A stretch of 64,000 nucleotides of DNA from an uncultured virus (IMG/VR IMGVR_UViG_3300043803_001397) (Duplodnaviria > Heunggongvirae > Uroviricota > Caudoviricetes), in IMG/VR virus record IMGVR_UViG_3300043803_001397. One strand, written 5' to 3'. The position numbers and the translations under genes were made by a program. Position 1 is the stretch's first letter. Every line of letters starts with the position of its first letter. This document shows, in pieces, positions 1 to 64,000 of the stretch. The notes under the pieces are model-generated. The model was not told the DNA's origin, did no database searches, and saw only the letters and a program-made list of their open reading frames with translations.

Positions 1-2
1 CA

Positions 3-212
3 CCTATAAAATATCTGATAGGATATTTACCAGAAGAAGACTGGTCTAGTTTCAAAAAGATAAAAGAAGAAGAAGAAACTAAAGAATCTATTGATGTTAT
101 AGATTTAATAAGTTTTTTAGAATATGAAGAAGGATATACAGTTGATCCAAAAAGTCAAAAACGTATACGAACTAAGCTTGAAGAACTTGGAGTGTGGAAA
201 AAGAATAAATAA
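3..212 (+). CDS. 3' end of a hypothetical protein, truncated by the window edge
   Basis: Frame open from position 3 (PIKYLIGYLPEEDW...LGVWKKNK) to TAA at 210-212; same strand as downstream genes; not in the ORF track. Confidence 0.65.
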   Translation, partial: PIKYLIGYLPEEDWSSFKKIKEEEETKESIDVIDLISFLEYEEGYTVDPKSQKRIRTKLEELGVWKKNK

Positions 213-229
213 CATAAAATAAATAAACA

Positions 230-1258
230 ATGGAACTAGAAAGCATAATGGAAGAATCTGTAGAACTTTTAGAAAAAAGTTTCTATAATAAGAAGTTTTA
301 CTACTCATATAGTAGTTTAAATAAACTTTTATGGAGTCCTCAAGTGTTCTATCAACTTTATGTACTTGGTCTGAAAGAAGAAAGAATGGAACAACATCTA
401 TTACAAGGTAAGCTTATTCACCTTCTTCTATTAGAACCTGAGAAGTTTAATCAAAAGTTTATAATGACACCACTTACACTACCTAAAGATAATCTAAAAG
501 TAGTGATTGATAGAGTGTATCATCATCATGCAGAGCTAAAACGTAACGGTGATGAGCGTGCGGAACTTGCTGAGTTTGAAGGAGCTATACTAGATGTGAT
601 GAAAGATATGAATTATCATCAAAGTTTAAAGACTGATCAGCAAAGATTAGATAAAATAATAACACCTGAAGGAATTAGTTACTGGAGCTTTCTACAAAAG
701 AAAGGTGATAAAACACTCGTTGATGCAGAAACCTATAAATATTGCTCTGATGCTGTAGAAATAATCAAAACAAATGATAAAGTTTGCAAACTGATAGGCT
801 GCAGTATATCAGAGTTTGAGAATAAAAAAGTAATTAATGAGCTAGAAGCATCTGTAGATTTTTCTAGCAAGTCATATGGATTAAAGGGCATCATTGATAA
901 TGTAGTGATAGATCATGATGAAAAAATGATATATATCAATGATATTAAAACTACTAGTAAAGAGTTAAAAGATTTTAGTGAATCTGTAGAATACTATTCT
1001 TACTGGTTACAAGCTGTAATTTATATGATTATGGTAAACTTTTTATTCAATGATCTTCTAGGTCAAGGATATCAAGTTAAGTTTCACTTTGTTGTAATAG
1101 ATAAAATGTTTCAAAGCTATGCATTTCCTGTTTCTGAAGAAACATTAAATAAGTGGTTAGATAGATTTCATCAATGCATAGAAAAAGCAGAGTGGCATCT
1201 TAAAAATAAAAGTTATGAACTACCATATGAGTTTGCAAATAGTTTAGTAGTTTTATAA
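230..1258 (+). CDS. PD-(D/E)XK exonuclease, RecE/exonuclease VIII (DUF3799)-like
   Basis: Motifs YSYSSL, GKLIH, LKGIIDNV, INDIKTT, YWLQAVIY. Confidence 0.8.
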   Translation: MELESIMEESVELLEKSFYNKKFYYSYSSLNKLLWSPQVFYQLYVLGLKEERMEQHLLQGKLIHLLLLEPEKFNQKFIMTPLTLPKDNLKVVIDRVYHHHAELKRNGDERAELAEFEGAILDVMKDMNYHQSLKTDQQRLDKIITPEGISYWSFLQKKGDKTLVDAETYKYCSDAVEIIKTNDKVCKLIGCSISEFENKKVINELEASVDFSSKSYGLKGIIDNVVIDHDEKMIYINDIKTTSKELKDFSESVEYYSYWLQAVIYMIMVNFLFNDLLGQGYQVKFHFVVIDKMFQSYAFPVSEETLNKWLDRFHQCIEKAEWHLKNKSYELPYEFANSLVVL

Positions 1259-1269
1259 AATTTTTACTA

Positions 1270-1851
1270 ATGGCAGATAAGTTAGAGAGAAAGATAAGTA
1301 ATTTATACGGTAAATATTTTCAAAAGTCTAAGTCCTTCTTATATCCTGCATTGAATATAAGAAAGAGTAGTGACTTTCCTCCTACAGGTACTTATATGAG
1401 TTTAGAAGGAGTAACTAAAACAGAAGACTGTAAACTTGTATGCTCATATAAAAATGACGAGTCTGAAGACTTTTTACATTTTGAAAAAAAGATGTTGATT
1501 GGTAATCGTTTATTTATAAAAAAGATACCTGTAAAGTCATATAATTTATATCTATTTGATTATCAATCATATACGAATGATTGGTTTAATGTTATAATAG
1601 GAAAATATTCTAAGTTAAGTGTTATACTAAAAGAAGCTATTAAAGAATATTACGGAGAAACTTCTGATGAGTATAAACATATGAAAACATTTCTATATCC
1701 AGATAAATATTATGACATATATGCTCATCTTTTAGATGTAGATATAAGCCTGCTTAAAGACGTTGGAGAACTTTGTGATCCTTGTGATATTGAAAAAGAA
1801 ACATTAATAATTCCTGTAGAAGATTTGGAAATAATACAAAAATTGACTTAG
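1270..1851 (+). CDS. hypothetical phage protein
   Basis: 193-aa ORF tightly packed in the operon; TAG stop. Confidence 0.75.
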   Translation: MADKLERKISNLYGKYFQKSKSFLYPALNIRKSSDFPPTGTYMSLEGVTKTEDCKLVCSYKNDESEDFLHFEKKMLIGNRLFIKKIPVKSYNLYLFDYQSYTNDWFNVIIGKYSKLSVILKEAIKEYYGETSDEYKHMKTFLYPDKYYDIYAHLLDVDISLLKDVGELCDPCDIEKETLIIPVEDLEIIQKLT

Positions 1852-1856
1852 ATTTG
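1824..1856 (+). promoter_or_regulatory. putative Bacteroidota sigma-A promoter (TTTG-N21-TAGATTTG)
   Basis: TTTG at 1824-1827 and TAnnTTTG at 1849-1856 fit the -33/-7 consensus; lies 20 nt upstream of the ATG at 1877. Confidence 0.5.
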
Positions 1857-1876
1857 TAAAACTAATTTATATAACT

Positions 1877-2281
1877 ATGAATAAATGTATGATGCTAGTT
1901 ACCGGCACATGGGGTAACACTAAAACTTTTAAGATGATTCCTACATCATCTGACTGCCCATTTGTAGAAGCAATCTTTGACCGTGATAGCAAAGTGCTTG
2001 CATTGATTGGTAGAGAAAAGAAAGAAAGTATGCACTTCTTTCCTAAGCTTGATGAGAATGGTGATATTAAGTACCTAAAGATGGGAAGACGTAAAGATGG
2101 TAAAGACTATGCTGAAGAAAGAAAAAGTCTTGAAAGCTATTATGAATATTATATTGAAGAACCCAGTGAGATTGTAGATATTGTAAGTAGACTAGCTTTA
2201 AATGCAGATACATTTGACTTCAATTCTTATATTGAATTGTCTAATACTGTAGAAGAATCTACTGATCAAGTAAATAAATAA
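1877..2281 (+). CDS. hypothetical phage protein
   Basis: 134-aa ORF upstream of polB. Confidence 0.75.
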   Translation: MNKCMMLVTGTWGNTKTFKMIPTSSDCPFVEAIFDRDSKVLALIGREKKESMHFFPKLDENGDIKYLKMGRRKDGKDYAEERKSLESYYEYYIEEPSEIVDIVSRLALNADTFDFNSYIELSNTVEESTDQVNK

Positions 2282-2283
2282 AA

Positions 2284-2565
2284 ATGGGAATTGTTATACC
2301 TCCAATGCGTCCTATAATAGTTAAAGGTGGTGTTGCTTTATCAAATAATCACACTCTTCTAGAAAATGCTATTGGTATACTTTTATTAATTATATTATGT
2401 AGTATACCGCATACAATACTCTGGTACTATCTAGAAATTATAGAAGAAAAAAAAGAGGATAGACCCAAATTAATTATTAAATCGTTTATTCACAATTTCT
2501 TTTTGTACACAAGTGTTTTCATTTTTTTTGGACTTTGCTATTTAATTATGAATAAATTTCTTTAA
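2284..2565 (+). CDS. small membrane protein with two predicted TM helices
   Basis: Hydrophobic segments AIGILLLIILCSIP and FFLYTSVFIFFGLCYLIM. Confidence 0.6.
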   Translation: MGIVIPPMRPIIVKGGVALSNNHTLLENAIGILLLIILCSIPHTILWYYLEIIEEKKEDRPKLIIKSFIHNFFLYTSVFIFFGLCYLIMNKFL

Positions 2566-2615
2566 AGATATTTAATAAAAAAGGGGGAACAGCTTAACTG
2601 AACAAATCATTCCAT

Positions 2616-4559
2616 ATGAGTAATGAAACTCAGAGGACCCATTGGGTCATGGACTATGAAACAATAGTTAATTGTTTTGTAGGTGTATTTGTCCATTATA
2701 AAGATGATACTGTTAAGCACGTCTTTATAGTTAATAGAGACAGAAACGATATAGAAAAACTTGTCGCATTTCTACAAAAATGTGCGACAAATAAAGAGTG
2801 GCACATATCCTATAACGGATTAGCTTTTGATGCCCAGATTACCCAGTATATTCTAAATAACGCAAAAAGATTAGTATCTCTTACAACAGATAGTCTTGTA
2901 ATTGAATTATATAGATATGCTCAGTCTGTAGTGAGTAGAACAGATAGAGGAGAAATGCATGACTTTCCTCCATTTAAACTATCTATTAAGCAAATAGATT
3001 TGTTTAAGATGAATCACTGGGATAATAAAGCTAAGATGAGTAGTCTTAAATGGATACAATATTCCATGGATTGGACTAATGTAGAAGAGATGCCACATCC
3101 TCACTATGAACCTGTAGATGATGCTGAGACACTTAAAAATATAGTTAGCTATTGTTTAAATGATGTTCTTTCTACTAAAGAAATTATGGTATTTAGTAAG
3201 GAACAAATTGTTCTAAGACAGACACTAACAAATGAATATAATATTGATTTGTATAGTGCATCTGAACCTAGAATATCTAAAGAGCTATTCTTGTATTTCT
3301 TACATAAAAAGCTAGCCTGGAACAAATCTGATATTAAAATCATGAGAACACCCAGGCAGTATATAATCTTGGCAGATTGTATACTACCTTACATAAAGTT
3401 TAAAACACCTGTATTTCAAAGTGTACTTGACTATTTCCGTACAAAAGTGATTACATCAACAAAAGACGGATTTAAACACACTATAGAATATAAAGGAGTT
3501 AAAACTGACTATGGATTAGGTGGTATACATGGTGCAGCTGACTGCGGTGTTTATGAGGCTAAAGCAGGTTGGACTATAATGACATCTGATGTCATTAGTT
3601 TCTATCCTAATTTAGCTATCAAAAACGGATTTCATCCTGCACATCTACCTAAGAAAGAATTTTGTGAACTGTATGAATGGATATTTGAGGAACGTAAAAA
3701 GATTCCTAAAACAGATCCTAAGAACTACGTTTATAAGATTATTCTTAACTCTACGTACGGACTAACTGGCGATGAAAATAGTTTTTTGTATGATCCTAAA
3801 ATGACCATGCAAATCACTATAAATGGTCAGCTTAGTCTAAGTATGTTATATGAGATGATATGTGAAGAAATTCCAGATGCTATACCTCTAATGCAAAATA
3901 CAGATGGTCTTGAAACAATGATTCCTAGTCATAGTGTAGGTAAGTATATGGATATATGTTCTAAATGGGAACAACTTACTAAATTATCTCTAGAGCATGA
4001 TCAGTATTCTAAAATGATCATCCGTGATGTAAACAACTATATTGCTATCACTAAAGAAGGTAAAGTTAAATGTAAAGGTGCATTTGAATGGGAAGACTTA
4101 GATAAGAAAAAAGTAGCTGTATTCCATAAAAATAAAAGCTTTCTTATTATTCCTAAAGCTATCTACGCATACTTTGTAAATGGTATTAAACCTGAAGACT
4201 TCTTAGATCAAAATAAAGAACTTACTGATTATTGTGCCGGTGTAAAAGCTAAAGGAGGATGGTATTTTGAAAAAAGAAGTATTCAAGATGGTAAACTGAA
4301 AATAAAACGCTTACAGAAAATTGTAAGATATTATATATCTAACAATGGTGAAAAAATAATTAAGTGTAACAAAGACGGTAGAGAAATACAAGTGGAAGCA
4401 GGAGAATGGATGCAAACAGTAGTAAACTTTATAGATAAAGAAAAACCATTTGAGGAGTATGATATTAATATGAAATACTACTTAGATGAAATATACAAAC
4501 AAATAGAACAAATAGAAAAGGTAAAACCTAAATCATTTACTCAATTATCACTTTTTTAA
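2616..4559 (+). CDS. polB: family B DNA polymerase (compact crAss-like type)
   Basis: Exonuclease motifs DYET, YNGLAFD, YCLNDV; polymerase motifs SDVISFYPN, KIILNSTYG, NTDG. Confidence 0.93.
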   Translation: MSNETQRTHWVMDYETIVNCFVGVFVHYKDDTVKHVFIVNRDRNDIEKLVAFLQKCATNKEWHISYNGLAFDAQITQYILNNAKRLVSLTTDSLVIELYRYAQSVVSRTDRGEMHDFPPFKLSIKQIDLFKMNHWDNKAKMSSLKWIQYSMDWTNVEEMPHPHYEPVDDAETLKNIVSYCLNDVLSTKEIMVFSKEQIVLRQTLTNEYNIDLYSASEPRISKELFLYFLHKKLAWNKSDIKIMRTPRQYIILADCILPYIKFKTPVFQSVLDYFRTKVITSTKDGFKHTIEYKGVKTDYGLGGIHGAADCGVYEAKAGWTIMTSDVISFYPNLAIKNGFHPAHLPKKEFCELYEWIFEERKKIPKTDPKNYVYKIILNSTYGLTGDENSFLYDPKMTMQITINGQLSLSMLYEMICEEIPDAIPLMQNTDGLETMIPSHSVGKYMDICSKWEQLTKLSLEHDQYSKMIIRDVNNYIAITKEGKVKCKGAFEWEDLDKKKVAVFHKNKSFLIIPKAIYAYFVNGIKPEDFLDQNKELTDYCAGVKAKGGWYFEKRSIQDGKLKIKRLQKIVRYYISNNGEKIIKCNKDGREIQVEAGEWMQTVVNFIDKEKPFEEYDINMKYYLDEIYKQIEQIEKVKPKSFTQLSLF

Positions 4560-4569
4560 AATTAATCGT

Positions 4570-5412
4570 ATGCCAGTAAAAACTAGCTTCGTAACAGAAC
4601 AACATTTAAGAACTACACCTCTACCTAACCATGGTGGTAGGTATTCCGCAATTGGACACGGAACAATTATAGATAATGTCCGCACTGAATTAGGTAAAGC
4701 AGGTTTCACTATTGATAAAGAATTATATAAAACCAGCCTTGATGGTCAAGTTGCCCAAGGTATATACCATCTTAACTATGGTGAAGATAAAGATATGGGA
4801 CTAATGTTTGCATGGTCTAATTCATATAACAAAATGATGAGATTTAAATGTGCTATTGGTGGACGAGTATTCATCTGTGACAACGGTGTTGTATCAGGTG
4901 ATCTTGCAAACTTCCAAAGAAAGCACGTAGGTAAAACAGCTTTCGCAGATATGATTTCGTCTATACAATATCAGATTAGTCAAGCTCAAACCTATTATAA
5001 TAGTCTTATAGCAGATAAAGAAATGTTAAAACAAGTAAGTCTTACTCAAGCTCAGAAAGGAAGTGTCGTGGGACGTCTTCTAATTGAACAAGATGTTCTT
5101 ACACTTACACAAGTAGGTATGATACATCGTCAAATAGAAATACCTGCTCACAATTATTCTAGTAATCCAGATTCAGCTTGGGATTTGTACAACCATATAA
5201 CACTTGCTTTAAAAGATTCACATCCAATGACTTATCTTTCAGATCATCAAAAAGTGCACAGCTTTTTTGTAAATGAATTTGGTCAGTTACAAGGTTGGAA
5301 TGAACCTACAGATAATAGTGATGATGGAACACCTGTAGTTTATCAGAGTGAAGAATTAGTTATGATGGAAGAAGAACCAATTGTTAAGGAGTTTGGTGTT
5401 AGTTTTAACTAA
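4570..5412 (+). CDS. DUF932-like phage protein
   Basis: Motifs NSYNK, GGRVFICDNG, RKH and AWDLYNHIT resemble DUF932/DUF945 proteins. Confidence 0.6.
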   Translation: MPVKTSFVTEQHLRTTPLPNHGGRYSAIGHGTIIDNVRTELGKAGFTIDKELYKTSLDGQVAQGIYHLNYGEDKDMGLMFAWSNSYNKMMRFKCAIGGRVFICDNGVVSGDLANFQRKHVGKTAFADMISSIQYQISQAQTYYNSLIADKEMLKQVSLTQAQKGSVVGRLLIEQDVLTLTQVGMIHRQIEIPAHNYSSNPDSAWDLYNHITLALKDSHPMTYLSDHQKVHSFFVNEFGQLQGWNEPTDNSDDGTPVVYQSEELVMMEEEPIVKEFGVSFN

Positions 5413-5429
5413 TATAATTTTTAGTTTAC

Positions 5430-5475
5430 AATAAACAGCTCTATATCTTTTTAGAGCTGTTTATTTTTATTTTTT
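5430..5475 (+). terminator. Rho-independent terminator
   Basis: AATAAACAGCTCTA...TAGAGCTGTTTATT hairpin followed by a T-rich run. Confidence 0.75.
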
Positions 5476-5483
5476 AATATAGA

Positions 5484-5813
5484 TTGTGTATGAATTGGTA
5501 TAAATTAAATGAAGACCATACAACAGAAATGTTACCAAAAGGTGAATTTCCAGATCTTTTGTCAAAAGAAACATTTGATAAAAAAAGAGTGGGTTTAGAT
5601 ATTATATCAGGTCAAGAAATATCTACTGTTTTTTTACAATTAGATCATAACTGGGATCCAAACGGTCAACCAGTTTTATTTGAAACTATGATATTTGGTG
5701 GAGAATATGATGGAGAGATGTGGAGATATTGTACATGGGATGAAGCTTTAGAAGGTCATAATAAAGTTGTAAATTGTCTTAAAGAAAATAAAAATCCAAA
5801 CGAAATAGAATAG
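5484..5813 (+). CDS. hypothetical phage protein
   Basis: ISTVFL...PVLFETMIFGG...RYCTWDEALEGH resembles a widespread small phage family; true start may be the ATG at 5490. Confidence 0.7.
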   Translation: MCMNWYKLNEDHTTEMLPKGEFPDLLSKETFDKKRVGLDIISGQEISTVFLQLDHNWDPNGQPVLFETMIFGGEYDGEMWRYCTWDEALEGHNKVVNCLKENKNPNEIE

Positions 5814-5815
5814 TT

Positions 5816-6655
5816 ATGGCAATAATTGGAATATCAGGTTATGCTGGATCAGGAAAAGACACTGTAGGTAGAATTATTCAATACTTACAATGTGCTAATG
5901 TAGGTAAACTTACATTAGAAGAAATACTAAAAAATGTAGATGAGCATGATTGGTGGTTATCTGAACAGTCTGGTTGGGAAATTAAAAAATGGTCAGGCAA
6001 GCTTAAAACTATAGCTAGTATATTAACTGGTATAGAAGAAAAAAACTTTGAAGATCAAGAGTTTAAGAAAACTTATCTACCTGAAGAATGGAATTATTAT
6101 ACCATATCTCTTATAGATAATGGTAAATTATTAATGCAGCATGGTACATTTAGTACTAAAGAAGAAGCTGAAGCTATTATTCCTATGCTTAAACAAACAT
6201 ATGGTGTATTTAGAATGGAATATGTAGTGGGAATGAAACATATGAGTGTTAGAGAGTTCTTACAAAAACTAGGTACTGATGCTATTAGAAATGGACTGCA
6301 TCCTACTGCATGGGTGAATGCTCTTATGTCTGATTATAAACCTATTAATAATTGTCAAAAACATTCAGATGGGTTGTATTATACAGATGAACATGGAGAA
6401 AATGAAGTAATTCCTCAATACCCTAACTGGATTATTACAGATAGTAGATTTACTAATGATGCTAAAGTTGTTAAAGATGCGGGTGGTATTATGATACGTG
6501 TAGACCGTCCTGGAGTTATTGCAGTAAATGAACATCCATCTGAAACACAGTTAGATGATTACAATTTTGATTATAAGATTCTTAATGGTTCAGATTTAGT
6601 ATCTTTGATGTTCACTGTACATAATATTTTAAAAAAAGAAAAAATACTACAATGA
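5816..6655 (+). CDS. deoxynucleoside monophosphate kinase
   Basis: P-loop GISGYAGSGKDT, REFLQKLGTD, WIITDSRFTND, HPSET. Confidence 0.85.
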   Translation: MAIIGISGYAGSGKDTVGRIIQYLQCANVGKLTLEEILKNVDEHDWWLSEQSGWEIKKWSGKLKTIASILTGIEEKNFEDQEFKKTYLPEEWNYYTISLIDNGKLLMQHGTFSTKEEAEAIIPMLKQTYGVFRMEYVVGMKHMSVREFLQKLGTDAIRNGLHPTAWVNALMSDYKPINNCQKHSDGLYYTDEHGENEVIPQYPNWIITDSRFTNDAKVVKDAGGIMIRVDRPGVIAVNEHPSETQLDDYNFDYKILNGSDLVSLMFTVHNILKKEKILQ

Positions 6656-6834
6656 CATTATTACAGAAACAAGCTATTAAGTGTGCATACGCAGACCTAA
6701 AAGGAGCACTAGAATGTTATGAAAGAGGAATTTATCATGAGCATGATTGGGAAGCACATAAGCTTAGTATAGAAGAACTTGAAGATGAATTCAAATTTTT
6801 AACAGATGAAAATATAACAAATGAAAATAAATAA
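6652..6834 (+). CDS. hypothetical protein
   Basis: ATGA overlap with the kinase gene. Confidence 0.6.
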   Translation: MTLLQKQAIKCAYADLKGALECYERGIYHEHDWEAHKLSIEELEDEFKFLTDENITNENK

Positions 6835-7066
6835 CTTAACAGAAATGGAAATCAAGTTTATGCATTATAAACTTGGTATATTAGGTAGTGGTATGACTGC
6901 TCTTATAGATGCAATATTTAAATTAGATAGATCAAATAGAAATAAGATAGCTCTAGGTTTTCCTGAATTGGTTACAATTTGTAACCGGTTTAATGATGAA
7001 AACGGTTATTGGGAAGATTTGGAAAAGAGATTTGAAGAACAATTTAATTCTAAAACTAGTTTATGA
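6821..7066 (+). CDS. hypothetical protein
   Basis: 81-aa ORF overlapping both neighbours. Confidence 0.65.
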   Translation: MKINNLTEMEIKFMHYKLGILGSGMTALIDAIFKLDRSNRNKIALGFPELVTICNRFNDENGYWEDLEKRFEEQFNSKTSL

Positions 7067-7281
7067 AAGATAGATGTATAATTTGTGACAAGATCACTTT
7101 ATATGATGTTACCGATCATATAGATTCCAGATATGGATATATTGAAGGTGCTGGTCAGCTATGTATAGATTGCTATGAAAAAGAAACAAAATGCGTACAA
7201 GTACCTGTATCTGAAATAGTTAATACACCTAATGATATGGAATTAGGTAATAAAGTTAGAAAGTTATATAATAATTTATGA
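7063..7281 (+). CDS. small zinc-finger protein
   Basis: CIIC...YIEGAGQLCIDC (two CxxC pairs). Confidence 0.7.
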   Translation: MKDRCIICDKITLYDVTDHIDSRYGYIEGAGQLCIDCYEKETKCVQVPVSEIVNTPNDMELGNKVRKLYNNL

Positions 7282-7553
7282 AGCATCCTAAAGAAGGTCT
7301 TAACACACTTCACTCAGATACGTGTGTTAAGGTTTTTGATCCAGAGTTAAAAAAGTTAATAGGTATCTATCCTAGTTATGCAAAAGCTAGTAATAGACTT
7401 GGTATAGATGCTAAAACTATTTTACAGAAATGTGGAAGTAAGAAAAGAGTACATTCTCCTACTTATGGAAAAGAAGTTGCTTGTAGATTATCTAAAATGG
7501 AACCAGAATACAAAGAACAAATTTTAATAAGTAGATCTAATTTTTTAAAATAA
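7278..7553 (+). CDS. NUMOD1/HTH-like DNA-binding protein
   Basis: KLIGIYPSYAKASNRLGI resembles the NUMOD1 helix-turn-helix; no nuclease domain seen. Confidence 0.5.
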   Translation: MKHPKEGLNTLHSDTCVKVFDPELKKLIGIYPSYAKASNRLGIDAKTILQKCGSKKRVHSPTYGKEVACRLSKMEPEYKEQILISRSNFLK

Positions 7554-7560
7554 GAATAAT

Positions 7561-8094
7561 ATGATATTAAGTGACAAAGCTATTTTAGAAGAAATCAAAA
7601 CAGGTGGTATAGTGATAGAACCACTAAATCCTGCACATGTAAATCCAAACAGTGTAGATCTTACATTAGCACCTCAATTTAAAGTTTATAAAGAGGGTGT
7701 ATTAGATCCTAAAAAACCCAATGAAACTATTGAGCTCACTATTCCTGAAGAAGGGATAATACTATATCCCGGTGAAGTGTATTTATATGCTTGTAATGAG
7801 CGTATAGGAGTGAAGAATAATATACGTGCAAAGGTAGAAGGAAAGAGTTCTTTAGGACGCCTGGGACTATTCATACATGTAACAGCTGGGTTTATAGATA
7901 CAGGGTTTGAGGGAAGTTTAGTTCTAGAATTAGTAGCTACACGTGCTGTAAAAGTCTATCCTAATATGAAGATTTGTCAAATAGAATTTGCTCGTGTAGA
8001 GGGAGAAATCTTAGAGACATATGATCAAAAGTCTGGAAGTAAATACAATGGTCAAACAGGTGTACAAGAATCAAAATATCATCAAAACTATTAA
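7561..8094 (+). CDS. dcd: dCTP deaminase
   Basis: MILSD, NPNSVDLTL, EGKSSLGRLGL, AGFIDTGFEG, LEL, ICQI, KYNGQ. Confidence 0.92.
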   Translation: MILSDKAILEEIKTGGIVIEPLNPAHVNPNSVDLTLAPQFKVYKEGVLDPKKPNETIELTIPEEGIILYPGEVYLYACNERIGVKNNIRAKVEGKSSLGRLGLFIHVTAGFIDTGFEGSLVLELVATRAVKVYPNMKICQIEFARVEGEILETYDQKSGSKYNGQTGVQESKYHQNY

Positions 8095-8210
8095 AATACA
8101 AAATAATAAATATAATGATAATAAAATGCTAAAAGAACTTATAACCCATGAACATGCTAATAAAATAACTTAAACGTAGCTTATAATCACAAGTAATAAA
8201 AATTAAATAT

Positions 8211-8393
8211 ATGAATATACACTTTGGTTTGTTAGAAAAAGAAAACTCATTACTAGGTATAGAATATAAATACCTTAAAATGTTTGAAGATGCTGGAAAA
8301 GGAAGAGTTACGCTTAATAATTATCATGAAATTTCTTTTGGTTTAATATTTTTAAGATTGGTATTTACTATACCAGAAAAAAAGGGGAGTTAA
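8211..8393 (+). CDS. hypothetical protein
   Basis: 60-aa ORF whose stop lies inside the terminator hairpin. Confidence 0.55.
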   Translation: MNIHFGLLEKENSLLGIEYKYLKMFEDAGKGRVTLNNYHEISFGLIFLRLVFTIPEKKGS

Positions 8394-8407
8394 TTCTCCC
8401 CTTTTTT
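8377..8407. terminator. bidirectional terminator at the convergence of the replication and virion modules
   Basis: AAAAAAAGGGGAG-TTAATT-CTCCCCTTTTTT. Confidence 0.88.
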
Positions 8408-11400
8408 ATTGATAAAAATAATTATCAACTCTTATATTCCATTCTTTTCTAAAGTCTTTATCTGAAGCAGCATGTAGTAATAAATACTCTTTTCCAACAG
8501 GCACTGATTTTAAGAATTGTTTCATTGGCATAGCTTTATCGGTTAACTCAGAATCTCCAGTAATTGTTCCATAGGATTCTTTTATAACAGACTGAGCAAA
8601 TTTATAAAAATCTTCAGTGAGACCAATTACTGGAACTGGGTTTTTAAGAAGTCTAGCAAACTCAATAGGTAAAAAATAAAAAGCAAACTCATTATAGTAT
8701 TTTTTAAGTGCACGACTCATATATTTTTTAAATCCATTGTTTTTTCTATCATCATCACCAGTTGATGTAATAGCTGTTACAGCAGCACCAACCGCTAATA
8801 AAACTAAAAGCTCTGCCATTATACTTTTTAGATTGCCTATATAAATATCAATAAACTCACCTTCTGTAATATTAAACTCCTCACCTCTTTCATATGCTTT
8901 AATTTTAAGTTCTTCATAACGCATTTTAGCAAGTTCAATAGCATCATGTCCAAATCCTGTCATAATGGCTTTTAAGAGTTTTGGAAATCTATTTGAAAAA
9001 AGATCACCAAAAAATATATTAAACTTTCCATAAACCCATGTTTGAAGTTCATCATCATATTTAAGTCCAGATATTCTCTCCTCAACCATTTCAGGTATCC
9101 AATTTCTAAATTGCATAAGTGAAGATCCTAATAAAGTTGTTCTAATACCATTAATATCATCTCTTGTTTGGTTACCTATAATTCTTTTATTAACACCTTT
9201 TATTTTATCTCTAAACTCTAAAAAAGTATCACTATTATTATCAACACCATCAATTTCAAATAATCCTTTTTCATTTATTTTTCCAATAGCAAAAAGACTT
9301 TTAGTATCTTGTAACTCACCTACTTCTTTATCTATATTATTTTTCATAATATTTCTTTCAGATTCAGATAAATTATAATACTTATTATTATAATCATATT
9401 TTGATTTTACATAGTTTTGAATACTAACTATGCTACCTGTTGTAGGATCTACCATATGTTCTAGCATTAATGCTATAGCTATAGGATATTGCACTGTTTT
9501 ATCAGCTAGTCTTTGAAGTATAAATGCATTGTCAGAACTTAGAATTTTGTCTGTTGACGTAAGTGATAATTTATCTACTAAAGTTCCTGTACCAGCATCC
9601 TGTAAAATATTTAAATATTCTAAAGCAGCCATTGCTTTTTTTGAACTAGATGTATAATACATACTTTTTGCCCATGTATTTTTTGTAAAAAATATTCCTT
9701 TCTGAGCAGTAAATAAAGCATTACCAGTACCGCCTACAAATTGAGATGTTGATGATATAAAATTTAATCCTAATGTTTTTAAAGAAAAGTAACGCATTGC
9801 AGCATTAACTGTTTTTAACATTGAGTATTCCTTCTTTGTAAATGGATTAGTAATTTTTACATCCGTAATAACGCCAGATGTTCTATCATAGATATAATAA
9901 TTCATAAACTCTTCTAGTAGTTTAGAGTTACGATCATTAGTATTAGCTGCTTTAACTTTACCATTTTCAATAATCGGATTGTTAAAATTATCTGTTACTA
10001 AACTTTGTTTTTGTTTTTCTACTTCTAATAAGTTTATAGCATCATCTTCTATTGAAGACATTGCTTCGTAATTATAAACATGATTAGCCCAAATAGCAAA
10101 CACCTTAAAAAGATCTCTAGATTTTGCAGAAAAATCAGTATAGGTATTACCAGAAGCATCTTGCTTTTCTACACCCATATCTTTAGTAAAGTAAACAGGT
10201 ATTGTATTTACAATAGATCCATCAGTAGGATCAATTTGTGGTGTATATTTGTTTCCAGAATCAACTTCTAACTCACTAAAAAATTTACCTACAGATAAGA
10301 AGTTACTTACATTTCCAAAAACTAAGTTTTCTATTTTACCTGCATGTATAGAAGGTATAAATTTAGGATTATAACGATCAAGCATTCCAAGCTCTTCAGC
10401 TTTTTTTGTAAGAGATTGAAAATACTCAAACATATCTACTAGAGGTTTGTTCACATAATTTCCAGCACCATCTTTTTTATATAACTCTTTCCACTTATTA
10501 CTTAACCAGTTATCAGTTGGTTTTAGAAATATATTACGAGGATTTATAAGAGCAGTCATATTTAATTGACCATGCTTATCTATAATATTATGCTGATCTA
10601 TCCACTCATTTATTTTTTCTTCTACTATCTTATCATTTACTTCTTTATCTGAAGCGTAAATAATTGAACTAAAATATTCTTTTTGTCTTTTTAAACTATC
10701 ATTATATTTATTTTCTGGATCAAACTGAAGATTATCTTTTAACCATTTAAGATCACCTTTATTAATAGCATCTTTTTTAAGATTTTTAAAAACTGAATCA
10801 TATTTTTCTAAAAAATTACCATTCCATTTTCCATTATTGTCTATTTCTAATATCATTTCCATAGCAGAAGATGTTGATAAACCTTTTTGTTTAGCCCATT
10901 TTGCAAAAGAATTTTTTAACTCTGATAACTTATTAAAGGATTCTTTAATATTATTATCTCTTTTACCTTGCACACGTCTAAGCATTGTAGAAAATACTCT
11001 AAATGCTTTTTGTTTTATATTACTCAATGCCTGAAACAAACCAGACATAGTGCCTACGGGTGATTCTGGATCTAAATAGTTAGTTATTCCTTTTTCTTCT
11101 GCTAATTTAATTGCCTGTTCTTTCTGATATTCTTTCATTTGCATAATAAGACCACTAACTTTATTAGTCATCTGTAAAAACTGTCTATTGATCTTATTAA
11201 ACTCAGATTTTAATTTTTTATCTTCTGACTTATCTACTATTTCTGCATATTCTTCCATCAATTCGTATAACATTACACCACTATCACTAAAAACATCTAA
11301 TATTTTTATACCTTCTAGTATATCCCTTCCTGTTAAACTATTATTTTCTATTTTATCAGAATACTTTTTAAACTCTATCATCCCTAATTCAATGAGTTTA

Positions 11401-14400
11401 TCAACGCGTTTTCGTAGTTGAAGATCTCTTAAAACTGTTCTTAGATTTTTAAGCTCTTCTCTTTTTTGATTAATTTCAGATATACCTACTTTTTTATCCT
11501 TAATTTTTTCATATATACCATTTATTCTTTCTATAAGAACGTCTAACTGCTTATTTCCAGTTGGCTCATTACGTAACAAAACAGGTAATAAATATGACTT
11601 CTCATAAGGTATATCTGATGGATTTAAAGAACCAATTTCTATACTTTTTAAAGATTTAATATCACCTTTGCTATAATTAAATCTAGTTGCTATAGGAATT
11701 GCTCTTATAGTTCCAAAATTTTTAAAACCATATTGTGTAGCTAAAATTTTACGATAGTTATCAAGCTGAATTTTAAAAACACTTTCTTTATATTCTTTTA
11801 AATCTGATTGTTCTTTAGCAATCTCTGTACTTTTCCAATCATATATATCAACTTCACCATCTTTTTTAATTACTAATAAGTCAATACTACCACCAATACT
11901 TAGTTTTTGATCAAATATTTTAGCTTCAGTAATAAAACGTGTACCTGGTTCATATTGTGATAATAATGACTGAACATATTTATTTAATATTGTATACATA
12001 CCAAGAGGTAGCTTAGACTTAATTGGTGTTTGATATTTATTAAACGTACCATCTTTAGATAACCAACTATCAATTATTTTTTTAATCTCATAGTGAATAA
12101 TATCACCAAAATCTGCTTTAACTAAATCCAAAACTCTTTGTTTTTCAGACCTTTCATCACTTCTAAATATTCTCTTTAGAAACTTATCTACATACACACC
12201 TGTAACAGATCCTTTTCCAGGAACACTTTTATAAAAATAAGTATGTCTTTTTTGACCTGTTCTAGGATCTACACTATCATCTAATGTTATATTATTTTGA
12301 TCATCCAGTAAGTTATCAACAGGATCTCCATTATACTGATAAAATTCATCACTTAAAACCTTATCAACATCAAGTAATGTAATATCAGCGTCTAAAATTT
12401 TTTCAGCAGCTGTTTCAAAAGGATTGCTGTCTTCTTTAGAAAACAAACTAGTAATAAACTTCCATATTTTTTGCCACCAAGCAAGAGATTCAGCTATTCT
12501 AAAATCAGTTTCATTTCCAAAATTCTGATTAATTATATGTTCAGCTATTAACTTTCCAATAGCTTCTTTCTTTAATTTATCAAAATCAATAGTTCCATCA
12601 TCATTTCTGTATTTTTTAAGATTTTTATACTTCTCTACAACAGTAGTATATATTTTATAATTAGTAATTTTTTTATACATTTCTTTGTACAAAGGATGTC
12701 CTGCTCCAAGCATTTCTACAAAGAAGTGGGCTGCCTCTTCAGGTAAAGTATCTATCTTTGCCTTACCGTCTATTACTTGAATAATACGATTAAGCATGTC
12801 AGCCTTTGCAGTAGCCGAAAGTTTATTACCAGCAGCATCATAAATAGTATCTACACTCTGTACAGATACACCAATTTTTTCTAAGAATTTTCTAATTTTA
12901 TTGTTTAACTCTTCATTACTTGGTTTAGTAGAAGCTGTATTTTCAGTTTGTAGCATAATAAATTCTGATGCTATAGTAGGTTTTAACTTAATCTCATTCC
13001 ACGTATTACCATATTCATCTGTAATAAAATTTAAAATATCGCTTTTTAGATGATTTTGTAATTCTTCAAAAGTTAAATTTTTTTCTTTCCAATCTTTACC
13101 ATATTTACTCTTTAACACTTCTGTATTTACCCACTCACCATATTGTTTTACAAGTGTATTTCTTACATCAATACCATAGAATTTATAAATAGGTTTTAAT
13201 GCACCTAAAGCTTCTCTTTCTACTCGTTCTAATTCTTCTTTAAGTGTAGATATTTCAACTAAATTCCTTTCATATGTAATAATAGAATTATTTTTAGCCT
13301 CTTTTAATTTTTCTTTTCTAAGAATATTAAGAAATTCCTCATTTGATATCTCTTTTCCATTCTTATAAACAGTACTATTAAGTATATCAACTTTATATGT
13401 ATTACCTTCACTATCTTGCTTAAAAGCTAGTAAATCTGCAGTGTTTAATCCTTTTTTTAAAATCTCATCTGTATCAAACTTTGTAATTACATCCTCATTA
13501 TCTTTTTCAAGCTGTCTTATTCTATCTTCATTGTATTTTTTAAACTCTTCTAATGTTAAATGTTTTTCTATTTTACTAGCTGTATCGCCAGAAGGAAACA
13601 ACACTTTCTCATATCCTTTCTTAGCACTATCTTGTATAATAGATTTAACAAAGAATGTTACCCAATTATTGTCTTTGTTTAGAAGTTGAAGAAATTGATT
13701 AGAATTAAGTAAATCCTTCATTTCTTGTGAAGTATTACCCATCATGTGGTCTAAAGCTACTTTTTCATTTATAGGAACTAATAATTGTTTATCCCTACCT
13801 TTCTGAAACAAATCAGATTGTACTTCTAGTATTCTACGAGTTTTAGTAGGAATTTCTGCTTGTTTTTCTAATTCCTCTAAACCTTTTATATCCATTTCAT
13901 CTGAATAATAAGCATCTTTTAATTTATCAGAATACTCTTTCTTTTTTTCAGAAATTTTATCATCACTTCTAAACCATCCAATACCATTGTCTGTAGCAAA
14001 CTGAGCATGACCCTTAATAGAAGATGTAATAGCAGGTGTAGCTATTTCATTCTCTGTATAGTTAGTTCCTCCTGGAACTGTTAAATTAGAGTAATATTGA
14101 GTATTTGGAATACCTTGTTCATTTAACTCTTTTGCGTATTTTTCAGCAGCTTCCTTTGTTTTAATTTCTCTTCTGTAAATATTATCATCTTTATCTACAA
14201 CATTCCACCATCCAAAAAAACTTTGTTCTGCAAAAAACTGATTTGATTCTTTAGCTAAAGGATGGTCTGGTTCTCTTTTATCTTTAGCAGTATTAATCTC
14301 AACAGTATAACTATAAGTAGCAGCAAATGAAGCTAACTTCTCCTCTATAGTATTCCCTGGCTGATCCATAATAAGTATAAGCTGTGTTCTAGGTACACCA

Positions 14401-14939
14401 AGTTTTATAATTTTTTCAAATAATATTTCAGAACTAATTGAGTTATTTTGTTCCCATGACTTTATTTTAGAAATGTTATTAGAAATAATATTAAAACCTT
14501 TAACTAAATACTGAACTTTGTTATTATCATATACAACGGAATCTATTTCTTTTGTTTGTCCAAACGTAATATTATCATTAATAAGTGAACGAAATAAATC
14601 TAAGGAAAAGTCTTCTGTTTGTTTAGTTATTTCTAAAATTTCTTTTAATAAAGGTTCACCATTATTATCTAGCTTCTGATCAAACTGTAAAGCCAGATTC
14701 TCAAGTGTAATATCATCCATACCAGGATCAGTAATATTAATTCTAGCTATTTTCTCCCAATCACCAAACTTTTCTTTAAAAGAATCTGTATAAGCATATG
14801 CCCACATTTTAATAGCTTCTTCTTTATCAGAAACAAAATCTGTAATTGACTTAAATAAATTAGAATCTTTTCCGTTAGGAGCTAAAACTCTAACAATATC
14901 ATTTGTTTGTGGATTACGTATAATACTACAAGTTGCCAT
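8406..14939 (-). CDS. giant virion-associated polyvalent protein with zincin-like and PD-(D/E)XK-like domains
   Basis: FGDW...DNNGEP N-terminus, LEVQSDLFQ, LPEEAAH...KEAIGKLI, GSIDLL...DWKS...QLDNY; adjacent to the virion RNAP gene. Confidence 0.75.
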   Translation of the reverse strand: MATCSIIRNPQTNDIVRVLAPNGKDSNLFKSITDFVSDKEEAIKMWAYAYTDSFKEKFGDWEKIARINITDPGMDDITLENLALQFDQKLDNNGEPLLKEILEITKQTEDFSLDLFRSLINDNITFGQTKEIDSVVYDNNKVQYLVKGFNIISNNISKIKSWEQNNSISSEILFEKIIKLGVPRTQLILIMDQPGNTIEEKLASFAATYSYTVEINTAKDKREPDHPLAKESNQFFAEQSFFGWWNVVDKDDNIYRREIKTKEAAEKYAKELNEQGIPNTQYYSNLTVPGGTNYTENEIATPAITSSIKGHAQFATDNGIGWFRSDDKISEKKKEYSDKLKDAYYSDEMDIKGLEELEKQAEIPTKTRRILEVQSDLFQKGRDKQLLVPINEKVALDHMMGNTSQEMKDLLNSNQFLQLLNKDNNWVTFFVKSIIQDSAKKGYEKVLFPSGDTASKIEKHLTLEEFKKYNEDRIRQLEKDNEDVITKFDTDEILKKGLNTADLLAFKQDSEGNTYKVDILNSTVYKNGKEISNEEFLNILRKEKLKEAKNNSIITYERNLVEISTLKEELERVEREALGALKPIYKFYGIDVRNTLVKQYGEWVNTEVLKSKYGKDWKEKNLTFEELQNHLKSDILNFITDEYGNTWNEIKLKPTIASEFIMLQTENTASTKPSNEELNNKIRKFLEKIGVSVQSVDTIYDAAGNKLSATAKADMLNRIIQVIDGKAKIDTLPEEAAHFFVEMLGAGHPLYKEMYKKITNYKIYTTVVEKYKNLKKYRNDDGTIDFDKLKKEAIGKLIAEHIINQNFGNETDFRIAESLAWWQKIWKFITSLFSKEDSNPFETAAEKILDADITLLDVDKVLSDEFYQYNGDPVDNLLDDQNNITLDDSVDPRTGQKRHTYFYKSVPGKGSVTGVYVDKFLKRIFRSDERSEKQRVLDLVKADFGDIIHYEIKKIIDSWLSKDGTFNKYQTPIKSKLPLGMYTILNKYVQSLLSQYEPGTRFITEAKIFDQKLSIGGSIDLLVIKKDGEVDIYDWKSTEIAKEQSDLKEYKESVFKIQLDNYRKILATQYGFKNFGTIRAIPIATRFNYSKGDIKSLKSIEIGSLNPSDIPYEKSYLLPVLLRNEPTGNKQLDVLIERINGIYEKIKDKKVGISEINQKREELKNLRTVLRDLQLRKRVDKLIELGMIEFKKYSDKIENNSLTGRDILEGIKILDVFSDSGVMLYELMEEYAEIVDKSEDKKLKSEFNKINRQFLQMTNKVSGLIMQMKEYQKEQAIKLAEEKGITNYLDPESPVGTMSGLFQALSNIKQKAFRVFSTMLRRVQGKRDNNIKESFNKLSELKNSFAKWAKQKGLSTSSAMEMILEIDNNGKWNGNFLEKYDSVFKNLKKDAINKGDLKWLKDNLQFDPENKYNDSLKRQKEYFSSIIYASDKEVNDKIVEEKINEWIDQHNIIDKHGQLNMTALINPRNIFLKPTDNWLSNKWKELYKKDGAGNYVNKPLVDMFEYFQSLTKKAEELGMLDRYNPKFIPSIHAGKIENLVFGNVSNFLSVGKFFSELEVDSGNKYTPQIDPTDGSIVNTIPVYFTKDMGVEKQDASGNTYTDFSAKSRDLFKVFAIWANHVYNYEAMSSIEDDAINLLEVEKQKQSLVTDNFNNPIIENGKVKAANTNDRNSKLLEEFMNYYIYDRTSGVITDVKITNPFTKKEYSMLKTVNAAMRYFSLKTLGLNFISSTSQFVGGTGNALFTAQKGIFFTKNTWAKSMYYTSSSKKAMAALEYLNILQDAGTGTLVDKLSLTSTDKILSSDNAFILQRLADKTVQYPIAIALMLEHMVDPTTGSIVSIQNYVKSKYDYNNKYYNLSESERNIMKNNIDKEVGELQDTKSLFAIGKINEKGLFEIDGVDNNSDTFLEFRDKIKGVNKRIIGNQTRDDINGIRTTLLGSSLMQFRNWIPEMVEERISGLKYDDELQTWVYGKFNIFFGDLFSNRFPKLLKAIMTGFGHDAIELAKMRYEELKIKAYERGEEFNITEGEFIDIYIGNLKSIMAELLVLLAVGAAVTAITSTGDDDRKNNGFKKYMSRALKKYYNEFAFYFLPIEFARLLKNPVPVIGLTEDFYKFAQSVIKESYGTITGDSELTDKAMPMKQFLKSVPVGKEYLLLHAASDKDFRKEWNIRVDNYFYQ

Positions 14940-14948
14940 ACTTAATTA

Positions 14949-17900
14949 TTAATTATTACAATTTTTAGATTCATTCTTTTTACGCTCTAATACATTTGAA
15001 ATATCTTCTCCTGTTTCTTTAGACTCTTCAATTAACTTTCTAAGACTATTCATTGGTTTACTATCTTTAAACTCTAAAGACTTTTTTAAAGATGGAATAA
15101 TTCTTATGCGTTCACTTCCTTTAGAACCAGTATGAAAAATTATAAAGGTGGCATCTAATTCAAGCAAATAATCTATAAAATAACTGTCTACGCTAGGCAT
15201 ATCTCCAACAACAAATTCATAACCATCTTTATGAGCTTTAGAAATAGCTTCTTTAGTTTCAGATTTTAAAGGTTTGCCTGAGAGTTCACTATTTCTAGCA
15301 AGCATTATTCTTTTAGTAGTACCTCCAACAAATGCATTTGTACCTACTTTAGGAGTAGTAAATGGTTCAATAGTTTTAAAAGAAGTTAAAGATGAAGTTG
15401 GTTTAAGTGAAGATAACTCAACAATTACACCACCTGTTGCTACATATTCTCTCATTGCTATATCTTTTCCATCACCCTGTGGTGTACCTTTTCCTTTATC
15501 TACATATCCATACTTATATCCTCTAAAGCCTGTTTTATTAAGTTCAGAATCTTCTTCTTCATCTTCTTCTTGTTTACCAAATATTTCAGGAAATAAATCT
15601 GTTATAGATGTAAAGCCTGAACGTTTTTTTAAGTCTTTAGGATTGAAAACTGAAGAAAAATTATTTGATTCAATTATAGATTCAGAATCAGGATCTATAT
15701 AAATTTCAGTTAATTTATTACCTGCTCCCATTTTATTAATGGGTAAATAAACTATTTTACCACCTTCTGTATCATCAGTTCTTTGAAATAAAACACTAAC
15801 ATAAGCTTCATATCCCCTACCTGCTTTTTTTAATCTTTTAACATCTTCTCTAGTTAAAGTTGGATTTATAACACTCTTACTATAAAAGTCTTGATTTGAT
15901 GCAGAACTAAGTGGACTTATAAGAAGTTTAGCATCTTTTATTCGTATCCATGAAGGAGCTTTTGGAACAATAGCCCTATTATAACTATTATTCTGATGAA
16001 AAGATTTCCAAACTTGATCCATATCTAAATCTTTAGAAGTATTAAATTTGTTAAATATTTCTTTCAACATTTCACTATAAACTTCTGTACTTAGTACTTT
16101 TTTATAGTCCATATAACTAGTGTTCATTCCACTCTGCAATATACTAAATTTTGCAAGATCTATAATAAATTCTTTTAATACTAAGTCTCCTGTTTCATCA
16201 GCATAACTATTTAAGTTATTTAATGCTTCAATAACCTTATTAACCTCAAAAGTGTCTAACCGTTGACGAAATAATTTAACATTACCAATATCTTTTTCAT
16301 TAGAAGGTATAATAGGTAACAACTCTTGTATAATAAGATTATCAGTTATTCTAGGATCACTTGTAGAAGATTCTTTCTTTAGTTGATATAATCTACTAGC
16401 CATAGAATTTTCACCAAAAAACATAAGATTATAGAGTTCATTTAAAGACTCATCAATTCCTTCTGGATTTTTAATCTTAGTTGTATGTAATATATAAGAA
16501 AGTACGTGATTTTGAAATCTATTAACTAAAGAAATTGCATCTTGTTTAGTAATGAATAAATCTGGATCATTTAATTTTGAATATAGAGGTTGAAATACTT
16601 CTTGTACAGTAGGATCAAGTGTAATAAAGAAATTTCTAAATAAATTAAATATATCTTCTTTTTGTTTTTTAAGCTCACCTAAGAAAGTATTATTTAATAT
16701 ATCATCTGGATTTGCAATAAAGTCTTCAGCTCTTGATTTTTCCCACCGAGATACCTGCAAAACATTCTCTTGAATAGTTTTAGTTTTATTAGTATCATAG
16801 CCAATAGCTTGCATAAAATTACTCATATATCTACCTTGTGTTTCATAACGTAAATACGCCATTAAAACAGCTATTTGAAGTCTAGGACTTGCATTTTTTC
16901 CATCAGCTACTGATTGTTTTAAGTCTTCTAAATCAAACTTATCATAAGAATTATATAAACTATTTATCTGTTTTAAAACTCCATTTTTAACTTTAAGTTG
17001 CATTAAAGGATTATTTTCAAAAGCATTTAAACTTGATAAAAGATCTTCACCTGTAAGCTTATCATAAAAAGGAGCAATAACTCTAAAAAATATATCCTCT
17101 CTTGTAAAAGTATCATCATTAATTTTCTTAAAATTCGAATCTCTTTTAGCTTGTTCTGAAAAATAACTATCCATAATAGGCTGAGAAAAAAAGAATCCTA
17201 TTTCTTCAACCGGAACACCCATATGCATTAGATAAAACCATGTTCCTGCACTTTTTAATGACAAATTTAAATCAAATACAAATGGATCTTTAGCACCATC
17301 AACAAATCCTGATGTAGACTCGGAATTAATATCAGATATTTTCTGTCCCGAAACATCAGTTTTATAACCTATTGCATAAGTACCATCATCTAGTCTACTA
17401 TGATGATTTAGTTTAATATCAATCTCTTCTTTTTTAATTAATGGATCATAACTTTCCTTTTTTGATTTTTTCTTTTTAAATTGTTTTTCAAAAAGATATT
17501 TAATACTATCAATATTATAAGTACCATTTATTTTTAAACCTGCAATCTGTGCCATAACATGAAAGGTAGTATGTAAAGCAGATATACCTACTAATCTCTT
17601 AGATGTTAAATATCTTTCACGAGTAGATACAGAACCAGTAAAAGATCTAAGGTATGTAGCAGACTTTTCATTATCTTCGTTTTTACTACCTGCTGCTATT
17701 TTTAAAGATCTAATTTTAGTAGCTAATGTTTTTAATGTGATTGTTGTATTAGGACTTACTAATTGTGAATAGTTTTCAGGACGAAGTATCAACTTATTCA
17801 TGACTTCAATCATCTTATTCTGAAGACCTTCTTTACTATTATCATCTGCTTCTATATATTTTAATACCTTTTTACCCTTAAATTGTTTATTATAATTTTG

Positions 17901-20900
17901 TATAGATTCTTTTACTACAGTGAGTGTTCTTACACTTGCTACCATATTTGGAGCAAGAGACTCCAAACTAAAAGGAGCATTCTTATATAATCTACCATTT
18001 TCAGTAAATGTAGCACGATTAATTTTTTTAAATTCATCTGTTGTATATTGTGCAACTGCTTTAATAGCTACTTCTTCAGATACTCCTCTTTTGATAAGAT
18101 CACTTATCATAAAATTTCTGAATTCTTCTGAGCTATAATCTGGTCCAATTATTTCATGTTTAGGTAAATATAAATTAAGTTTATCTATATCAAAGTCAGA
18201 TCCAGATTTACCAACTATTTCAGAAGGAACAACAATTACATCTCCTGCTGAAGGAGGTAGGAAACCTTTAATAACAATACTTTCAATTGAATTTGGTGCT
18301 TGAGTAGGTATACGAAATGCAACAAGATTTAGAAGTCTTTCATCTAAGTTGCTTAATCCATTTTCTGGAATACGATAGATACCATTTACTAATTTTAAAC
18401 CTAACTCTTCTGGAGATAGATCTAAATATGGCCAACCAACATAAACATCCATACTTTTAATCTTCCCATTTTCAGATCTATAAAACTTAAGATCTGAAGA
18501 AGCTATGCGAGCAGTTGATTGTTGTTCTTCAGTAAGTTTAGACAAGTCATTTGTTTCTTCATAAATACCATTATTTAAATAAACAAACCTTCTATTTTTA
18601 GATTCAAATAAAGTACTAGCTGCTTGTGGATTGCTTTTACCATTAACTTTTGAACTAATGACACGGCTATCTACAATAGAATTAAGAATATTATCAATCT
18701 TATCTCTATTAATTAGCATATCAAATTGATATTCTAAGTCTTTAGAATCAATATTATAGTTTATAGCTTGTATAATATTATCAGGCAAGTCTCTATTTTC
18801 AGCTTCAGCTCTTAAAAGATTAACTAAGTTTCTTAAATCTTTAACATTATATTGACCTGATGAAGAATCTAGTTCAAGTCCCAATTCTTCTAATAGTTCT
18901 TTTTTACCTAGTTTAAATATTTTAACTAAAGTATCATTATATTCTTCAATTAATTTTTCAACTTCATTATTAATAGGTACACCATTTTCATAAAAATTAG
19001 TCATAATAATTTTAGTAACTTGAGTACCTCTTACTACATGCTTCTTTGGTTTACTTGATTGCTCAACTTGTATACCATAAAATCTAGAAAATAAATTTTG
19101 TATAGGAAGTTCTGATGGTAGAATATATTTTCCTTTACTTAATTCTAAATTAACTTGGCCTTTATTATTATATAAAGAAACAAATGAACCGTTAGCCGTT
19201 GTTACATTTCCTACTTTTTGACCAGATTCAAATCCTATTATATCTACTTGTCTGTCCTGAGAAGCTAAATATAATTTTTCAAACTGCGTTCCTTCAACTT
19301 GTCTAAAAAACTTAGGCTGAACAGCATGTTTTAAAAACTTAGGAACCATTAATTGATAACTTGTAAACGTATTATTAGCCATATACCCGTTACCATATCC
19401 AAAATATTGAGGTTTCAACATTCCAGGAAATGAAAAACCAGGATTTCCTTTATCATATATTTGCTTAGCGTCCTTTACTTCTTCTTCTTCATAATTCTTA
19501 TAAGATGGATCTTTTTTTGTAATATAGTTACCATCAAAACCAGGTATGTTCCCAGAACGAACTAATTTTTCATATGCTATTTCATAATTAAATTGTGCTT
19601 CCATTTGAGGTGTAAACTTACTACTCATCATTAACAAATCTCTAAATGCATCAGGCATAATCATAGCCATAGCATCTGCTTCATTAAGACTTAAAAATAC
19701 TTTAATTGCACCCGTATATTCACCCCTATACTTTCTATAATCTATAAGTTTACCATTTGAATCAAATGTAGCTCCAATTGATAAAGAAGCTTTATCTGAA
19801 TCTACATTATCTTTTATCATTTCAGCATACATCTTTTCAGCCATTTCTTTATGAAAAAGACTTACTACATCCATGTCTTTAAAAGACATAATTTTTAATG
19901 TTTGATGAATATCTTTAGAACGTTCTTTTTTATCAATACGAGGCATTTGCTCATCCATCCATTTAATAAATCCACTATCTTCTACAATTGCTTCTTTTGT
20001 AGATGTAGCACCATTAGCTCTTTTAGCTAAATCTTTATACATACTAGGATGACCATATAAAAGTTTATGTTGCTCAGTAGTTAGTAACTCTTCATTAATA
20101 GCTATTAATGTTGATAGCATTCTTACCTGATCAGGTGTATAACTACTATCTCTAATATTCAGTTTTTTACCATCTTCTGTATATTCTAATTCTTGACCTT
20201 CACTAAGACCTAAAGTTTCATCCAATAAGTTATTATCAACAGCATTTGTTATAAAGTTATTTGATGAAAAAGAATCAGGCTTAACAAAAATATCTTCTTG
20301 TAAAAGCATATCATATGTTTGATTAGACATTTTTATAATATGCTCTACTATTTGTTTTTTTAGTATTTCTTGATTTTCATTTAAAAACTCATCATAATTC
20401 TTTTTACCTTCTAATACTTCACTTTTAAATTTATTTTTAATATCATCTGAAATTATATCCTGGAAGTGTCCAAGATTAAATACACCATCTTGATAATATT
20501 GAATATTAAAAGCGTTTTCTTTTTGTTGTTGTGCAGCTTGTAATTCATCAGATAAGTGATTAAGATAATAAGTAATAATTTTATTATCCTTATCTTGTAA
20601 TAAATTATTTACATCACTAATTTTGACTAAAAGTTTTCCTGGTATTCCAATTCCATATTCAGTACTTTTGTCTGAGTTAATAACAGATAATGGAATATTA
20701 TTTAAAAGATAGTGTATCTTAATAGCAATCCTTTCAGGAAATAACAACTTTGCTGTATTACGACCATCTACATCTGAAATACCTGTACCTGTTATAACAT
20801 GATATGTTAGATCTAAACCTGGTCTTTTGCTTCCATTTTTATCAAAAATAATTCCACCTTTTTTAATTAATTCTGAATTAGTTTGATAAGGATGTAATAC

Positions 20901-23900
20901 AACTTCATTCTCAAAATTAATATAACCAAGCCAAGGACAGGTTAATATTAATTCTTTTTGGCTCTTTACAGTGTTTATGATATTAATCATGTTACTATAT
21001 AAGGATGGTGTACCTACTGAATATTGAGGTTCGCCATCTGCGTTAAGATAACTTAAAATGTTATCTTCTGTATTATACAGCATTTCAATGTCAATCAGTT
21101 TATTAATTCTACCACCAATTACATCATTTCCATATATATCAGCTGCTGTTTTAATATCATCTCTGTAAACAGCTGAGTTCAATATCTGAATAGAATCTTC
21201 TCTTATTTGAGCTTTATGCTTTTCTAACTCTTCAAGACTAGCTGAAAACTTAACTCCAAAATAAGAAAGAACAGACATTGCATCTAGAAGACTATATTTA
21301 GACGATTTACTAAGTTCATAAAAACCTTGTAGTTCAAAAAACTCATCTGATATTCTATTAATAAATAGATCACCATCTTTATTTGCTTTAAATAACTTAG
21401 ACTTTTTATTTTGCAAATTAACTTGTAAGTTATTGCTCCAGTTTCTTTTAATTCTTTGACTGTTAATATTCATTAAAGGATTAAAATCATATATATTACC
21501 ATTTTCTGCAATAATTAATTTTGTAGGCGTAAATCTAGAATTATTAAAAGACTTTGTGAAAGAAACTTGCAATGATATATCATCACGTTCTAAACTTGAC
21601 TGAGGTATTCTTCTACCTGATAAATCTTCATATCTAAGTCTACGTTTTAAATTTTTAATCCAACCAAACCCTTCTCTATAATTACCATTACTATCTAAAA
21701 ATTTATTATCTAACTTATTGAACATCAATTTAATTGTATCCTGTCTAACACCATCTTCGTTAATAATACTAACTATGTTACTTAATTCATTTAAAAGAAT
21801 AGTATGCACTTTATCTGCATCTACAAGTTTAGGTAAATTAGTATTTACGCTTCTAACTAATTTATTATTACTAGTTTGAGGTAATGATGCGATAAGAACC
21901 ATTACGTTAACATCAGTGGACTTACGTGGATCTACTGAAATACTTTCTTTAATACCTAAAGTATCTGAAATTTCAGTTTCTTCTATATCTAATGTGTCAA
22001 AGTTAACACCGTAACGTTGCAAATTCTTTTTAAATATATCATATAGTTCTTCTTTATTGTTTTTAACAGCATTAACTAAACGTTGAGAAGCATTTGATAA
22101 ATCACGTTCTATACTAGCAAAAGCATTATTTAAATTTTCTTTTAATAGAAGATTAGAATCTTTTTTATCTAGATTTAAAAGAATAGATGATATATTAGAA
22201 CCTTTTGATAATAGTCCTGTAAAGAAGTAATAGTTTAATCCATCTAATATTTCAGATGTTTCTTCTACCGTTGTATCAGTTATTGCAGATCTATAAAGAG
22301 GAGTATCATAAAAACTTTGTTCTCGTATTGGCTTAGCATTTTTATAAACTCCTTTAGTAATATCTTTAAATATTTTATTAACATATCCTTCTAATTCTTT
22401 TTTATCATTTGATGATAAACCAAATAACTTTTTAATGAGATCAATAAGATGTTGGAAAAAACTTTTAATAGTTGATTCAGAAGGTTCCTTTTGTGTAAGC
22501 ATGTATTCTCTGAACTCTTCAGCTAACATCTCACGAACGTCATACATTGAAGCTTCAGAATATTCTTTAGTTACATTACTAAAAGGATTTGTGAACTTAC
22601 CCGTACGAGATTTAAACTCTCCAGCAAGCTTAGATCTTTCATCATCTGTAAGATAGCTAGCCCAAACACCTTCAAATGCTTCATGAAAACCAGTACCAAT
22701 TTCAGCATTTTGATAAATATATAAAGCTGAATTTTTAAAACGTCCCCATGCTCTACCGCTAATAAGATGAGCCATTCTATAAACAGAAAACTGAGGAAGA
22801 ACTTTATCTAAAAATGATTGTAAAAGTTTAAAATCTTCTTTTTCTTTAACTTCTTCTGAAGTGACTAGTCTAAAAGGAGCATTATTATCATCCGCATTTA
22901 GTTGATCTAAAAGAAGTTTTTTAAGTTTATCTTTTGCAACAAAAAGATTTGTATCTGGTGTTAATATTACTTTAGCTTCCGCTTTTACATTTCCTTGTTC
23001 ATCATATACTTTAGCAGACAATTCATTTCCTAAAACAAATACATTTTTAACTGCACTTTCAACATCAGTATATTTAATATCTACTGGATTAGATTGTGAA
23101 TTATTAACTGCATTAGTACTTGATTGCGTAGATTGTAAGGCATCTTTTGTTTTTTGGTTAGCTTTTAAACGATTATATCTATCTGCTATTGTTCTACCTA
23201 CAGTAGCTTTCCATGTAACAAAACTAAATATTTTTATACCTTGACTCTCAGATGCTTTTCTAGCAAGCTCATATTCTTGTTGTAAGTATGTTTCTAAATC
23301 ATCAGGTAATGTTTGAGAATCTCTTGCATCAGCGGCTTTCTCTTCTTCTAATTTTTTACTTAAAAACTCAGATATTTTTTGTGTACCTCCATAACGATAA
23401 CCAGCTATTTCTTGAATATTTTTAAGAATAACACTTCTATTCTTTTTAAACTCATCAGCAGAGCGAAAAATTTGTGAAGATGAAGTCTGATTAGAGTTTT
23501 TCCTTTTATACTTAATTTGATATCCATCAGATGATTCTGCAATCCAAAAAGAAATATTTCTAACTTTAAGTTGTTTAGATTGTAAATTAAGAAATTTATC
23601 TATATTTTGATCTGTAGCACTCTTATAGTTTCTTTCAAACTTTAAAGTATCAGCACTAGTCTCACCATCTTCTTTTTCTTCAGTTTCATCTTTAACTGTT
23701 GGATCACGCCACTCTATATAAACACTTGTTCTTTGAGGACGACCAGGTTCATTTACTGGTGGTAATGAAGTGTAAACTGGAGGTACAGAATTATCTTCTC
23801 TTTTAGCAATAAGATATTCTTGATAACTATCCCACTGTTTAGTTTGAATTGCTTTACCACCTTTAATGTTAACTTCTGTAAAAGAATCATTCTTTGTAAG

Positions 23901-26900
23901 TAATGATGCATTAATATGATGAAATGCATCATTTCCATTTGGATCTTTACCAAAAAGTTGTTCTTTACTTTTTATGATTTCTGATGAATTAAAATCAATT
24001 TTAGTTGATCCTCTATGTAAACCATTATCAATCCAATATGTCTTATAAGTTATTTTATCTTTTGTTTTAGCTGTTCTTAAATTAACAACACCTTTTAGAT
24101 AATTTTGTATAATTTCTATTTCGTTTTCTTCTTCTTCACTAATCTTCTTAGTAACTTTTCTTTTCTTTTTATTATCGTAGTAATATTTTTTATTGTACAA
24201 CTCAGATAAACGAGCAAATATGCGAGTTAAATTATCTTTTTCAGAATCAGTAAATGCACGGTTAAAAACTCTAAATAATTTATCACCATATATAGTAGTA
24301 CCATTAACAATATTATATTCCTGCATTATAACACGACCAGCTTTTATACCAGGTCCTAATGCACCATCTGCTGTTGCAACTCTAAGTCTAATGTTTACAT
24401 CTGGATTTACAGCACTACGAAGATCATTGTAATCAGGATTTTCAGCAATTACGCGACCTTCCATATCAAACTTAGCAATTTCATTCAAGCCATTTTCACC
24501 TATTGCGTTTGTACGAACAATTGCTTGCACTCCAGGAGATGTACGTGTAATAGTTAAATAAACAGGTCCTTCTTTAACTCTATTTTCTAAATTTTCTTGC
24601 CATAATTTGTAATTATCTATTTCTTTTTGTATTTGTTCATCAGTAGTATTTTTACCAACAGCATAAGAATTTCTAATTTGTTCTACATTCCAATTATTTT
24701 TATTAGCTAAAGAACGATAAATTATATTATCAGCTGTTTCTTGTCCTTCAGGTATAATCTGATTATTAACATCTACATATCTATATGTAATATTACCATT
24801 GGTATCAGTTATCTTTTTAACAACAATAACTTTAATATCATTTGGATATTTGTCTTGACGAATTTTAAATTTATCATTATCAGCAGTAACAACTTCTAAA
24901 GCATATCCCCTTTTAGCTAAATTATGTTTACCTGTAAATTCAAAAAATCTAGCCGAACCAGGTACATCATTAAGTATTGTGTCATCACTATCTAAATAGT
25001 GTTTACCAAATGTTTTGTTAAAGCCAATATCTTCAAATCTTGGCTGACTATTGCTTTTAAAATCAAATTCAGTTTCATCTTCTATTTCTTGATCTAACTC
25101 ATTATCATCTGATTTTGTTGAATCAACAGAAGTACCTTTTGCAGCTGTACCTTTATTTTTAGGTATAATAGGTTCAAAACCTACAGATTGAATTAATTTA
25201 GCTAGTTCACTTAAACGTATTGTAACAGGATTTTCTTTACCCTGTTCTATAGTTACAAGATCATCTTTTTCATTAATAGATAAAACTTTAAACTTTATAA
25301 TTTCATCATTTTCTTTACCTTGATATAAAAGGCCTTCAGTAATTTCAACTTCAACTTCCTTACCATCTAATGTTTTAACTTTAATTTTAACAGATAGTGC
25401 TTCAGGAGATGGTTTAGCTGGATCTAAATTATCATCCTTACTTCTTGCTTCATCAGCTCTTTTTAAAGCATCTTGTACTGGATTATAAATTTCTTCATTA
25501 AAAAGGTCTTTAAAGTTTTGTTTACCTTTCTTAGCATCAGCAAGTAATGCAAACTTTAATCCGTTTTGTGTTGATGCATTCTCTATTTGAGATTGTAATC
25601 TCATTTTATCAGAGTAAAGCTTCATTAAAGGATCCTCATTTCTAGCCTTATTCTCATATTTATAGTAACCGTTATTATCAGGTTTAGATAGTTTCTCTAC
25701 ACTGAGTTGATTATCTTTTAAAAGTTTTTCTTTTTCTTTAGTTAAATCATCAATAATTTTACTATTCACTTTATCATTTAACGGAGATGATAAAGATGAT
25801 TTACTAGATTCATCTATAACCTGCTGTAAAGAATCAATCTTAAACTGAATACTATTTAATTGATCTACTAAAGAATCAGTAAGTGAACTATTATTACTAT
25901 TAATTAGTTTATTCTGAATATCTACTTTTTGCGACTTGATATTCTCAGCATTTTTATCATAAATAGCTTGCTTTGCCGCTAAGTCAAGCATTACTAGTTT
26001 TCTATTTTGATCTTCTACAGAATTATCAAATAAGATATCTTGATTAATAAGTTTATTTTGATCTATTATCTTAGAAGCTAAAGACTTATAATCACTAATT
26101 TGTTTTTTATAATCTTCAGAAGGATTGAAACCTAATGCTAATAAATCTTCCGGCTTTGCATTTATTGCGTCATCAAGTTTATCTAATAATGTAGTTTCTA
26201 AACCTGCATTAACATGGGCTTGCACAAATTCAGTAAAAGCCATGTCCCTCATAATTGAAGCTTTATAAGGAACAGTTTCTTCATCTGCTTTCTTAAGTAA
26301 ATCTATGTTAGTGGTAAAAGAACCAGCAATAGCATTAATCTTATCTAAATCCTCTTTTGGTTTACCATTTGTATCTAGTACAAGTCTTTCTGATTTAAAC
26401 GTTTTTCCATCGGATCCTGTTTGATCAAATGTTTCTGTTTTATATATATTACCAAACTTCATCCAATTAGTTTGGCTCTGATTAAGTGCTTGCATTGCAC
26501 TTGCTGAAGCATTAACATCTCGTCTACCTTGCACCATGTCACCTATCCCAGTAGATATACCTCCGATAATACCACCTAGTCCTATATTTAAAGATGTTTC
26601 ACGATTTTCAGGTGTATTAGGACCAAAGACAGCTCCATAAGTTTGACTTAAATATTGTTTTCCTAAATTACCAATATCATTTATAGTTGCTACTTTACCT
26701 GCTAATCCATATTGTTGATTAAGTCTTTGTATAGCAAGCTGTGCATTTTCTTCAACAAATCCTTCACGAACAGTACCTGCGGCAACACCAGTTAAAAAAT
26801 CTCTAGCAGGAGATTGTAAAAACCTATCAAATTTAGAAACAGCTGGTGAAATAGTAGAAACAAAATCTTTACCTAATGCTGGTGAAACTATATTAGAAAC

Positions 26901-27965
26901 AGTTCCTTCTGTTTTACCTAAAAGCTTATAAAAACTTTTCATTTCAAAAAAGTTAGTAAAGCCCAGTAAAGCAGCATTCATTAAAAATGTATTCTGAGTA
27001 GCTCCAGCAATAATTTTTTTCTTTTCTTCAGGGGTTAATGTATAATCATTTTCAAGTTGTTCTGTTAAATAATCTTTAACACCTTTTGCTTCTACCATAG
27101 CTTCGGCACCTGTTGCTAAAGCCCATGTAGTAACTTTATCAAAAGACTTTGCTAAACTAGAAGCATTTCTAAGATAATTAGGTACAGCTTGTAAGCCTTC
27201 AATTGTTCCAGATGCTGCTGTTACACCAAGTCTTGTAGCTGATAAACCTCGGGCAATTTTCATACCAAGACCTAGTTTAGATAAAAGTGTACCAGGAACA
27301 TAAGCCGAAGCTAAAAAAGCTGCAGCATCTACAACATCTTCTGTCCAAAAGTCTAAATCAGTAAAAGCTCTAGCAAAAAATCCTTTATCTCTGTCTTTAG
27401 CTTCTTGAAATGTGGTTGTTAAAAAGAAATCATTTTTAACCCAGTCTTCCATATTTGTAAAAGCTTTACTAAAAGCATTATCAGAAGCAGAGGCTATATA
27501 CCCATCCTCGCTTAACATATTAGCAGGATTAAGAAGACCACCTATGAAACCAACTCCTTGACCAGTTTTTGCAACTGCAGATAAAACAAATTTTGGTATA
27601 GCAGATCCTATTTTAGCTAGACTACCTTGTCTTTGTGCATATATATCCTCATTATCTATACCAGGCATAAACCCAAATTCTTGACCGGCATATTTACGAC
27701 CAATTCTTTCTGGCGTAGTAATTGGTTCTGTAAACCCTGTACCATAGAAAGGACGAGTCTTTCTATTCATATCCTGAGTGAGTTCATAAGCCTGATCCAT
27801 TGTAATAGGACCATAAGAAGACACAGGTTTAGAAGAAGGAACTGGAGCTTGCCCTGGTTGTCCTAACTGAGAAGCCTTACGCATAAGTTCTTCTGTAGAA
27901 GGAATAGATTGATTTACAGAATCTTGTGTTTCTTCAAACAGATTGTTATTTGATAAGTCCAACAT
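14949..27965 (-). CDS. virion-packaged DNA-dependent RNA polymerase, giant multidomain protein (crAss/phi14:2 gp66-like)
   Basis: RIPTQ (~18300) and GSDFDIDKL (DFDID at 18183-18197), VDGAKDP; 4338 aa. Confidence 0.88.
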   Translation of the reverse strand: MLDLSNNNLFEETQDSVNQSIPSTEELMRKASQLGQPGQAPVPSSKPVSSYGPITMDQAYELTQDMNRKTRPFYGTGFTEPITTPERIGRKYAGQEFGFMPGIDNEDIYAQRQGSLAKIGSAIPKFVLSAVAKTGQGVGFIGGLLNPANMLSEDGYIASASDNAFSKAFTNMEDWVKNDFFLTTTFQEAKDRDKGFFARAFTDLDFWTEDVVDAAAFLASAYVPGTLLSKLGLGMKIARGLSATRLGVTAASGTIEGLQAVPNYLRNASSLAKSFDKVTTWALATGAEAMVEAKGVKDYLTEQLENDYTLTPEEKKKIIAGATQNTFLMNAALLGFTNFFEMKSFYKLLGKTEGTVSNIVSPALGKDFVSTISPAVSKFDRFLQSPARDFLTGVAAGTVREGFVEENAQLAIQRLNQQYGLAGKVATINDIGNLGKQYLSQTYGAVFGPNTPENRETSLNIGLGGIIGGISTGIGDMVQGRRDVNASASAMQALNQSQTNWMKFGNIYKTETFDQTGSDGKTFKSERLVLDTNGKPKEDLDKINAIAGSFTTNIDLLKKADEETVPYKASIMRDMAFTEFVQAHVNAGLETTLLDKLDDAINAKPEDLLALGFNPSEDYKKQISDYKSLASKIIDQNKLINQDILFDNSVEDQNRKLVMLDLAAKQAIYDKNAENIKSQKVDIQNKLINSNNSSLTDSLVDQLNSIQFKIDSLQQVIDESSKSSLSSPLNDKVNSKIIDDLTKEKEKLLKDNQLSVEKLSKPDNNGYYKYENKARNEDPLMKLYSDKMRLQSQIENASTQNGLKFALLADAKKGKQNFKDLFNEEIYNPVQDALKRADEARSKDDNLDPAKPSPEALSVKIKVKTLDGKEVEVEITEGLLYQGKENDEIIKFKVLSINEKDDLVTIEQGKENPVTIRLSELAKLIQSVGFEPIIPKNKGTAAKGTSVDSTKSDDNELDQEIEDETEFDFKSNSQPRFEDIGFNKTFGKHYLDSDDTILNDVPGSARFFEFTGKHNLAKRGYALEVVTADNDKFKIRQDKYPNDIKVIVVKKITDTNGNITYRYVDVNNQIIPEGQETADNIIYRSLANKNNWNVEQIRNSYAVGKNTTDEQIQKEIDNYKLWQENLENRVKEGPVYLTITRTSPGVQAIVRTNAIGENGLNEIAKFDMEGRVIAENPDYNDLRSAVNPDVNIRLRVATADGALGPGIKAGRVIMQEYNIVNGTTIYGDKLFRVFNRAFTDSEKDNLTRIFARLSELYNKKYYYDNKKKRKVTKKISEEEENEIEIIQNYLKGVVNLRTAKTKDKITYKTYWIDNGLHRGSTKIDFNSSEIIKSKEQLFGKDPNGNDAFHHINASLLTKNDSFTEVNIKGGKAIQTKQWDSYQEYLIAKREDNSVPPVYTSLPPVNEPGRPQRTSVYIEWRDPTVKDETEEKEDGETSADTLKFERNYKSATDQNIDKFLNLQSKQLKVRNISFWIAESSDGYQIKYKRKNSNQTSSSQIFRSADEFKKNRSVILKNIQEIAGYRYGGTQKISEFLSKKLEEEKAADARDSQTLPDDLETYLQQEYELARKASESQGIKIFSFVTWKATVGRTIADRYNRLKANQKTKDALQSTQSSTNAVNNSQSNPVDIKYTDVESAVKNVFVLGNELSAKVYDEQGNVKAEAKVILTPDTNLFVAKDKLKKLLLDQLNADDNNAPFRLVTSEEVKEKEDFKLLQSFLDKVLPQFSVYRMAHLISGRAWGRFKNSALYIYQNAEIGTGFHEAFEGVWASYLTDDERSKLAGEFKSRTGKFTNPFSNVTKEYSEASMYDVREMLAEEFREYMLTQKEPSESTIKSFFQHLIDLIKKLFGLSSNDKKELEGYVNKIFKDITKGVYKNAKPIREQSFYDTPLYRSAITDTTVEETSEILDGLNYYFFTGLLSKGSNISSILLNLDKKDSNLLLKENLNNAFASIERDLSNASQRLVNAVKNNKEELYDIFKKNLQRYGVNFDTLDIEETEISDTLGIKESISVDPRKSTDVNVMVLIASLPQTSNNKLVRSVNTNLPKLVDADKVHTILLNELSNIVSIINEDGVRQDTIKLMFNKLDNKFLDSNGNYREGFGWIKNLKRRLRYEDLSGRRIPQSSLERDDISLQVSFTKSFNNSRFTPTKLIIAENGNIYDFNPLMNINSQRIKRNWSNNLQVNLQNKKSKLFKANKDGDLFINRISDEFFELQGFYELSKSSKYSLLDAMSVLSYFGVKFSASLEELEKHKAQIREDSIQILNSAVYRDDIKTAADIYGNDVIGGRINKLIDIEMLYNTEDNILSYLNADGEPQYSVGTPSLYSNMINIINTVKSQKELILTCPWLGYINFENEVVLHPYQTNSELIKKGGIIFDKNGSKRPGLDLTYHVITGTGISDVDGRNTAKLLFPERIAIKIHYLLNNIPLSVINSDKSTEYGIGIPGKLLVKISDVNNLLQDKDNKIITYYLNHLSDELQAAQQQKENAFNIQYYQDGVFNLGHFQDIISDDIKNKFKSEVLEGKKNYDEFLNENQEILKKQIVEHIIKMSNQTYDMLLQEDIFVKPDSFSSNNFITNAVDNNLLDETLGLSEGQELEYTEDGKKLNIRDSSYTPDQVRMLSTLIAINEELLTTEQHKLLYGHPSMYKDLAKRANGATSTKEAIVEDSGFIKWMDEQMPRIDKKERSKDIHQTLKIMSFKDMDVVSLFHKEMAEKMYAEMIKDNVDSDKASLSIGATFDSNGKLIDYRKYRGEYTGAIKVFLSLNEADAMAMIMPDAFRDLLMMSSKFTPQMEAQFNYEIAYEKLVRSGNIPGFDGNYITKKDPSYKNYEEEEVKDAKQIYDKGNPGFSFPGMLKPQYFGYGNGYMANNTFTSYQLMVPKFLKHAVQPKFFRQVEGTQFEKLYLASQDRQVDIIGFESGQKVGNVTTANGSFVSLYNNKGQVNLELSKGKYILPSELPIQNLFSRFYGIQVEQSSKPKKHVVRGTQVTKIIMTNFYENGVPINNEVEKLIEEYNDTLVKIFKLGKKELLEELGLELDSSSGQYNVKDLRNLVNLLRAEAENRDLPDNIIQAINYNIDSKDLEYQFDMLINRDKIDNILNSIVDSRVISSKVNGKSNPQAASTLFESKNRRFVYLNNGIYEETNDLSKLTEEQQSTARIASSDLKFYRSENGKIKSMDVYVGWPYLDLSPEELGLKLVNGIYRIPENGLSNLDERLLNLVAFRIPTQAPNSIESIVIKGFLPPSAGDVIVVPSEIVGKSGSDFDIDKLNLYLPKHEIIGPDYSSEEFRNFMISDLIKRGVSEEVAIKAVAQYTTDEFKKINRATFTENGRLYKNAPFSLESLAPNMVASVRTLTVVKESIQNYNKQFKGKKVLKYIEADDNSKEGLQNKMIEVMNKLILRPENYSQLVSPNTTITLKTLATKIRSLKIAAGSKNEDNEKSATYLRSFTGSVSTRERYLTSKRLVGISALHTTFHVMAQIAGLKINGTYNIDSIKYLFEKQFKKKKSKKESYDPLIKKEEIDIKLNHHSRLDDGTYAIGYKTDVSGQKISDINSESTSGFVDGAKDPFVFDLNLSLKSAGTWFYLMHMGVPVEEIGFFFSQPIMDSYFSEQAKRDSNFKKINDDTFTREDIFFRVIAPFYDKLTGEDLLSSLNAFENNPLMQLKVKNGVLKQINSLYNSYDKFDLEDLKQSVADGKNASPRLQIAVLMAYLRYETQGRYMSNFMQAIGYDTNKTKTIQENVLQVSRWEKSRAEDFIANPDDILNNTFLGELKKQKEDIFNLFRNFFITLDPTVQEVFQPLYSKLNDPDLFITKQDAISLVNRFQNHVLSYILHTTKIKNPEGIDESLNELYNLMFFGENSMASRLYQLKKESSTSDPRITDNLIIQELLPIIPSNEKDIGNVKLFRQRLDTFEVNKVIEALNNLNSYADETGDLVLKEFIIDLAKFSILQSGMNTSYMDYKKVLSTEVYSEMLKEIFNKFNTSKDLDMDQVWKSFHQNNSYNRAIVPKAPSWIRIKDAKLLISPLSSASNQDFYSKSVINPTLTREDVKRLKKAGRGYEAYVSVLFQRTDDTEGGKIVYLPINKMGAGNKLTEIYIDPDSESIIESNNFSSVFNPKDLKKRSGFTSITDLFPEIFGKQEEDEEEDSELNKTGFRGYKYGYVDKGKGTPQGDGKDIAMREYVATGGVIVELSSLKPTSSLTSFKTIEPFTTPKVGTNAFVGGTTKRIMLARNSELSGKPLKSETKEAISKAHKDGYEFVVGDMPSVDSYFIDYLLELDATFIIFHTGSKGSERIRIIPSLKKSLEFKDSKPMNSLRKLIEESKETGEDISNVLERKKNESKNCNN

Positions 27966-27988
27966 ATGTTATGTAGAGATTAATAAAA

Positions 27989-30397
27989 TTATTGAGAAAG
28001 GTAGCCTCTTTCATAATGAATGATCTGATTGCTTTTAGCATCATCTATAAGATCGGTAAGAGAAAATTTTGTAGAAATAGGAGTGTTTTGACCATCTGCA
28101 TAAAGATAATACATATTTCGTCCTTCAGGCGAAGAAACAACTTTAAATTGATAAGAAGGAAGTGGATTACCTTTCCTATCAAAAGCCATATTATTAGGAT
28201 AGAATGGTGTTGACATCCATCCATTACCAGCCTGTGTTTGTCCAAAGGTTGCTAATTTTCTTTCTTCAGGAGTATAGTTCTGATAAAGATCTATACCAAG
28301 TTTTACACTAGAAAAACCTGGTTTTTCTTTAACATAAATAAGGCCTTTTTGTGCATCGTAATTTGCTTCCAAACCTTGAAACTTTAACTTTGTTTCTATT
28401 TCTTTAAAATAATTTTCTTTGTCAGATCTAGATCTTTCATTATCAATATAAAAAAAAGCAGCATTATTACCAGTGGATAATATTTGTTTTATATCAGAAT
28501 CATTCACTCCAGCAATACCTGCTAAAACACCAGCAACTGATTTAAAATTTTTACTACCCTGTGGAAGAGGGATGGCTTTAGGATCAAAATACTTTGATTC
28601 TTGAAAGTATTTATCCACTGCAGATTGATATTTTTTATTATAATCTTTTAAACTTTTCTCAGCTTCAGAAACCATATTTATTAAGCCATTATATGATTTA
28701 TCTGTAATAGGTATTGTTTTACCATTAATTATAAGTTTTGCATCACTTACTGTTCCAGGAATGTTTTCATTCATTCCTCTTCCGAGAATTACTTTAGATT
28801 GAGGTAATGTATAATTTCCAATCTTAACTGCATTAAATACATCATCTGTTGAAAATCCACCTACAGAATTATTTCCAACATTTGATTTATATGCTTTTCT
28901 AGCGTTTTCAATTACATCAGTACCTACTGTTTTATTACCAGCTTCTTCAGCTTGTTTCTTTTGTGATTCTAAGTTTCTTTGATCTATTTCTAAATCTAAA
29001 AGTTCTCTACGAAATTTAGAATACACTTCATCTCTTTTACCTCTTGGGCTATTAGCAAAATCATTAATATCCTGATCAGTAATTTTATTAGGATCTTTTC
29101 CAAGCTGAGTTGCTACATGCATTGTTAGTGATTTACTAACAGATACAATTCCTTGTTGAATAGTATTTAAACTTTCTTGAGTAGAAGTCATTGACTGTCT
29201 TCCCATTAAGTCTTTTTCTCCAGCTGATAATGTAACAAAATTACCAGCACCGTCCATAGGAAGTCCTTCAAGCTCCCATCTTTTCATTTTTTCTGCATGT
29301 TTAAATCCTGCTATTTGTCTAGCAGTTGCTTGTGACTCACGCCATTTAGCCAAAGCAACTTCATCTGCTGTAAAACTTTTTTTATAATCAGTCCAAGAAA
29401 GTCCTTCAGCTAACTTAGAAACAGCTTGATCAAAATAAATACCATAAGATATTTTATCTGCATTATTTTTAATAAAATCTATATTTCCTTCTGATATTGA
29501 TTTTACATCTTTTGATAAATCTGATATTTTATCTTCATATGATTTTTTTAATAATTTTAGTTGCTCAATTTCTTTTGGATCTTTAGATAACGTAATACCA
29601 TTATCAATTGAAGCTATTTTTTTATCATATGTATTTATTTCTTTTACAGCTAATGAAGAATAAACACCAGCAAGAAGTTCAGGATTACTTCCCAATCTTA
29701 CATTAGATTCAATTCTCATTTGATTTTTAGCTTTCTCAGATGCTACAGAAGAAAAAAATAACTTAAGATCCTCTGCTGTTGCTCCACCTTTTTCTTCAGT
29801 TACTTTATATAATCCACCATAAGTATCAACTGATATTTTATCTGGTTTATAAGATGCAAACCAATCTTTAAACTCTTTATTCCAATCATAATATGGAGTA
29901 TAAGATCTTCTATTATTATAATATTTACCAACAGATTTAATATTATCATTGGCAAATTGAGCTTTTTGTATTCTTACATAATCAAGATTGTCTTGACTAA
30001 ACTCTTTACCACCATCTTTAAGTCTATAAGATTCTGCTATAGCTTCCTGCTGATCCATGTGTGCAGTGAATGCCATATCCATTAATACTTCTCTATTTTG
30101 CACAAAAGGTTCAAAGACACGTCTAGCTGCTTCAACATTTTGTTGCTGAGAAAGATCCATTGCAGATATGTCTTTAAGATTCTTTTTTGCTTGAGATAGG
30201 AATTTATCTCTAACATCAAGACTGTATGGATTAGTAACATTTCTGTTTATAAAGTTGTAGTTACTACTAACTTGTGCAAAACCTTGATCATACATAGATT
30301 GTCTTCTTCTTAACATTGTGTCAAGAAAAGAAAAATTAGGAGTATAACCTGCACTTTCAGGCGTAACGTCTGTAATATTAGGTAAGTAAGTTGCCAT
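27989..30397 (-). CDS. putative internal virion (cargo/ejection) protein
   Basis: 802 aa, helical/coiled-coil composition; lies between cargo-type genes and the RNAP. Confidence 0.6.
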   Translation of the reverse strand: MATYLPNITDVTPESAGYTPNFSFLDTMLRRRQSMYDQGFAQVSSNYNFINRNVTNPYSLDVRDKFLSQAKKNLKDISAMDLSQQQNVEAARRVFEPFVQNREVLMDMAFTAHMDQQEAIAESYRLKDGGKEFSQDNLDYVRIQKAQFANDNIKSVGKYYNNRRSYTPYYDWNKEFKDWFASYKPDKISVDTYGGLYKVTEEKGGATAEDLKLFFSSVASEKAKNQMRIESNVRLGSNPELLAGVYSSLAVKEINTYDKKIASIDNGITLSKDPKEIEQLKLLKKSYEDKISDLSKDVKSISEGNIDFIKNNADKISYGIYFDQAVSKLAEGLSWTDYKKSFTADEVALAKWRESQATARQIAGFKHAEKMKRWELEGLPMDGAGNFVTLSAGEKDLMGRQSMTSTQESLNTIQQGIVSVSKSLTMHVATQLGKDPNKITDQDINDFANSPRGKRDEVYSKFRRELLDLEIDQRNLESQKKQAEEAGNKTVGTDVIENARKAYKSNVGNNSVGGFSTDDVFNAVKIGNYTLPQSKVILGRGMNENIPGTVSDAKLIINGKTIPITDKSYNGLINMVSEAEKSLKDYNKKYQSAVDKYFQESKYFDPKAIPLPQGSKNFKSVAGVLAGIAGVNDSDIKQILSTGNNAAFFYIDNERSRSDKENYFKEIETKLKFQGLEANYDAQKGLIYVKEKPGFSSVKLGIDLYQNYTPEERKLATFGQTQAGNGWMSTPFYPNNMAFDRKGNPLPSYQFKVVSSPEGRNMYYLYADGQNTPISTKFSLTDLIDDAKSNQIIHYERGYLSQ

Positions 30398-30399
30398 AG

Positions 30400-30452
30400 T
30401 CTACAATAATAATATAAGATAAAATCTTATAAGTTTAAAATTAAACTTATAA
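30400..30452 (-). promoter_or_regulatory. putative phage promoter plus palindromic operator-like site
   Basis: 12-bp perfect inverted repeat TTATAAGTTTAA-AA-TTAAACTTATAA (30427-30452) followed on the minus strand by TATATTATTATTGTAGA; near copy at 44313-44360. Confidence 0.6.
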
Positions 30453-30455
30453 TGT

Positions 30456-33329
30456 TTAAAAAGGATAAACATCTGAGCCAATTAATCCACCCATTTTTCT
30501 ATTGAGCATATTTAATCCACCTATGTTATTCATATTAAAAGGTGTTAAATAATTATCAGGTGCTCCTCTTCTAGAAAATGTTGCTCTATCAGGATAACCA
30601 TCCATATCATTATCCGTATAACTAGTTGCACTATTTCCCCTAATAATACGTAAAGCTTCAGAACTAGCTTCAGATTCAGTAAGTCCGTTTTCCATTAACT
30701 TCTTTTTCAACATAGGTATTGAACCATAAGCTGACATTGGATCTGCATTTTGATTTCCTTGTCTGCCTAACATATTAGTATTATATCCTCTTTTAGTAAA
30801 ATAGGACTTACCTGTAAAAGGATCAATTCTATACATAGGATTTACAGCATTGATTAAACCTAAGTTCATTCTATTATTAAAAGCCATAGCAAACTTATCA
30901 CCTATATTAGTTCTATATTTAGCCAACGCATTATCAAACTGTTGATTAGAAATAACTCCAGCATCATAAAGATCATTAGCTCTTTGCATAGCTAATAGAT
31001 TTTCTTTACCCAAAATATCAGCATTAATACCCGCAAACTGATTAGCTACACCTACATTTTGGTTTTGAACTCTACCTATAGTGTTAGCAACTCCTTCACC
31101 TAAACTTCCTTGAAGTTTGGAAACATTTGCCATATATGCTTGTGGATTACCTATTAAAGCAGCACTTTGTGCAAACATATTGGCGGCTTCATTTTGTGCA
31201 GCTATTTCTCTATTAGGGTCATAGAAAGTAGGTTTAACTTTTGGTAAATTTACTGGTGCCTTATATGGAAGATATTTTTTTGGTTTGTTTATAGCAGCAA
31301 TTCCTAAATTAATAACATCTGGAAGCATATAACCAAAAGGAGGTTCTTCATTATTGTATAAAGGTTTTTCTCCAGGAGGAGTATAAGAAGGTTTATCTTT
31401 AGCAGTAGATTGACAACTTGCAGCAGCTTCTTCCTTTGTAGAAAATGCACCTGCTGCAGATCTTGCTTGTTCATCTTTAAAAGAAGACGATACTATAACA
31501 GGTGAGTTTGAATTATCTAAACCTTGACATATAAAACCTAATACAGGTTGTGAAGTAACTGCTGTAGCTTGAGTAGGTTCAATATCAGGTGCACTAAAGG
31601 TGTATTCACCAAATTTATCATCATAAGCTCTAAAACTATTTTTTTCAGAAAAGTATGGTTTCATCCCTTTTTTTACACGTTCAGCATCATACCATCTTTG
31701 AAATTTCTGAGTCGCTCCTTTCACTCTAGGATTCCATCCTGGATTTTCTGAAATAAACTTTTTTTGACGTTTTACAAAGTCAGCCATGTTCTCTACACTG
31801 GTCCAATCTTCATCACCATATACACCGGTTTTACCTTTTATAGTATTCTGCATAGAAGGTAAAGTAAATCTTTGAGCATCATTAGCAAGATCTCTAGCAT
31901 TAATAGGAATATTTACAGTGTATTTTTGTTTTAAATATTCTTCAAGAAGCTTTCTTTGTTCATCATCCCAAACAGGCACGCGATTATTAGAAACAGTACT
32001 TGAACCTTTACTTCCTTGAAACTTTGGAAGAGCACCTCCATATTTGGCTTGATCTAATCCAGCTTCATTCTCATCTTCTAAAAGACCTTGTGACACAGAA
32101 GGCACACCTTGTGGAAATCCTTTCATAGATTCTTGAACCATTGCTAAATATTCTAATTTCTTTTGATAGTTTTCTATCATTCTATTAGCAGTGTTTAATA
32201 AAATATCATCACTTGTAGGATCTTCTAAAATTGCTATATATTTATTTACATCATATTTTTTAGCAATTTCAGCAGGTGTATAACCACCTTTTTTTTCTGG
32301 CATTCCAAAATAACTAAGTATTTCAGGATCTTTGATTTTCATTTTCTGTGTGTCAGAAAAAATAAAGGTTCCTTCAGGTACATTAAGAGGCACACCACCT
32401 TTTGAATGTCTTGGACCTACAATTTTTTTATGAAGTTTTTTACCATCGTTATTTAGATCACCATAAATAGTTTCACCACCTTCAGCTTCAATATTAGCTT
32501 CATTTCTAGGTACAGCAGATATAGTATTACTATATGATTCTGATTTTGTAGAAGGCATGTCAGTATATATATCACGAGATCCTAGATCAAGTCCACTTCC
32601 TGACTGACCACCGTATGCCATTGAAGGCTGTTTTGTAATACGTATTTTCATAATTTCTTGATTTTCACCTCCATATTGAGCAAACATTCCTTTATTAACA
32701 ACATAGTCATTAGGTCTAAATTCTCCAAAACGAGATCCTGTAGTTACATAATCTCCATCAGATCCTTCTACAGCATTAAAAAGAGCATCTGAGTTCATTT
32801 GATTTCTTTTCCATTTTGAAAAGTCAGTATCTCTTTTTTTACGATTAATATCATCCATAATAGAAGAACCTAAAATAGAAGCACCTTTAATTACATCACC
32901 TAGTTTTTGAAAATCAGCTATGTAATTACGTTTAACATCAGGTTTTGGTATTTTAAAATCTGAAATGGTAGGTGCATCATTTGCTGTTTTATAAAACGTT
33001 TTAGATTCACCAAAGTTTCCAAATTGTTCTTTACTACCATCTGCATTAACAACTTCATATCTAGGAGTTGGTGCAACTCCTGTGTTAAAGTTTTTCCATA
33101 CATAAGATCCTCCCATATCAGGAAGAGGTCCTTTATTCTCTTTGTCAGTGGCAGGGATAGATGTACTAGCATTTGGCACAGTACCCATGTCAAAACCTTT
33201 ATATGGCCATATATCATTAGACCAATTAGAAGCTGTTGGTAAATTAAAGTTACCAACTGAATTAGGAGGATATTGACTATTTTGCCACTGTGCTTTAGGT
33301 AATCCTTTCTTAGTAATGCGTATTTTCAT
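30456..33329 (-). CDS. putative internal virion cargo protein
   Basis: IEAEGGET...GPRHSKGGV...IFSD domain; repeated MKIRITK and xxYGG motifs; located after the tail genes. Confidence 0.65.
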   Translation of the reverse strand: MKIRITKKGLPKAQWQNSQYPPNSVGNFNLPTASNWSNDIWPYKGFDMGTVPNASTSIPATDKENKGPLPDMGGSYVWKNFNTGVAPTPRYEVVNADGSKEQFGNFGESKTFYKTANDAPTISDFKIPKPDVKRNYIADFQKLGDVIKGASILGSSIMDDINRKKRDTDFSKWKRNQMNSDALFNAVEGSDGDYVTTGSRFGEFRPNDYVVNKGMFAQYGGENQEIMKIRITKQPSMAYGGQSGSGLDLGSRDIYTDMPSTKSESYSNTISAVPRNEANIEAEGGETIYGDLNNDGKKLHKKIVGPRHSKGGVPLNVPEGTFIFSDTQKMKIKDPEILSYFGMPEKKGGYTPAEIAKKYDVNKYIAILEDPTSDDILLNTANRMIENYQKKLEYLAMVQESMKGFPQGVPSVSQGLLEDENEAGLDQAKYGGALPKFQGSKGSSTVSNNRVPVWDDEQRKLLEEYLKQKYTVNIPINARDLANDAQRFTLPSMQNTIKGKTGVYGDEDWTSVENMADFVKRQKKFISENPGWNPRVKGATQKFQRWYDAERVKKGMKPYFSEKNSFRAYDDKFGEYTFSAPDIEPTQATAVTSQPVLGFICQGLDNSNSPVIVSSSFKDEQARSAAGAFSTKEEAAASCQSTAKDKPSYTPPGEKPLYNNEEPPFGYMLPDVINLGIAAINKPKKYLPYKAPVNLPKVKPTFYDPNREIAAQNEAANMFAQSAALIGNPQAYMANVSKLQGSLGEGVANTIGRVQNQNVGVANQFAGINADILGKENLLAMQRANDLYDAGVISNQQFDNALAKYRTNIGDKFAMAFNNRMNLGLINAVNPMYRIDPFTGKSYFTKRGYNTNMLGRQGNQNADPMSAYGSIPMLKKKLMENGLTESEASSEALRIIRGNSATSYTDNDMDGYPDRATFSRRGAPDNYLTPFNMNNIGGLNMLNRKMGGLIGSDVYPF

Positions 33330-33333
33330 AATA

Positions 33334-36300
33334 TTAAATTATTTCAAATTCATAACCTTGTGACTTTAACCAGTCAGCTTGTTCTGGTGTAACTTCCATC
33401 TCAGTACCATCTACTAAACCACCATCTTGTTTAGCAAAGTTACGAGCAAAGTTTGCTTTCTTACGCATAGCTGGTGAGTATTTTCCTTCAGGTGCATTAA
33501 GAATAGTAGAAGCTGCTTCTTGTACACCCATGCCCATACGAGTGGCTTGAGCTTTAAATGTACCTTTCTTAGCAGGATCTAAATGAATACCACCATCTTC
33601 AAACATAGGATATCCTGCACTTCTAACACCAGTAGAAGGAATTATAAATCCTCTTGGTGAAGGAGAAGGTAAAAGTCCTTTTAGTTGAGGACCTTCCAAA
33701 AGTCCTCTTGTTTGAGGAGCTCGTAAAAGCTTAGGTATTGTAGATGAAGCTGGCAACTGATTAGGATTATATGGTAAATATGTAGTTTTAGGTAATAGTT
33801 TTCCTACATTAGAAGCAAATCCTGCTAAAAGAGGTGCACCAATACCTTTAACATATGGCACAAATGAATCTTGTTCATCAGCATCATAAGCCATTGTTCC
33901 AACACCCTCACTAAGAGAACCTAAAATTGCTAATGGATTAACATAATCTGTCCAATTATTATTCTTTAACGAACCTAAATTCTTACCAGTGATATAAAAC
34001 TGTTCTTTCATTGTCATATCTTTCCACTTTTTAGTTTTACCATTTGGAAAAGTAAACTCAGCATTTACATCACCAGCTATAACTTTTCTTCTTGTTTCAC
34101 TTGCTCTAAGATTTTCATCATCCATATTTTGACCCATATCACTAGAGTCACTTTCTCCAAGATAAAAAGGATTTGTAAACTGTTGTGCAGCCATCCATCC
34201 TGTTAAAGAAGGAGTTTCTTGTGCACCTTTTAGTCTACCGTCTATATAACTACTAGTTCCTTTTTTAGGAAGAGATTTAGGTGTTCCTTTATTAGAAGAA
34301 CTAGTAGATTCTTTACTATAAGGTTGACCTGAAAGCATACTTAAAAGTTGCATGTTTTGTTCAGCAGTACCTCTATAGTTTGTAATTCCTTTTTCAGAAG
34401 CAATTTGTTTACGTGTATTAAAATCAGAAGCAAGTCCCATGCTATTTAAATAATCAACTATACTTACACCTTTATAATTATTTGATTTTTTAGAAGGCTT
34501 TTCTTGAACAGGAAGTCTAACATCTAATGGTCTACCCTGAAAACTTTGAGGTGCTGGATATAATTCAGATAGAGAAGGATCAGACGTATATAAATCCATA
34601 TTATCTACTCCAGATTGTTGATAAGCAAGTAAAGCTTGTCTCCAAGAATTATAATCTGGATAATCCTCTAATTGAGGTTGACCACCATTTTGATAGAATG
34701 CATTACCACTAAATGTAGACCCACCCTTTTTATATTCTCCTTTACGTATTTTTTTCCATCTATCTTTTTGATATTCATCTAAACGTTGTAATTCTAATTG
34801 AGCCCCTGTAAGACTCTGACTACCATATGTAGGAAATAACTCACTATTTGGTGTTAATCCTATTTTTTCACCTGCTCGTGCTATTTTACTGTACACATAT
34901 GCTGGCATATCAACATTTAGTTTATCCCACATAAGTTTAGGACTAGATTTAATAATGTTCCAAAGTTGTTCTTCTGAACTGGGATAATCACTTCCAGGAT
35001 AAAAAGCAGAAATTGGTTTAGATGCTACATATGTATTATCAACAAGTGCTTTATTTCCACCTTTTTGCATTTCCACCAGACCACCTTCTTGCCAAGTCTT
35101 TCTAGCAAACGCTCTAAAGAAAGGGTTATTATCTAAGTTCTTTTTATGACGAGCATAGAAAGCTGCTTTACGTTTTGGGTCTTTAGGATGCTGACCTAAC
35201 TTAGAATCACCAAAGTATTTAACAGTTCCATCAGGACCAGTCACTTTATGTGTTTTACCTTTACGATCATTACTTCTTGTAACAACGTATCCACCGTTAG
35301 CCATCATCTCTTCCATATCCTCTTCTTCCATTTCTTCTCCATCACCTTGAGCTTCAGGGTTATACATCATATAATTAGTAATAGCATCAGCTGAATCATC
35401 CATAACTGCAAGTTTAGAAGCAATCCATGGATCTAAGTTTTTATCAGGAGATATAAACTGACGAAGCTTGTTCATCTTATCTGAAACAGCCATCATCTGA
35501 CCTAGTGCCATGCCACCATTAGGTTCACCACCTTCTTCCATCATTGGATTATAATATCCACCATATCCCATGTTAGATAATATTTTAGCCTGTACATATT
35601 CAGGTAAGGCTTCAAATCCTGGGTTGTTTGTTCCTCCGTATTTCATTTCTTTAGATTTTATTTTATGTTCTTGTTTTAGCATTTCTTTAGTAGGTTTCTT
35701 ACCTGAGCCTTTATTAGCTCTAATGTTATCCCAGAGTCCTCTCTTAGAATAACTACCATCTTTACGTTTAATCATTTCTCCACCATTTTTCATTATAGGA
35801 TATTCATCTACATAAGATGCACCACCAAAACTATAGTCTTGTCCTGGATACATTATTTGTTTTTCACCATTAGAACCTACACCTAGTACAGGATAGGGTA
35901 CACCTTGCATAGTTATATTAGGACTAGATATACGAGTTACTTTACCTGGATGTGCCCATTGTCCTCTATTGTCTTTTATTACACCACCATTTTTATTTTT
36001 TGATAGAAAAGACTTAAAACTCGAATGAATTGCAAGATCAGGAAACTTAATTTGATTTCTTTGTGCGTCAAAATATATGTTATCTAGTTCATTATCAACA
36101 AACATTTTTCTAAACTTTTCAACATCTAATTGATTTTTATAATCTAATCCATGATTTTTCATAACACCTCTCATCTCATTACCAAAGCTTTTCCAGTCAG
36201 AATTTAAAAACCAACCATCAATAGGATATAAATCTTTACTATTAGCTATGAGTTCTTTTGCTTCATTTCTTATTCTAGGGTCAATATCATATCTTGGTAA

Positions 36301-37020
36301 TCCATAAAATTCTCTTTGCTGTTTATAAGAGAGCCCACTGAGATAGTCTTTTAATTCGTCATCTGTTAACTTATCTAAAAATCTTTTTTTAATATCACCT
36401 TCAGCTCCTAAATCTCCAAATCCTTCTCCAAGATTATAATATTTATTTCCACCACGTTGTGTGTATATTCCTAAATCATCTACCCCTTTGTTTGCCAAAG
36501 AATTGTATTTCAAAGAATTCTTTAAAGCTGTATTCTCTAAAGCATATTTACCTGCGGTTTTTAATCCTTTACCAACAAGCCCTGCTCCAGAAACAAGCAT
36601 TTCAGCTTCAAATCCAGGAACAACAATATTATCCCATGTTCTTGCAGCTAGCTTACTATCTGCCATATCACCAAGAAGCCCTTGTGTATAATTACCTTGT
36701 TCATCAGAATATCCTCCATGCGTAGCTGCATATTGTTTAGCAAACTTATATCTTCTGGCTTCATCTAAATCTTTAACAGGAGTGTATTGAGAAACAGAGG
36801 GTTGACTTTCAATAATTCTTCTAGCCCTTTCTTGTTCTTGTCTTTTAGCTGTTGCTTCAGCTAAAACTCTTCTTTGAGGACTATCATTCATTCTAGCTAT
36901 CTGAGGATAGTAAGATTGCATATCTCCTCTTGCTCTATTATTAGATTTGACTAATCCCATCTGAGCTTTAGGAAGCATAGACATGTAAAACTGTTGTAAT
37001 ATAGAATCTGATCTTTTCAT
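33334..37020 (-). CDS. mosaic multi-module virion protein with repeated xxxGG motifs
   Basis: About 12 GG-terminated motifs separate unrelated short modules. Confidence 0.7.
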   Translation of the reverse strand: MKRSDSILQQFYMSMLPKAQMGLVKSNNRARGDMQSYYPQIARMNDSPQRRVLAEATAKRQEQERARRIIESQPSVSQYTPVKDLDEARRYKFAKQYAATHGGYSDEQGNYTQGLLGDMADSKLAARTWDNIVVPGFEAEMLVSGAGLVGKGLKTAGKYALENTALKNSLKYNSLANKGVDDLGIYTQRGGNKYYNLGEGFGDLGAEGDIKKRFLDKLTDDELKDYLSGLSYKQQREFYGLPRYDIDPRIRNEAKELIANSKDLYPIDGWFLNSDWKSFGNEMRGVMKNHGLDYKNQLDVEKFRKMFVDNELDNIYFDAQRNQIKFPDLAIHSSFKSFLSKNKNGGVIKDNRGQWAHPGKVTRISSPNITMQGVPYPVLGVGSNGEKQIMYPGQDYSFGGASYVDEYPIMKNGGEMIKRKDGSYSKRGLWDNIRANKGSGKKPTKEMLKQEHKIKSKEMKYGGTNNPGFEALPEYVQAKILSNMGYGGYYNPMMEEGGEPNGGMALGQMMAVSDKMNKLRQFISPDKNLDPWIASKLAVMDDSADAITNYMMYNPEAQGDGEEMEEEDMEEMMANGGYVVTRSNDRKGKTHKVTGPDGTVKYFGDSKLGQHPKDPKRKAAFYARHKKNLDNNPFFRAFARKTWQEGGLVEMQKGGNKALVDNTYVASKPISAFYPGSDYPSSEEQLWNIIKSSPKLMWDKLNVDMPAYVYSKIARAGEKIGLTPNSELFPTYGSQSLTGAQLELQRLDEYQKDRWKKIRKGEYKKGGSTFSGNAFYQNGGQPQLEDYPDYNSWRQALLAYQQSGVDNMDLYTSDPSLSELYPAPQSFQGRPLDVRLPVQEKPSKKSNNYKGVSIVDYLNSMGLASDFNTRKQIASEKGITNYRGTAEQNMQLLSMLSGQPYSKESTSSSNKGTPKSLPKKGTSSYIDGRLKGAQETPSLTGWMAAQQFTNPFYLGESDSSDMGQNMDDENLRASETRRKVIAGDVNAEFTFPNGKTKKWKDMTMKEQFYITGKNLGSLKNNNWTDYVNPLAILGSLSEGVGTMAYDADEQDSFVPYVKGIGAPLLAGFASNVGKLLPKTTYLPYNPNQLPASSTIPKLLRAPQTRGLLEGPQLKGLLPSPSPRGFIIPSTGVRSAGYPMFEDGGIHLDPAKKGTFKAQATRMGMGVQEAASTILNAPEGKYSPAMRKKANFARNFAKQDGGLVDGTEMEVTPEQADWLKSQGYEFEII

Positions 37021-40000
37021 TACCTCTGACTAAGTTGTATTTTCTGATTAGATATTTTAAATAACATCTTTACATCATCACTCTTAAACTTTCTTAAAAA
37101 CACTTTGTTTAAATTATGACGAAACTTCTTACGCTCTAATGGTGATTTTTGATAGTTTACATAAGCTGGATTGATTTTAAATTTATATCCATTAGATTCT
37201 GTAATGAACATTGGGATGTTTGTACTTGTAGTAAACTCTCCTCTATCTTTAGTAATATCCCAAAACTGATTAAACCGATATTTCTGTTCTTCTTTAGAAT
37301 AGTTTATTCCTATAGACTGAGGTCTTATCTGAGGATAACTAAGCATTGCCACAGGGTTAGCTTTATTCTTAAGCTCTAGTTCTAAAAGTCCAGATACCTG
37401 TTCTGAGTTATAGACAATAGCCTGATCAAAATTTGCATCTAATACATGAAACTTATCTCTACAATCATTGTGCATCTTGTAAGCTTCTAATATGTATTCT
37501 ATGTTTCTCATAGATACAACTTGCTGACCGCTAGCTGATACAAATTCTATTTCAAAAGGATAGTCTACACCATAGTAGTTAGAATACTTATCACACCTTA
37601 TATTATGTTTCCAAATAGAGTTTTGGTTAACACTCATAAAATGAGCTTTACCAGGAATTAAAAAACTAGGTATCCAGTCATGAAAACTTATCCATGTTTG
37701 ACTTTTAGGATCATAAGACATGGTCCAACTAGCATCTTCAAAATATGCAGTGTTAGTCAAAGGAATATAAACCTTACCATTAGAAGCACTCACTTCATAA
37801 AAACCTTTAGAGTCAAACAATAAGTTAGTCTTTAAAGGTTTATAATCTTTTTTGCTTACGTATATAATCTCATTAGTGTTATCATATATCATTTGTACAC
37901 CTACAGCAATAACAGGATTATCAGCAAAAGGATAATCAGGATAGATTCTTAATAGTTCACTTGGTAAATATTTAGCAAACCACCATTTAAGACCATCTCT
38001 TGATATTTCTTTAATTTGCCCTGCATACTGAAATATCTTACCTTGGTTTTGACTCACCCAGAAAACACCATGTGTACAACCTAATGTAGCAAGTTTATTT
38101 TGACAAGAACCATATTCATATGATTCATCTGAGTTAGTAATACTTTGTAAAGGTTGATTAAATAATCCACCATCTCCCACTGTAATTTTAGTACCAGCAT
38201 CTGTCTGAAGTTGATCCACACCTAGAAATTGTAATGGACTTTGTCTAGACATCATAAACAGTGCCCCTGTCTTATTAATATTTTTAATAGATGTAATAGG
38301 TGAACCAAAATCTTTATAATTATTAGCTAAAAATACTCTCCAATTATCCTTAACTCCTTCAAGTTGTTGTGGAAGTGAGTATGCTACCCTAGTAGGATAG
38401 TAGGTAAAACATGTAGAAAACTTCTTAGGATCATAATATCTTGGAAGTAAATTACCGTAAGAAACATATTGATTAAATATTTTACTAACACTTAAAGAAT
38501 AATCATACTTATAAAAGTTTCTACTCTTAATTATATCTGATCTAAAAAGAGATTTATAGTCAGAATAATTATAAGGATCATAGTGACGTTTTTCAACAAG
38601 TTCTTCCCAGTCTCTGAAAGCAAGATTCACTTCACTTTCTACAAAAAAATCTCTAACACCTGAATTAAATAAATAGAAATAACCTTTGCTAACAAAAAAA
38701 GTAGAACTATCTCTTTCATCTAAATGTCTATTATTACTCATATTACCAAATAACTTATAAGAAGGTCTCTCGGAATTTATCCAAAACCTAGGATAAGCTA
38801 TGTTGATATAATTTCTATAATCATGTTCTGTTTCATCTGGCTCACCCATAAGCCAAGAGTTAAAAAAGAAAAATGAGTTCTTTTCTGTAAATCTGTTTAT
38901 GTAAGTATCTCCATTAAATAAAACACTTGTTGACTGACTTTTTGCATCAGAAATAATAGAATGTACACATGCGGAAACAGGAACTTGTTTTATCTGATCC
39001 AGTTGACCATATTGAGAAGAAAAAACAACTTTAATTGCACCATAGTGTCCAGATATTGTTGATTCTACTTCTTTATTTATTTTTTTACCGGGTACAGCAG
39101 AAAGTCTAAATCTTGAGTTGTCTATACTAATGGGATTATTCTTATCTCTTTCAATTTGAATAGCTACATAACCTGATCTAAAAACATTATTTATATTATA
39201 ATTTGAATTAAAGGACTGTATGTTAGAATCAACATAACTAGAATCATCTATACGAAATCTACGGTCTCCTTCGTTTGTTATAATAGATTTATTATAATGT
39301 CCATGTGAATCATATTGTAAAGCATTCTGTCTTTTAGGAACCATTCCATAAATAACATTTAACATCTGTTCACCAACAGCTGTTGCTTCAACATAAGACA
39401 TTGCAACACTAACTGTCAAATTATATGTTCCAATAATACTATTAGTTATAGCGATAACAGGATTGGGAACACTTGCACCTGAACCAAAAAGAGAAAAAGA
39501 TACAGGATGATTGGTCATTTTAGCAAGTGTAAGTTGCTTTTCATAATTAAGCTTATCTGTTTTACCAAGTGTAATATTACCATTGTTTGCAATAGCAGAT
39601 AGAACATTTCCAATAGAACTAATAACAGCAATAACACTAGAAAATATACCAGAAAAGTTAGTTAACGTTTTAAACTTTGGATGCTTATAAGGCTCAGAAA
39701 AAAGACCTCTAGACTTTCCGTAAATTTCTTGATATACCTTTAATTCAGACACACCTAAAAAAGGTCTAGTAAATGTAGTGTCAGGACTATGAAAAGATAG
39801 ATGATCTTTTTTATATAATGTTAAAGGATATGCTAAATTAACACCATTTGAGTCACCACTTCTTCTAAGATCTTTACGAGCTGCTCTTAATTTTGCTTTT
39901 GCTTCTCTTCTTTGTCTACGTCTTAACTTTCTTTCTTGACGTCTACGCCTTCTTTCCGCTCTTTTACTATCATCGTCATCATCATCTTCTTCATCAAACT

Positions 40001-41828
40001 CATCTATTTCATCTATTTCATCATTATCCCTTTCTGCAGAGTCTAATAATTCATCTTGAGCATCATCACCAAGTGGGTTTACAACAGATCCTGCTTCAGG
40101 ATCTATAATAGATAAATTACTTGTTAAGAAGGTATCAGCATCTAAATCATTATATGGATAGTTTTGATACAATCCTCTAGTACTACTTCCAGGTATATCA
40201 TACTCTCTCAAGTTATTTAAAAGTCCTTTTGCAATAATACTTTTTTGACCTTCTCTACTTCCTCTTAGTATTTCATATCCCACTACAGAAGTTATAGGAT
40301 TTCCAGATAGGTCTACAGGAATCTGTATATTACTAAATGATACACCTAATATTACAATATTACTACCGTCTGAGTTAAATATATTTAAAAGAGGAGAAAC
40401 AGTTTCATCAGGCATTTTATGATGTCTAATATTTTTCCCGCAAAGACTATCCCAAATATCCGGTTTATTATCAGGATATTTTTCAGTGCTTTCCCAATAT
40501 GCCATATTACCTGATGCTATAACTACACCACCATCTGAAAGTGTAGGTCCACCTATATTTTCAAGAGTGGCTGTATTTTGAACTTGCCATCTTTGCTTTT
40601 GTACACCATCTTTAGACTCATAAGCATCACTACTAAGATCTAATACTAGATCAGAAGCTAAAGCCTGTCTACCAGGTATATGATATGAGTCAGAACGTTC
40701 ACCAGTATTATACACCCATCTTATAAAAAATGAATACTGTTCATCTCTTAAATAACCGGTGTTATTTCCTCCCTTGTAGTAATACTGTGCAGGATATTGT
40801 ACAGCATTCCACTGCACTTTAATGTTATTAGCTAAAGGTTGATAATTAAATTTATACTTAGATCTTGTACCCACCTTAAGTAGATAATCATTAACTGTAT
40901 ACATAGAGTCAGATCTTTCAATAGGATCTGTTCTTAATAGCACTTGATTCAAAGGAATAGTAATAAGTTCAGGTCCAATTGTGTCTATGTATATTTTTCC
41001 TTGATTACTAGAATAAATACCTATTTTTTTAGCTACTGTTTGCTGATTAATAATAGAAATGATTACTAATTCAAACTCATCAAAATTTTGGTCTACAGAA
41101 CTCACTTCTATTTCTAAAGATCCATTAAGATTTTCATGAGACCATATAGGCTGCACTTCAGTGGTTCCCATATAATCAGTAACTCGTACACCATTTATAG
41201 TGTAAGCAATAAGTGCTTGATAAGAACCATTTGCTAGTGTACCGCTGCCAACTCCTTTTTTTATATTCAAACAGGGTTGAGCTATAAGTGGAGAAAGTCT
41301 AAGCTTTTCACAATCAAGTTGTAAAGGTTGTAAATATGTTTTTATAGCACATCCATCTTCAATAGTTTCAATATATTTAAAAGGAGGATTGCCTATATCC
41401 ATAAATCTGTCTGGATTTAGTGCATCAACCCAATATACAGGTCTATCACAATCAAATCTTTTACGAGAAGCACCTGTAATTAAATTAGACCTTTTGAATC
41501 CTAAACATGGGTCATTTACCACCTTTGTATAAGTACACTGACTTTCGTCAAATATTCCTATTTCTGAATCAACATCATCAGTAGTAAAAACAACCCATTG
41601 ATCATCAGTAAGATGAATACAACCTATTAGTGTATATGGAAGTGTTACACAGTACAAGTTAGCAGGCTCATTACCTATTACACCAAGCTGACCATCATGT
41701 GAGTTATTTACAGCATTGCGAGCATGTGTATACAACCCTTCTCCTACAAATGTTTCATTGTAGTCTTTCACCATACCTTTGCTAAAAGTATTAGTAATTA
41801 TACCAGGGTTTTGTGATTGCTCAGCCAT
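37020..41828 (-). CDS. tail stabilisation (muzzle-like) protein
   Basis: FSKGMVKD...ARNA...IGNEPAN N-terminus, GYLRDEQYSFFIRW, FNGDTYI, YGSCQN, WISFHDW; crAss-like synteny. Confidence 0.75.
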   Translation of the reverse strand: MAEQSQNPGIITNTFSKGMVKDYNETFVGEGLYTHARNAVNNSHDGQLGVIGNEPANLYCVTLPYTLIGCIHLTDDQWVVFTTDDVDSEIGIFDESQCTYTKVVNDPCLGFKRSNLITGASRKRFDCDRPVYWVDALNPDRFMDIGNPPFKYIETIEDGCAIKTYLQPLQLDCEKLRLSPLIAQPCLNIKKGVGSGTLANGSYQALIAYTINGVRVTDYMGTTEVQPIWSHENLNGSLEIEVSSVDQNFDEFELVIISIINQQTVAKKIGIYSSNQGKIYIDTIGPELITIPLNQVLLRTDPIERSDSMYTVNDYLLKVGTRSKYKFNYQPLANNIKVQWNAVQYPAQYYYKGGNNTGYLRDEQYSFFIRWVYNTGERSDSYHIPGRQALASDLVLDLSSDAYESKDGVQKQRWQVQNTATLENIGGPTLSDGGVVIASGNMAYWESTEKYPDNKPDIWDSLCGKNIRHHKMPDETVSPLLNIFNSDGSNIVILGVSFSNIQIPVDLSGNPITSVVGYEILRGSREGQKSIIAKGLLNNLREYDIPGSSTRGLYQNYPYNDLDADTFLTSNLSIIDPEAGSVVNPLGDDAQDELLDSAERDNDEIDEIDEFDEEDDDDDDSKRAERRRRRQERKLRRRQRREAKAKLRAARKDLRRSGDSNGVNLAYPLTLYKKDHLSFHSPDTTFTRPFLGVSELKVYQEIYGKSRGLFSEPYKHPKFKTLTNFSGIFSSVIAVISSIGNVLSAIANNGNITLGKTDKLNYEKQLTLAKMTNHPVSFSLFGSGASVPNPVIAITNSIIGTYNLTVSVAMSYVEATAVGEQMLNVIYGMVPKRQNALQYDSHGHYNKSIITNEGDRRFRIDDSSYVDSNIQSFNSNYNINNVFRSGYVAIQIERDKNNPISIDNSRFRLSAVPGKKINKEVESTISGHYGAIKVVFSSQYGQLDQIKQVPVSACVHSIISDAKSQSTSVLFNGDTYINRFTEKNSFFFFNSWLMGEPDETEHDYRNYINIAYPRFWINSERPSYKLFGNMSNNRHLDERDSSTFFVSKGYFYLFNSGVRDFFVESEVNLAFRDWEELVEKRHYDPYNYSDYKSLFRSDIIKSRNFYKYDYSLSVSKIFNQYVSYGNLLPRYYDPKKFSTCFTYYPTRVAYSLPQQLEGVKDNWRVFLANNYKDFGSPITSIKNINKTGALFMMSRQSPLQFLGVDQLQTDAGTKITVGDGGLFNQPLQSITNSDESYEYGSCQNKLATLGCTHGVFWVSQNQGKIFQYAGQIKEISRDGLKWWFAKYLPSELLRIYPDYPFADNPVIAVGVQMIYDNTNEIIYVSKKDYKPLKTNLLFDSKGFYEVSASNGKVYIPLTNTAYFEDASWTMSYDPKSQTWISFHDWIPSFLIPGKAHFMSVNQNSIWKHNIRCDKYSNYYGVDYPFEIEFVSASGQQVVSMRNIEYILEAYKMHNDCRDKFHVLDANFDQAIVYNSEQVSGLLELELKNKANPVAMLSYPQIRPQSIGINYSKEEQKYRFNQFWDITKDRGEFTTSTNIPMFITESNGYKFKINPAYVNYQKSPLERKKFRHNLNKVFLRKFKSDDVKMLFKISNQKIQLSQR

Positions 41829-42180
41829 GTTTTACTACTAGCTTCTTTTTTTCTAAAAATTTATATATCTCTCCAGTGAGATGACCATCTAACCAAGCTC
41901 GTGCTTCTTCATCTACTATGTCTCTATCTTCAGTAACTCTTACAGCAGCATGAAACACCTCATGAGCTATTGTATTATGGGTTAAATAAGACTTATTAAG
42001 AAGCAGATAATATCTAGATGCGTTTGGCATAATAACAGCACCCTCAGCTTCATCTTCAAAAACATCATTTATCTTATATTTTTTATACAGTTTTGCAGCT
42101 TCAGCAGATACACTGTCTACAACACTAACTACAATTTCACAACCGTAAGTATCCAATTTAATAGTGGTAGTTATTTTCAT
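41821..42180 (-). CDS. small zincin-like metallopeptidase
   Basis: IAHEVFHA (HExxH) plus downstream EEARAW. Confidence 0.6.
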   Translation of the reverse strand: MKITTTIKLDTYGCEIVVSVVDSVSAEAAKLYKKYKINDVFEDEAEGAVIMPNASRYYLLLNKSYLTHNTIAHEVFHAAVRVTEDRDIVDEEARAWLDGHLTGEIYKFLEKKKLVVKHG

Positions 42181-42182
42181 AT

Positions 42183-43049
42183 TCAGAATCCCTCAGTACT
42201 TTTAAACATATTATAATATCTAGAATACTGTGCTTTTCTATTAGCTTGCCATAGTTTATACATTTCTCCAAAGTCAGGAGTGTTCACTATAGTCAAAGCA
42301 TTATTACGAGCAGCTCTTAACCGTTGTTCTATTAGTTGCATTTTCTGTGTTACATCTTCTCCATTCATGTATAAGTTTTCAAGAAGACGCTGCTTAAGTG
42401 CATATTCATAATATTCATTAATCATAGGATGATCTAACACTAGCAAGTTACCATCCTCATCTTCTAATGCTCCTTGATAAGATATGAATAAATTACCTTC
42501 TTCTACATTAGTATATAAGAACTTATTTTTAATATACCCTGCGGGATGAGAATCATTTATTGCATCTATTCTACCAGTTGATGTTGCAATACTAATAGGA
42601 GTGAATGTATCATACACTCTTGTTTCATACTTTCTTTTTTCAACCACCTGAACAAATATCTTCTCTCCGGTATTACACTCAACAGTGTATGTTTTTTCAC
42701 AAGCACATTCTGGATCCGGTTCTCCACATTTAGAACAGTATGAACTATTTAGAATAACATTTTCTGTTTCTCTTCCTGCTAATACAGGATTTGTAACACT
42801 ATGTTTTCCACACAAATAAGCATAATTTAAAACATAAAAATCATCAGGGAGTTTTGTTTTACTCTTCGTAATTTCTAAAACTTTTTCTTTAGTTCCATAT
42901 ATTCTAAGACCTAAGTCATAGTTAACTCTTTGAGCCACCTTAATAAGTTGACCGGGTTCAATCATGCCCTCATTATTATAAGTGGCAAAATCAGTTGCCA
43001 CCTCATTAAGAAGTTCATCAAATGTTCTATAAGAAAGTTCTGTTTTCAT
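42183..43049 (-). CDS. tail ring/tubular protein
   Basis: KLPDDFY, ISYQG...DEDG and a CxxC...CxC insert; crAss-like position before the stabilisation protein. Confidence 0.6.
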   Translation of the reverse strand: MKTELSYRTFDELLNEVATDFATYNNEGMIEPGQLIKVAQRVNYDLGLRIYGTKEKVLEITKSKTKLPDDFYVLNYAYLCGKHSVTNPVLAGRETENVILNSSYCSKCGEPDPECACEKTYTVECNTGEKIFVQVVEKRKYETRVYDTFTPISIATSTGRIDAINDSHPAGYIKNKFLYTNVEEGNLFISYQGALEDEDGNLLVLDHPMINEYYEYALKQRLLENLYMNGEDVTQKMQLIEQRLRAARNNALTIVNTPDFGEMYKLWQANRKAQYSRYYNMFKSTEGF

Positions 43050-43720
43050 CTACTAATATTTTGCTTATCTGCAGTTACATCTGATGGTAATTGAAGCATT
43101 CCTACAAGATCTTTAAATACATTATTTTCTATTTCACCAGATAAATAATCAGGAACATTAAAAGGTTGATCTGCTTTCTGAATACAAGAGTCTTGAGCAC
43201 AAGTAAAATTAGATATATCATCTTCAAATATTCCCTCTATACGAACAGCATCCCATTCAAGATTGGGAAAGTATAGATAATCATTTAAATACCAATAGTA
43301 TTTTGTTTTATTATACTTGAAGTTTTTACTTTTACTTATTGCTAAATATGTACTAGGATTGGTAATTTGAAGTTCTTCAGAACCATCTAAAGAAGTGACA
43401 CTACGAATAAGTGGTCCGTAATATCCCTGCATAAACACAGGCATTACAAGTTTGCTTCTTTTAATAACACAATCAGAAGATACACCCGTACACCTAGCTT
43501 CAACCTTATCTACTTCTACAAGTTCAACAAAGTCCATTGTTTGAACAATACCAGAAAAACCAAGAAGTTTGTTTTTACTATCTTCCCTTTTCATAAGCCA
43601 CTTGCTATGCTTAAGTATAAAAGCATAGATAGCTCTGTCAGTCAAGAATGCATCTTGCCTAACAGCCTTGACCTGTGTGCGTATTCTTGATATAACACTT
43701 CCTATTGTTGTCCTTCCCAT
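43046..43720 (-). CDS. tail ring/adaptor structural protein
   Basis: KYYWYLNDYLYFPN, IEGIFED; synteny with crAss-like ring genes. Confidence 0.55.
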   Translation of the reverse strand: MGRTTIGSVISRIRTQVKAVRQDAFLTDRAIYAFILKHSKWLMKREDSKNKLLGFSGIVQTMDFVELVEVDKVEARCTGVSSDCVIKRSKLVMPVFMQGYYGPLIRSVTSLDGSEELQITNPSTYLAISKSKNFKYNKTKYYWYLNDYLYFPNLEWDAVRIEGIFEDDISNFTCAQDSCIQKADQPFNVPDYLSGEIENNVFKDLVGMLQLPSDVTADKQNISR

Positions 43721-44307
43721 GGATTTTCTAAATTAAACTCATTGTATTTCTGTAAAAACTCTTTAGTTAAATCTTCTTTGTAATGTCTAAACTTATGTTT
43801 TCTAAATATTCTGCTTATACGAACTAAATTATCCACCATTAAATACTTCTTCCATTCCTGGGGATAGGTTTTAGCCACTGTTCTTTTGAAATCTCTCACT
43901 CCGGTAAAACCCCACATCTCATGATGTTTAAACCGGTATTTAGTTTCATAATTAGTGTAGAATATTTTAGCAACGTACTGATCTGATTCCCAGTTTTGAT
44001 TCTGAAGTTTCACTCCATAATTCTGAGATTTATAAAAATCTACATTACTCTTTTTACGTGGACAGGTACCTATAAAAATAAAACCGAGCTGCTCAGGCAA
44101 CTCTACACCATCTCTTTCTGCTATTACTGTCTCCCAAATCTTTCCATTAAAAGAGCTAATAATATTCTTAAATACGTCTAATTCAATACCAGAATACTTA
44201 GGGTTATCTTTTATAAACTGGTCATAGAAAGCAGTATTAGTAAAATTCAACTTCTTTGGTCTATACCTAGGAGCATTAAGATCTGGTTTTTTATATGGTT
44301 TGGTCAC
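43702..44307 (-). CDS. HU/IHF-like protein (crAss-like IHF subunit)
   Basis: Helices followed by DGVELPEQLGFIFI, as in the HU fold; conserved position before ring genes; GTG start. Confidence 0.5.
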   Translation of the reverse strand: MTKPYKKPDLNAPRYRPKKLNFTNTAFYDQFIKDNPKYSGIELDVFKNIISSFNGKIWETVIAERDGVELPEQLGFIFIGTCPRKKSNVDFYKSQNYGVKLQNQNWESDQYVAKIFYTNYETKYRFKHHEMWGFTGVRDFKRTVAKTYPQEWKKYLMVDNLVRISRIFRKHKFRHYKEDLTKEFLQKYNEFNLENPWEGQQ

Positions 44308-44312
44308 AACGT

Positions 44313-44360
44313 TCTACATTAATAATTTACGTAAAAATCTCTACAGTTTAAAATTAAACC
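44313..44360 (-). promoter_or_regulatory. second copy of the putative promoter/operator element
   Basis: Minus strand GGTTTAATTTTAAACTGTAGAGATTTTTACGTAAATTATTAATGTAGA aligns without gaps to the 30400-30447 copy. Confidence 0.6.
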
Positions 44361-44368
44361 TAATAGGT

Positions 44369-45685
44369 TTAAGCAGTATATATAAACTCAGATACTTTGC
44401 CCTTAGAAAAATCATGAACTTCCATAATAGCTTGGCGTTTGGCACAAGTGAATTTATTATGATAGTGCCAGTAGTCAGACTTAGAAAGACTAGGAAGTTG
44501 TTTTATAGCAAATCCGTGCACTTCATTTTCAGAGACATATTCCATTGTCTTTTTACGATGCCAGTGACCAGTGTAACAAGTGCGGAAGGTAGTAGAGCCC
44601 CATTCTTTAGGAAACTCTGTAGCATATACTAATGGAGTGTTCTTAGAACTAATGTCTCCATGCTCAAAAGCAAAAAAGTTATCACCGTAAGTAATAACCT
44701 TTCTTTCTTCATATTCTGCATCAAATATAATATTAGAATCTGTACTAAAACATTTAGATAGGGCATGAGCCATATGATAGCTGCTAAGTCTATCATGATT
44801 ACCAGGAAGATAAACTACATGAAGATTATTACAAAACTGCTTAATAAAGCTAATGCTCCAATACAGAGAATCAAAAGCAACATTATAAGCTTCCTGGGCT
44901 CTTAAATCATTATCAACCGGTGTACCTTTTGTAGTGGAACCATTAAAGGTATCCATATTTAAAAGATCACCTCCAAATACATAGACTATTTTATCAAGTC
45001 TATGACTTTTATAAGCTCTTAAGACTAAATTACTTACAGCTTCTCGGAAGTCTTTAACTACACCAATGTTACCTTCTTTACCAAAGTGGAGGTCTTGAAT
45101 ACTCAAAACCCCCACTGTAGGTAAAACGAATGTGTCGTTTAAATGCACCTCTGCAACAGGTGTATAATTTGGTTGGAAGTTTTCAATAACTTCCTTCAGA
45201 TAATCTTTTTCATCTAAAGTCTTTTGAGTGACCATGGCTGAAATAAGCCAGTGATCTTTTTTTTGCTTATTCCAATAGGAACTAAGCTTCCATTTATTAG
45301 TGTCTATCCGTAAAATTCTAATTATTTCTTCAGGACTTTTAGGTTCTGAAAATGCAACTCCTTTAATTTCAGCAGTGCACGCATCAAGATTTTCTTTAAA
45401 CTCAATAACTTTTTCTTTTTGACTAGCCAATGCTTCTGCTAAACTATCTTCTAAATCAGAAATATACTCATTCTTAATTCCTTCATCATCAATGAGTTCT
45501 AGCATTCTTTTACTAGCAAGTTCTACAAGACTAGCATCTAGTTCTTTTTGTAGAAGATCTTTTGTTTGTAAAATTTGCTTTTTGATTTCTTGGTACTTTT
45601 GTAAAGAAATACCTAACTTTGTGGCACAGAACTCATCAGTTTTTTTCCATCTGAGAGACCCATACACCTGATTGATTAAAGACAT
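44369..45685 (-). CDS. calcineurin-like metallophosphoesterase with an N-terminal HTH-like region
   Basis: DLHFG, GGDLLN, GNHD, HGD, GHWH. Confidence 0.85.
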   Translation of the reverse strand: MSLINQVYGSLRWKKTDEFCATKLGISLQKYQEIKKQILQTKDLLQKELDASLVELASKRMLELIDDEGIKNEYISDLEDSLAEALASQKEKVIEFKENLDACTAEIKGVAFSEPKSPEEIIRILRIDTNKWKLSSYWNKQKKDHWLISAMVTQKTLDEKDYLKEVIENFQPNYTPVAEVHLNDTFVLPTVGVLSIQDLHFGKEGNIGVVKDFREAVSNLVLRAYKSHRLDKIVYVFGGDLLNMDTFNGSTTKGTPVDNDLRAQEAYNVAFDSLYWSISFIKQFCNNLHVVYLPGNHDRLSSYHMAHALSKCFSTDSNIIFDAEYEERKVITYGDNFFAFEHGDISSKNTPLVYATEFPKEWGSTTFRTCYTGHWHRKKTMEYVSENEVHGFAIKQLPSLSKSDYWHYHNKFTCAKRQAIMEVHDFSKGKVSEFIYTA

Positions 45686-45846
45686 AATATAAGGATTTGG
45701 TATATGGTGTATAAAGTTAGATGATATTAAACATCTTCACTATATTTTATACACACGTTATAAACATTTCTACAAAATTAAGGTCCCGGTGTAGAAACAC
45801 TAGGACCTGTCATGTGGGTAAACCAACAAAACCACGGACTTATATT

Positions 45847-46764
45847 TTAACTCTGTAACACAGCTATTTGTACAGATTGACTAGTGTTTACCACTACATT
45901 AGTAAAGGTGAGTGTTGAACTTGATGCTTGTGCCGTTTGTGTTTGAGCAACACCATTGCTACCAGTTAAGCGTATCACTCTTGGACTAGATAAAGCAGGA
46001 TTGCTGTATGAAACAGTTATGTTAAATGTACCTATTTGATTGGTTCTAAAATAGCCCAGTCCTGAGAATGATATTGGAAGATTAACACCGCTTTCATAAG
46101 TTACAGCTACACCATTAACACTTACAGCAGATATTGTTACTCCTGAAAATGCAGCGTTACTAACAACTACAGATGGATTAGTAGATATACAACTACCAAC
46201 AGTCATAGAACCCACTCCTGTTCCATTTGTACAATTTACAGTATCAATTTGAAGTTTATATGTAACAGCACTTCCTGATGTATTTGTTAGTGTGTAAAAA
46301 CTAGGACTAGTAACACCAGCACCAGCACCTGTTTGAGTGTAAGTAAAAGCTTGAATTACGCTATTACTATTATTTAATAAAGCACCTGTAATTGTTCTAG
46401 TTCCTGTTCCAGAATAATAAAATCCATATAAATTAACAGTAGTGGAAAATCCAGTGGCTAATGTAAATGTAGATGTTTGACCAGAAGAACAATTTGCAGT
46501 GGCAAGAGTAGTTCCGGAAGTGCAAGGATCTGCTATAAAACTTGAAAAAGTTGTCAAAGATGAATAAAGACCTGCACCACAATCTGCTTCTATTGTACCT
46601 TGATATGCACTACCACTCAATCCTGTAATATTTACAGGAGAAGAAGAAGGATTGGGAGAAACAGTAAATATATTTGATGGATCTGAAGCAAGCCAATATA
46701 TCACTCTATAACCATTTGCAGGCGGTGATACAGGAGGAGTAAATGATACAGTTAATGTAGCCAT
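45847..46764 (-). CDS. FN3/Ig-like structural protein
   Basis: LTVSFTPP...NGYRVIY...ITGL...YQGTIEADCG followed by beta-rich Ser/Thr domains. Confidence 0.65.
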   Translation of the reverse strand: MATLTVSFTPPVSPPANGYRVIYWLASDPSNIFTVSPNPSSSPVNITGLSGSAYQGTIEADCGAGLYSSLTTFSSFIADPCTSGTTLATANCSSGQTSTFTLATGFSTTVNLYGFYYSGTGTRTITGALLNNSNSVIQAFTYTQTGAGAGVTSPSFYTLTNTSGSAVTYKLQIDTVNCTNGTGVGSMTVGSCISTNPSVVVSNAAFSGVTISAVSVNGVAVTYESGVNLPISFSGLGYFRTNQIGTFNITVSYSNPALSSPRVIRLTGSNGVAQTQTAQASSSTLTFTNVVVNTSQSVQIAVLQS

Positions 46765-46774
46765 AGCTATTTAG

Positions 46775-47203
46775 TTATGAAAGACAACTTGTATTTAAAT
46801 CAGTGAATGTTCCACCAAGCAATGTACCATCTTTTATACAGATACTTTGTGGTGTACTTGCATTATTTATAATCTGTAACTGTTCAGATCCACCACAAGC
46901 AACATAATAGTAAACAGCAGTTTGTAAAAGAGTAACTTGTCTACAATTATCAGAACTAGAAGAAACAGCAAAGTTAATAGGAGAACCAAAATTTCCTCCA
47001 CCACAATCAGCTTGTATAGTACCTTCAATATTAAAACAAGTGGGTACACCAGCTATAATAATAGGATTCTGATTTTGAGTGACAGTATTCCAATTTACTT
47101 CTCCTACAACTCTCCATTTAACTAAGTATCCATTCACAGGAGCTATAGTAGGTGCTGTAAAACTAACTTGCAATGTTTTATATGTGTTACAAGGAAGAGA
47201 CAT
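46775..47203 (-). CDS. FN3-like Cys-rich structural protein
   Basis: N-terminal domain paralogous to 45847-46764 (LQVSFTAP...NGYLVKW...IEGTIQADCG). Confidence 0.65.
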   Translation of the reverse strand: MSLPCNTYKTLQVSFTAPTIAPVNGYLVKWRVVGEVNWNTVTQNQNPIIIAGVPTCFNIEGTIQADCGGGNFGSPINFAVSSSSDNCRQVTLLQTAVYYYVACGGSEQLQIINNASTPQSICIKDGTLLGGTFTDLNTSCLS

Positions 47204-47220
47204 AGTAAATTTAGTTTATT

Positions 47221-47874
47221 TTATACAACAGTTCCTGTTCCAACAGTAACAACAGAACCCGTAAATGCTTTAAATGACTGAGGAATGTTTTTAGCAACAG
47301 CAATATTAAAAATTTCATGATTACTTCCTGTTGCTCTAACTACAGTGGCTCCTCCTGAAAGAGCAGTGGTTGGAGCATTAGCAACTGTAAATGTAGTGTT
47401 GCCAGGAATACTTATAACAATAGCACCGTTACCAGCAAAAGCTCCTACACCTGCAATAACTTCTAATGTCATTCCTATTGCAAGATTGGTTGTAGAACCC
47501 ACTGTTATTGTTGTACCAGAACTTGTAGCACCGGCTGTAGATACATAGACAGGACCCAATCCTAAATAACTAACATTAAAAGCAGGATTACCAACAGCAG
47601 TTGTAGTGTTAGTTGCAGTGTAAGTAGTTAAAGGAATAGTTGGTGTTATTACACCATTCAGCACTTTATGAAGTTTTGTTAGTATAGTGATAAGTCTATC
47701 ATTATTACTTACACCAAGTGCAGGAAGATTAGGTCCTTTATATAAAACACAAGGTGCTTCACTTATTTCTTCACAAGGTTCTCCACCAGGACAATCCGGA
47801 AGAACATAACTTACAGATGATCCGTAACTAGAGCAACAAGGTTCACAAGGTGTATGTGTGCATCCGCAAGACAT
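47221..47874 (-). CDS. Cys-rich structural/fibre protein
   Basis: 8 Cys in the first ~45 aa; CVLYKGPNLP motif shared with the 409-aa protein. Confidence 0.65.
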   Translation of the reverse strand: MSCGCTHTPCEPCCSSYGSSVSYVLPDCPGGEPCEEISEAPCVLYKGPNLPALGVSNNDRLITILTKLHKVLNGVITPTIPLTTYTATNTTTAVGNPAFNVSYLGLGPVYVSTAGATSSGTTITVGSTTNLAIGMTLEVIAGVGAFAGNGAIVISIPGNTTFTVANAPTTALSGGATVVRATGSNHEIFNIAVAKNIPQSFKAFTGSVVTVGTGTVV

Positions 47875-47899
47875 AGTGTATATTATTTAATGTTTTTAA

Positions 47900-48448
47900 T
47901 TATGATAGGGTAGCTGTAACACCAGTGGGAGGATTACATGTAGGATTTGCAGTGGTGGTAGCACTTACAAAAGAACAGTTTGTCTTACTAAAAGTTCCTG
48001 CAGTTATTTCTATACGTATTTTATAATTTGTACTTGCTGTAAGTCCTGTAAAAGAACCCGTTCTTGTTGTTGTTCCAGAGGGTGTTTGAGAAGATATTAA
48101 TGTAGTTCCTGTAGTATCAAATATTTTAGCCGTATAAGCAGTTATGGAAGAGGTCGTATCATGAGAAAATGAGTAACCAATAGTAGTACTTGATGGATTG
48201 GTATTGACAGTTGGACAAAGTATATTAATTTGTTGTGTAGCGGCAGATGTTGATATACCTCCTGCACAGTTTGTAACCACTCTAAAATCATATATTCTAT
48301 TATCTAACAAACCATTTATAGTTGCTGTAGCAACACCAGCAGCTACATTAGAATGTGTAGTCCAAATAGTTGGCTCAGTAGATAACTTATACTGAACATC
48401 TTGATTTGATGCACTAGCTCCAGGTGTCCATGTTAATGTAATATTCAT
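47900..48448 (-). CDS. tandem fibronectin type III domain protein
   Basis: ITLTW...VQYK...INGLLDNRIYDFRV and FTGLTASTNYKIRI. Confidence 0.75.
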   Translation of the reverse strand: MNITLTWTPGASASNQDVQYKLSTEPTIWTTHSNVAAGVATATINGLLDNRIYDFRVVTNCAGGISTSAATQQINILCPTVNTNPSSTTIGYSFSHDTTSSITAYTAKIFDTTGTTLISSQTPSGTTTRTGSFTGLTASTNYKIRIEITAGTFSKTNCSFVSATTTANPTCNPPTGVTATLS

Positions 48449-48449
48449 A

Positions 48450-49679
48450 TTATACTAAAGTTGCGGTTACACCAGTCACAATAGGACAAGGTACAGAAAT
48501 ATTTTTAACAATAGACTTGTTACATACATTACTGTTTTTAGAAATAAATGCATTTACAGTGACTGTATAAGGCATTGATGTATTAAGAGGTGTTCCTACA
48601 ACAGAACCACCAGCTACAATACATGTATAAGGAGTAGAGTTAGCAGCCTCTGTAACTATATTGATAGTGTATGTTTTACTATTTGTACCATCAGAAATAG
48701 TAATTGTAGTATTTTGTAAAGCTTGTATGAAACCAGAAGGTATAACTGTTGTAGGATTAAAGTCAAGATATACTTCTTGACGATTTGCATTAGCTGAGGC
48801 AGTGTATTCAAGAATAAATCCTGAACAATCAGATTGTCCACAACAATTTTTAAGATCGGCTATAACTGCTCTCATATCACATACAGTAATCCAAAGATTC
48901 TGCATTGCTTGTGACATATTAGTAACAGTTGTGTTCCAACCTGATATTGAAGACATTGTACTAGCTTGACTAAGAGCGTTTGCAGAACTTAAAGCTATAC
49001 ATTGTTGAGAAGCAGCAGCTGTAATCTGTGAGTTAGATCCTAAAGCAGTTCTAAGAAGACAATACTCTTCTTCTAGTTTATCCAATACAACAGACATTGC
49101 TGTTGGTGTAGAAGGAAGAATACAGTTAGGAGTAACTGTTGGTAGAGAAGGAGCTGTAATGTTTTCTAATGCTGTAATCCTTGCATTATGACTAGTAAGG
49201 GTTGTAGCATGAGAATCAACTGTTGCTTTTAAAGAACAATATTGATTAGCAATACGTAAAGTGTATTGATTATGAATAAGTTGTGTTACTGTCAATCCAG
49301 TGCCGCCATCTACATATTGTAGACAAGTGGGTAATGGTAAGGTAGGTTCTGTATAAGGTGTACCACCAGCTGCAGGAATTAAATCTTCAAGACAACAAAT
49401 CTTTCTTACAATAAAGTCCAATACAGCCGAGAGGGTTTTTGTAGTGGGTGCCGGATTTGCAGAAGAGCAAAATGTAACCAAACAAGCAAGGTCCAAATTG
49501 GTCAAATCCAGAGTAGACTTAATAGTGCACAAGTCTGTAGCTACCTTGTAAACTACATCAGAAACAGTGTCACCGTTGCAGAGGTTAAGACAGGGAATAT
49601 CAGGACCCTGCCATACGACACAGTTAGAAGAAACAGGAATACAACCCTGCTCGGCAGTATTGGATTTCACAGGTAACAT
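48450..49679 (-). CDS. Cys-rich virion fibre protein with short coiled coils
   Basis: 21 Cys; SSNCVVWQGPDIPC; heptad-like segments such as LTSHNARITALEN. Confidence 0.65.
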   Translation of the reverse strand: MLPVKSNTAEQGCIPVSSNCVVWQGPDIPCLNLCNGDTVSDVVYKVATDLCTIKSTLDLTNLDLACLVTFCSSANPAPTTKTLSAVLDFIVRKICCLEDLIPAAGGTPYTEPTLPLPTCLQYVDGGTGLTVTQLIHNQYTLRIANQYCSLKATVDSHATTLTSHNARITALENITAPSLPTVTPNCILPSTPTAMSVVLDKLEEEYCLLRTALGSNSQITAAASQQCIALSSANALSQASTMSSISGWNTTVTNMSQAMQNLWITVCDMRAVIADLKNCCGQSDCSGFILEYTASANANRQEVYLDFNPTTVIPSGFIQALQNTTITISDGTNSKTYTINIVTEAANSTPYTCIVAGGSVVGTPLNTSMPYTVTVNAFISKNSNVCNKSIVKNISVPCPIVTGVTATLV

Positions 49680-49699
49680 AGTATATAGGATATATTAAA

Positions 49700-50002
49700 T
49701 TAAATAAATGTACCACCCACTTCGTCTAAAAACAGTTCTTCTGCTTTAACAAAAGCTTCATCAAATTCATTACATAAATAAGTTTTAGAAATAACATCTA
49801 CAGGTTGTCCACCAGCATCTTTAGAATCAAGTGATGCATATATATTAAAATTTGCATATAAGTTTGCTTGTCCTTGAGCAGGTGGTTGAGAAAGAGGTGG
49901 CATCATACCTCCTATTTTAGACTTTGTAACAGATGTTACTGAAGCTACTGCTTCGGGAAAAAGATATTTATATCTGTCTGAATTAAATGAAAATTGTACC
50001 AT
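49700..50002 (-). CDS. hypothetical protein
   Basis: 100-aa ORF just downstream of a promoter-like motif. Confidence 0.65.
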   Translation of the reverse strand: MVQFSFNSDRYKYLFPEAVASVTSVTKSKIGGMMPPLSQPPAQGQANLYANFNIYASLDSKDAGGQPVDVISKTYLCNEFDEAFVKAEELFLDEVGGTFI

Positions 50003-50027
50003 ATATTGTAGTTTAAATTAGATGTAG

Positions 50028-50052
50028 TCTACACTATAATATACAAAATTCT
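50028..50052 (-). promoter_or_regulatory. putative phage promoter motif (variant copy)
   Basis: Minus strand AGAATTTTGTATATTATAGTGTAGA, just downstream of a terminator. Confidence 0.45.
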
Positions 50053-50069
50053 AAAGACAGTACCAAAAT

Positions 50070-50101
50070 AAAAAACACTCTCATTTCTGAGAGTGTTTTT
50101 T
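50070..50101. terminator. Rho-independent terminator (symmetric)
   Basis: AAAAAACACTCTCA-TTTC-TGAGAGTGTTTTTT. Confidence 0.85.
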
Positions 50102-50127
50102 ACTAAACACTAAGAAGCACACACTAA

Positions 50128-50649
50128 TTACCTTGGGGTCATTGGCACAACATTATCCGTAGTTTCGGTAGCAACAAGTTTAAAAAATACAGTGTAATTT
50201 TCAGAAGTTTCTACTTTTTCTAGCTCAGAAAGCTTAATAGGTTTGTATTCCACATCTTTTTCTGTTTGTAAAAACTCATTAAATTCTTTCTCAAACTGCT
50301 GAAAGTCGGGGTTAAATTTTCTACGTACAGTTTCTTTACCTTCAGAATTTACATCTTTGTAAGGAACACCTTCTTCATCTAAGTCTTCTACTAACATTGG
50401 AATAGTGATGGAGCCATTTTCATCTTCTTTTCCATACTTTTTAATAAGGTCATTTTTGATTTGTTCTATAGCTTGTTTTTCAGCAGCCACTTTTTTAGCA
50501 AGATCTGAAATCCAGTATTTTGTTACAAGAGAAAGTTTTTCTCCAAGTAATCCAGAAGAAAGTTTTTCACCAGTGCCCTGGTTAACAATACCGTTTAGTT
50601 CTGCATCTAAATTATAGAACTCGTGTAATTTTAATGTAATTTTTTGCAT
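50128..50649 (-). CDS. helical protein, DUF1617-like (possible fibre assembly chaperone)
   Basis: KLSLVTKYWI...DLIKKYGKEDENG...FEKEFNEFL pattern; follows the tail fibre genes. Confidence 0.5.
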   Translation of the reverse strand: MQKITLKLHEFYNLDAELNGIVNQGTGEKLSSGLLGEKLSLVTKYWISDLAKKVAAEKQAIEQIKNDLIKKYGKEDENGSITIPMLVEDLDEEGVPYKDVNSEGKETVRRKFNPDFQQFEKEFNEFLQTEKDVEYKPIKLSELEKVETSENYTVFFKLVATETTDNVVPMTPR

Positions 50650-50727
50650 AAAATAGGTTTAATGTGTATACCAAAGATAAATATTATCTAGAATATTTAT
50701 ACTATATAAGTTTTCAACACATGTGAA

Positions 50728-51072
50728 TTAAAATTCATCCGAAGAAGCCGTAACATCAGTCGGACCTGTTGGATATAAAGCACCTGAACTTAAACTAGTA
50801 CCAGGAGAACCAGTACTACTATTTGAATATAATGCACCAGTGTTATCTGTAACTGTAAGATCTACCAACGCTGTTAAAAATGTATTAGATGTTGCATCCA
50901 GTGTTATAATAATATAATCACCAGGAGAGTAACTAAAATTACCACTTTGAGTTGATGATACATTTACAATATTGGTTCCGTTCTTAGATATTTGCATAGA
51001 TCCGCTTAATGCAGTCATAGTGTATGACCATGAAACATTATAGGATTCAAAAACTTTTACTTGTATTGCCAT
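50728..51072 (-). CDS. small beta-rich structural protein
   Basis: 114 aa, Ser/Thr-rich, in the fibre operon. Confidence 0.6.
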   Translation of the reverse strand: MAIQVKVFESYNVSWSYTMTALSGSMQISKNGTNIVNVSSTQSGNFSYSPGDYIIITLDATSNTFLTALVDLTVTDNTGALYSNSSTGSPGTSLSSGALYPTGPTDVTASSDEF

Positions 51073-51081
51073 TTTATATAG

Positions 51082-51675
51082 TTAAGTACAACTTTTATGA
51101 ATTACAACATAAAGATACTGACCTTTTGAACTATCATAAATATAATTGTAGTTAAAACTAACTGTAAGAGATGTACCAAAAGTAGTTCTATCGTTTTCAT
51201 AAACTTTAGTAGCACCACCTGTACCACCATTGCCATTACTACTCCAAGGTTTACCATACCATACAAAAATGATTTGAACACCATTAAAATCTGTACTATT
51301 ACCTGTTATTGAAATAGTATAATTTTTATTTGATGTTCCTACATCAAATACAATCATTGAACTATCATAGCAGGAACACGCACTTCCTCCACCTGATGAA
51401 AAAAATAAATCACGATCTGTTCCATCACTAGCATAGGATAAAGTGTGGTTATAACCATACCAACTTGACATTTGAATATTTGTACAGGTTGTTGTGTATT
51501 TTCCTGTATTAGAAGAATGTACATTTATAGGAGCATAATAAGGATTACTTGTTGGAGTTGGATAAAAAGCATTGCCAAAAGCCCATGATCCAAATTTGTA
51601 ATCTGTCATTGTTGACTGAGCCATTTCAACCCTAACGTCATTAAAACTTATTTGTCCGCTAGCTGGTAGTGCCAT
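51082..51675 (-). CDS. putative fibre-tip adhesin
   Basis: MALPASGQISFNDVRVEM N-terminus typical of small proteins encoded after S74-bearing fibres; overlaps the fibre stop. Confidence 0.55.
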   Translation of the reverse strand: MALPASGQISFNDVRVEMAQSTMTDYKFGSWAFGNAFYPTPTSNPYYAPINVHSSNTGKYTTTCTNIQMSSWYGYNHTLSYASDGTDRDLFFSSGGGSACSCYDSSMIVFDVGTSNKNYTISITGNSTDFNGVQIIFVWYGKPWSSNGNGGTGGATKVYENDRTTFGTSLTVSFNYNYIYDSSKGQYLYVVIHKSCT

Positions 51676-54600
51676 AAACTTTTATTTTCAGTTCTTCAAT
51701 TATAGTTTGTTGCTCTTTTATTGCCTCTATTAATAATGGAACTATTTTTTCGTATTGTACAGTTAAATAGTTTTGTCCTGAAATTGAATTATCATATCCA
51801 TCATTGTCAAATGGTGCCAACTTAACAGCTTCTGGTAATATTGATTGAACTTCTTGTGCATATACTCCAACATGTTTAACTACTACATCAAAACCAGCTA
51901 ACTTATTTGCTCTGTCGTTCCAATTATATATAAAGCCTGTTAGAGACTTAACTTTTTCTAATGGATTTGAAATTTTTTTTATATTTGTTTTAAGACGCAT
52001 ATCTGAAGAATATGCTACAATATCATTTGAAGCATCAATTCTTCCATCTGTTGCATTTGGATTAACATTAACACCTAAAGCACCAGATGTTATTTTTTGG
52101 TCTCCAACTATTTCTAACTTATAAGCAGGACTTGCCGTTCCGATACCTACGTTGCCCGCAGAAGGTTGTAAAATTAAACCGTTGTTATTATAAATATATC
52201 TTAAAAAGTTATTACCAGCAGTACCATAAAAATTTATAGTGTTTCCAGAATCGTATCTTGATTCTATATCAAAATAATAAATACTTGGATCTGATTCTGT
52301 AGATAATCTAAGCTTAACTCCATTTCCTTGTACATTTAATTTTGTAGCTGGACTTGTCGTACCTATACCTACGTTGCCTAATTCTCCAATAGTCAGTTTA
52401 GCATCACTAAGTGTAGCAGAAGCTGCACCAGTTGAAGGTCCGTTTAAAATATGAACTTTTCCTGCTGCATTTCCCCCTCCACCACTATTATCAGTTCTTT
52501 CAAAAACTATAGCCGACTTTCTATAAAGTGTATTGTTTTCTCTATAACCAAAATGAATTCCCGACCAATTACCTACACCCATTAGAGAAGCAAAACTTGC
52601 ATAGCCATTAGTTGGAGTAACCACATCTAAAATACTTTGGGGACTTGTCGTACCTATTCCAAAATTACCGGCATTTATATAACTATTAGAAGTATTATTG
52701 GCATTTAATTGTATATTACTTGTACCTCCTTTATATAAATCCAAAATACCATGTGCTGATACACTAGTACCACTAGCTGAAACTGTAAAAACAGTTGATG
52801 TATTATTATAATTAACATTTAGATATATAGAGTCATTATATCCAACAACGGTCGTAGCACCCGCAATGAATTTTTCATAACTTGTTCCTGGGTTATCTCT
52901 TACAGAAACTCTACCTGATGACTCCAATAAAATACTTGAAGCTACTACACCTCCCCAGTGGAATCCTAATTGTGGTGCATAAATCACATTTGTATTACCA
53001 CTACCTCCTGAATTTTCTCTTATTTGCCAGTTTTGTGTGTAAGCAATTCCTGTTGATGTGGATTGTATATATGAACCTCCAGTTCCAAGTATAATAGGAG
53101 TAGAAATAGCACCTACAGTAGCTGTTCCACTTAGGTTTAAAGTGACTGCTTCTAATGTAGTGATATTTGTAATATTCCATGCACCCATGTTTATATGACC
53201 TCCCATAGTGCCACCACTTAAGGGTAAAGCATAAGAACTGTAATTACCACTATCTAATACAGTTCTCCATGATTGCCATGTCCCATTATTTTTACCTCTA
53301 ATAGCTATCTGCCCTGTTCTATAATCACCATATATTTGATGTTGCCAAACTGAACTGTAAGCTTGGGAAAATAATGCACCATCTGATTGTCCAAATAATG
53401 ATATATTAGTTCCAACATAACTAATACCATTACTATTAATGCTATCTGCAGCAGTCGCGGAGTTTGATCCGGTATTAACAAAACTCCATCCATCTATATT
53501 ATCTGCTGAAGTAGCAGTTGCAGCATTACCTGTAATGTTTATACTCCATGTACCACTTGCACCAGTACCTGTTAAGGTTGGAGAATATGAGTTATAATTA
53601 GCTGAATGTAAAACATCTACAAAATTAGAATAAGCAGTAGCAGATCCAAAAGACTGCTGGTATATTCTCATACCAATAGCATCTTTGCGGAACAAGACTA
53701 AATTATCATTACCTCCAGAACCATCTAAATAAGATCTTAGATGTAAAAAGTCAGCATATGGTGCTGTATTATTATTAGCCCATGAGGTAAATCCAAATCT
53801 TAATTCAGAAGCACTTTCAGAGTTTGGAGCTATTGTTCTTATGTCTCTAGAAGTAAGTCTAGCAGCAGCTCCAGTAATACTAGCAGATGATGTAATGTAA
53901 CCAGGACCGTTAGTTAACTGATTAAGATTAGTTAGATTACCGGAATCCCAAATTGTATTACCTAATGCAGTTGGCCGGCTTCTTACAAAATTTACTACAC
54001 CTCCATTAGATATGCTAATAGCTGTTTTAGAACCACTAACATATGCATCTGTAGTAGCAATGTACATTATTGTACCAAAATTACCTCCTGATATTACATA
54101 TATTCCAGCTTGGGCAGTAGTTCCAGAAGAACTGTCTCTTGCACCAAATGTAATTGCAGGTCCAAAATCTGTTGTAACACTAGCAGCTCCTAAATGCAAA
54201 CCACCATTAGCTGTACCTGGAGTAGTAGCATTCCATGCTGCTAAACTTCCTTGTAAAACAATAGGCGTAGAAGTAGTAGCCCCACGCCCAGTTACTGTTG
54301 CTAAAGTATCAGACTCAGCAGTTAAAAATGCAGGAGCACCAGTAATTTTAGACCATCCAAGAGAAGTTATCCATGCTGGGTTTGCATAAGATCCAGTAGT
54401 ATAAACTCCATCAGTGACAGTTCCAGAATTTCCATCTATGGAAACACCTGTTAATGTTTGTGCTGCACTGGCTCGTCCAAGTGATATTGAGGTAGTACCT
54501 ATATTAAAAGAGCTGTTTACTAACATTGCGTTAGTAACCACACCATTTGCAATTGTTGTTACTATAGATGTAGTACCAGATCCAGTCACATTTCCAGTTA

Positions 54601-55963
54601 ATGTAATAGTTTGGTTGCCTGTTATATAACCTGCCCCATTAACAAGTTGACTAGTATTAGTAGGTATGGTAATAACTCCTGTAGAAGAGTTGTATGCACC
54701 ACTACCCGCTACAAAACTTAAAGCTGCACGTGCACGCGTGTCTGTGTAATAAAGATTTGTACCCTCACTTACATTTGTTGTAGATAGAGAAGGAAGATCT
54801 GCTAAAAGTAAAGCTCTAAATGTAGGAACTCCTGCTGATCCGTTTGGAGCAATAAATACTGTATTAGCTGTTTGTGAAGCTAATGTAACTGTAAATGTAC
54901 CAGATGTAGTGATGGGAGAACCACTGAGTCCAAATATTCCAGGTAGAGCAATGGCTACAGATGTAACTGTACCTGTATTATTTGTATAACCTGATGGGTT
55001 GGAAGCTAGATAATAAGTGGCAGTGTCAAGAGAAAATGTTCCAGCACCAGTCATTTTTACAAACGGTGTACCTGAAGTCCAAGAAAGAGCAGCTAATCCT
55101 GATAGCACAGAACTAGCTTGTTGGGCTCCTATAGTATTATAGCTTATAGTAACTGCTGAAGATCCATCAAATGTAATACCTGATGAGTTACCACTACCGG
55201 AATTATTAAATGTAACAGGATTTGTTGTTGTACCAGAACTACCACCACCTCCACCTGAAGGGGCTGCCCATGTACCGTCTGCTCTAAGGAAGTTTGTAGT
55301 ACCTCCCGTTGAAACAGGAACTAATCCTTTTGCAGTAGTTGAGAATAGATCTAATAAAGCTGTAGCTTGAGTAGCTGTTAATGATTCAACATTCCCAGTA
55401 CCACCTGTCACTCTACCTAATATAGTGGACGTAGATACTTGAGCAAGTTTTGCTAATGTTACAACATTATTAGAAATAACGGTAGATAGGGCTGTATTAC
55501 CAGAGCCTGTAATATCACCTGAGAGTGTAATAGTCTGATTAGCAGTGAGATAGGTAGTTGTATCTAATGCAAACGTATTTGCACCAGTCATCTTTACAAA
55601 AGGAGTGCCTCCTGAATAAACTAAATTAGTTAGTGCTGTAAGAATAGGTGACTGACCCTGTGCACCAATAGTGTTATAACTTACTGTTATAGACTGAGAT
55701 CCATTATAACTAGCACCAGAACTATTACCAGAACCAGTGTTGTTAAATAATACTACATTTGGGTTAGGACTTGAAGAGGATGGAACATAACTTATTGTAA
55801 CATCTCCTGTACCAGGATCTATCCCAGTGTATGATATTTCTATATTGGAACCAGCAATGATTTTTCTAATCACAGCATGACCAGGACTTATTACGTTTAA
55901 GTCCTGTCTAAGTATACCCTGCTCAGGTTGTACTGGTTGTCTTGTTAAAGAAAATATTGACAC
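51659..55963 (-). CDS. long tail fibre with C-terminal peptidase S74 intramolecular chaperone
   Basis: Gly/Thr/Ser-rich; GNVGIGTTSP-type repeats; SSDMRLKTNI...GVYAQEV...LLIEAIKEQ. Confidence 0.88.
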   Translation of the reverse strand: MSIFSLTRQPVQPEQGILRQDLNVISPGHAVIRKIIAGSNIEISYTGIDPGTGDVTISYVPSSSSPNPNVVLFNNTGSGNSSGASYNGSQSITVSYNTIGAQGQSPILTALTNLVYSGGTPFVKMTGANTFALDTTTYLTANQTITLSGDITGSGNTALSTVISNNVVTLAKLAQVSTSTILGRVTGGTGNVESLTATQATALLDLFSTTAKGLVPVSTGGTTNFLRADGTWAAPSGGGGGSSGTTTNPVTFNNSGSGNSSGITFDGSSAVTISYNTIGAQQASSVLSGLAALSWTSGTPFVKMTGAGTFSLDTATYYLASNPSGYTNNTGTVTSVAIALPGIFGLSGSPITTSGTFTVTLASQTANTVFIAPNGSAGVPTFRALLLADLPSLSTTNVSEGTNLYYTDTRARAALSFVAGSGAYNSSTGVITIPTNTSQLVNGAGYITGNQTITLTGNVTGSGTTSIVTTIANGVVTNAMLVNSSFNIGTTSISLGRASAAQTLTGVSIDGNSGTVTDGVYTTGSYANPAWITSLGWSKITGAPAFLTAESDTLATVTGRGATTSTPIVLQGSLAAWNATTPGTANGGLHLGAASVTTDFGPAITFGARDSSSGTTAQAGIYVISGGNFGTIMYIATTDAYVSGSKTAISISNGGVVNFVRSRPTALGNTIWDSGNLTNLNQLTNGPGYITSSASITGAAARLTSRDIRTIAPNSESASELRFGFTSWANNNTAPYADFLHLRSYLDGSGGNDNLVLFRKDAIGMRIYQQSFGSATAYSNFVDVLHSANYNSYSPTLTGTGASGTWSINITGNAATATSADNIDGWSFVNTGSNSATAADSINSNGISYVGTNISLFGQSDGALFSQAYSSVWQHQIYGDYRTGQIAIRGKNNGTWQSWRTVLDSGNYSSYALPLSGGTMGGHINMGAWNITNITTLEAVTLNLSGTATVGAISTPIILGTGGSYIQSTSTGIAYTQNWQIRENSGGSGNTNVIYAPQLGFHWGGVVASSILLESSGRVSVRDNPGTSYEKFIAGATTVVGYNDSIYLNVNYNNTSTVFTVSASGTSVSAHGILDLYKGGTSNIQLNANNTSNSYINAGNFGIGTTSPQSILDVVTPTNGYASFASLMGVGNWSGIHFGYRENNTLYRKSAIVFERTDNSGGGGNAAGKVHILNGPSTGAASATLSDAKLTIGELGNVGIGTTSPATKLNVQGNGVKLRLSTESDPSIYYFDIESRYDSGNTINFYGTAGNNFLRYIYNNNGLILQPSAGNVGIGTASPAYKLEIVGDQKITSGALGVNVNPNATDGRIDASNDIVAYSSDMRLKTNIKKISNPLEKVKSLTGFIYNWNDRANKLAGFDVVVKHVGVYAQEVQSILPEAVKLAPFDNDGYDNSISGQNYLTVQYEKIVPLLIEAIKEQQTIIEELKIKVYGTTS

Positions 55964-55973
55964 GTTAAATTAG

Positions 55974-56135
55974 TTATTTCCAGATTCCACTCACATTAAG
56001 CTTTGGTGTAGTGGTTTTCCAAGTACCACTCACCTTAACAAACATAGTTGCTTGTTTCCAAGTACCAGCAACCTTAATCCATACGACTACCGGTGTAGGT
56101 GGAGCACCACTATTCTGTAATAGTGTAAGAAACAT
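55974..56135 (-). CDS. 53-aa fibre-associated peptide with three [KN]VxGxWK repeats
   Basis: Translated by hand: MFLTLLQNSGAPPTPVVVWIKVAGTWKQATMFVKVSGTWKTTTPKLNVSGIWK; below the ORF-track cutoff. Confidence 0.75.
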   Translation of the reverse strand: MFLTLLQNSGAPPTPVVVWIKVAGTWKQATMFVKVSGTWKTTTPKLNVSGIWK

Positions 56136-56137
56136 GG

Positions 56138-56302
56138 TTAGTTAGTATTCTTAAGTTTATCTATAGTTTCTTGCAATTCTAATATTTCAATATCAAGTTT
56201 ATTAACAAGTTGATTGTTATCTAATTGAATATTAGAAATTCTAGATTGTTTTAAATACTCTAGTCTAATTTCACATTGTTCTATAAGTTTAAGGATTGTC
56301 AT
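56138..56302 (-). CDS. 54-aa coiled-coil protein
   Basis: Translated by hand: MTILKLIEQCEIRLEYLKQSRISNIQLDNNQLVNKLDIEILELQETIDKLKNTN; fills the intergenic gap. Confidence 0.7.
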   Translation of the reverse strand: MTILKLIEQCEIRLEYLKQSRISNIQLDNNQLVNKLDIEILELQETIDKLKNTN

Positions 56303-56321
56303 TTTATATATATTAAATTAA

Positions 56322-58961
56322 TTATAAAATCCAAAATACAAGTACCTTATAGCACTCCTGGAAAGATGCTCGATTAAGCCAAACATATTTCAAACCATCT
56401 TTTGTTTGAATAACTTCCATTCTGTTTCCAATAATAGCAGTTGGAGCGGCATATGGATACATAGAAGCTCCGTTTACCTTTCCTGTCACTACATTTAACG
56501 CCATAATTCTTTGAGTGTTATCTTTATGATAAAAGATTCTATCCTCTCCATCATAAGCTGCCATTGTTCCTGTAGTGAGGGTTTCTGTTAATGGTACAGT
56601 AAACATAAGATTAAATCTATCCGTAGTTAAATCCCATCTATCAAATCCGATAGCAGCTCCTCCTCTTATAATAAAAGCATATCTTCCTCTCATATTCAAA
56701 TCACTTGTTCCAAATGCCCAGTTTATACTTGTTCCTGTTCCTTTTACACCTTGTTCAAGAATAGTGTACCCAGTAACAGCAGTTGTTGGTGCGGTAATAG
56801 TACCACAAGTGATAGTATTTGATGTATTACTTGTAATTGCCACCTCTATAGGACCACCTGTTGTTGTAAGAATCCTTAATCTTTTACCTGCCCATATATT
56901 TACTGCCCAAGATTTAGACGTATCTTGAAGAGTAGTGGTAGAACCTGTACCGGTTGCAACACCAAAATCTGCTGCACCAATAGCTGATGATGTACATATA
57001 CTATACCTACTAACACCGTTTAATGGTGCTGTAGCTACTGCCGCAAGTGTTAATGTGGTTGCTGTATTAGATGTAATACGGAATATCTGTGATGCAACAC
57101 TACCGGTTCCTGCAGTAATAGCGCCTGTGTACATATAAACTGTAAACCCTGCCCATTGGTTGGTAGTCCAGTTTTTGCTAAAATCCGTAAGCGTAGTTGT
57201 TGATTGAGTTCCAACAATCGTTGTAGCAGCAGGAGTTCCTGCCATTGTGTAAGTGAATGTAGTTGCAGATGGTACAGTGGCAATAGCTACGTTTGTTACG
57301 TTAAAGTTAGCATCAGTAGCACCTCTTACTGTTACCAAATCTCCAACTTTAAATTGATGTGCATGAACAGTAGTTACAGTAGCTGTAGTTGTGGCATTTG
57401 CTAATGTAGAAATGGCAATAGGTTGATGTCCTGCTACAGTTGCTGCTGCATTTCTTGCTATACCAAAATCTTGTTGTCTACCAAATGAAGTTACTAATGA
57501 ATCTATATTGTAGATACCCATTGCAGCAATACCTCCTAATTGAATGTACGCTTTATTCGGGTCTCCTTGTATTGCAAATACTGATGTACTATCAGGATTT
57601 GTATCCCAAGTACCTACAATAGTAAGTGCGGTGGCTGTATTACTTGCTATTGGTCTTATTTGACCTGCTCCTGTTCCTGCCAAAATTCTTACAGCATAGT
57701 TTGACCATCTATTTACGGCCCAAGATTTTGTTGAATCAGTAATAGTTGTTGCTGCTCCTGATGTTGCTGTTCCTGCGTCAAATCCAAGAATGAAATATCT
57801 ACTTGTTGCATTAGGATGTGGATTAATATGAGTATTCCAAGTTAATGTAGTGGAAGTATTTGAAGCAATTTGTCTAATCTGACCTGCACCTGTACCTGAA
57901 TAAATATACACCCAATATCCTGCCCATTGGTTTACTTTCCAGGCTGCTCTATCAACACCAAGAGAAGCATCAACTAATGTAGTTACTGTGCTACTTGCAG
58001 AAGATATTCCCCTGTACCAATATGTAGCATTTTCAGTAGTTCTTTCAATGCTACAATCTGTACCTACTGCTGTAAAAATGTTTTGACTGGCAGGTAAAAC
58101 ATACCAAGTATCTGAAATTATATCATAAGACTGCATTGTAAAAAATGGAGCTGCTGCAGCACTTGATACTAACCCAATCAAGCCTGTTTGAATACGATAA
58201 ACAGATGTCGTGTCTGGTTGAACAGTCCAAGCAGAATCTAGAGTGATCACTTGTGATTCTATTGCGTATGTAGATTGAGAACCTGCTGTTGCTGAAATAG
58301 CAGGAGTAAATACAGCAGGATTGTTCCAGGGTTTATTCATTTGAGTAGTATCACCCAAAGTAATTATGTTTGCTGCATTAGAAAGTATTCTTCTAATTTG
58401 GCTTACACCAGCGTTACCTGTAATACGAAGTGTATAACCTTCATATTGATTTACAGCCCAAGTTTTTAAAGTGTCTGTAATGTTTAAAGCTCCAGCGGTG
58501 TTTGATACAGCTGTAACTATCCCACTATCCGCAATTACTGGCTCTGCCACACCTGTAATGGTTCTACGCTGTCCTGCTCCTGTTCCAGATAAAATAACAA
58601 TATCATATCCAATTAATGATTGTTGTGTAATTGCAGCAACTTGTAATGTACTTGCTCCTGCAGAAATCACCTTACCATCAATACCTAATGCTGCATTATA
58701 CTTCATTGAACTAAATGTAATGGGAGCAATAGCAGGAGGTGAAAGCTGTTGGAACATATCAGTCCAAGTATCATAACGAAAAAACTGAGTAGCTGATATT
58801 AAGTAATAAATATATCTACCGTGTTCATCTGGTAGAAAGTCAGAATTATCTGCTGAACAAGTTGAAGAAATAGCACTACTTACAGCTGGTGCAAAACGTG
58901 TCCATTCCCATACTGGCATATCTACCTGTCTTGTAAGTGTATTTGAAGTTAAAGCTGGCAT
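56322..58961 (-). CDS. putative receptor-binding protein: beta-propeller-like with ~6 inserted repeats
   Basis: Blade-like motifs FFRYDTWTD, SYDIISDTW, FDRWDLTTD; repeats TDxxKxWxxNxW...GTGAGQIRxIxSNT. Confidence 0.65.
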   Translation of the reverse strand: MPALTSNTLTRQVDMPVWEWTRFAPAVSSAISSTCSADNSDFLPDEHGRYIYYLISATQFFRYDTWTDMFQQLSPPAIAPITFSSMKYNAALGIDGKVISAGASTLQVAAITQQSLIGYDIVILSGTGAGQRRTITGVAEPVIADSGIVTAVSNTAGALNITDTLKTWAVNQYEGYTLRITGNAGVSQIRRILSNAANIITLGDTTQMNKPWNNPAVFTPAISATAGSQSTYAIESQVITLDSAWTVQPDTTSVYRIQTGLIGLVSSAAAAPFFTMQSYDIISDTWYVLPASQNIFTAVGTDCSIERTTENATYWYRGISSASSTVTTLVDASLGVDRAAWKVNQWAGYWVYIYSGTGAGQIRQIASNTSTTLTWNTHINPHPNATSRYFILGFDAGTATSGAATTITDSTKSWAVNRWSNYAVRILAGTGAGQIRPIASNTATALTIVGTWDTNPDSTSVFAIQGDPNKAYIQLGGIAAMGIYNIDSLVTSFGRQQDFGIARNAAATVAGHQPIAISTLANATTTATVTTVHAHQFKVGDLVTVRGATDANFNVTNVAIATVPSATTFTYTMAGTPAATTIVGTQSTTTLTDFSKNWTTNQWAGFTVYMYTGAITAGTGSVASQIFRITSNTATTLTLAAVATAPLNGVSRYSICTSSAIGAADFGVATGTGSTTTLQDTSKSWAVNIWAGKRLRILTTTGGPIEVAITSNTSNTITCGTITAPTTAVTGYTILEQGVKGTGTSINWAFGTSDLNMRGRYAFIIRGGAAIGFDRWDLTTDRFNLMFTVPLTETLTTGTMAAYDGEDRIFYHKDNTQRIMALNVVTGKVNGASMYPYAAPTAIIGNRMEVIQTKDGLKYVWLNRASFQECYKVLVFWIL

Positions 58962-58979
58962 AAAATATAATTTAAATTA

Positions 58980-59417
58980 TTATTGTATTTTTAAGTTTGC
59001 ACGAATAGCTTGTGCATATGTTTGTCTGGATATATTTATATACATCTCTCTGTCCATACCTGCAAGTGCAGTTTGAGCAGCTACGTTGGTCACAGATGAG
59101 ACAGTTGAAACGGTGGTAACAGTTGATACAGTTCCTAAAGTTAAACCTGTTGTAATATCATCAATTCTTATTCTTTGTCTTTGAGCAGAGTCTACAACTT
59201 GAAGAGTTTCTGAAATTTTTACTAATCTTTCTAATAAACTAAGTAAATCTTCTACTCTCACTGCTTTAGCAGGTAGAGGGTTACTAGCACTAACATCACC
59301 ATCAGAAACACCATCTGCACCAAGAACCATTTTTATTCTTTGATGCTGTATTCCACCAATATCATCAGATGCTATGTTTGCACCCGAACCTGGCGTATAT
59401 CCTAAATTATCTGGCAT
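58980..59417 (-). CDS. structural protein of the fibre cassette
   Basis: TVSTVTTVSTV repeat; located between fibre genes. Confidence 0.65.
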   Translation of the reverse strand: MPDNLGYTPGSGANIASDDIGGIQHQRIKMVLGADGVSDGDVSASNPLPAKAVRVEDLLSLLERLVKISETLQVVDSAQRQRIRIDDITTGLTLGTVSTVTTVSTVSSVTNVAAQTALAGMDREMYINISRQTYAQAIRANLKIQ

Positions 59418-59435
59418 ATGTTTTAATTTTAAGTG

Positions 59436-59711
59436 TTATATAATAGTTACTCCAAGTGTTTGGGCAGCCCAACTCCATGCTTGTGGGTTTGTTTCCCAAG
59501 AATCATAAGCTGCACCTAACATTGTGATGTTTCCATCAGTTAGTATATTTCCAGATATTTCTTTACCATCTTTGTCTAATGTAGCTTCATGCAAAGAGTA
59601 ATAAAATATTGCTGAATCTTGTAAATTATCTGTTCCACATCTAAGAAACATATACTTTGCTGATTTTATTTGTCCGTTTACCCAAATGTTAAATGGTTGT
59701 ATCTTTTTCAT
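59436..59711 (-). CDS. hypothetical fibre-associated protein
   Basis: 91-aa ORF directly after the second fibre gene. Confidence 0.65.
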   Translation of the reverse strand: MKKIQPFNIWVNGQIKSAKYMFLRCGTDNLQDSAIFYYSLHEATLDKDGKEISGNILTDGNITMLGAAYDSWETNPQAWSWAAQTLGVTII

Positions 59712-59721
59712 TCTTTATAGC

Positions 59722-62124
59722 TTAAACATATTGTAAATAAATATCTCCGTCATTACCTCCACTTGGTGCTGCTGTTCCACTTGTTATCTGTTTAACACCA
59801 CCATCTGCATAAAGAACTTGTGAACTTGTTCCACCCGACCTTACAAAAGAACCACCCGTAACAGTTCCACGAAGTAGTGTTTGAGTTATAGAACTATTTC
59901 CTAATGTTACTGTGTTGCTTCCTTGTCCTATTGCATTGTGACCTATTACTATTTCATTGGTATTCGTTGCTGCTGATGGTCTTGCATCTTCTCCAATAAA
60001 TATACTTTGAGAACTTCCTGTGTTATTGCCTCCTCCGCTAATGTATCTTCCTGCATCAACTCCAATAGCGATGTTACTTGATTGAGTAGTAATATTGTAT
60101 AATGTTCTTGGACCTATACCAACATTGTTGTTTCCTTCTGTCAGGGAAACTAACGAAAGAGTACCTATTCCTGTATTAAAGTTACCTGTAGTATTGTTAT
60201 ATAATGAACTACTACCAAAACCGGTATTACTATTACCGGTTGTATTCGACCTTAATGAACTTTGCCCAAAAGCATCATTGCAACATCCTGTTGTTGTAAG
60301 TCTTAATGTTTCATGACCAATAGCGGTATTTTGATACCCTGATGTAGTACTTAATAACGCATTAATACCGAAAGAAGTATTTTGACCTCCATTAGTGGCA
60401 CTTTGCCCTCCACCACCTGCCCATAAATTCTCAAATCCACTCCCTGCATTTCGTGTGCTTATTAAAGCAGTTTGTCCATTTGTATTTACTTTTAATTCAG
60501 TAGCTATTGCAGAGCCGTTTACTTGTAGTTTATCTACTCCGTTGTCGGTAGTTGAGTTTACTACTAACACAGCGCCATTACCAGGATTATTTGTAACAAA
60601 AACCCTATCAGTAAGATACGTTTGACCAACTCCCGAATTGGCATTAAAATATAAACATGTTGTCCATGATGCAGAATCGTTTCTGTGCTGAATATAAAAC
60701 TGTCCTGTTGTGTATTGTCCAAAAAGCCTGCCACCCCATCCATTAGAAATATTTCTTGCAAAAATCTCTATAGAAGCGTCAGCAGCACCCGTTCCAATAT
60801 TTAGTATTTGACTTGAGTTATTCCAAGTAAAAGCACTGCTTCCTGCAAAAGCCCCCGAATTGTTGTACTGAACTTGTGTATTTGAACCACCGGGAGTTCC
60901 TCCACCACCACCTGCTGGTACTGCCCAAACTCCATCTGCACGAAGGAAATTAGTTGTACCACCTACACTAACAGGAACTAAACCTTTTATACTACCTGCA
61001 AATGAATCTAATAGGGTAGTTACTTGTGTTCCCGTTAAATCTTCAACGTTGCCAGTTGCTGCCGTTACTCTACCTTTTATTCTTGCAGTTGCTATTTGAG
61101 CAAGCATAGCATTGGTAACTACGTTATTGGCTATTGTAGTTGTTATGGAAGTAGTTCCTGAACCTGTTACGTTTCCGCTTAGTGTTATGGTTTGATTGGC
61201 AGTGATGTATACACTAGTATCAAACACCCATGTATTAGTACCTGTTCCTGTATATCTCAAAAATCCTGCAGATGCTCCTAATGTAGGTAGAGTCACACCT
61301 CTTAATGCTACAACAGTTAATGTTGTTGCACCTGTAGCATCACCCGTGTGTGTAGCATTAGATACCAATCCTGAATATAAAGAGTTTACAGCATTGTCTC
61401 CACTATTGGTACCACTTAAGTTAGCTACAGCTCCATTAGCTAACATAGCATTTGTAATAGCTCCGTTAGCAATAGCTGTTGTAATAGATGTTGCACCTGA
61501 TCCTGTCACCACTCCTGTAAGAGTGATTGTTTGGTTAGCTGTGAGGAATGTTGACGTAAAATATTCTAAAGCTGTACCACCTGCATTAACTCTTATAAGT
61601 TGATTTGCTGAACCAAGTGAACCAAGACCTGTACCTCCTCTAGAAACTGCAAGTGTACCTGTCCATCCTAATGTCAAAGAAGCTGCTCTAAGTAAAGAAG
61701 TAGCTGGAGTTCCACCTAAAGTTAATGTTACGTTAGTATCATTACTACTAGTGAGTGCAGCTCCTGTTATATCAGATCCTGTTATTGTTGCCCAAGTTGG
61801 AGCAGCAGAAGCAGATCCTGTACCAGTTTGTGATAGAAACTGTCTAGTAGTTGTTATATTACCAGCTAGTCTTGTAACAGCACCAGAAGCTCCACCATAT
61901 ATAATGTCACCTAATGCAGTCATTGGGTTTGTTAGTCCAGCCCCAGCTATTGCTTGCCATAAAGTGGTTGTTCCATTATAATAAAAAAACTGCTTTGATG
62001 CATTATTATAATAAATCTGCCCATCCACTCCAGAAGCAGGAGCAGATGATCTACTATCTAAAACAGCATTTAATAGCTGATTTTGAACTAAGTCAATATC
62101 GTGTAGATATTTTTTAGATGGCAT
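59722..62124 (-). CDS. second tail fibre with YadA-head-like repeats
   Basis: APASGVDGQIYYN, NTxxGxNTxxG repeats, C-terminal SGTAAPSGGNDGDIYLQYV. Confidence 0.8.
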   Translation of the reverse strand: MPSKKYLHDIDLVQNQLLNAVLDSRSSAPASGVDGQIYYNNASKQFFYYNGTTTLWQAIAGAGLTNPMTALGDIIYGGASGAVTRLAGNITTTRQFLSQTGTGSASAAPTWATITGSDITGAALTSSNDTNVTLTLGGTPATSLLRAASLTLGWTGTLAVSRGGTGLGSLGSANQLIRVNAGGTALEYFTSTFLTANQTITLTGVVTGSGATSITTAIANGAITNAMLANGAVANLSGTNSGDNAVNSLYSGLVSNATHTGDATGATTLTVVALRGVTLPTLGASAGFLRYTGTGTNTWVFDTSVYITANQTITLSGNVTGSGTTSITTTIANNVVTNAMLAQIATARIKGRVTAATGNVEDLTGTQVTTLLDSFAGSIKGLVPVSVGGTTNFLRADGVWAVPAGGGGGTPGGSNTQVQYNNSGAFAGSSAFTWNNSSQILNIGTGAADASIEIFARNISNGWGGRLFGQYTTGQFYIQHRNDSASWTTCLYFNANSGVGQTYLTDRVFVTNNPGNGAVLVVNSTTDNGVDKLQVNGSAIATELKVNTNGQTALISTRNAGSGFENLWAGGGGQSATNGGQNTSFGINALLSTTSGYQNTAIGHETLRLTTTGCCNDAFGQSSLRSNTTGNSNTGFGSSSLYNNTTGNFNTGIGTLSLVSLTEGNNNVGIGPRTLYNITTQSSNIAIGVDAGRYISGGGNNTGSSQSIFIGEDARPSAATNTNEIVIGHNAIGQGSNTVTLGNSSITQTLLRGTVTGGSFVRSGGTSSQVLYADGGVKQITSGTAAPSGGNDGDIYLQYV

Positions 62125-62125
62125 C

Positions 62126-62716
62126 TTAAGTTAAATATGCTGTTCCAGTGACAGGCAGTGAAAAAGTTAATACCAAGGTTGTTGTATTAGCAGATGTTAC
62201 AGAGCCAATCAATTCTACACCTCCTCCATCTAAAACAAATACATTTGGAATAAACCCTAAGTTGTGAGTTATAGTCCAAGTGGTTGCAGCAACAGATTGT
62301 GTATGAATATAATCAGCTGTTCCTCCACCAATATTTACAGTGGGGTTTAGATTAATTCTAGTTATACAACCACCGCTATTAACATCAATAATATTCTGTG
62401 TTCCACCTGGATAGGTATATCCTAAAGATAATGCTGCAGGAGAACACTGAGAAGATGTTCCGGACTCAATTGTTCCAGAAGTATTCACTTCATAAATAAC
62501 AGGAAGCCAAGTGTTATATTGTATAGAAGCAGTTGTTAAAGCATCATTATCTTCATTAAGCTGCCAATCAACAATATGCTTTCTAATAACAGCTTGATCA
62601 TAAGAAGACTTTGTTTTACAACTGTTAATACCATAACGTATGGATTTAAACAATTGCTCTACAGCACCTGCAAACGTCTTATTATGTTCCACTATATTAG
62701 GAAGTAAGTTTCTCAT
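62126..62716 (-). CDS. structural protein, possible fibre attachment
   Basis: C-terminal YIHTQSVAATTWTITHNLG domain of the type found before fibre genes. Confidence 0.6.
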   Translation of the reverse strand: MRNLLPNIVEHNKTFAGAVEQLFKSIRYGINSCKTKSSYDQAVIRKHIVDWQLNEDNDALTTASIQYNTWLPVIYEVNTSGTIESGTSSQCSPAALSLGYTYPGGTQNIIDVNSGGCITRINLNPTVNIGGGTADYIHTQSVAATTWTITHNLGFIPNVFVLDGGGVELIGSVTSANTTTLVLTFSLPVTGTAYLT

Positions 62717-62721
62717 TTTTA

Positions 62722-62865
62722 TTATTGTTGCAATGCGTTTATGTTATTTTGTAACATTTGTTCATAAACAGGAATACAGTTTGAACAAACTTTTACTCCA
62801 TTAGAAGCAGTTCTTATTTGACAAGAACAAGTAAAAGGAGATCCGCAATTTGAGCATTGTCCCAT
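62722..62865 (-). CDS. 47-aa Cys-rich (putative metal-binding) protein
   Basis: Translated by hand: MGQCSNCGSPFTCSCQIRTASNGVKVCSNCIPVYEQMLQNNINALQQ. Confidence 0.7.
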   Translation of the reverse strand: MGQCSNCGSPFTCSCQIRTASNGVKVCSNCIPVYEQMLQNNINALQQ

Positions 62866-62883
62866 AAAATTGGTTTTTATTTA

Positions 62884-63426
62884 TTAATTACAAGAATCAG
62901 CAAGTTTTAAAAGTCTTTTTTGACCATATATAAGTATATCCATACCAGCTTGCAAATCATGACAGTACTCCACTTTTGCTTTAGCACCATCAATGAAATT
63001 TTTTATCAAAGACAATTCTTTAAGTTGTTCTTTTACATCTGCATCAGGCTCACAAGCTGACATCTCAAGTTTACACAACTCTTTATAATAAAGATTATTT
63101 GTTTGAGTTATTCTTAAATGATTATACTCAACATACACTGAAGAGTTGGGAGAAACAGAGAATCTAATAATATAAATACCATCAGGTAAAACTTGAGAAT
63201 TTTCACATCCCGATGTTTGTATACCAAGAGTGCATGCATTTAATATCAAATTAAATCCACTCTGAACATCTATATTAACAGGTTGACTAAAACCAGGAGA
63301 AGTGATTTGTAAAAGACCACAATCTACAGGAAGATTTTCACTATAAGTACTAGTATCAGCCACTCTAAACACCTTAGTGTTGTTAGTGTCTAGTATTTCT
63401 AAACTTAACTGATGTTTACTAGGCAT
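62884..63426 (-). CDS. conserved crAss-like structural protein of the head-tail region
   Basis: DTSTY, LQITSPGF, LPDGIYIIRFSVSP; synteny. Confidence 0.6.
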   Translation of the reverse strand: MPSKHQLSLEILDTNNTKVFRVADTSTYSENLPVDCGLLQITSPGFSQPVNIDVQSGFNLILNACTLGIQTSGCENSQVLPDGIYIIRFSVSPNSSVYVEYNHLRITQTNNLYYKELCKLEMSACEPDADVKEQLKELSLIKNFIDGAKAKVEYCHDLQAGMDILIYGQKRLLKLADSCN

Positions 63427-63466
63427 TGATATAAACTTTAATAATTTATTGTAATTTTAGACAGAA

Positions 63467-63490
63467 CTCTTCAATAATAATTTACTGAAT
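63467..63490 (-). promoter_or_regulatory. putative phage promoter motif (copy)
   Basis: Minus strand GTAAATTATTATTGAAGA, just downstream of a terminator. Confidence 0.5.
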
Positions 63491-63511
63491 TTTTATGACT
63501 TCTCCAAAAAC

Positions 63512-63546
63512 AAAAAGGGAGGTGTACAACAAGTGTACACACTCCC
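63512..63546 (-). terminator. Rho-independent terminator
   Basis: Minus strand GGGAGTGTGTACA-CTTGT-TGTACACCTCCC-TTTTT. Confidence 0.8.
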
Positions 63547-63570
63547 AAATTGTCATAGGGTATAAATTGC

Positions 63571-63999
63571 TTAGTAAGTTTCCAAAGCAATGCTGTTAGC
63601 ACCCTGAGCAGCGTTAGCAGCAGTAACGAAATAGTTAGTAATAGCAGTGGTAGCTACACCGTTAAGTACGTTGAATACCAAAGCATACTGATCATTATCA
63701 AAAGTTCCATTAGGATTGCTCCAACGAGGAACGTTGTGAAGAACAATTACTTTTTCATATAGAGATGCACGTGTAACTTGAGCCAGCATAGGATCTGCTT
63801 CAATCTCACGCATACGCAAATGATCTACACGGCTACTATCAGGATAGGCATTCTGAAGATAACGTCCGTCAAGAATCAATTCACGCAGTAAGGTTTCACC
63901 CAATCCAGAAGCTTGCTGGATAGCTTGAATTTCAATACCGTGGCTAGACAAATAAGGATTGGCTGTAGAGATTGCAGCAGTATTTGCTACAAAAGGAGC
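63571..63999 (-). CDS. C-terminal part of a capsid-region structural protein (auxiliary capsid-like), truncated by the window edge
   Basis: Frame stays open to the window end (APFVANTAAISTANPYLSSHG...); HNVPRWSNPNGTFDNDQY motif; followed by a strong terminator. Confidence 0.6.
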   Translation of the reverse strand, partial: APFVANTAAISTANPYLSSHGIEIQAIQQASGLGETLLRELILDGRYLQNAYPDSSRVDHLRMREIEADPMLAQVTRASLYEKVIVLHNVPRWSNPNGTFDNDQYALVFNVLNGVATTAITNYFVTAANAAQGANSIALETY

Positions 64000-64000
64000 A

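Follow-up and report, generated by a model that had tools for sequence, protein, structure and literature searches.

The locus analysed here raises the question of whether the products of neighbouring phage genes are joined into one appendage through FN3 domains that are completed between two chains. A modular virion appendage of this kind, with a base, an extender and tips, is probably what these genes encode. The window, the whole stretch of 64,000 nt, contains five ORFs of interest, all on the minus strand, and the positions previously assigned to both tails and to the three N-termini with a cysteine after strand F were verified (Table 1). An orphan FN3 strand A at a C-terminus is named here a plug, and an FN3 domain formed by strands B-G without strand A is named a socket. 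The phage context appears to be Crassvirales-like from the encoded ring proteins, muzzle and giant virion proteins: a Pfam scan of neighbouring proteins found CrAss_Ring_1 and CrAss_Ring_2 above cut-off, a 1602-aa neighbour has PHROG virion matches, and gp40 and gp43 of crAss001 were matched in the window.

Table 1. Features of the plug and socket locus, with positions in the window.
Feature	Position	Strand	Description
409-aa anchor	48450..49679	(-)	Plug only; Cys-rich N-terminal motif, long helices, Ig/FN3-like domain, terminal plug
Cys-rich N-terminal motif of anchor	49515..49643	(-)	Paralogous to N-terminus of the 217-aa protein
Anchor long helix, residues 136-173	49161..49274	(-)	Ends in R-h-x-x-h-E motif
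Anchor complete Ig/FN3-like domain	48489..48824	(-)	FN3 matches, E about 0.002-0.02
Class I plug	48453..48488	(-)	Orphan FN3 strand A, C-P-[IV]-[IV]-[TS], at anchor C-terminus
182-aa extender	47900..48448	(-)	Socket, complete FN3 and plug
W-type socket of extender	48221..48448	(-)	FN3 strands B-G without strand A; W7 and C61 invariant
Extender FN3 spacer domain	47951..48220	(-)	Complete; own Cys78/Cys158 pair
Class II plug	47903..47938	(-)	Orphan FN3 strand A, C-x-x-P-T, at extender C-terminus
217-aa anchor paralogue	47221..47874	(-)	Neither plug nor socket in this phage
142-aa tip	46775..47203	(-)	F-type socket, Cys67; own Cys5/Cys56 pair; small Cys-rich C-terminal domain
305-aa tip	45847..46764	(-)	F-type socket, Cys62; C-terminal region differing widely among relatives

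The original prediction placed the beginning of the 182-, 142- and 305-aa proteins at or near FN3 strand B, and the Pfam start, the AF2 superposition and the profile matches agree on this point. The match of the 182-aa protein to Pfam fn3 (PF00041) opens at position 16 of the 84 positions of the model (E 4.3e-11, 43.3 bits, cut-off 25). In the AF2 model of this extender, residues 1-75 superpose on residues 20-95 of a fibronectin FN3 domain and residues 1-181 on residues 18-200 of a tenascin tandem, and FN3 identity was also obtained with Foldseek and with VIA (Z 10-12.6 against FN3 chains). By profile and modelled structure the extender is assigned to the FN3 fold, with an N-terminal domain lacking strand A. 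The profile built from the family of the 142- and 305-aa proteins picks up solved FN3 domains, the match beginning at about residue 17-22, and aligns Cys to Cys with the N-domain of the 182-aa protein (hhalign P 84.6, E 6.8e-6), and the cysteine after strand F is present in all three proteins where it had been located. Two socket classes were distinguished, the W-type (W7/Q16/F55) and the F-type (F or Y/G/G); W7 and C61 of the extender socket are kept in 125/125 homologues. The Cys78/Cys158 pair of the spacer was lost jointly in 2 of 86 homologues, and a 93-aa relative without the spacer domain retains only socket and plug, with two cysteines. INPHARED returned a single weak match of 43 residues to the 182-aa protein.

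The two tails, described earlier as near-identical, both correspond to an orphan strand A and share 8 of 12 residues, but they belong to two separate conserved classes, the anchor carrying C-P-[IV]-[IV] and the 182 family C-x-x-P. Their likeness is maintained at the protein level, because codons differ at 5 of the 8 shared residues. Both termini proved to be conserved in homologues, since, besides W7 and C61 of the socket, the last cysteine lies 12-14 residues from the C-terminus in 120/120 best anchor homologues and C171 of the extender plug is found in 98% of 125 homologues. The spacing between the strand-F Tyr and the plug Cys (28-29 in 116/122) resembles the inter-domain spacing of intact arrays.

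The 409/182 gene junction reads TAA-T-ATG, as claimed. This 1-nt gap, together with distant relatives that fuse the anchor to FN3 domains (L030, L038, L039 and a 1189-aa BFVD match), could point to an annotation artefact, one long FN3 gene that a sequencing error has interrupted or that is read through by frameshifting. This explanation is barely credible and is already contradicted by sequence conservation: the 86 extender homologues start at their own start codon and are mostly of 178-189 aa, the best 120 of 920 anchor homologues all stop just past the plug, the gap between the anchor and the next gene spans from -1 to 21 nt among relatives, the A-B loop residues of intact domains (with a C-to-W distance of 20) are missing at the junction, and no plug adjoins the tip genes. 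Single fused ORFs, named beforehand as an outcome contrary to the proposal, were not found among close relatives, the same best 120 anchor homologues being unfused and of 354-418 aa. Two distant phages (L027 and L028) split one FN3 array at different domains, each exactly at the A/B boundary.

Cysteine coupling was analysed over 94 long proteins with 576 intact FN3 domains, 4 of 580 domains being left out. Both cysteines were present in 235 domains and neither in 338, with the strand-A Cys only in 3 and the post-strand-F Cys only in 0, rows that are not independent because repeats lie within related proteins; by protein, 32 were of the both-Cys type, 62 of the neither type and 0 mixed. Phage sockets keep the post-strand-F Cys in 125/125 (W-type) and 91/91 cases, and to judge from the sequences only the plug tails could supply its partner. 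The intermolecular disulfide of the original prediction is probable, as indicated by the conservation of these complementary orphan cysteines and by the pattern in intact domains. The crAss001 tail contains inter-chain disulfides (PMC10172136).

The complex modelled was the extender with itself, and extender-extender binding is predicted. The 182-aa homotrimer model reached a score of 0.62 versus 0.00 for the best control, the score mark having been attained in a two-copy calibration by 20/30 solved pairs and 1/23 single chains; contact agreement between runs was at least 87% and partner pLDDT at least 92. In this model the tail (residues 168-182) contacts the next copy at residues 1-13 and 53-75, with P174 on W7, and the plug sits between strands B and G, which is the strand-A groove. 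The expected insertion of the C-terminal tail as strand A was obtained, whereas the expected Cys-Cys contact was not among the 25 best-resolved contacts listed, C61 and C171 being both in the interface. The pass of the homotrimer may reflect resemblance to intact FN3 folds.

A different proposal is that no assembly occurs in trans, the tails folding back or the six-stranded domains being stable alone, with tails used as capsid- or hub-binding tags. The tail is missing in two of 86 extender homologues, as this proposal would allow, but it is very unlikely: the monomer AF2 model leaves the extender tail free (pLDDT 96), the anchor is a plug without socket and the tips are sockets without plug, the orphan cysteines are complementary, and the shifted splits in L027 and L028 are exact. 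The plug is also unpaired in the AF2 model of the anchor. Intramolecular fold-back, which the original prediction had set as refuting it, was absent in the monomer model. The extender combines an incomplete Ig-like fold with a spare terminal strand, the arrangement of donor-strand-complemented fibres, and insertion of this strand into the neighbour groove is predicted by the model, with the shifted splits as backing. Donor-strand complementation of FN3 domains in trans is well supported as a predicted mode of assembly by domain phase, cysteine coupling, the monomer and trimer models and the shifted A/B splits.

In each of the 28 complete non-duplicate loci compared, a single plug-only gene and a single W-socket gene accompany 2-3 F-socket genes, and the proposed roles (donor-only anchor, donor and acceptor extender, acceptor-only tips) hold across their plugs and sockets. 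Both plug classes and both socket classes are retained in 28/28 loci, which is in line with a keyed arm where class I fits only W-type and class II only F-type sockets, so that the order is exactly anchor-extender-tip and the extender has no self-binding. L028, with a class I plug and a W-like socket, and L030, L034 and L035, which show no extender and have the class II plug on the anchor itself, by fusion, together with F-type sockets (hhalign P 90.4), fit this scheme. Against it, L027 sets a class II plug opposite a W-type socket in trans; in L056 the tail is cleanly deleted and a class I plug is the only one for a locus with one W-type and two F-type sockets; intact domains usually pair C-x-x-P with W (201 of about 235 both-Cys domains); and the homotrimer model attains its mark. 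Strict keying is considered possible, with the odds somewhat against it. Mutual information was rejected as a measure of plug-socket specificity (125 extenders, effective number 39); it was uninformative because the tail-socket signal was no higher than the tail-spacer signal and the positive control failed.

The 182-aa protein had also been regarded as a self-polymerising shaft. The model permits self-association, but a short or one-copy extender accounts for the genomic pattern no less well. A long pilus-like fibre, with many-subunit filaments of the 182-aa protein between anchor and tip, would agree with the homotrimer model, with the resemblance of the extender plug to strand A ahead of W-type domains, with the class II plug facing a W-type socket in L027, with the bare socket and plug of the 93-aa relative and with the retention of the extender plug in 27/28 complete loci. 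It is nevertheless rather unlikely: there are 2-3 tip genes for one extender gene; in 35/41 junctions a gap of 1 nt separates the anchor stop from the next ATG, which suggests coupled, roughly matched synthesis of anchor and extender; an 862-aa multidomain protein occupies the extender position in L029, no extender is seen in L030, L034 and L035, and its tail is deleted in L056; the 93-aa form is confined to one sequence cluster, on 6 contigs; and no chaperone or length ruler was recognised. Start-codon context was discarded as a proxy for extender excess, A at -3 being largely forced by the upstream stop codon. It is similarly doubtful that a variable-length disulfide-locked FN3 polymer constitutes a true virion pilus of a lytic phage, chaperone-free and protease-free, with a trimeric anchor and ended by 2-3 captured adhesin tips, in which case one genome would produce particles with mixed fibre lengths and specificities. 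In the favoured base-extender-tip appendage the chains are most likely short, base-(extender)n-tip with zero to a few extenders, and the acceptor-only 142- and 305-aa proteins most likely end the arm with interchangeable tip domains acting as adhesins.

The anchor N-terminal profile matches the 217-aa protein (E 2.3e-6), whose residues 94-186 have a weak PHROG match to 'virion structural protein', and the Cys-rich N-terminus of the anchor may be the part docking on the virion. When both N-termini were compared with 14 crAss001 structural-module proteins, including gp21, gp22, gp29, gp38 and gp39, the best E value was 0.057 (gp21), and these profiles gave no support to the anchor as tail hub gp38/gp39. 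A separate hub-like protein is encoded at 62884-63426. The R-h-x-x-h-E motif, which we take to be linked with trimeric coiled coils, was found in 33/35 anchors, and the long helices probably form a coiled coil of this type. INPHARED contained nothing matching the 409- or 217-aa protein, no solved relative of the anchor N-terminal part was found, searching PDB sequences with the anchor alone yielded chance matches only, a Foldseek search of the anchor gave nothing at E <= 0.001, and the ESM Atlas search gave unnamed viral clusters only. The anchor family, with 920 homologues, is widespread and without annotation.

In the proposed assembly, the anchor, probably a trimer, would dock on the particle and project its C-terminal strand A, which would slot between strands B and G, in the groove of the FN3 domain that opens another protein. 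The cysteine at the start of the plug would pair with the post-strand-F cysteine, giving a covalent joint in an oxidising milieu. The 182-aa protein would lengthen the arm and the 142- and 305-aa proteins would terminate it, chain length being set by the extender:tip ratio and biased by the two plug and two socket classes. Most phage fibres are trimers of long chains or consist of parts threaded on a ruler. If the plug-and-socket joint is true, tips and arm lengths could be mixed after translation, and the base could stay unchanged when tip genes are swapped, in agreement with the high turnover seen in tip domains among relatives (75 to over 400 aa). It would also name a testable function for the widespread anchor family, and provide a putative natural tag and catcher pair, of 12 and 75 residues, whose covalent lock is reducible.

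Among known systems, the type V pili of Bacteroidia (FimA, Mfa1-5) also fill the groove of the next subunit with a C-terminal donor strand, and have anchor and stalk with donors, tips without them and several tip genes per cluster (PMC13655056); this likeness is an analogy and not homology. A type V pilin is a lipoprotein that has two transthyretin-like domains and complements itself until a protease cleaves it (PMC13655056), whereas the phage joint has the FN3 fold by Pfam, Foldseek and VIA, an extender starting at strand B without signal peptide or protease-removed N-terminal placeholder strand, a Cys pair and a location in a phage virion module. None of the five proteins has a hydrophobic N-terminal stretch (hydropathy over 11 residues peaks at 0.5-1.36). 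Chaperone-usher pili, CPR Pam pili (PMC13278184) and TLP-1 fibrils (PMC11494351) also contain incomplete Ig-like domains completed by a strand of the neighbour, and Pam pili have an acceptor-only tip subunit, PamT (PMC13278184). However, their donor strand is N-terminal or in a linker, their location is the cell surface and not the virion (PMC13278184, PMC11494351), Pam and chaperone-usher pili use signal peptides and chaperones, and the Pam disulfides are intramolecular (PMC13278184); in the phage the modelled donor is C-terminal, and chaperone or usher families were absent from the 26 neighbouring proteins scanned with Pfam and PHROG. The chain-like fibres of podophages A1002, GP4 and VP1 are also made of several separate small proteins with beta-sheet augmentation, but as dimers strung on a rope protein that fixes length (PMC13730344); the words 'donor', 'disulfide' and 'fibronectin' are absent from the main text of that paper. 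The crAss001 virion shares ring proteins, muzzle, tail hubs, Ig-like fibre domains, inter-chain disulfides and order-level architecture, and split FN3 is not described in the accessible part of the source (PMC10172136); by contrast, the N-terminal profiles of the anchor and 217-aa protein have no significant match to gp21-26, gp29, gp38 or gp39. Tandem Cys-stapled FN3 arrays of long proteins have the same domain, C-x-x-P strand A and post-strand-F Cys, and the 182-aa profile matches them continuously, but they are covalent in cis and the phage gene boundary is shifted by one strand. No description of split FN3 joints in crAss-like phages was found in the literature searched, which covered few subscription journals. 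Another phage case is BppU/BppA of Lactococcus phage Tuc2009, in which a C-terminal extension of one virion protein completes the beta-sandwich of another, so that an accessory carbohydrate-binding module hangs on the particle; the composite domain resembles a titin domain (PMC4742702). There, BppU supplies BppA's C-terminal domain with a 25-residue hairpin in a single joint, and the accessible text mentions no disulfide, no subunit that carries both halves and no tips to choose between (PMC4742702). Completion of one fold by two chains has a precedent in a phage, Tuc2009; type V pili and BppU/BppA are both precedents of the phage joint, which is a member of neither.

The five minus-strand ORFs constitute a real, conserved split-FN3 connector on a phage appendage, which is probably disulfide-locked. 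The tails, N-terminal starts and cysteines described in the original prediction were all found as stated. Among the 79 window ORFs of at least 50 aa, plugs (C-terminal orphan FN3 strands A) are present only in the 409-aa anchor and the 182-aa extender, and sockets (N-terminal FN3 domains that start at strand B) only in the extender and in the 142- and 305-aa tip proteins. The extender's match to Pfam fn3 (84 model positions) begins at position 16. An AF2 prediction from the 86-row alignment, with pLDDT 96, comprises two sandwiches and a tail (residues 165-182) that lacks a strand partner, so the intramolecular fold-back named in the original prediction as contrary evidence was not seen in this monomer. 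Structural alignment puts its residues 1-75 over residues 20-95 of FN3, and a tenascin tandem (residues 18-200) is matched by residues 1-181. The extender is therefore a tandem FN3 array with a phase shift of one strand. For the 142/305 type, 22 N-terminal regions were built into a profile, which matched FN3 domains of known structure from about residue 17-22 and aligned Cys on Cys with the extender N-domain.

Sockets and plugs could also be annotation artefacts, derived from one broken longer gene. This is not the case, because each of the 86 extender homologues has its own start Met close to strand B (length mostly 178-189 aa), and among 920 anchor homologues, from a search with a length range wide enough to admit a 409+182 fusion, the best 120 all measure 354-418 aa, with the last Cys 12-14 residues before the end in 120/120. 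No single fused ORF appeared among those best 120. The gap between the anchor stop and the next ATG is 1 nt in 35 of 41 distinct junctions and -1 to 21 nt in five, one junction having no ATG; a GTG start occurs at two loci sharing one sequence. Anchors fused to FN3 domains are found in distant relatives (loci L030, L038 and L039, and BFVD A0A7S9SUN3), which indicates that the covalent form is ancestral.

Prediction of three extender copies with ESMFold2 gave a score of 0.62 (best of three controls, 0.00), with contact agreement between runs of at least 87% and partner pLDDT of at least 92; the score mark was met by 20/30 solved pairs and 1/23 single chains in a calibration that used two copies and other alignments. 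The modelled interface is formed on one side by residues 168-182 (plus 87-88) and on the other, in the following copy, by residues 1-13, 16, 43, 45 and 53-75; P174 sits on W7. The anticipated tail insertion is thereby reproduced in the model; of the anticipated Cys-Cys contact, C61 and C171 both lie within the interface and their pair falls outside the 25 contacts listed. The result describes fit, not binding, and may stem from what the model has learned of complete FN3 folds.

In the 86-row alignment, all four cysteines are kept in 82 rows, C78 and C158 are jointly lost in two, and the tail is absent in two. Since C78 and C158 vanish together, they are taken as one pair, with C61 and C171 left over. 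Control domains resembling the N-domain were collected from 145 proteins longer than 400 aa; a length and score filter retained 580 of the 1943 domain matches, and removal of four left 576. Both the strand-A and the post-F Cys are present in 235 of them, neither in 338, the strand-A Cys alone in 3 and the post-F Cys alone in 0, counts that come from repeats and relatives and carry no P value. Counted per protein, 32 belong to the both type and 62 to the neither type, with 0 mixed. The post-F Cys is present in 125/125 and 91/91 sequences of phage sockets devoid of their own strand A, and the extender tail equals the strand-A consensus of intact domains, C-x-x-P-T-G/N-L.

The scan covered 74 loci, and the 28 that were complete and not duplicates each have one plug-only anchor, one W-socket (extender-type) gene and two or three F-socket (tip-type) genes; the plug of the W-socket gene is terminal in 23, internal in 4 and missing in 1. 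A long extender polymer is unlikely, because end-cap genes outnumber extender genes and there is a coupled start, from which step-growth reasoning would lead to short chains. A strict three-part arm is a tentative possibility: the plug motifs (C-P-[IV]-[IV] in anchors, C-x-x-P in extenders) and socket signatures (W7/Q16/F55 in W sockets, F or Y/G/G in F sockets) could act as a key, but this key is broken by two relatives' loci, L027 and L056, and the ancestral pairing is C-x-x-P with W. The remaining probability belongs to short chains of mixed composition or to no assembly in trans. Covariation gave no decision on plug-socket matching.

The position of the split varies among relatives. Residues 286-456 of a 465-aa protein of locus L028 align with residues 5-172 of a 579-aa L027 protein (37%, E 2e-28), and residues 17-260 of the next L028 protein with residues 197-438 of that same protein (31%, E 3e-16), so a joint split in one locus is covalent in the other; each cut point lies between strands A and B. 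The L033 extender (93 aa; one sequence cluster, 6 contigs) is socket and plug only, that of L056 stops cleanly at strand G and retains no trace of a plug, and a further domain follows an internal plug in four loci. In L030, L034 and L035 a spacer domain and plug (41% to residues 78-182) are joined to the anchor, the extender is absent, and an F-type socket is carried by a tip gene. Proteins of 75 aa consisting of the socket alone also occur. A conserved 67-aa ORF of three-tip loci is possibly an accessory of the 372-aa tip; its equivalents are in L014-L026, L058, L063, L065, L068-L070, L072 and L074, and it is absent from the window. The Cys-rich end shared by an extender and a tip protein of L017 suggests domain exchange within the cluster.

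The ORFs belong to a crAss-like phage, where they sit within the virion module, with tail-fibre genes on one side and ring and muzzle genes on the other; two neighbouring proteins score above the Pfam thresholds of CrAss_Ring_1 and CrAss_Ring_2, and a 1602-aa gene matches PHROG virion families. The anchor shares a Cys-rich N-terminus with its 217-aa paralogue and has a complete Ig/FN3-like domain and long helices with an R-h-x-x-h-E motif (33/35 sequences), a motif tied to trimers. L027 and L028 have two neighbouring anchor-type genes with the plug on the second, a homology judged visually, for which BLASTP gave no significant match between the two. As the anchor follows genes resembling, by eye, the tail-hub pair in L030-type loci, the collar is a plausible site of the base; the anchor had no significant match among crAss001 proteins, so head and tail are both possible. 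An extender homologue, P0082, lies on a 1.58 Mb contig labelled Puia sp. by one source, possibly a prophage or misbinned phage that hints at a Bacteroidota host.

Coordinates of the connector and of associated features
Location	Strand	Protein	Observation
Window 45847-49679	minus	Five connector ORFs	
47221-47203 cluster		217 and 142 aa	C-terminal small beta domains alike by eye; that of the 217-aa protein broken by a ~90-aa insert with a weak virion-protein match
Window 49700-50002	minus	100 aa	Immediately upstream of anchor; no family match; slot holds a different ~170-aa protein in most relatives
Window 37020-41828	minus	1602 aa, muzzle-like	Unusual charge-segregated insert (about residues 590-655): acidic run, then directly a long Arg/Lys-rich stretch
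Window 33334-37020	minus	1228 aa, downstream of muzzle	L-alanyl-D-glutamate peptidase-like domain (PHROG 2307, residues 846-911), as expected of an ejected cell-wall hydrolase
Window 62884-63426	minus	180 aa (PHROG 31752, virion structural)	With the 196-aa protein, similar in position and on visual inspection to the crAss001 tail hubs gp38/gp39; no confirmation by phmmer
Window 62126-62716	minus	196 aa	See 180-aa protein
L013:10820-11023		67 aa	No plug or socket; flanked by two tip genes, whose stop and start codons it overlaps
L017:8001-8684		Extender	Small Cys-rich C-terminal domain
L017:9815-10864		Tip protein	Near-identical C-terminal domain

No account of a split-FN3 arrangement was found in the literature covered. 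Ig-like virion domains have been tied to adhesion (PMC13370021), and the available portion of that source describes no split-FN3 joint. Inter-chain disulfides are present in the crAss001 tail, and in phage Tuc2009 a single joint is made by a BppU hairpin that completes a BppA domain (PMC4742702). Further analogues are Pam pili, TLP-1 and the chain-like fibre of A1002. Type V pili share the C-terminal donor and the anchor, stalk and tip plan, but differ in fold and depend on lipidation and proteolysis (PMC13655056). The connector functions like donor-strand complementation, yet it is a member of no pilus family.
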